DNA from: a virus
Lineage: Duplodnaviria; Heunggongvirae; Uroviricota; Caudoviricetes
Direction: 5' to 3' (one strand)
Length of the DNA: 6,330 nucleotides
Virus record (IMG/VR): IMGVR_UViG_2734482547_000007
Shown: piece after piece, positions 1 to 6,330 of the stretch
Layout: the number at the start of each line of letters is the position of its first letter
Position numbering within the stretch: position 1 is the stretch's first letter
Translations under genes and position numbers: made by a program
Notes under the pieces: model-generated
Told to the model about the DNA's origin: nothing
The model's input: the letters and a program-made list of their open reading frames with translations, nothing else
Database searches by the model: none

Positions 1-72
1 GGGAAAAATATCATCAGATGGCTGCTTAAAAAAAGAACAAATGGTAGTGTCCGCTATTGCCAGTACACCTCA
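1..72. repeat. Left copy of a 72-bp perfect terminal inverted repeat (partner 6259..6330)
   Basis: Bases 1-72 equal the reverse complement of 6259-6330 when compared base by base; identity stops at position 73. Confidence 0.9.
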
Positions 73-271
73 TCCATCACCGAAAAAAATTGGCTTTTAC
101 ACCATTGGCGATAAAAGCATTTACCTGTATGACCTACGCCGCATGGATGAAATCATGGAGGCTCTTGATAATCGTTCGTCGATGGATTGGTGTGTTGCTG
201 TTCATGATATGAATGCAGGGTTTGATGAAAAGATTTTGTTCCCCTCATCAGTTGAAAGCACTGCGGGTTAA
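41..271 (+). CDS. Hypothetical phage protein, probably 5'-truncated (reading frame stays open upstream to the window start)
   Basis: ORF-track ORF of 76 aa; no in-frame stop between position 2 and 41; stop at 269-271 is followed by AAGGAG and the next gene start, so it sits in an operon. No family recognised. Confidence 0.4.
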   Translation: MVVSAIASTPHPSPKKIGFYTIGDKSIYLYDLRRMDEIMEALDNRSSMDWCVAVHDMNAGFDEKILFPSSVESTAG

Positions 272-281
272 GGAGTAACAC

Positions 282-449
282 ATGACCACTATTACCAAAG
301 AACGTATTGAATTGTTCATTAAAAACCCGCTTGAAAACGGGCTTACCCGTGGTGAACAAATGGAACTGGCACGGATTGCGCTGGCATCGCTGGAAGCAGA
401 GCCGGTTGTGTTCTGGTTTGAAAAATATCAAGAAGGGGCTACGGCATGA
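282..449 (+). CDS. Hypothetical small protein (55 aa), paralog of the next ORF
   Basis: ATG at 282 preceded by AAGGAG (270-275); translation [12 protein letters not shown]...[10 protein letters not shown]; its stop overlaps the next start (ATGA at 446-449). Absent from the ORF track only because it is under 60 aa. Confidence 0.5.
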
Positions 450-790
450 CGACTTTTACCAGAGAGCAGTTAATAGCTCACGCAGAGGAGACTATTGAAG
501 CACAGAGACTGTGCATACCGGGCACAATCGACCATGACATCATCCGCACATATAAGATGGATATTGCTGTTCTGGAAATCGCACTGGTATCGCTGGCAGC
601 AGAGCCAGCCGGTAAATTGCATGAATACAAACCAGTGGGATATCAGCGTCTGGTCGATGAGTTAACCATGCTGGTAAAGCAGTTAACCTGGCAACTGAGG
701 AAAGCGAAGCCAGACTGCAAATTACCGGATAAGGCGATGAGTTATCTGGAGCGGAACGGACTGATAAGCGTGGAGGATATTTTACGATGA
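446..790 (+). CDS. Hypothetical protein (114 aa), paralog of the 282..449 ORF
   Basis: ORF-track ORF; GAAGG 9 nt upstream; N-terminus [12 protein letters not shown] and motif [10 protein letters not shown] parallel the upstream ORF; its stop overlaps the next ATG (ATGA at 787-790). Confidence 0.6.
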
Positions 791-870
791 CCTGGCCTGA
801 AGCATTAACAACGGTAGGAATTGCGATGGCGGTGGCGCTGGTGGTGTATTCGATTTGCCGCTGGGGATAA
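787..870 (+). CDS. Small hydrophobic peptide (27 aa), predicted single transmembrane segment
   Basis: ATG at 787 with GGAGGA about 10 nt upstream; translation [27 protein letters not shown]; start overlaps the upstream stop. Short length limits confidence. Confidence 0.4.
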
Positions 871-876
871 AAACGG

Positions 877-905
877 TTTGCGGGAAAAGGAGAGTTAAGT
901 AGAAT
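877..905 (+). promoter_or_regulatory. Candidate promoter for the hok mRNA (-35 TTTGCG/TTGCGG, -10 TAGAAT at 900-905)
   Basis: Sigma70-like hexamers with 16-17 bp spacing, placed so the transcript would start near 912 at the tac element. Confidence 0.35.
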
Positions 906-911
906 TGCAGC

Positions 912-923
912 GGGTGCTTGAGG
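912..923 (+). promoter_or_regulatory. hok mRNA 5' element (tac-like) that can pair with the 3' fbi-like element at 1287..1299
   Basis: GGGUGCUUGAGG (912-923) pairs with CCUCAAUGCACCC (1287-1299) as 12 bp with one bulged U. Nearby, CTATCTG (924-930) pairs with CAGATAG (954-960). Confidence 0.5.
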
Positions 924-960
924 CTATCTGTCTCAGGCATGAACACCAAAAGGCAGATAG

Positions 961-1033
961 AGAAAAGCCCCAGTTAACATTACGCGTCCGGCAAGACGCT
1001 TAACATTAATCTGAGGCTCAATCTATGAACGGC
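961..1033 (-). ncRNA. sok: Candidate sok-like antisense RNA opposing the hok leader and mok start
   Basis: Minus-strand promoter-like hexamers inside the 5' end of the upstream reading frame: -35 TTGCCT (complement of 1063-1068), 17-bp spacer, -10 TAACCT (complement of 1040-1045). A GCGTC/GACGC hairpin (984-999) lies in the predicted transcript. Ends are approximate. Confidence 0.3.
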
Positions 1034-1081
1034 AAATCTAGGTTAGCCTCTTACGTGCCGAAAGGCAAGGAGAAGCAGGCT

Positions 1082-1237
1082 ATGAAGCAGCAAAAGGCGA
1101 TGTTAATCGCCCTGATCGTCATCTGTTTAACCGTCATAGTGACGGCACTGGTAACGAGGAAAGACCTCTGCGAGGTACGAATTCGAACCGGCCAGACGGA
1201 GGTCGCTGTCTTCACAGCTTACGAACCTGAGGAGTAA
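1082..1237 (+). CDS. hokD: Hok-family type I toxin (51 aa, membrane-damaging peptide), HokD/RelF-like
   Basis: Translation MKQQKAMLIALIVICLTVIVTALVTRKDLCEVRIRTGQTEVAVFTAYEPEE matches Hok-family architecture and my recollection of E. coli HokD. AAGGAG 9 nt upstream. An in-frame ATG at 1025 with GAGG SD occupies the position of mok. Confidence 0.85.
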   Translation: MKQQKAMLIALIVICLTVIVTALVTRKDLCEVRIRTGQTEVAVFTAYEPEE

Positions 1238-1286
1238 GAGACCAGGCGGGGGAGAAATCCCTCGCCACCTCTGATGGGTCAGGCAT

Positions 1287-1299
1287 CCTCAATGCACCC
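1287..1299 (+). promoter_or_regulatory. hok mRNA 3' fold-back (fbi-like) element complementary to 912..923
   Basis: See the 912..923 pairing; an 8-mer TCAGGCAT also occurs at both 933-940 and 1279-1286. Confidence 0.45.
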
Positions 1300-1305
1300 A
1301 CACTT

Positions 1306-1326
1306 AACCCGCTTCGGCGGGTTTTT
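1306..1326 (+). terminator. Rho-independent terminator ending the hok transcript
   Basis: Stem CCCGC/GCGGG with a TTCG loop (1308-1321) followed by TTTTT. Confidence 0.7.
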
Positions 1327-1345
1327 GTTTTTATTTTCAACGCGT

Positions 1346-1375
1346 TTGAAGTTTTAGATGGTGCCGGAATAGAAT
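1346..1375 (+). promoter_or_regulatory. Candidate promoter (-35 TTGAAG, 18-bp spacer, -10 TAGAAT) upstream of the 1458 ORF
   Basis: Hexamer match only; the same -10 hexamer TAGAAT occurs in the hok promoter candidate. Confidence 0.25.
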
Positions 1376-1457
1376 CAAAAATACTTAAGTAGCGCGCAGG
1401 GAGAAGAGGGATGGACCCCGAACAGGGGAGTGCTATTTATCTGGAAGGATTCTGTTG

Positions 1458-1739
1458 ATGAAAATCGAAGAATTACGTGAAATTTTTAGTGAAGATGGCC
1501 TCTATACTGTGCGCGTTGAGAATGGCGCTATTGTCAGCCACTGCCTTCCAGACTACACAATTCTGATAATTCAGCCGTCTTTGCCAGCAGGCACGGGCGG
1601 CGCTCTCACGCATTTAAATCTGATTGGTACCAGCATCCCCCATGCACTGAAGAACAGGCCGAATGGCTCATTCAGTGTTACCGCAGGCGCGGATGCGAGG
1701 TTAAAAAAGCCCTTAGCCTCGACTACCGTCACTGGATAA
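1458..1739 (+). CDS. Hypothetical small protein; by position (hok - this ORF - DUF968) possibly Rem-like
   Basis: ATG at 1458 with GGAAGGA 8 nt upstream (the ORF track starts at TTG 1455). The C-terminal half is low-complexity, and an alternative frame stays open from 1520 to 1813, so the true extent is uncertain. Confidence 0.45.
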   Translation: MKIEELREIFSEDGLYTVRVENGAIVSHCLPDYTILIIQPSLPAGTGGALTHLNLIGTSIPHALKNRPNGSFSVTAGADARLKKPLASTTVTG

Positions 1740-1814
1740 TCTCCGTCAGGCTCCCTTACTCCGAACGGCCAACGCGTCCGTCCCGCACATTCCAGCAACG
1801 GATCTGGAGGTAAT

Positions 1815-2873
1815 GTGCGGGTATTACTTCGACCTGTTCTGGTACCGGAACTCGGTCTGGTTATCGTTAAGCCAGGCCGTGAATCAATGTCAGCATTCCA
1901 TAACGGCAGAATACTGGTGGAGCCGGAACCAAAAAGCATGCGTAATCTGCCGTCCGGGGTCGTTCCTGCCGCTCGCCAGCCGCTGGTGGAAGACAAAACA
2001 TTGCTGCCGTTTTTCAGTAACGCACGGGTGATTCGTGCTGCTGGTGGTGCTGGTGCATTGTCTGACTGGCTGTTGCGCCATATTAAATCCTGCCAGTGGC
2101 CACACGGCGATTATCATCACAGCGAAACCGTCATTCACCGTTATGGTACCGGCGCAATGGTGTTGTGCTGGCACTGCGACAACCAGCTGCGTGACCAGAC
2201 ATCCGAATCACTCGAGCAACTTGCTCATCAAAACCTGTCAGCATGGATGATTGACGTCATCGGTCACGCAATAAGCGGTACGCAGGAGCGTGAATTATCT
2301 CTGGCTGAATTATCCTGGTGGGCGGTCCGCAATCAGGTGGCGGACGCGCTACCGGAAGCGGTATTACGTCGTTCGCTGGGGTTGCGTGCGGAAAAAATTC
2401 GCTCTGTGTACAGTGAAAGCGACATCATACCGGGAGAGCAGACAGCCACCAGCATACTGAAGCAGCGCACAAAAAATATTGCGTTACTGCCTCACGTCCA
2501 CCAGCAACAGAACCCACCACAGGAAAAGACGGTGGTCAGCATTGCCGTTGATCCGGAGTCACCGGCTCAGTATCTCCAGCGCCAGAAATCACAACGGGAA
2601 GAGATGCCTGTATACACGCGCTGGGTAAAAACGCAGAAATGCATGACGTGTGGCAATCAGGCAGATGATCCGCATCACATCATTGGTCATGGACTGGGAG
2701 GGATGGGAACAAAGGCTGATGATTTGTTTGTTATTCCGTTATGCCGTAAATGCCGTAACGAACTACATGCCGGAGTAAAAGATTTTGAAGAGAAACACGG
2801 CAGTCAGCTGTTGTTGCTGATTCGTTTTTTAATGCACGCGAGAAATTCGGGTGTTCTGAAGTGGAAAGCATAA
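1815..2873 (+). CDS. ydfU: DUF968-family prophage protein (YdfU-like) with an HNH/zinc-finger-like C-terminus
   Basis: 352-aa ORF; C-terminal CMTCGNQADDPHHIIGHGLGG...CRKCRNELH carries Cys and His pairs typical of HNH-like folds. GTG start with GGAGG 4 nt upstream; stop abuts the rusA start. Confidence 0.75.
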   Translation: MRVLLRPVLVPELGLVIVKPGRESMSAFHNGRILVEPEPKSMRNLPSGVVPAARQPLVEDKTLLPFFSNARVIRAAGGAGALSDWLLRHIKSCQWPHGDYHHSETVIHRYGTGAMVLCWHCDNQLRDQTSESLEQLAHQNLSAWMIDVIGHAISGTQERELSLAELSWWAVRNQVADALPEAVLRRSLGLRAEKIRSVYSESDIIPGEQTATSILKQRTKNIALLPHVHQQQNPPQEKTVVSIAVDPESPAQYLQRQKSQREEMPVYTRWVKTQKCMTCGNQADDPHHIIGHGLGGMGTKADDLFVIPLCRKCRNELHAGVKDFEEKHGSQLLLLIRFLMHARNSGVLKWKA

Positions 2874-3254
2874 ATGACCGAGCGCATAGAATTTGTTTTA
2901 CCTTACCCGCCGACGGTGAACACTTACTGGCGTCGTCGTGGCAGCACATATTTTGTATCAAAAGCCGGGGAGCGTTATCGCCGGGCAGTGGCGCTTATTG
3001 TTCGCCAGCAGCGGCTGAAATTAAGCCTGTCCGGAAGGTTGGCAATAAAAATTATTGCAGAACCACCGGATAAGCGCCGCCGTGACCTGGACAATATTCT
3101 GAAAGCGCCGCTGGATGCGCTGACGCATGCGGGGTTGCTAATGGACGATGAGCAGTTTGATGAAATCAATATCGTTCGTGCTCAGCCAGTATCTGGTGGA
3201 CGTCTGGGGGTGAAGATTTATCCCATAATGCTTGAAGGGCAGGTCAAAAAATGA
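2874..3254 (+). CDS. rusA: RusA-family Holliday junction resolvase
   Basis: 126 aa; motif PDKRRRDLDN...DALTHAGLLMDDEQ...GGRLGVKI matches the acidic catalytic cluster and overall pattern of E. coli RusA as I recall it; 4-bp overlap with the next gene. Confidence 0.85.
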   Translation: MTERIEFVLPYPPTVNTYWRRRGSTYFVSKAGERYRRAVALIVRQQRLKLSLSGRLAIKIIAEPPDKRRRDLDNILKAPLDALTHAGLLMDDEQFDEINIVRAQPVSGGRLGVKIYPIMLEGQVKK

Positions 3255-4072
3255 AACTGGAAGATTTACCGAAATACTACTCCCCAAAATCCCCCGGCCT
3301 GACTGATGCATCGGCCTCAACGTCGAAAGATGCGCTGAGTATCACTGATGTGATGGCCGCGCAGGGCATGACACAGAATCGGGCTGAGATGGGGGTTTCT
3401 GCGTTCCTTGGGAAAATGGGCATTAGTATGAATGACAGAGAGCGGGCAACAGAATTGCTGACAGAATATGCACTCAGTCGGTGTGATCGCGTGGCGGCGT
3501 TAAGAAAACTCCCGGCAGAAATAAAACCGGCAGTGATGCGTATTATGGCTTCGTATGCGTTTGAAGATTATGCCCGTAGCGCGGCGAGCAAAAAACAGTG
3601 CCCCTGCTGTCACGGAAAAAAATTTATTGAAAGCGAGGTTTTTACAAACAAGATCCAGTATCCGGATGGTAAGCCGCCGGTATGGGCAAAGTGTACGAAA
3701 GGTGTGTATCCGTCTTACTGGGAAGAATGGAAAAAAGTCAGGGAGGTGGTAAAAGTTGCCTGTCCGGAGTGTGGCGGAAAGGGTGAGGTTTCCACCGCCT
3801 GTAAGGATTGCCGTGGGCGTGGTGTCGCCATTCATCGTGAAGAGTCGGTAAAACGTGGTATGCCTGTTATCAGAGACTGCCAGCGTTGTGGTGGTCGTGG
3901 CTATGAAAGACTACCATCAACGGAGGCATTTAATGCTATATGCGAGGTGACAAACCAGATAACACGCGCGTCATGGGAAAAAACAGTTAAGAAATTTTAT
4001 GATGCGCTGGTGACCCGGTTTGATATTGAAGAAGCATGGGCTGAGCGGCAGTTAAAAAAGGTAACTAGGTAA
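3251..4072 (+). CDS. Q: Late-gene antiterminator Q (lambda-Q-like) with an expanded cysteine-rich zinc-binding region
   Basis: Blocks resembling lambda Q: YYSPKSP, TDVMAAQGM, ASYAFEDYARSAA, CQRCGGRGYERLP, SWEKTVKKFYDALV, C-terminal KKVTR. Four CxxCxG(xG) motifs. Followed directly by a lambda-like pR'. Confidence 0.85.
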   Translation: MKLEDLPKYYSPKSPGLTDASASTSKDALSITDVMAAQGMTQNRAEMGVSAFLGKMGISMNDRERATELLTEYALSRCDRVAALRKLPAEIKPAVMRIMASYAFEDYARSAASKKQCPCCHGKKFIESEVFTNKIQYPDGKPPVWAKCTKGVYPSYWEEWKKVREVVKVACPECGGKGEVSTACKDCRGRGVAIHREESVKRGMPVIRDCQRCGGRGYERLPSTEAFNAICEVTNQITRASWEKTVKKFYDALVTRFDIEEAWAERQLKKVTR

Positions 4073-4077
4073 CAAGG

Positions 4078-4117
4078 TTGATTTTTCCGGAATCTGTGGT
4101 AAATTCGTCATAACGAT
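4078..4117 (+). promoter_or_regulatory. Late promoter pR' with extended -10 and sigma-dependent pause element (Q-loading region)
   Basis: -35 TTGATT (4078-4083), 16-bp spacer, TGg-TAAATT (4097-4105), then AACGATGGG (4112-4120) placed 6 nt after the -10, as in lambda pR' as I recall it. Confidence 0.7.
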
Positions 4118-4152
4118 GGGCGTTTTATGCCTGACGTTAGAAGAGTTTCTAC

Positions 4153-4176
4153 AACCCGCCGCCGAGCGGGTTTTTT
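4153..4176 (+). terminator. tR'-like rho-independent terminator
   Basis: Stem AACCCGC/GCGGGTT with loop CGCCGA, then TTTTTT; about 65 nt downstream of the pR' start. Confidence 0.7.
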
Positions 4177-4296
4177 ATGACTGAAATCGCGTCAGTACAG
4201 TAAACGCGCTGGTGGCGGTGAATACCTGTCTTTCAGCTTGCTGGCTTTTTCGACAAGAGTTATTGGTGTGTCACGTTAACCGGAAAAGGAAAAGAC

Positions 4297-4494
4297 ATGC
4301 TAAAACAGCAGGATATGACAGAAACCGCCAGAGTGGTGTTTAATGAATTAAGCGTTACCGAACCGGCGACAGTCGGGGAGATAGCGCAGAATACTTACCT
4401 TTCACGCGAACGCTGCCAGTTAATACTGACCCAGCTGGTTATGGCGGGTCTGGCAGACTATCAGTTCGGTTGTTACAGACGCCTTCCGCAGTGA
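4297..4494 (+). CDS. Small putative winged-helix/HTH DNA-binding protein (65 aa)
   Basis: ORF with AAGGA SD 8-9 nt upstream; segment TVGEIAQNTYLSRERCQLILTQLVMAGL looks like a helix-turn-helix. No family assigned. Confidence 0.5.
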   Translation: MLKQQDMTETARVVFNELSVTEPATVGEIAQNTYLSRERCQLILTQLVMAGLADYQFGCYRRLPQ

Positions 4495-4508
4495 AGGCTT
4501 TTTTATTT
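4481..4508 (+). terminator. Rho-independent terminator overlapping the stop of the 4297..4494 ORF
   Basis: Stem GCCTTC/GAAGGC with loop CGCAGT, followed by TTTTTTATTT. Confidence 0.7.
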
Positions 4509-4521
4509 GTGGTAAATGGGC

Positions 4522-4552
4522 GGCTGGTGGGTGTTAGGGGCACCCACCAGCC
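4522..4552. repeat. Perfect 12-bp inverted repeat (hairpin GGCTGGTGGGTG / CACCCACCAGCC, 7-nt loop)
   Basis: Verified base by base; no T-tract follows, so it is not a canonical terminator. Confidence 0.8.
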
Positions 4553-4593
4553 ATCTGCTCATGCGTTGGGTTCACAAGCAAACCTCAGGCCCA

Positions 4594-4612
4594 CTGCTTT
4601 GCGCAAAAGCAG
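4594..4612. promoter_or_regulatory. Near-palindromic site CTGCTTTGCGCAAAAGCAG upstream of the methyltransferase (candidate operator)
   Basis: Near-perfect dyad symmetry about 35 bp upstream of the methyltransferase start; function is inferred only from position. Confidence 0.25.
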
Positions 4613-4644
4613 AATGAGCCTATCAGAGACAGGCTTAATGATCC

Positions 4645-5703
4645 ATGCTTAATACTGTAAAAATATCCAGTTGTGAGTTAATCAACGCCGACTGCCTGGA
4701 ATTTATCCGGTCGTTACCCGAAAATTCTGTTGACCTGATAGTCACGGACCCGCCGTACTTTAAAGTGAAGCCTGAGGGCTGGGATAACCAGTGGAAGGGC
4801 GACGATGATTACCTGAAGTGGCTGGACCAGTGTCTGGCGCAGTTCTGGCGGGTGCTGAAACCTGCCGGAAGTCTTTACCTGTTCTGTGGTCATCGCCTGG
4901 CATCTGATATCGAAATCATGATGCGTGAACGCTTCAGTGTGCTGAACCATATTATCTGGGCGAAGCCGTCCGGACGCTGGAACGGATGCAACAAGGAAAG
5001 CCTGCGGGCGTATTTCCCCGCCACAGAGCGCATTCTGTTCGCGGAACATTATCAGGGGCCGTATCGTCCGAAAGATGCCGGGTATGCGGCGAAGGGCAGT
5101 GCACTGAAACAGCATGTGATGGCCCCGCTGATTTCTTACTTTCGTGATGCGCGAGCTGCCCTGGGGATAACGGCAAAACAGATTGCAGATGCCACAGGAA
5201 AGAAAAACATGGTGTCGCACTGGTTCAGTGCCGGTCAGTGGCAGTTGCCGAATGAAAGCGATTATCTGAAATTACAGGCGCTGTTTGCCCGGGTGGCAGA
5301 AGAGAAGCATCGGCGTGGTGAACTGGAAAAGCTCCACCACCAGCTGGTGGATACGTATACCTCACTGAACCGGCAGTATGCGGAGCTGCTGAGTGAATAT
5401 AAACATCTGCGGCGGTATTTTGGCGTGACGGTGCAGGTGCCGTATACCGATGTGTGGACGCATAAACCGGTGCAGTTCTATCCCGGGAAACATCCGTGCG
5501 AAAAACCGGCAGAAATGCTGCAGCAGATAATCAGCGCTAGCAGTCGTCCGGGTGACCTGATTGCAGATTTTTTCATGGGGTTGGGTTCGACAGTGAAAGC
5601 GGCACTGGCGCTCGGGCGTCGTGCAATTGGCGTTGAGCTGGAGACTGAACGTTTTGAGCAGACGGTTCGGGAAGTACAGGATTTAGTCAGCCAGAACGGA
5701 TGA
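4645..5703 (+). CDS. DNA methyltransferase (N6-adenine or N4-cytosine, DPPY motif N-terminal, FxGxG motif C-terminal), apparently orphan
   Basis: 352 aa; DLIVTDPPYF near the N-terminus and DLIADFFMGLGST near the C-terminus. No restriction endonuclease partner is visible in the window. Confidence 0.85.
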   Translation: MLNTVKISSCELINADCLEFIRSLPENSVDLIVTDPPYFKVKPEGWDNQWKGDDDYLKWLDQCLAQFWRVLKPAGSLYLFCGHRLASDIEIMMRERFSVLNHIIWAKPSGRWNGCNKESLRAYFPATERILFAEHYQGPYRPKDAGYAAKGSALKQHVMAPLISYFRDARAALGITAKQIADATGKKNMVSHWFSAGQWQLPNESDYLKLQALFARVAEEKHRRGELEKLHHQLVDTYTSLNRQYAELLSEYKHLRRYFGVTVQVPYTDVWTHKPVQFYPGKHPCEKPAEMLQQIISASSRPGDLIADFFMGLGSTVKAALALGRRAIGVELETERFEQTVREVQDLVSQNG

Positions 5704-5743
5704 TATTGAAGAATTAATTACGCGTCGTTATTATGCGGCTCCC

Positions 5744-5819
5744 GGCCCTTTAGCTCAGTGGTGAGAGCGAGCGACTCATAATCGCCAGGTCGCTGGTTCA
5801 AATCCAGCAAGGGCCACCA
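5744..5819 (+). tRNA. tRNA with CAU anticodon, most similar to tRNA-Ile2 (lysidine type; ileX/ileZ-like); tRNA-Met not excluded
   Basis: Cloverleaf checked by hand: acceptor GGCCCTT/AAGGGCC, D-arm GCTC...GAGC, anticodon loop CUCAUAA, T-arm GCTGG-TTCAAAT-CCAGC, encoded CCA. Near-identical in layout to E. coli ileX as I recall it. Confidence 0.8.
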
Positions 5820-5826
5820 TCACATA

Positions 5827-5862
5827 CCGCCATTAGCTCATCAGGAAAGAGCGCCAGCCTTC
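5827..5862 (+). tRNA. 5' part of a second tRNA, cut by the N gap; anticodon starts U-C-, so Arg (UCU/UCG) is most likely
   Basis: Acceptor 5' strand, U8-A9, D-arm GCTC...GAGC and anticodon stem are readable; loop reads CUUC then Ns. Arg is favoured by analogy with ileZ-argN-argO arrays in Stx-type phages. Confidence 0.4.
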
Positions 5863-5926
5863 NNNNNNNNNNNNNNNNNNNNNNNNNNNNNNNNNNNNNN
5901 NNNNNNNNNNNNNNNNNNNNNNNNNN
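5863..5926. other. Run of 64 N (assembly gap or masked sequence) inside the tRNA array
   Basis: Seen directly in the sequence. Confidence 0.99.
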
Positions 5927-6258
5927 GAATCCCCCTGTGCGGAGGGGCAATCAGCGAGTAGGTATATGGGATAATCGCGGATTCAGGTGCTGGTACTGAA
6001 TTCACCGGGAGGCACCCGGCATCATGCAATGGCACATAGCGCCACTCTCCAGCCCTCTCCGGAGGGGCTTTTCTGTGCCGGATACATCACAGTTTCTGGA
6101 ACCTTAGGTACTACAGTATCAGTCAGGGTGCTATATTTTCAGATGTGATGAAAGCCTGTCAGCAGGCAGGGCGTATCGGAAATGACCCAGTAGAGAAAAC
6201 GTTGACTCAGATACCGGTGCTGAGTTACCGGGAAACCGGCATCACATGACCGCTATCC

Positions 6259-6330
6259 TGAGGTGTACTGGCAATAGCGGACACTACCATTTGTTCTTTT
6301 TTTAAGCAGCCATCTGATGATATTTTTCCC
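6259..6330. repeat. Right copy of the 72-bp terminal inverted repeat (partner 1..72)
   Basis: Reverse complement of 6259-6330 equals bases 1-72. Confidence 0.9.

Follow-up and report, generated by a model that had tools for sequence, protein, structure and literature searches.

Terminal inverted repeat of the window

The window considered here, i.e. the whole stretch of 6330 nt that was analysed, begins and ends with the same 72 nucleotides in opposite orientations, and the question raised by this locus is what these nucleotides are and why they stand at exactly both tips of a phage-derived sequence. A repeat search of the window returned arms at 1-72 and 6259-6330, 72 nt each and 100% complementary, with 6186 nt between them, which agrees with the perfect terminal repeat of the original prediction. 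Both arms touch the window ends, no sequence lies outside them, and no further copy of the 72-mer was found within the 6330 nt. We calculate that in 6.3 kb a perfect inverted pair of 72 nt is expected by chance (6330^2/2)/4^72 times, about 1e-36. The minus-strand frame entered from the right arm also reads as predicted, MVVSAIASTPQDSGHVMPVSR*, with the stop after 21 codons. The inverted repeat is real but ordinary, and it is explained by the ends of the insertion sequence IS600.

The arms as the right end of IS600

The following elements have been identified in the two arms:

1..72, plus strand: left arm, the last 72 nt of the left IS600 (IS positions 1193-1264), 100% identical to annotated IS600 loci; the body of the element lies to the left of the window
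3..29, plus strand: 3' end of the orfB transposase gene with its last eight codons (…EKYHQMAA) and the stop TAA at 27-29, read directly and compared with orfB of loci L044 and L045
6259..6330, minus strand: right arm, the last 72 nt of the right IS600 in the opposite orientation, assigned by identity to the IS600 end; the body lies to the right of the window
6302-6328, minus strand: 3' end of orfB in the right arm

The arm is identical at 72/72 positions to loci annotated as "IS3-like element IS600 family transposase". In L044 and L045, orfB translates into a protein ending in ...AAFREKYHQMAA, and in locus L001 a transposase coding sequence with a programmed frameshift (RefSeq annotation) terminates 44 nt inside the arm. 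IS600 is a 1264-bp member of the IS3 family with TG...CA termini; the left copy ends in ...CA at window position 72, and its imperfect terminal inverted repeat occupies approximately 46-72, the last 27 nt or so. The left terminal repeat (IRL), TGAGGTAGCC..., and the reverse complement of the right one (IRR), TGAGGTGTAC..., are similar over about 27 nt and imperfect; because the terminal repeats are no longer than this, most of the 72-nt arm is ordinary IS interior. The full elements that continue beyond each arm carry called products of 385 aa with the domains HTH_Tnp_1, HTH_21, rve and rve_3. Identity of the terminus, full-length orfA/orfB, imperfect TG...CA repeats and a 3-bp duplication were all found, and the arms are thus the right end (IRR) of IS600 by every defining feature tested. 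That the repeat is the end of an insertion sequence, including the 3' end of its transposase gene, had escaped the original prediction.

IS600, first described in Shigella sonnei, is widespread. The 72-mer matches 2665 of 5426 complete E. coli genomes, at up to 43 places per genome and with 806 places on plasmids; these matches fall under IS3-family or "IS3-like element IS600 family" transposase annotations. Exact copies were retrieved in 39 loci, nearly all of them from Shigella flexneri SFBU1023 and E. coli ECMA0423 (4.44 Mb). One exact copy, at 55-126, lies in a 2526-bp contig labelled "MAG: Bacteroidetes bacterium" (L014, JAEXBS010000036.1), probably a misbinned enterobacterial contig. Five IS families, IS600 among them, have expanded in every Shigella species, and the reference chromosomes of these species carry 229-348 IS insertions each (PMC7373316).

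Flanking IS600 copies in complete chromosomes

The best long matches among the 5426 complete E. coli genomes cover 73..6072. The left 300 bases of the window match E. coli only from 72/73..300, with no genome covering at least 80% of them, and the right 404 bases only over 5927..6259/6260. E. coli matches to the interior therefore break exactly at the arm boundaries and never enter the arms; an arm-interior junction, left or right, is present in none of these 5426 genomes. Exact 41-nt junction probes matched against IMG/VR contigs revealed the left junction in eight contigs and the right junction in five. One of these catalogue contigs, L045 (21.5 kb), holds the whole window between a full IS600 and an inverted second copy of at least 989 nt, its length being limited only by the edge of the locus. 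The window's own contig was not among the entries matched by these probes or by the 72-mer.

Ten chromosome-scale loci from complete or near-complete assemblies were compared with the window, which was aligned as 1-5862 and 5927-6330. In eight of them the window maps at 99.97-100% identity between two full-length IS600 elements. In locus L055, and equally in the other seven, these elements, both of 1264 bp, lie at 8769-10032 (+) and 16398-17661 (-); L055 position 9961 corresponds to window position 1, 72 nt before the end of the left copy, and 16469 corresponds to window position 6330, 72 nt into the right copy. The flanking copies are convergent, with the 3' ends of their transposase genes (IRR) facing inward. 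Shigella sonnei is the documented source of two of the ten accessions: CP022457 (2015C-3566) has both IS600 copies, and CP060117 (UKMCC1015) is without the right one. The unique segment is 100% identical to complete chromosomes including that of S. sonnei 2015C-3566.

The paired IS600 copies are 99.8-100% identical, differing at 0-3 positions (IS positions 126, 980 and 1148). The window arms are perfect because no differing position falls within the last 72 nt. Two full-length IS600 copies thus flank exactly this segment in complete chromosomes. The suggestion that the repeat, if real, would represent an inverted duplication flanking the module is borne out by the two inverted 1264-bp elements, and since the chromosomes carry both full copies, a break in assembly and a real duplication are complementary explanations. 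Closed S. sonnei chromosomes in public databases already contain exactly this structure, and there is nothing biologically new in it.

The prophage module between the arms

In silico analysis of the interior revealed the following features:

73..6258, plus strand: unique segment, the late-regulatory module of a lambdoid prophage (Rfam, ARAGORN, Pfam and RefSeq annotation of homologous regions)
912-1087: sok RNA (Rfam, 112 bits)
1082-1237: hok, with mok from 1025 (Pfam HOK_GEF, E=1e-23)
1815-2873: DUF968/HNH protein (Pfam)
2874-3254: RusA (Pfam)
3251-4072: antiterminator Q (Pfam)
4645-5703: N6/N4 DNA methyltransferase (Pfam)
5744-5819: tRNA with anticodon CAT (ARAGORN), annotated as tRNA-Ile in RefSeq homologues
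from 5827: start of a tRNA-Arg running into the stretch of N (ARAGORN)
5864-5926: run of N, 63 nt
5898-6080: STnc100-like sRNA (Rfam)

Pfam searches of the interior found no replication, packaging or structural genes, and the window encodes no recombinase or dedicated invertase recognized by Pfam. Beyond the right IS600 the prophage continues with a 617-aa DUF1737/SASA esterase resembling nanS-p, followed by a holin. The type I toxin-antitoxin locus hok/mok/sok (912-1237) is apparently intact inside the segment bracketed by IS600. The right copy (window 6258/6259; L055:16398-17661) was inserted into the spacer that separates the tRNA/STnc100 block from the nanS-p-like esterase, where stxAB is located in Stx phages.

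The run of N measures 63 nt, compared with 243 nt for the corresponding stretch in all relatives (e.g. L055:15823-16065), where it accommodates the remaining part of tRNA-Arg(tcg), a second tRNA-Arg(tct), a T-rich stretch resembling a terminator and the beginning of the STnc100-like RNA. Being shorter than 243 nt, the run, whether a mask or a gap, does not preserve length; the true distance between the IS600 copies is therefore 6366 nt, not 6186, and the window does not reproduce the genomic sequence base for base. A further difference in length concerns L056 (11506-11755) and L061, in which an extra 250 bp encoding a small protein of the Rem family (PF27490) lies between window positions 1545 and 1546. 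This insert occurs in S. sonnei strains without the right IS600 and is missing from the window and from the strains with two copies.

The chimeric open reading frame at the left junction

One open reading frame spans the boundary between the left arm and the interior:

41..271, plus strand: chimeric ORF of 76 aa, the IS600 tip fused to a truncated phage gene

The ATG, the next nine codons and two bases of the 11th codon are supplied by the IS600 tip, in agreement with the 32 bases that had been assigned to the arm. The remainder comes from the 3' portion of a phage gene that, when intact, encodes an 87-aa hypothetical protein (L053:2437-2700). No Pfam family was assigned to the ORF, and a sigma-70 promoter scan of 1-400 for outward transcription from the IS tip gave one minus-strand site only, which is at chance level. 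The ORF by which the left copy was said to enter "sensible operon context" is IS sequence fused to a truncated phage gene; it is a by-product of the junction, not a gene family. As such it serves as a marker for the left junction: the exact 76-aa protein is on record in 795 blocks of a public collection, the longest carrying contig being 2-10 kb in 599 of them and chromosome-sized in 83.

How the two IS600 copies arrived

Two trinucleotides adjoining the arms bear on the history of the insertions:

73..75: TCC, one half of the 3-bp target duplication that the left IS600 originally had
6256..6258: TCC, the 3-bp target-site duplication of the right IS600, copy on the inner side

Simple transposition brought in the right copy, which duplicated 3 bp (TCC) of its target. 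The filled site reads ...GCTATCC|IS600|TCCTTCCAGG in L055 and seven other chromosomes, and the empty site ...GCTATCC|TTCCAGG is kept in L056, L061, L044 and L054 (E. coli ATCC 11775). The right insertion is polymorphic within the lineage, because sister strains keep the empty site. In contig L049, a simple insertion of the right copy was considered and rejected, its outer flank being different DNA.

The left copy began as a simple insertion and was later rearranged. It has no adjacent duplication; the bases outside it are TTT (TAG in L063 and L045) and those inside are TCC, so that a simple insertion of this copy as it now stands fails on comparison of the outer flank with uninterrupted sites. 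Its TCC has a partner which, in complete chromosomes, is now separated from it by about 3.5 kb and stands at the distal end of an inverted block: L053 positions 2502-2504 map to L055 10033-10035 and, inverted, to L055 6543-6545. Relative to the uninterrupted prophage in L053, the 5' part of the interrupted gene is now about 3.5 kb to the left and inverted, with an IS1 in the block. Because both the orphan TCC and the 5' part of the gene were located there, the left copy must once have been a normal insertion. In nine loci its outer flank is a DUF977 gene in inverted orientation; in L063 and L045 it is an unrelated ORF of 203 aa. The left copy was later rearranged at its IRL end, and recombination between IS copies gave rise to the strain-specific outer flanks.

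The inverted block to the left of the left IS600 (L055:6543-8769) is 2.2 kb of the same prophage and contains the 5' part of the interrupted gene, DUF4014, a 70-aa ORF, DUF977 and the IS1 insert. One breakpoint is the exact IRL tip of IS600; the orphan TCC is at the far end, adjoining ompW, and no IS600 is present at this second, ompW-side breakpoint. In L063:8170-8781 (S. sonnei CP045932) and L045:8606-9217 (an IMG/VR isolate) the left IS600 is joined to wholly different DNA, consisting of the 203-aa ORF, which is truncated by the IS, and unrelated hypothetical genes. The different left flank in CP045932 indicates a large rearrangement by recombination between IS600 copies. The outer-left flank of L045 matches E. 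coli chromosomes at 90-93% identity only, under four hypothetical proteins.

Length of the arms and the break in assembly

Almost certainly, the window is a short-read S. sonnei contig bounded by two convergent IS600 copies. It would be such a contig, or a catalogue entry derived from one, composed of the 6.2-kb unique prophage segment and the first 72 nt of the repeat on each side. The assembler would have halted inside the multi-copy IS600, and convergent copies at the two sides would make the contig tips mutually reverse-complementary. The proposal that the contig is bounded by a repeat that could not be assembled through accords with these results, as the 72-mer is the end of a multi-copy IS600 and draft contigs stop inside the same end. 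Among whole IMG/VR contigs, the IS600 tip is 107 nt at both ends of the sibling contig L041 (6236 bp), and at one end each 72 nt in L051, 51 nt in L046 and 32 nt in L048. Since the same IS end is carried for 32-107 nt in independent contigs, the length of the tip differs from assembly to assembly and is not a matter of biology. With a de Bruijn assembler, a unique contig would extend into a repeat by roughly one k-mer and no further; our guess is that 72 would fit k-1 at k=73, and we know of no common assembler whose default k it matches.

One of these catalogue entries, L048 (IMGVR_UViG_2690316285_000008, 6986 bp), contains the left junction twice, at 3842-3882 and 6931-6971, and at 3926/3927 a 61-nt IS600 tip is joined directly to a second hok region with 90% identity. 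It looks like a mis-join or an unmarked scaffold.

Alternative explanations

The repeat touches both contig ends exactly, which is a common appearance of artefacts, and a foldback or chimeric assembly, or a library artefact with no genomic counterpart, would produce it. Such an origin has hardly any chance of being correct: the junctions recur in the eight and five IMG/VR contigs, the left-junction protein is on record in 795 blocks, 83 of them with chromosome-sized contigs, and closed chromosomes hold both junctions together with full IS600 bodies. The chimeric or foldback option of the original prediction is excluded, both junctions recurring in many independent assemblies. Still closer to negligible is the probability of a complete linear element of 6.3 kb, whether a small phage, a plasmid or a transposon, with the arms as its true terminal repeats. 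The interior is indeed phage-derived, and contigs whose ends form an inverted repeat of 20 bp or more carry what serves as the signature of a closed viral genome (CheckV, PMC8116208). Against this, closed chromosomes and L045 read through the arms into 1264-bp IS600 elements and then into chromosomal or prophage DNA. The repeats of IS600 itself are about 27 nt long and imperfect, the rest of the arm including transposase coding sequence; the interior offers only hok/sok, DUF968, RusA, Q, the methylase and tRNAs, with no self-sufficient replicon or virion; and other contigs carry 32-107 nt of the same IS end.

The two copies could also be read as functional parts of a larger unit. Two apparently intact inverted IS600 elements, each encoding a 385-aa frameshift-fusion transposase, enclose a cargo, as they would in a composite transposon of the Tn10 or Tn5 type that moves the hok/sok, Q and methylase module as one unit. 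This is very improbable, for no duplication flanks the whole unit (outer-left TTT or TAG versus outer-right TCC), and the right copy arrived alone, as is evident from the separate TCC duplication around it and from the empty site of sister strains. In addition, the cargo stands in native prophage order with the esterase and holin past the right copy, both junctions are absent from the 5426 complete E. coli genomes, and these comparisons gave no second location, the right outer prophage flank being the same in all eight chromosomes with the right copy. A functional switch, in which recombination between the IS600 copies flips the Q/methylase module relative to the downstream late genes, is given equally little credence. 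In its favour, the inverted copies of 1264 bp share 99.8-100% identity, inversions associated with IS elements have been described from Shigella (PMC7819885), and the left copy has recombined, as its strain-dependent outer flank demonstrates. Nevertheless, all 25 contigs examined share one orientation, with the esterase and holin downstream of the right IS600 and the esterase never on the left, a limited sample drawn from the 24 marker blocks with the longest contigs (83 blocks hold chromosome-sized ones); moreover, the window holds no dedicated invertase and the repeats are whole IS copies. A contig ending inside two convergent IS600 copies is the reading retained here.

Inversion and target sites

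Near-identical inverted IS600 copies of 1.26 kb would be substrates for RecA-dependent inversion, which is mechanistically possible. The segment had been called potentially invertible or recombinogenic. A recombinogenic character is supported for the left copy, its outer flank differing between strains; invertibility is a possibility only, with no inverted isoform in the 25 contigs. A past inversion of the segment itself was considered and rejected: the left outer flank (TAG/TTT) is not the complement of the right inner TCC, and the swapped duplications that such an event would leave are absent.

The two IS600 target sites, GATCGCTA-TCC and GACCGCTA-TCC (window 62-83 and 6245-6266), match at 10 of 11 positions, and their uninterrupted forms are found at L053:2491-2510 and L054:4322-4345. 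The shared motif GAT/CCGCTA-TCC resembles ...ATAGCGG... within the right terminal repeat of IS600. A general preference of IS600 for CGCTATCC found no support beyond these two sites, no such motif being present at 16 other full-length copies; six of these 16 have 3-bp duplications, namely CGC, ACC, GTT, AAA, GTA and CTA. The similarity of the two sites may be a coincidence or a weak IR-like targeting effect. Insertion targeted to inverted repeats is described for IS911. The combined proposal, that the 6.4-kb module flips at low frequency in S. sonnei and that IS600 was drawn to both sites by the shared motif in the manner of IS911, is decidedly unlikely. If it were true, flipping would uncouple the Q antiterminator, the late promoter and the tRNA block from the downstream esterase and lysis genes.

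Comparison with known systems

Identity between the arms and the right end of annotated IS600 copies is 100%, and the flanking elements share all features of that family; the window differs in holding only 72 nt per copy, and the left copy is without an adjacent duplication after the rearrangement of its flank. The overall structure is a familiar one in Shigella, that of a prophage remnant broken up by insertion sequences. The expansion of IS600, prophage remnants with IS copies at their borders and rearrangements driven by such copies are all well known from this genus, and the lesson of this locus is methodological only: a prophage contig bounded by IS copies conforms to the rule for a closed genome with inverted terminal repeats (ITR) and can enter a catalogue as a whole virus of 6 kb. 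Such false positives would be removed by comparing terminal repeats with the ends of insertion sequences.

Two inverted copies of one IS bracket a cargo here as they do in the composite transposons Tn10/IS10 and Tn5/IS50. Unlike those elements, the unit as a whole has no flanking duplication and was found at no second location; each copy inserted on its own, and the cargo runs on into the DNA beyond the copies. With the ITR class of CheckV and IMG/VR the window shares a phage-derived contig and a perfect terminal inverted repeat of at least 20 bp; unlike a member of that class, it is not a closed genome, and its repeat consists of the truncated ends of flanking IS copies. The IMG/VR contig L041, with arms of 107 nt, is a sibling case. 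In the CheckV study, only 33.2% of ITR contigs met the high-quality standard (PMC8116208).

The closest published parallel is the defective Stx prophage of S. dysenteriae type 1, another lambdoid remnant broken up by insertion sequences, in which an IS600 occupies the region separating the Q/tRNA module from the downstream late genes (PMC7819885). That IS600 lies just upstream of stx, and the prophage shows IS-associated rearrangements (PMC7819885). The window, by contrast, belongs to S. sonnei and is without stx, and its IS600 copies are inverted, not direct. For this reason recombination between them would invert the segment and would neither delete nor amplify it, amplification and deletion being what McDonough and Butterton reportedly described in 1999 for the S. 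dysenteriae 1 Stx prophage.

Follow-up and report, generated by a model that had tools for sequence, protein, structure and literature searches.

Three short open reading frames, here termed ORF-A (positions 282–449, 55 aa), ORF-B (446–790, 114 aa) and pep27 (787–870, 27 codons), follow one another in the window, that is, the whole 6,330-nt stretch of DNA that was analysed, and raise the question of whether they act together as one dedicated small system. A preliminary description of this DNA had taken them for a three-gene module, made of two tandem paralogs and a hydrophobic peptide, with a possible role as a toxin, in abortive infection or in superinfection exclusion.

Gene arrangement and genomic context

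The three frames are joined as that description had read them. The ATG of ORF-B (446–448) overlaps the TGA of ORF-A (447–449) and the ATG of pep27 (787–789) overlaps the TGA of ORF-B (788–790), giving two ATGA junctions, and an SD-like site precedes each frame, namely AGGAG (271–275) for ORF-A, GAAGGGG (432–438) for ORF-B and GGAGGA (772–777, 9 nt 5' of the ATG) for pep27. The features of the locus are collected in Table 1.

Table 1 Positions of the features discussed, numbered from the first nucleotide of the window
Feature	Position	Strand	Basis and remarks
IS600 (IS3-family) terminus	1–72		Inverted partner of 6259–6330; perfect 72-nt inverted repeat
5'-truncated accessory gene, phrog_1714	41–271	+	PHROG E = 5e-37; stop codon overlaps the ORF-A SD
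ORF-A head, residues 1–41	282–404	+	phrog_3323 E = 1e-19; phrog_60 E = 4e-18
ORF-A tail, 14 codons and stop	405–449	+	Identical to the 3' end of an HNH endonuclease gene; holds the ORF-B SD (432–438) and the ATGA junction
ORF-B head, residues 1–54	446–607	+	Diverged copy of the head; predicted helical hairpin
ORF-B C-terminal module (starts ELTMLVKQL) and stop	659–790	+	phrog_660 E = 8e-43; last codons contain the pep27 SD (772–777)
pep27, predicted single-pass membrane peptide gene, 27 codons	787–870	+	Homology, frame-specific pN/pS, TM prediction
Putative hok promoter (TTGCGG, 16-nt spacer, TAGAAT)	878–905	+	Read from the sequence; not called by the consensus scan
hok/sok type I toxin-antitoxin locus	912–1323	+	mok 1025–1237, hok 1082–1237, terminator 1306–1323

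The truncated gene upstream of ORF-A has intact 87-aa homologues in the related loci L002 and L003. The match to IS600 transposase regions has 97.5% identity, and homology to other prophages begins only at position 73/74, just past the IS600 end. Judged by its sequence, the gene array has been separated from its native upstream operon by an IS600 insertion in this window, which makes its expression in this genome doubtful. In the related loci L001 and L003, genes that open with the N-terminal segment common to ORF-A and ORF-B (the head) are flanked by the replication genes on one side and the DUF968/RusA/Q genes on the other, and in L002 and L006 they adjoin xis and int; by location, ORF-A and ORF-B belong to an array of early accessory genes in a lambdoid (pro)phage.

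None of the three frames had a match above cut-off in Pfam or NCBIfam, and PADLOC-DB 2.0 gave no family at E ≤ 1 for these frames or for the upstream ORF. This bears out the earlier statement that no curated family could be assigned, and it lends nothing to the suggested toxin, abortive-infection or exclusion role, for which no defence or toxin family was matched in PADLOC or Pfam.

A portable head and the composite build of ORF-A and ORF-B

The N-termini of ORF-A (residues 1–41) and ORF-B (residues 1–54) are 33% identical (BLASTP E = 1e-5) and match the same PHROG profiles over the first ~50 residues, a similarity that evidently exceeds chance. The shared head comprises ~45 residues, starting with MTT[IF]TKE and ending with IALxSLEAEP, and it opens 243 distinct protein clusters (50% identity) of 53–457 aa, E. 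coli K-12 YfdT among them, always with the match at residues 1 to ~45 of the target. Comparison of the two heads with YfdT gave E = 8e-6 and E = 1e-3; the ORF-B head, 41% identical to YfdT (E = 8e-6), is as close to it as to ORF-A. The ORF-A head is 71–98% identical to the N-termini of at least 150 other proteins and only 33% identical to that of ORF-B, and the pair is therefore not the product of a local duplication. The head is fused to DUF551, DUF550 or 'Eaa' bodies in other proteins, protein P0031 is an ORF-A/ORF-B hybrid recombined at the head-end motif, and locus L003 holds a pseudogene truncated directly after the same motif. Neither ORF-A nor ORF-B gives a Pfam match to DUF551 (PF04448; W[IM]SC...HWMPLPEPP), and the 'DUF551, partial' labels attached to ORF-A-like fragments in databases result from the shared head only.

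Beyond the head, ORF-A consists of borrowed sequence. DNA identity to the HNH gene of ArgO145 starts at window position 405, right after the AEP motif, and the 14-residue tail of ORF-A is the end of that gene. The HNH profile phrog_2118 matches only residues 31–54 of ORF-A, at profile positions 252–275 of 301, and ORF-A lacks the HNH catalytic motif. ORF-A is a recombinant: its head runs up to the AEP motif and passes there into the final 14 codons of an HNH gene. The tail stands unchanged 5' of ORF-B in 75 of the 76 loci scored, and with one residue altered in the other; these 14 codons always accompany ORF-B because its ribosome-binding site lies within them. What precedes ORF-B varies, being ORF-A in 54 of these loci, an HNH gene, which can be intact, in 19 and something else in three. 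Accordingly, of the tandem duplication proposed earlier, with a loss or gain of about 60 residues in one copy, the shared N-terminus stands, and the duplication gives way to a portable head and a chimeric ORF-A.

ORF-B is predicted by AlphaFold2 (mean pLDDT 76) to fold into a hairpin, a linker and further helices, the head forming helices at residues 6–26 and 30–51 with 10-residue block means of pLDDT of 84–95. Its C-terminal module has 23 invariant columns among 20 homologues (47–92% identity) and also terminates proteins of 101–199 aa with other middle domains. On this model, ORF-B is a minimal form composed of the head, a short linker and a conserved, coiled-coil-like C-terminal module. A Foldseek search of the PDB with ORF-B retrieved generic helical hairpins only (best E = 0.78), and a PDB profile search retrieved only designed coiled coils (E = 4.5e-4), nothing specific.

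pep27 as a conserved micro-gene

Relatives of pep27 were gathered by tblastn and with a degenerate DNA pattern. By blastn the gene was detected in 1631 of 5426 complete E. coli genomes, or ~30%, and by tblastn in 95 phage records, its carriers including the Stx phages 933W and VT2-Sakai/Sp5, BP-4795 and the virulent phage Av-05. In a pattern scan of one genome per species it was found only in E. coli and Shigella; two GC-rich matches, the translations of which are not hydrophobic, were read as chance. The 27-aa ORF is thus conserved in related prophages, and the absence of such conservation, which the preliminary description had named as an outcome that would speak against its proposal, is not what we observe.

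Within its own frame pep27 shows a pN/pS of ~0.3 (0.31–0.36), as compared with 0.61 and 1.78 in the other two frames, in a set that is biased toward intact copies because the underlying pattern search fixes codons 1–6 and 25–27 and the ORF length. The ORF keeps the same length with either TAA or TGA as its stop, and amino-acid replacements are conservative and hydrophobic. pep27 therefore appears to be under purifying selection in the coding frame only. Copies disrupted by frameshifts, by TGG to TAG or by ATG to ATA also occur, so this selection is not absolute. Homology among the loci spans exactly the segment from the SD to the stop codon, and pep27 presents itself as an independent conserved micro-gene, carried as a cassette of SD plus 84 bp.

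The cassette has largely escaped annotation. It carries no PGAP annotation in the two RefSeq loci examined, and none of Pfam, NCBIfam, PHROGs and PADLOC contains it; the best Pfam/NCBIfam profile matches, KdpF (E = 0.12) and DUF883_C (E = 0.029), are both below the cut-offs, and phmmer found no match in the PDB. Five pep27 variants gave PHROG matches (phrog_4612, 35838 and 38566; E = 0.006–0.15) that were too weak and inconsistent for a family assignment. A literature search did not turn up the sequence, which is likewise missing from the supplements of an EHEC ribosome-profiling study and from the text of a UPEC small-protein preprint; it is also absent from K-12 CPS-53, where YfdT is present. 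At the RNA level, the pep27 region showed no structure signal (z = +1.2).

Consistent with the earlier claim of strong hydrophobicity, pep27 has a GRAVY of 1.13 and a Kyte–Doolittle 19-mer mean of 2.16 over residues 6–24. The same residues are predicted to form a single transmembrane helix, as would be expected of a small single-pass membrane protein with one hydrophobic helix of ~19 residues, and this helix, on which the earlier text had suggested a check, is kept in all variants. Tryptophans stand at residues 3 and 26, and G11, A15 and Y21 are invariant. The Hessa-scale insertion energy is only ~0 kcal/mol, and membrane insertion is accordingly predicted rather than certain.

Coupling of pep27 to changing neighbours

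The sequences that flank pep27 fall into ~15 classes on the upstream side and ~22 on the downstream side. In every scored copy the start codon overlaps the stop of the preceding gene, as ATGA or TGATG/TAATG, a doubtful GC-rich match at L062 being the one exception that was set aside, and an RGGAGGTG-type SD is conserved 5' of it. The preceding gene is of at least four unrelated kinds, including ORF-B-type, DUF551-type and 933W L0139-type genes, with ~55 ORF-B-type and ~45 DUF551-type genes among ~125 copies. The C-termini so encoded (...ISVEDILR, ...PLPEPPQEVNQ, ...NIEQEVNR, ...KKKGMNQ and ...GIGVEVK) are unrelated, and the upstream genes have only the SD-bearing last codons in common. On the 3' side lie hok, a DUF4222 gene or terminators, and in many copies no further gene separates pep27 from a terminator or the hok promoter. 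A consensus scan of positions ~700–900 revealed no promoter-like site on either strand. A programmed –1 frameshift fusing ORF-B to pep27 was considered and rejected, there being no slippery heptamer at 775–790, and it is also countered by the unrelated ends of the other upstream genes.

In this window the neighbour is a hok/sok locus, in agreement with the preliminary description: the ORF at 1025–1237 matches Pfam HOK_GEF (E = 3e-23), and Rfam RF01794 (sok/hok leader) matches 912–1087 with 112 bits. The putative hok promoter starts 8 nt after the pep27 stop codon, and the leader match starts at 912, which places pep27 outside the hok mRNA. hok/sok (hokW-sokW, hokD) is the direct downstream neighbour here and in ~42% of pep27 copies, and the two are inherited as one block in 933W-type Stx phages; pep27 lies 5' of the hok promoter, however, and each occurs without the other. 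The adjacency of pep27 and hok may be more than shared descent.

Interpretation of the locus

Taken together, the interval is probably the tail of the accessory ('ea-type') array of a lambdoid prophage, in which mosaic genes are followed by the independent pep27, rather than a three-gene system in its own right. ORF-A and ORF-B would then belong to a highly mosaic set with a constant N-terminal head and a variable body, and translation of all three genes would proceed along the polycistronic early mRNA of the phage, with termination–reinitiation at the ATGA junctions. The two larger products may be soluble helical proteins of a host-takeover or lysis–lysogeny-modulating kind, like Ea22 and YfdT, and pep27 would insert its one helix, with tryptophan belts at residues 3 and 26, into the inner membrane, acting there on a partner or on membrane integrity.

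Four other explanations were weighed against this one. We consider it unlikely, though not to be passed over, that pep27 is a membrane-damaging toxic peptide of a type I toxin-like or holin-like kind, the dose of which would be limited by its dependence on coupling and which would contribute to the timing of lysis or to host shut-off, perhaps jointly with Hok. Small type I toxins such as TisB, DinQ and ShoB are of similar size and hydrophobicity, a likeness that favours this explanation together with the frequent position of pep27 as last gene before a terminator and directly 5' of hok. The hokW-sokW locus is reported to facilitate release of phage Sp5 (PMC8621323), a further point in its favour; the passages of that paper that were searched mention no small ORF upstream. 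Yet hok is absent from more than half of the pep27 copies and also occurs without pep27, and pep27 has no match to HOK_GEF (PF01848), which by this measure sets it outside the Hok/Gef family, or to another toxin family. Nor does it have the own promoter and antisense RNA of a type I toxin-antitoxin system, as judged from the promoter scan of 700–900 and from Rfam, which gave no match at E ≤ 1 in window 200–920; with one basic residue only, it also lacks an amphipathic or charged tail.

That pep27 serves as the membrane tether or partner of the upstream protein, either the ORF-B C-terminal module or DUF551, with coupling ensuring co-synthesis, seems decidedly improbable. Behind near-identical ORF-B genes, pep27 was present in 77 of 77 scored loci, which may indicate a functional link between the C-terminal module and pep27; the stop/start overlap is universal, two kinds of upstream C-terminus dominate, and protein P0029 is a natural in-frame ORF-B::pep27 fusion. 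This fusion arose by deletion, however, the upstream C-termini are mutually unrelated outside the SD-bearing codons, and both DUF551 genes and C-terminal-module genes occur without pep27, as in K-12 yfdS and in P0081, a diverged protein with the ORF-B module whose gene is followed by a DUF551 gene in place of pep27. An exact-sequence look-up that put pep27 in clusters with 121–185-aa DUF551 proteins as representatives, and with it a Rosetta-stone idea, was rejected as an artefact because those proteins do not contain the pep27 sequence.

Very little probability remains for the trio as one undescribed toxin, abortive-infection or superinfection-exclusion system, in which pep27 would be the effector and the paralogs its regulators. 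The tight coupling to a hydrophobic peptide, the hok toxin locus adjoining the array and the constant presence of pep27 behind near-identical ORF-B genes, intact in 72 of the 77 loci, speak in favour of such a system. It is weakened because co-inheritance is lacking: the co-occurrence check suggested for the three-gene module showed an HNH gene replacing ORF-A in 19 of 76 loci, and pep27 following DUF551-type, L0139-type and other unrelated genes. The P0081 arrangement, the chimeric origin of ORF-A and the lack of a PADLOC match also argue against it, and the absence of an own promoter-like site implies that there would be no expression from a repressed prophage, unlike usual exclusion genes.

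Finally, that the 84-bp block is no gene at all but a conserved DNA or RNA element, such as a recombination site or a piece of the region controlling hok, could be entertained from the silence of PGAP in two RefSeq loci and from its abutting the putative hok promoter here, but it is scarcely credible given the synonymous bias in the pep27 frame only, the constant ORF length with a variable stop, the conservative hydrophobic replacements, the homology exactly from SD to stop, the occurrence without hok and the absence of a stable RNA fold or Rfam match.

Beyond the accessory-array explanation that we prefer, a more far-reaching proposal can be offered tentatively and with more doubt than confidence. 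pep27 might found an undescribed micro-protein family, an SD plus 27-codon cassette that hitch-hikes by stop/start overlap on the 3' ends of early genes unrelated to one another, in coliphages that are temperate, Stx-converting, plasmid-borne or even virulent, and that encodes a membrane-active effector with its own part in infection, while the EaA/YfdT-like build of constant head and variable body might represent a polymorphic set of effectors directed by their head to the same host hub. If so, the peptide could, for example, influence lysis timing or membrane potential, perhaps together with Hok, or serve in phage exclusion or in the modulation of a host membrane protein. The carriers include reference Stx phages and about 30% of complete E. 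coli genomes, where the gene is mostly without annotation; an effect on membrane integrity, lysis timing or phage release would bear on Stx-phage biology. If pep27 is active, the hokW-sokW results would also read differently, because in those phages it lies 8 nt from the inferred hok promoter. In any case, the region illustrates neatly how accessory genes of lambdoid phages are rebuilt: exchange at the head motif and at SD-bearing gene ends yields paralog-looking neighbours and chimeric mini-ORFs such as ORF-A without local duplication.

Comparison with known systems

The closest relatives of ORF-A and ORF-B are EaA/YfdT-like proteins (PHROG 660, 3323, 60 and 5117; YfdT of CPS-53; 'EaA protein' in RAST), which have the head in common with them and occupy the same place in early accessory arrays. 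YfdT differs in having no ORF-B C-terminal module, and ORF-A is reduced to the head and a borrowed 14-residue tail. In K-12, multicopy yfdQ and yfdR together with either yfdS or yfdT inhibit replication initiation (PMC4776307).

Lambda Ea22 (Ead_Ea22; PF13935, IPR025153) lies in the same genomic neighbourhood, and PGAP labels upstream neighbours in related prophages 'ead/Ea22-like'. Ea22 is itself a mosaic in which the N-terminal part is shared and the C-terminal domains, DUF551 among them, are interchangeable (PMC10834534), a build resembling that of ORF-A and ORF-B. Its N-terminus (SEINYQALRE...) differs from the head, however, and neither ORF-A nor ORF-B matched the Ead_Ea22 profile or any other Pfam/NCBIfam family at E ≤ 1; by this measure they are not members of the Ead_Ea22 family.

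With the small membrane proteins KdpF, AcrZ, MgtS and PmrR and the small type I toxins Hok, TisB, DinQ and Ldr, pep27 shares one hydrophobic helix, flanking aromatic residues and the small residues G11 and A15, although there is no significant sequence match to any of them. Unlike these proteins, pep27 is phage-borne and always translationally coupled, with neither a promoter nor an antisense RNA of its own.

Mosaic joints of lambdoid phages reportedly fall within genes or at their borders, according to Juhala and Hendrix and to Clark et al. on HK620. At the present locus, too, exchange takes place at short conserved sequences, namely the AEP motif and the SD-bearing 3' end of the preceding gene, and, unlike at those joints, the exchanged unit can be as small as an SD and 27 codons.

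Genomic context of the array

The 6330-bp window is a piece of a lambdoid, Rac/Qin-like enterobacterial prophage. ORF-A, ORF-B and pep27, with both ATGA overlaps and the Shine–Dalgarno (SD) sites, are all present as the preliminary description had them, and the neighbouring hok locus that it named is a bona fide hok/sok. The same array recurs in related prophages and phages, placed between the Q region and the replication genes in L001 and L003 and beside xis and int in L002 and L006.

Features of the window in gene order
Feature	Position	Remark
Accessory gene	41–271	5'-truncated; first in gene order
ORF-A	282–449	
ORF-B	446–790	
pep27	787–870	27 codons
hok/sok locus	912–1323	
DUF968 gene, rusA, antiterminator Q gene, DNA methylase gene, tRNA-Met gene		3' of hok/sok, in this order

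Positions 1–72 and 6259–6330 are perfect inverted copies of each other over 72 nt and match the termini of IS600 (IS3 family), and the 6.2-kb prophage fragment is flanked by two inverted IS600 copies, the left of which shortens the first accessory gene. Since IS600 termini stand at both ends and homology shared with other prophages begins only at 73/74, the array is severed from its upstream operon in this genome, and the insertion makes its expression here uncertain. The inverted IS600 pair suggests either a Shigella-like genome or a contig ending in IS repeats. Directly after the tRNA-Met(CAT) gene, the bases are masked or unresolved (N), and a 70-bit match to the Rfam sRNA STnc100 covers this N run and the sequence beyond it (window 5864–5926, 5744–5819, 5898–6080).

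ORF-A and ORF-B as mosaic accessory genes

ORF-A and ORF-B had been taken for a local tandem duplication. Their N-termini are indeed alike (33% identity, E=1e-5); each head, the N-terminal module of ~45 residues that ends at the AEP motif, is much less close to its neighbour than to relatives elsewhere. Neither protein had been assigned to a family, and this held for Pfam, NCBIfam and PADLOC, where neither has a match. Both proteins matched several PHROG families of unknown function, through their first ~50 residues alone, and the last ~50 residues of ORF-B matched further ones. When ORF-A was scanned against 1.84 billion cluster representatives (E≤1e-3), 243 clusters were matched; among the matches listed, query residues 1–~45 always fall on target residues 1–~45 at 71–98% identity, in targets of 53–457 aa. 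In named examples from E. coli, Salmonella and Enterobacter, the head is joined to a DUF551, DUF550 or 'Eaa' body, and YfdT of the E. coli K-12 prophage CPS-53 has the same head (41% identity to ORF-B, E=8e-6). ORF-A and ORF-B are therefore two members of a constant-head/variable-body set and did not arise by duplication in place. In the AlphaFold2 model of ORF-B, the head is a helical hairpin predicted with confidence, and a disordered linker and then three helices come after it. Neither structure comparison nor a PDB sequence search gave an informative match. The two ORFs are mosaic accessory genes of a kind already catalogued and uncharacterised.

ORF-A itself is a chimera. DNA identity with the HNH endonuclease gene of phage ArgO145, which sits 5' of ORF-B in that phage, begins at window 405, directly after ...GAGCCG (AEP). 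Among 76 scored loci with near-identical ORF-B genes from IMG/VR, the same 14-residue tail precedes ORF-B in 75 and differs by one residue in the other, while the remainder of the upstream gene is ORF-A (54), the HNH gene (19) or something else (3). This tail holds the SD of ORF-B and moves together with it. An A/B hybrid (P0031), an A–B fusion (P0001) and a pseudogene cut off straight after the AEP motif (L003, 5493–5619) mark the motif as a hot spot of recombination and deletion. The C-terminal module of ORF-B also ends a diverged protein, P0081, and there the same TTTACGATGACC junction leads into a DUF551 gene instead of pep27. It is the joint itself, in which a gene's last codons hold the SD of the next gene, that recurs, and exchanges inside genes keep this SD-bearing joint intact.

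Distribution and maintenance of pep27

The preliminary finding is real as an observation and mostly ordinary as an interpretation; what remains worthwhile in it is pep27, which is widespread, selectively maintained and almost never annotated, and which acts as its own recombination unit. By tblastn, 95 phage records have a full-length match, among them Stx phages of the 933W type, phages of the BP-4795/VT1-Sakai type and Av-05, a virulent phage of the Vequintavirinae. By blastn, its 84 bp turned up in 1631 of the 5426 complete E. coli genomes, with at most 7 copies per genome and 163 plasmid places. When species were scanned with a single genome each, it occurred in E. coli and Shigella only. 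PGAP leaves pep27 unannotated in the two RefSeq loci examined, as do the 933W and BP-4795 records; a few submitters enter it as a hypothetical or prophage protein, and its sequence was not found in the literature searched. Plasmids of ~80–118 kb bear pep27 behind decayed ead/Ea22-like and DUF551 genes, and the 95-kb E. coli plasmid NZ_CP020522.1 has it at 2501–2584 (L215). A 30-aa ORF, MNWPEAAVACTAIAAFAFIVYAWWRWGPEL, between two larger ORFs of the GC-rich environmental viral contig 3300020202_000070 from IMG/VR (L062, 11007–11096, minus strand) may be either a distant pep27 relative outside the enterics or a chance match, the latter because the search pattern was fixed at both ends.

In the roughly 125 copies from IMG/VR (pattern scan; 54 unique DNA sequences), pep27 keeps a constant length of 27 codons, ends in TAA or TGA, and has conservative, hydrophobic amino-acid replacements. 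Its pN/pS is 0.31–0.36 in frame versus 0.61 and 1.78 in the other frames, in a pattern-selected set that favours intact copies. Homology runs from an RGGAGGTG-type SD within the final codons of the preceding gene to the pep27 stop codon; the flanking sequence falls into about 15 classes upstream and about 22 downstream. Judged by these patterns, pep27 is very probably a real, independent micro-gene. Some copies are inactivated, and such alleles recur, as expected in decaying prophages, through a frameshift, TGG to TAG or ATG to ATA: Shigella phage POCJ13 has the TAG at codon 3 (L008, 2001–2084), phage vB_EcoS-689R5 a 1-nt deletion (L001, 4714–4824), and the ATA change (L223, L225 and L227, position 1120) also turns the upstream TGA stop to TAA.

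The start of pep27 overlaps the upstream stop (ATGA or TGATG/TAATG) in every scored copy, the sole exception being the doubtful GC-rich L062 match, which was set aside from the count. The next feature downstream is hok/sok in about 42% of copies; others are followed by a DUF4222 gene or run straight into an intrinsic terminator. In the window, the leader of the hok mRNA begins at 912 and the inferred hok promoter (TTGCGG-16-TAGAAT) lies at 878–905, which places pep27 outside the hok transcript. 933W-type phages inherit pep27 and hok as one block; the hok type of the window is present in 78 records of the phage collection and pep27 in 88–95, both together and apart.

In K-12 CPS-53, yfdT (L214, 9874–10200), which has the same head, ends ...QQEVK* with GAGGTGAAATAATAG, the BP-4795 pep27 junction GAGGTGAAATGATGA minus both ATGs; K-12 keeps the joint without the peptide gene. 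In a natural 114-aa protein (P0029; 11 member sequences, 7 contigs), a deletion has placed pep27 in frame behind the head of ORF-B, so that a membrane helix forms the C-terminus. In phage 933W (L005, 2034–2504), L0139 is annotated with a GTG start that gives a 76-nt overlap with L0140 and reads an apparent DUF551-type gene end in an alternative frame; an internal start (MENEGDN...), which follows the usual GGAGGTGAA junction, seems likelier.

Proposed mechanism and comparison with known proteins

An early polycistronic transcript would carry the array, with ribosomes reinitiating at each overlap. The strong hydrophobicity first noted for the peptide is borne out (Kyte–Doolittle mean 2.16, residues 6–24), and pep27 would be inserted as one helix, with W3 and W26 at the membrane interfaces and R25 probably cytoplasmic; G11, A15 and Y21 are invariant. 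Its target may be a membrane partner or the membrane itself. A toxin- or holin-like role is conceivable and on balance unlikely. Service as a membrane tether for the protein encoded just upstream appears more doubtful still, and the genes in that position show at least four types with no relation to one another (the C-terminal module of ORF-B in about 55 copies, DUF551 in about 45, 933W L0139 in about 7, and others). The single three-gene system proposed earlier is very improbable, as ORF-B occurs without ORF-A, and pep27 without ORF-A, ORF-B and hok. A non-gene DNA or RNA element, for which RNA structure and Rfam searches were both negative, is the least credible. What is left after these readings, some other membrane role for pep27, is slightly better than an even bet.

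The products of ORF-A and ORF-B would be helical and soluble, like Ea22 and YfdT in kind. Ea22 of lambda promotes lysogeny (PMC10834534), and in K-12 multicopy yfdQ and yfdR together with either yfdS or yfdT inhibit replication initiation (PMC4776307). The constant-head/variable-body pattern (comparison proteins P0304–P0427; window 282–404) recalls polymorphic effector families.

Follow-up and report, generated by a model that had tools for sequence, protein, structure and literature searches.

Positions 877–1332 of the window (the whole 6,330-nucleotide stretch analysed here, from the Caudoviricetes record IMGVR_UViG_2734482547_000007 of IMG/VR) hold the gene for a 51-residue toxin of the Hok family, an upstream reading frame, mok, that runs into hok in the same frame, an mRNA leader whose 5′ end can pair with a site downstream of hok and, on the minus strand, a candidate Sok antisense RNA with its own promoter (Table 1). 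We read this region, with a probability of about 90%, as an intact hok-mok-sok type I toxin-antitoxin module of the hokD/hokW type, situated in the nin region of a lambdoid Escherichia coli prophage. The initial annotation of this DNA had proposed a complete hok/sok-type locus inside a prophage, and every element that it listed is present where it was placed. The locus is already known: it is a textbook, ordinary prophage cassette, and annotations of its arrangement, with the upstream reading frame in phase with hok, go back to about 2000, and most E. coli genomes contain it.

Table 1. Features of the hok-mok-sok locus, in the numbering of the window (SD, Shine-Dalgarno sequence).
Feature	Positions	Strand	Details	Basis
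Putative hok mRNA promoter	877..905	+	Weak −35 TTTGCG (877–882), 17-nt spacer, −10 TAGAAT (900–905); probable +1 at about 912	
Full-length hok (mok-hok) mRNA	912..1332	+	About 416–421 nt	Rfam, fold, homologs; probable ends from homology and the terminator
tac (translational activator) element	912..923	+	5′ end of the mRNA	Two folds; nearly invariant in 37 loci
Leader hairpin	924..960	+	CTATCTGTCT / AGGCAGATAG	Fold and covariation in 37 loci
Candidate Sok antisense RNA	963..1033	−	71 nt	Collinear with annotated sokW and sokC; fold; probable ends from homology
ucb (anti-SD box)	966..971	+	AGCCCC; predicted to hold the mok SD in the full-length mRNA and to pair with tac after 3′ trimming	Folds
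Sok-target hairpin	1013..1051	+	mok SD GAGG (1013–1016) with dcb AGCCTC (1046–1051); mok AUG in the stem-loop	Fold of the truncated mRNA
mok reading frame	1025..1237	+	70 aa; 19 leader codons, then Hok	ORF translation; counterpart of annotated mokW and mokC
Sok promoter	1040..1068	−	−35 TTGCCT (1068–1063), 17-nt spacer, −10 TAACCT (1045–1040)	
hok toxin gene	1082..1237	+	51 aa	Pfam PF01848; RefSeq hokD annotation on homologous loci; cluster names
fbi (fold-back inhibitory) element	1287..1299	+	Complementary to tac	Fold, conserved site, covariation
Intrinsic hok mRNA terminator	1306..1332	+	AACCCGC-TTCG-GCGGGTT and T run	Terminator scan (1306–1323) and fold

The toxin gene and its setting

The 51-residue product matches the Pfam family HOK_GEF over the entire profile (positions 1–42 of 42) with 81.6 bits against a cut-off of 22 (E = 3e-23), and it is identical to HokD of E. 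coli K-12, so that its description as an unambiguous Hok-like peptide holds. HokD is reported to be toxic on overexpression (bioRxiv 10.1101/2025.08.07.668861). The hok start codon is preceded at a distance of 9 nt by the SD sequence AAGGAG (1067–1072), which is invariant in an alignment of 37 hok loci. That the window encodes a distinctive or new Hok variant was considered and rejected, because the 51-residue and 70-residue sequences are each found on at least 1,000 public contigs. Very short contigs assigned to 'Acinetobacter idrijaensis' (275 nt) and 'Xanthomonas pisi' (431 nt) and a metagenome-assembled genome named 'Candidatus Scatousia' have 96–100% identity to HokD; these matches in non-enterobacterial assemblies are probably E. 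coli contamination.

The sequence TACGAA within 1219–1225 (TTACGAA, including the Tyr47 codon TAC at 1220–1222) is invariant in 37 of 37 aligned hok loci. For hokB, editing of A to I by TadA (Tyr to Cys) in this tRNA-Arg-like TACGAA context has been reported, and the introduction of a preprint mentions TadA editing for hokC, hokD and hokE (bioRxiv 10.1101/2025.08.07.668861).

Downstream of the hok locus are a DUF968 (YdfU-like) gene, rusA, the gene for antiterminator Q, a DNA methylase gene and a tRNA, in an order that matches the K-12 Qin prophage and phage vB_EcoS-689R5. Matches to region 877–1340 occur in 4933 of 5426 complete E. coli genomes, at roughly 12,000 places in total, with at least 80% of the region covered in 3920 of these genomes, a median of 2 copies per matching genome and a maximum of 9; the region also matches 78 phage records. 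The enrichment of hok in prophages has already been reported by a recent survey (bioRxiv 10.1101/2025.08.07.668861). The annotation of 877–1332 is correct but carries little weight as a discovery: addiction and lysis-timing modules of this kind are common in prophages. RefSeq-style annotation usually marks hokD alone at such loci and misses mok and Sok, so a fuller annotation is possible.

Several other features of the window were recorded. Its first 72 bases (1–72) match its last 72 (6259–6330) perfectly in reverse complement; the most likely cause is an artefact of the assembly graph at the ends of the contig rather than a biological one. At 5744–5819 there is a tRNA with anticodon CAT, and a second tRNA-like start at 5828 runs into a masked run of N (5863–5926). 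The Rfam sRNA family STnc100 matches at 5898–6080 (69.8 bits against a gathering score of 47), and there is a weak second STnc100-like match near the window end (6119–6307, 21.8 bits). Directly upstream of the hok promoter is an unlisted ORF for a hydrophobic peptide of 27 residues (787–870, plus strand), the ATG of which overlaps the stop codon of ORF 446–790 as ATGA; in homologous loci the same position carries the annotation of a small hypothetical protein.

Structure of the hok mRNA

A covariance-model search with Rfam, one of the checks suggested with the initial annotation, returned RF01794 at 912–1087 (112.4 bits, gathering score 59, E = 9e-26), a full-length match that covers model positions 1–157. 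RF01794 ('sok') is the sole hok/sok family in Rfam and its consensus ends at the hok AUG. Since the match is on the hok-sense strand, it demonstrates homology of the leader and does not bear on an antisense transcript or on the Sok strand. Matches to isrK and rsmX at 1240–1327 (25.7 and 23.3 bits), well under their gathering scores, were rejected as terminator-driven noise.

The position of the putative hok −10 element agrees with those of hokC (TATAAT) and plasmid R1 (TATGAT), which lie 6–8 nt before the conserved 5′ end (GGGTGCTTGAGG / GGCGCTTGAGG). A generic sigma-70 consensus scan (9-of-12 rule) missed both the hok promoter and the Sok promoter, whose weak hexamers fall below its threshold, and the assignment relies on homology to a −10 element of sokW that has been mutated experimentally. 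The sole sigma-70-like site from the scan is at 1346–1375 on the plus strand (TTGAAG, 18 nt, TAGAAT), just after the hok terminator and upstream of a 94-residue ORF (1455–1739) that has no Pfam match.

Two alternative folds were predicted for the transcript. The minimum-energy fold of 912–1327 has a free energy of −168.5 kcal/mol (z = −7.9), and none of 100 dinucleotide shuffles folded as well. In this fold the 5′ end (GGGTGCTTGAGG) pairs with CCTCAATGCACCC at 1287–1299 through 12 bp with one bulge, the long-range tac/fbi pairing that had been noticed from the letters, and AGCC at 966–969 pairs with part of the mok SD region (1015–1018). When the last 43 nt are removed (912–1284), tac switches to the AGCCCC box, and the mok SD (GAGGCU) pairs with AGCCUC to form a hairpin that presents the mok AUG. 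These full-length and truncated folds are the same closed and open forms that have been described for the R1 mRNA, and the ucb box corresponds to the R1 aSD at A70–C74 (PMC9841398).

The structure was examined across related loci, 53 of which were fetched from species-representative genomes, with 37 sequences aligned for the structure test. A site complementary to tac occurs about 45–56 nt after the hok stop codon in 35 examined loci from Escherichia, Kluyvera, Photorhabdus, Pantoea and Citrobacter. In the alignment, 90.5% of the cells of the tac/fbi helix are paired, and one of its pairs is U-A in 23 sequences and C-G in 12; most of the apparent mismatches come from Photorhabdus loci without the bulge, for which direct duplex calculation gives perfect pairing. 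The leader stem CTATCTG / CAGATAG (924–933 with 951–960) is paired in 92.7% of cells, with three pairs changed on both sides. One of its pairs is A-U in the window and U-A in an R1-type locus, so that the compensatory change which the initial annotation had suspected is real, and both leader pairings are maintained in homologs. For the whole window fold, 84.5% of cells are paired on the 37 loci compared with 40–47% when the partners are slid by 1–3 columns. A total of 38 pairs change on both sides, and the observed covariation was matched by 0 of 500 shuffles. Within the ucb box, positions G56, C57, C58 and C59 are invariant.

The candidate Sok antisense RNA and its variable 5′ tail

The region read as Sok (1033 to 963) folds with −29.9 kcal/mol (z = −5.6) into an unpaired 5′ tail, a long hairpin and a U tail, and it is collinear with the sokW misc_RNA of AP000422 (71 nt) and with K-12 sokC. 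Its single-stranded 5′ tail, of about 14–18 nt, is predicted to be complementary to the mok start region. The minus-strand promoter had been judged to be in the right place for Sok, and sequence comparison supports this: the segment 1040–1100, which includes the promoter, is identical in VT2-Sakai, where primers YO-421/422 replace this same TAACCT −10 element to give a promoter-less sokW mutant in which HokW toxicity is released (PMC8621323). On the mRNA side, the GAGG and GCCTCTT segments of the Sok-target hairpin are invariant in the 37-locus alignment.

The part of this region that does vary is sharply confined. Among 66 distinct leaders from viral contigs with an identical HokD, variability along the transcript peaks at about 1027–1038 (1.21 bits, compared with at most 0.55 elsewhere), a patch that lies in the loop of the Sok-target hairpin and comprises mok codons 2–5 on the plus strand and also nt 1–7 of Sok, in its 5′ tail, on the minus strand. 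The sharpest variation within it falls at 1027–1032, over mok codons 2–3. At least 19 different Mok N-termini are found among these leaders, including MLYTR, MLDTC, MLNTC, MNGKS and MSHKC. Similarly, over 990–1100 the window differs from VT2-Sakai only at 1024 and 1028–1039. As judged from the sequences, this pattern suggests that Sok specificity variants exist, and the variable patch may set the specificity of Sok between co-resident prophage copies.

The mok reading frame

From the mok ATG at 1025 to the hok ATG the distance is 57 nt (19 codons), in the same frame and with no intervening stop codon, and the resulting 70-residue ORF would give an N-terminally extended Hok, as the initial annotation had stated. 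The mok ATG is at least 90% conserved in the 37 loci and the GAGG located 8 nt upstream of it is invariant; alignment with R1 and chromosomal hok loci confirmed the frame relationship. The same spacing of 57 nt, in frame and with a shared stop codon, is found in the annotated mokW/hokW pair of VT2-Sakai (213 and 156 nt), the annotated mok/hok pair of Stx2a_F422 and the annotated mokC/hokC pair of K-12, and an R1-type plasmid variant with an identical Hok (locus L004) also has 57 nt, in frame. The spacing is 58 nt and out of frame in K-12 mokB/hokB and in the R1-identical plasmid p1658/97, in which mok encodes an unrelated 70-residue peptide. The earlier statement that R1 mok overlaps hok in another frame was therefore accurate, and published R1 coordinates agree with it (mok start at T117/G118, hok start codon at G176; PMC9841398). 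The window departs from this R1-type arrangement (58 nt, +1 frame) and is grouped with mokC and mokW, not with R1 and mokB.

The initial annotation had also implied that an in-frame mok is unusual, and this part did not stand. In addition to being annotated for mokC/hokC and mokW/hokW, an in-frame mok predominates in this clade: of 44 species-representative loci, 30 have an in-frame ATG at −19 codons, 8 have an out-of-frame ORF at 58 nt and 6 have neither, and among 80 IMG/VR viral contigs with an identical HokD the frame is shared in 66, the spacing is 56 nt in 11 and the leader is absent in 3. At 56 nt the mok stop codon TGA overlaps the hok ATG as ATGA. The exact 70-residue protein of the window is itself on at least 1,000 public contigs, under the names 'type I toxin-antitoxin system Hok family toxin' or 'HokC/D'. 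As regards mokC and mokW, the literature searched contained no passage that describes either as in frame, and the claim for both rests on record coordinates and translations made here.

A continuous ORF of this kind invites the reading that ATG 1025 is the true start of a single 70-residue Hok-family toxin with the internal ATG 1082 unused, and several pipelines do annotate the 213-nt CDS alone (as the 'host killer protein' of phage 689R5 or as a 70-residue 'Hok family toxin'). The spacing variants speak strongly against it, as loci with an identical Hok have the upstream ATG at 58 nt or 56 nt, so the 19-residue extension cannot be required for the toxin. Furthermore, a strong, invariant SD lies before ATG 1082, the Pfam domain begins only at residue 25 of the 70-residue ORF, K-12 hokD exists entirely without the extension, and HokW produced from the equivalent of ATG 1082 alone (primer YO-357) is toxic (PMC8621323). 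A single 70-residue toxin lacking a separate hok start is thus exceedingly improbable, and on the strength of the spacing variants, the hok SD, K-12 hokD and HokW toxicity we reject it in favour of a 51-residue Hok translated from its own start codon downstream of the mok ATG.

Spacings of 56, 57 and 58 nt were all found among loci with identical Hok, and their coexistence argues that the mok frame itself is neutral. Three mok frames combined with the same toxin fit the published view that only the translation of mok up to the hok initiation region matters (PMC9841398). Two more far-reaching ideas can be put forward: that the 70-residue Mok-Hok read-through product is a second toxin isoform with a distinct function in the hokC/hokD/hokW clade and, separately, that codons 2–5 and the Sok tail are under diversifying selection against cross-neutralisation of co-resident copies. 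We consider these speculative and unlikely. The text of PMC8621323 on hokW western blots makes no mention of whether there were two FLAG-tagged species (70 and 51 residues). The variation in the mok frame and in the Sok-recognition patch provides cheap natural experiments, and it is in keeping with the published conclusion on mok translation to the hok start.

Proposed mechanism

From the homologous systems we infer how the module at 877–1332 would work, in terms of its transcript ends, 3′ processing, Sok expression, translational coupling, toxicity and biological role. If it behaves as R1 and hokW do, the weak promoter would give rise to a stable mRNA of about 420 nt, which pairing of tac with fbi would lock shut while ucb holds the mok SD. 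Slow 3′ trimming would remove fbi, whereupon tac would pair with ucb and the mok SD would move into the SD/dcb hairpin. The opened mRNA would be bound by the unstable Sok RNA and then decay through RNase III. Where Sok has been depleted, the opened mRNA would instead be translated from the mok ATG, and ribosomes moving over the 19 leader codons would open the hok initiation region, allowing synthesis of the 51-residue membrane toxin and damage to the inner membrane. With mok in frame, any ribosomes that fail to terminate would make the 70-residue extended Hok as well.

For relatives of this locus, Hok toxicity, suppression by Sok and cleavage of the duplex by RNase III are known from hokW-sokW (PMC8621323) and R1 (PMC9841398). 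After treatment with mitomycin C, sokW vanishes in a RecA-dependent manner, HokW precedes the endolysin by about 1 h, and phages are released faster (PMC8621323).

An alternative is that the locus, although intact in sequence, is silent, a chromosomal hok copy that has been domesticated or is decaying and has lost its ability to kill. Several chromosomal hok loci have been concluded to be non-killing; earlier work cited in the introduction of a preprint found no post-segregational killing by chromosomal hokA, hokB and hokC (bioRxiv 10.1101/2025.08.07.668861), and an intact sequence at 877–1332 is for this reason no proof of activity. Individual copies could moreover be redundant in genomes that carry up to 9 of them (median 2), and the promoter hexamers are weak. 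On the other hand, no element of the locus is disrupted, its Hok is identical to HokD, which is reported to be toxic on overexpression (bioRxiv 10.1101/2025.08.07.668861), and hokW-sokW, with 92.9% identity, shows activity in its native prophage (PMC8621323). In addition, the covariation and the high degree to which tac, ucb, SD, dcb and fbi are conserved indicate that the RNA switch is still under selection. We therefore regard a silent copy as very unlikely, and favour an intact module of the hokD/hokW type.

Comparison with known hok systems

The closest known relative is hokW-mokW-sokW of the Stx2 prophage Sp5 / VT2-Sakai / 933W (AP000422; PMC8621323), with 92.9% DNA identity over 93% of the region. 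The window and VT2-Sakai both have a 70-residue in-frame mok, a 51-residue hok and a 71-nt antisense Sok (predicted in the window), and their Sok promoter, hok SD, tac, ucb and dcb are identical. They differ in Mok codons 2–5, which correspond to the Sok 5′ tail (MNGKS in the window, MLNTC in VT2-Sakai), and in the last residues of Hok (FTAYEPEE in the window, FVDYESEK in HokW). An intrinsic terminator follows hok in the window whereas VT2-Sakai has none at that spot, and the prophage positions differ, as the window locus is upstream of DUF968-RusA-Q and the Sp5 locus is near the far end of the prophage record.

The plasmid R1 system (hok-mok-sok, parB) has the same elements in the same order, namely tac, ucb, mok SD, dcb, hok SD and fbi, together with an antisense Sok (predicted in the window), and its leader stem differs from that of the window by compensatory changes. 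The two are distinguished by mok, which in R1 is 58 nt upstream of hok, in a different frame, and encodes an unrelated 70-residue peptide, whereas in the window the distance is 57 nt, in frame. Locus L004, a close R1-type plasmid variant with an identical Hok, has mok at 57 nt and in frame.

In the hokC (gef)-mokC-sokC locus of K-12, mokC (69 residues) and hokC (50 residues) are in frame, 57 nt apart, and share a stop codon. The overall leader architecture and the Rfam family are the same as those of the window, and the toxin is about 80% identical to the window Hok. The Sok hairpin of hokC is shorter, which makes its leader about 20 nt shorter than that of the window, and its fbi element has been lost to an IS186 insertion.

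A further comparison is with hokD (relF) of the K-12 Qin prophage. The Hok proteins are identical, the DNA is 97.8% identical over 1068–1340 of the window, including fbi and the terminator, and the downstream neighbours are the same, with the DUF968 protein (YdfU) followed by the antitermination protein (ydfT). In K-12, however, relBE is fused directly upstream of hokD, and for this reason K-12 derivatives match the window over 1068–1340 only: relE ends just upstream, and the hok SD and gene remain. K-12 hokD thus lacks tac, the leader stem, ucb, mok, the Sok gene and the Sok −10, all of which are intact in sequence in the window, in agreement with what the initial annotation had said of the K-12 locus. 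The locus described here provides a picture of the truncated K-12 hokD before relBE displaced its control region.

What the first reader, a model, noticed from the sequence alone, without database searches (positions are those of the whole stretch)
4181..4508. Small winged-helix-like ORF in the cargo slot, bracketed by two intrinsic terminators
Just after tR' lies a 65-aa ORF with a good SD and an HTH-like core, ending inside a second strong terminator. In lambdoid phages the position between tR' and the lysis genes is a hotspot for cargo such as toxins, tRNAs or anti-defence genes, here expressed from the Q-antiterminated late transcript. A small DNA-binding protein here could regulate the adjacent methyltransferase or act as an anti-defence factor.
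Basis: inference. Interest (0 to 1): 0.5.

Follow-up and report, generated by a model that had tools for sequence, protein, structure and literature searches.

The report
Small winged-helix gene before phage methyltransferase
The 65-codon reading frame is a real, strongly conserved prophage gene for a tiny winged-helix protein of unknown function. It usually sits just upstream of a promiscuous DNA adenine methyltransferase, and a previously undescribed conserved folded RNA lies between the two genes.

Summary
ORF 4297-4494 (65 aa) has an AAGGA ribosome-binding site 6 nt upstream. It lies between two terminator-like hairpins, tR' (4153-4178) and T2 (4481-4504), and its stop codon is in the T2 loop.

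Homologues down to about 40% identity sit between Q antiterminators of at least three Pfam families and an M.EcoGII-type adenine methyltransferase. The link is not obligatory in either direction.

The leader shows covariation and matches no Rfam family.

Function is not shown. My best guess is a late-expressed binding accessory or regulator of the methyltransferase cassette. The ORF itself is an ordinary uncharacterised phage gene. The leader RNA is the more novel item.

The parts
4073..4152 (+). Q-proximal intergenic region, presumed to hold pR' and the Q-loading region. It belongs to the Q module, not to the ORF module.
   Evidence: Window 4073-4178 is 97-98% identical in mEp460-type phages that carry the same Q but different downstream cargo. 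The Q protein is homologous to lambda Q (7ubm, E 3.5e-41). No consensus promoter was called by the scan, so the promoter position is inferred only.
4153..4178 (+). tR'-type intrinsic terminator and left boundary of the ORF65 module.
   Evidence: 7-bp GC-rich stem plus U6, -11.2 kcal/mol. Matches in phages with other Q genes start exactly here. A terminator precedes the ORF in all 63 non-redundant upstream regions.
4199..4225 (+). Optional upstream block containing a Chi site (GCTGGTGG, 4208-4215).
   Evidence: Present in part of the homologous loci only. Chi position.
4237..4274 (+). Conserved non-coding block CTTGCTG-N-CA(A/G)AGTTAY..TGTGTCAC, specific to ORF65. It has promoter-like geometry: TTGCTG 4238-4243, a 17-nt spacer, TATTGG 4261-4266. 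Candidate weak promoter or operator.
   Evidence: Kept in every ORF65 locus, including homologues of 35-45% identity. Absent where the ORF is absent. It does not reach the promoter scan's threshold, so its function is inferred.
4286..4290 (+). Shine-Dalgarno sequence AAGGA of ORF65.
   Evidence: Read. A purine-rich SD is conserved in the alignment.
4297..4494 (+). ORF65: gene for a 65-aa stand-alone winged-helix protein (phrog_331).
4481..4504 (+). T2: hairpin plus U6 overlapping the last codons and the stop codon of ORF65. It is a terminator in E. coli copies and a conserved hairpin with a weaker U-tract elsewhere.
   Evidence: The arms covary (CCUUC/GAAGG, CCUCC/GGAGG, CUGCC/GGCGG). A hairpin always precedes the leader, even when ORF65 is replaced or missing.
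4512..4644 (+). Conserved structured RNA leader of the methyltransferase. P1 4517-4521/4589-4593; P2 4522-4533/4541-4552 (carries Chi at 4523-4530); P3 4556-4563/4573-4580; P4 4594-4600/4606-4612; P5 4615-4620/4632-4637. It ends at the AUG, with no SD.
   Evidence: More conserved than the flanking genes. RNAalifold and manual structure. CM R1 hits 43 of 43 loci. 97.5% of cells are paired against 31-43% when slid; 37 double-change cells against 9.0 +/- 3.4 in shuffles. Further compensations in L024, L151 and L155. No Rfam family. The 33-aa ORF inside it is not conserved.
4645..5703 (+). beta-class N6-adenine DNA methyltransferase of the M.EcoGII type. It is the usual downstream partner of ORF65.
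   Evidence: PF01555, E 7.9e-42. 95% identical to the phage 1720a-02 MTase, which PMC5778455 names as a close M.EcoGII homologue.
5744..5819 (+). tRNA (anticodon CAT; annotated tRNA-Ile/ileZ in related records). It is the next cargo of the same late-region slot.

Best explanation
**Shown**
- ORF65 is a genuine gene under strong purifying selection for a 63-69-aa stand-alone winged-helix protein.
- It is the first gene after the tR' terminator of lambdoid prophages.
- It travels as a unit with its own conserved upstream block and a 3' hairpin that engulfs its stop codon.
- In most cases this unit is followed by a structured RNA leader and an M.EcoGII-type promiscuous adenine methyltransferase.

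**Inferred**
- In the lysogen, transcripts from pR' stop at tR'. T2 and the SD-less structured leader add further locks on the methyltransferase, which is toxic.
- After induction, Q-modified RNA polymerase reads through both hairpins. ORF65 is then made first, followed by the methyltransferase.
- The protein most likely acts by binding, either to nucleic acid or to the methyltransferase itself. I read it as a non-essential accessory or regulator that tunes when, or on what, the methyltransferase acts. I do not read it as a classical dimeric repressor of the dyads.

**Confidence**
- Gene, fold and module are near-certain.
- The functional link to the methyltransferase is likely.
- The molecular mechanism is a guess.
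For: **Gene reality**
- dN/dS 0.075 and wide conservation.

**Fold**
- AF2 pLDDT 92.6.
- Foldseek top hits are all winged-helix domains.

**Position**
- The Q/tR' module boundary lies at 4153.

**Linkage to the methyltransferase**
- 20 of 20 loci from different species have the MTase about 150 nt downstream.
- Homologues of 35-47% identity lie between Q genes of Pfam families PF03589, PF06530 and PF06323 and an orthologous MTase of 58-65% identity.
- phiP27 has the pair behind a further, short Q-like gene plus a nuclease.
- In L021-L023 and L152 the pair is kept although the RNA leader is absent.
- An outlier (L027) lies next to a Dam-family MTase instead.

**Helix 3**
- The CQLILTQL motif and the ORF-specific upstream block are the best-conserved protein and DNA features at 35-45% identity.

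**Methyltransferase biology**
- M.EcoGII is silent in lysogens and deleterious when expressed (PMC5778455).
Against: **The link is not obligatory**
- 5 of 142 leader copies have the MTase without ORF65. In these, another gene, or tR' directly, precedes the leader.
- E. coli genomes hold about 4243 ORF65 places against about 3554 MTase places.
- In some prophages the MTase is replaced by an AraC-type gene while ORF65 stays intact.
- M.EcoGII cloned alone is active (PMC5778455), so ORF65 is not a required subunit.

**Against nucleic-acid binding**
- The protein is acidic to neutral (median pI 5.1).
- It has no dimerisation element.
- No dyad operator is evident in its upstream block.

**Limits of the evidence**
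- There is no sequence-level membership in any characterised wHTH family.
- No expression or binding data were found in the literature searched.
Confidence: 0.4

Rival explanations
1. ORF65 is a protein partner of the methyltransferase. It would confer substrate or sequence selectivity, or act as a stoichiometric inhibitor. Under this reading, the "non-specific" activity of M.EcoGII cloned alone is that of an incomplete enzyme.
For: - Deep synteny with the MTase, independent of the RNA leader.
- An acidic small winged helix fits protein binding. MotA-NTD, RPA32C and O-methyltransferase dimerisation winged helices are among the structural neighbours.
- There is a precedent. Stx phage PA8 encodes a small wHTH protein, PNB-2, directly upstream of an MT-A70 methyltransferase. 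PNB-2 co-purifies 1:1 with that enzyme and redirects it to 16S rRNA (PMC10810198).
Against: - PNB-2 is not homologous (BLASTP E 0.14; hhalign probability 2.7%).
- The MTase is a different family.
- The genes are separated by a hairpin and about 150 nt rather than being translationally coupled.
- The MTase occurs without ORF65 and ORF65 without the MTase.
- No natural fusions were found.
Confidence: 0.2
2. ORF65 is an independent moron with its own weak promoter, gene and terminator. It would be expressed from the prophage and act on host or phage targets unrelated to the methyltransferase, for example as a transcription factor, an RNA-polymerase-directed factor or an anti-defence factor. Adjacency to the MTase would then be only co-inheritance in the same cargo slot.
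For: - The conserved ORF-specific upstream block has -35/17-nt/-10 geometry and a 3' terminator.
- ORF65 outnumbers the MTase in E. coli.
- It is retained intact next to other cargo.
- It always occupies the tR'-proximal position whatever the Q family.
- Moron architecture at this site is documented (PMC4104026).
Against: - The hexamers are poor (about 6-7 of 12) and the scan calls no promoter.
- Pairing with orthologous MTases persists at 35-45% identity while both flanks change. That is hard to explain by hitch-hiking alone.
- There is no hit in the defence library PADLOC. PHROGs gives no functional label.
Confidence: 0.25
3. The ORF's main role is in cis. Its translation up to the stop codon in the T2 loop would melt the hairpin and couple translation to read-through into the leader and methyltransferase. 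The protein product would matter little.
For: - The stop codon lies in or next to the hairpin in nearly all homologues.
- A hairpin always precedes the leader.
Against: - Strong purifying selection acts on the whole protein (dN/dS 0.075), with a well-folded domain and conserved surface motif. A pure leader peptide would not show this.
- Q-modified polymerase should ignore the hairpin anyway.
Confidence: 0.08
4. The ORF is not a functional gene, only a chance ORF or decaying remnant.
For: It is short. Some copies are frameshifted or truncated in cryptic prophages.
Against: dN/dS 0.075, conservation across genera, a confident fold and a conserved SD.
Confidence: 0.02

Closest known systems
phrog_331 / RefSeq "TrmB family transcriptional regulator" (e.g. 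phiP27 L23 = P27p23, WP_000917767.1)
   Same: Same protein family (phrog_331, E 1.4e-37). The phiP27 product is 100% identical. Same position before the MTase, the tRNAs and stx2e.
   Different: No member has a tested function. The TrmB name is not backed by Pfam's threshold (18 bits against 25.6). True TrmB regulators are larger, sugar-sensing dimers.
PNB-2 / M.EcoPA8orf6770P of Stx phage PA8 (PMC10810198)
   Same: A small winged-HTH protein is encoded immediately upstream of a phage methyltransferase. A terminator lies just upstream of the small gene. The partner changes the enzyme's substrate choice.
   Different: No sequence homology. PNB-2 is 143 aa against 65 aa. The enzyme is MT-A70, not beta-class N6_N4. 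It lies in the early/left-end region, not the late operon. The genes abut, without a leader RNA.
Controller (C) proteins of restriction-modification systems
   Same: A small DNA-binding protein is encoded just upstream of a methylation-related gene and times its expression.
   Different: C proteins are Xre-type HTH dimers that bind a C-box dyad and control an endonuclease. Here the fold is a winged helix, there is no endonuclease and no dyad in the ORF's upstream block. The nearby dyads are RNA helices.
Minimal stand-alone winged helices (Z-alpha domains; Lrs14-like, BlaI-like and ArsR wHTH cores)
   Different: The Z-alpha signature residues (Asn and Tyr in helix 3, Trp in the wing) are absent, by inspection. 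ArsR, MarR and BlaI have extra helices for dimerisation that ORF65 lacks.
Late-operon morons downstream of pR'/tR' in lambdoid phages (stx, tRNAs, sRNAs; PMC4104026)
   Same: Same insertion site, bracketed by terminators, with modular exchange between phages.
   Different: This cargo is a regulator-like protein tied to a methyltransferase rather than a toxin or sRNA. Its own promoter is unproven.

Membership tests
Winged-helix (wHTH) fold class | H1-b1-H2-H3-b2-b3 topology with a b-hairpin wing | tested here: met
Pfam TrmB (PF01978), the name used in RefSeq | Score at or above the curated gathering threshold | tested here: not met
   18.0 bits against a cut-off of 25.6. MarR_2, HTH_24, DprA_WH and Rrf2 are also below threshold. 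No NCBIfam model is passed.
Pfam TrmB (PF01978), the name used in RefSeq | Additional effector or dimerisation domain after the wHTH | tested here: not met
   The protein ends 3 residues after the wing.
PapI/FaeA | Sequence match to the FaeA/PapI family model | tested here: not met
R-M controller (C) proteins | Xre-type HTH fold, C-box dyad upstream, linked endonuclease | tested here: not met
   Winged-helix fold. No endonuclease in any of the loci. No dyad in the conserved upstream block.
Z-alpha (Z-DNA/Z-RNA binding) domains | Conserved Asn and Tyr in helix 3 and Trp in the wing | tested here: not met
   Helix 3 is RERCQLILTQLVM and the wing is DYQFGCYRRL. The similarity is structural only.
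PNB-2-type methyltransferase specificity subunit | Homology to PNB-2 | tested here: not met
   BLASTP E 0.14; hhalign probability 2.7%.
PNB-2-type methyltransferase specificity subunit | Physical complex with the adjacent methyltransferase | not testable with these tools
   No multimer prediction or interface output is available. It needs a pull-down or AlphaFold-Multimer.
Moron (promoter-gene-terminator unit in a late operon) | Terminator immediately after the gene | tested here: met
   T2 4481-4504, -8.9 kcal/mol plus U6. The U-tract is weaker in other genera.
Moron (promoter-gene-terminator unit in a late operon) | Own promoter active in the lysogen | tested here: inconclusive
   The conserved block has -35/17/-10 geometry, but the hexamers are weak and the scan calls none. 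There are no expression data.
Type II toxin-antitoxin pair (small DNA-binding antitoxin plus toxic enzyme) | Tightly coupled or overlapping genes in one operon without an intervening terminator | tested here: not met
   150-nt spacer with a hairpin/terminator and a structured leader.
PHROG phrog_331 | Significant match to the family profile | tested here: met
   E 1.4e-37, residues 1-64 on profile positions 35-98. The family has no assigned function.

The most novel reading that the evidence does not exclude
ORF65, hairpin T2 and the structured leader would together form a multi-layer safety and targeting device for a toxic promiscuous methyltransferase.

- The winged-helix protein would bind the methyltransferase, or m6A-modified or leader nucleic acid. 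It would set what the enzyme methylates or when. On this view, the textbook "non-specific" M.EcoGII is an enzyme stripped of its natural partner.
- The leader would be a new class of cis-regulatory (ligand- or protein-sensing) RNA.
Probability: 0.12. Interest if true: 0.75.

Novelty: new member of a known kind. Interest (0 to 1): 0.42.

Why it matters
- M.EcoGII-type enzymes are among the most common prophage methyltransferases in E. coli: at least 2021 of 5426 complete genomes carry one. They are also widely used as non-specific m6A tools.
- They are silent in lysogens and toxic when expressed. How they are kept off and then deployed is unknown.
- This locus offers two concrete, testable control elements: a conserved small winged-helix protein and a conserved structured leader RNA.
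- In Stx phages such as phiP27, the module lies on the same late transcript as the tRNAs and stx. Anything that alters read-through here could therefore also affect toxin expression.
- If the protein turns out to modulate methyltransferase specificity, it would parallel the PNB-2 case and change how the enzyme's "non-specificity" is interpreted.

Tried and rejected
1. **Alignment A2 as query for genome contigs.** A1 was used instead.
2. **Sequence search of PDB with the family profile.** Only sub-threshold hits to winged-helix domains of O-methyltransferases.
3. **NCBIfam and PADLOC.** Nothing informative for the ORF.
4. **Domain fusions as a functional hint.** The only long hits (P0180, P0186) are unrelated LRR or unannotated proteins.
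5. **Longer 94-106-aa gene models.** Rejected, because the N-terminal extensions come from different frames in different strains.
6. **M7 as the true start.** Rejected, because AGGA lies only 1 nt before it and codons 2-6 evolve as codons.
7. **The 33-aa ORF 4516-4617 inside the leader, including a Trp-Trp \"leader peptide\" idea.** Rejected. It stops after 7 codons in most genera, has no SD, and the region shows nucleotide-level rather than codon-level conservation.
8. **The leader as a DNA operator for ORF65.** Rejected. It has G-U pairs, asymmetric helices and covariation, and it persists without the ORF.
9. **RNA structure or a sigma-54/sigma-32 promoter in the ORF's upstream block.** No consistent helix register or motif was found by inspection.
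10. **Literature searches** for the accession, for phiP27 L23, for sRNAs at this site and for the leader sequence returned nothing on this ORF or leader.
11. **A fused-sequence AF2 run** was not attempted. The tool would refuse foreign sequences and reports no interface metrics.

Full report
**Context.** The window is the late-regulatory region of an E. coli lambdoid prophage.
- It holds a hok/sok locus (Rfam sok at 912-1087), a DUF968 gene (1815-2873), rusA (2874-3254) and a lambda-Q-type antiterminator (3251-4072). Q matches PF03589 and is homologous to lambda Q structures 7ubm and 4mo1.
- The region under study follows. After it come a beta-class N6_N4 DNA methyltransferase (4645-5703) and a tRNA with anticodon CAT (5744-5819).
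- In a near-identical chromosome (E. coli TOE17, 99.7% over 4073-4644) the order is Q, hypothetical protein, DNA methyltransferase, tRNA-Ile, tRNA-Arg, tRNA-Arg, then lysis genes. The prophage lies next to ompW.
- In Stx2e phage phiP27 the same ORF (L23) and methyltransferase (L24) precede ileZ, argO and stx2e.

**The observation.**
- ORF 4297-4494 (65 aa) is present, with AAGGA 6 nt upstream.
- The terminator-like sites at 4153-4172 and 4481-4498, each followed by a U-run, are called by the scan. It finds 4 sites in 3900-4800 against 1.1 expected.
- They fold at -11.2 and -8.9 kcal/mol.
- The stop codon sits at the loop/3'-arm junction of the second hairpin.

**It is a real gene.**
- The protein search found 334 clusters at 90% identity.
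- Members from Escherichia, Salmonella, Klebsiella, Citrobacter, Buttiauxella and others are 81-98% identical, with 31 invariant positions.
- A scan of one genome per species found it in 18 loci from at least 10 genera.
- Pairwise dN/dS is 0.075 at a median dS of 0.34, as low as for the methyltransferase at 0.089.
- It is present at 4243 places in 2269 of 5426 complete E. coli genomes.
- An exhaustive profile search of 1.8 billion representatives found only 83 clusters at 50% identity, many of them fragments. The family is therefore narrow and essentially enterobacterial and phage-borne.
- Database gene models of 94-106 aa are over-extended starts.

**Fold and family.**
- AlphaFold2 with the family alignment gives pLDDT 92.6 and the order helix, short strand, helix, helix, beta-hairpin.
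- At sequence level nothing passes a curated threshold. TrmB scores 18 bits against 25.6, and MarR_2, DprA_WH, HTH_24 and Rrf2 score lower. NCBIfam and PDB give nothing significant.
- PHROGs places it in phrog_331, function unknown.
- The RefSeq label "TrmB family transcriptional regulator" is therefore a fold-level hint, not a family assignment.
- The best-conserved stretch in distant members is helix 3 (CQLILTQL).
- The protein is acidic to neutral (median pI 5.1 in close members, 6.1 in distant ones) and has no extra helices for dimerisation.

**Module structure.**
- Phages with the same Q but other cargo (mEp460 type) share only window 4073-4178.
- Phages with other Q genes match from 4153 onward.
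- The first terminator is therefore the joint between the Q/pR'/tR' module and the ORF65 module.
- Every one of 63 non-redundant upstream regions starts with such a terminator.
- Between terminator and ORF lies a block, CTTGCTG-N-CAGAGTTAY..TGTGTCAC (window 4237-4274). It is kept even with homologues of 35-45% identity and is absent when the ORF is absent.
- Its geometry resembles a weak sigma-70 promoter: TTGCTG, a 17-nt spacer, TAYNTG, then CA about 7 nt later. The hexamers are poor and the scan calls nothing.

**Linkage to the methyltransferase.**
- In 20 of 20 first loci the methyltransferase starts about 150 nt after the ORF.
- Four distant homologues (35-42% identical in alignment A2) lie between a Q of family PF03589, PF06530 or PF06323 and an orthologous methyltransferase 58-65% identical to the window's.
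- Both flanks change: Q type upstream, and tRNAs/stx or different holins downstream. The pair is the conserved unit.
- The methyltransferase is 95% identical to that of phage 1720a-02. Murray et al. name that enzyme as a close relative of M.EcoGII, the non-specific adenine methyltransferase that is not expressed in lysogens and is deleterious when expressed (PMC5778455).
- The linkage is not absolute.
  - Five of 142 copies of the downstream leader have the methyltransferase without ORF65. In these it is replaced by a 220-aa membrane protein or by opposite-strand genes, or tR' directly abuts the leader.
  - Four copies have ORF65 followed by an AraC-type gene instead.
  - E. coli genomes hold about 700 more ORF65 places than methyltransferase places.
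- M.EcoGII alone is active (PMC5778455). ORF65 is therefore an accessory at most.

**What lies between the two genes.**
- Aligning 19 loci from different genera showed that window 4512-4644 is more conserved at nucleotide level than either gene.
- It is not coding. The internal 33-aa ORF stops after 7 codons in most genera.
- RNAalifold and manual inspection give five helices. P1 closes a junction holding P2 and P3, and is followed by hairpins P4 and P5. P5 ends 8 nt before the methyltransferase AUG, which has no Shine-Dalgarno sequence.
- P3 shows CG, UA and AU at one pair and UA/CG at another.
- G-U pairs, for example in 38 of 43 sequences at one P5 pair, fix the strand as +.
- With a covariance model built from 12 sequences, all 43 loci searched matched.
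- On that alignment 97.5% of cells are paired against 31-43% when partners are slid. Seven pairs carry double changes. 37 double-change cells compare with 9.0 +/- 3.4 in shuffles (0 of 500).
- Distant copies add compensations:
  - L024 P2 GGCUGGCUAGUG / CACUGGCCAGCC
  - L151 GGCUGAUGGAUG / CAUCCAUCAGCC
  - L155 P3 UCGUCCGU / ACGGGCGA, which closes the internal mismatches
- No Rfam family matches in either the E. coli or the Kluyvera-type copy.
- **Caveats.**
  - The alignment was fitted to the model.
  - Loci L030-L149 were selected by an 18-mer inside P1/P2, so the invariance of that 18-mer in those loci is by construction.
  - The protein-derived loci L005-L020, L024, L151 and L155 are the unbiased set.
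- The leader is absent in L021-L023 and L152, where ORF65 and the methyltransferase remain adjacent. It is present where ORF65 is missing. ORF65 and the leader are therefore independent companions of the methyltransferase.

**Mechanism.** What is shown is the anatomy: tR', ORF65 with its own upstream block, a hairpin over its stop codon, an SD-less structured leader, then a toxic promiscuous methyltransferase. From established lambda biology I infer two things.
- Without Q, transcripts stop at tR'. T2 and the leader then give additional insulation.
- With Q, the polymerase reads through and ORF65 is made just before the methyltransferase.

My preferred reading is that ORF65 is a late-expressed binding protein that tunes the methyltransferase cassette (confidence 0.4).

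The rivals are:
- a direct protein partner that sets specificity or inhibits the enzyme, with the non-homologous PNB-2/MT-A70 pair of phage PA8 as precedent (PMC10810198)
- an autonomous moron acting elsewhere
- a mainly cis role of its translation in melting T2
- a non-gene, which is effectively excluded

**Novelty.**
- The ORF is a common, annotated but uncharacterised member of the winged-helix class. That makes it a new member of a known kind, of modest interest on its own.
- The leader RNA is the more unusual item and deserves its own follow-up.
- The Chi cluster is striking but already described for lambdoid phages (PMC3784561, PMC12315714).

Noticed in passing
window 4512-4644 (CM hit 4512-4656): A ~130-nt + strand structured RNA leader lies immediately upstream of the M.EcoGII-type methyltransferase. 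It is more conserved than the flanking genes and has five helices with covariation and many G-U pairs. The AUG has no SD, and GATC lies just before it. No Rfam family matches. It is a candidate new cis-regulatory RNA. An alternative pairing, AUGGGC with GCUCAU, competes with P1 and P3 and suggests a switch.
   Followed up: yes
window 837, 1982, 2040, 4208, 4523, 5343 (+); 2446, 2498, 4544, 5337 (-): There are ten Chi sites (GCTGGTGG) in 6.3 kb against 0.24 expected. Related loci carry about 1 per kb, with 141 of 180 on the late-operon strand. One Chi is the 5' arm of leader helix P2. Recombinant break-points of loci that keep ORF65 but lose the MTase lie right after it. Chi enrichment in lambdoid phages is already published (PMC3784561, PMC12315714).
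   Followed up: partly
window 1-72 and 6259-6330: The two ends of the window are a perfect 72-nt inverted repeat. No complete E. coli genome continues the sequence past about 6260. The last 72 nt look like an assembly or chimeric artefact rather than biology.
   Followed up: partly
window 4237-4274: A non-coding block, CTTGCTG-N-CAGAGTTAY..TGTGTCAC, is conserved with ORF65 down to 35-45% protein identity and is absent when the ORF is absent. It has promoter-like spacing but weak hexamers. Its function is unknown; it could be a promoter or an operator.
   Followed up: partly
window 912-1237: A hok/sok-type toxin-antisense locus: Rfam sok scores 112 bits at 912-1087, and a 70-aa ORF at 1025-1237 has a hydrophobic Hok-like core. 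A weak isrK-like hit follows at 1246-1327.
   Followed up: no
window 5864-5926 and 5898-6080: A run of N masks the position where related prophages carry two tRNA-Arg genes after tRNA-Ile. An STnc100 sRNA match (69.8 bits) follows.
   Followed up: no
window 3251-4072: The Q antiterminator is lambda-Q-like at both ends (7ubm, 4mo1). It carries a central insertion with a DnaJ-type CXXCXGXG zinc-finger motif.
   Followed up: no
L107 3631-4293; L080 23-232: In a few phages ORF65 is replaced by an unrelated 220-aa protein with an N-terminal hydrophobic segment. This gene also ends just before a hairpin and the same leader RNA.
   Followed up: no
L027 337-1848: A distant ORF65 homologue (47% identity over 53 aa) lies downstream of a Dam-family (MethyltransfD12) methyltransferase and a 76-aa ORF. 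An IS3-family element is inserted just after it. This is a second, independent association with an adenine methyltransferase.
   Followed up: no
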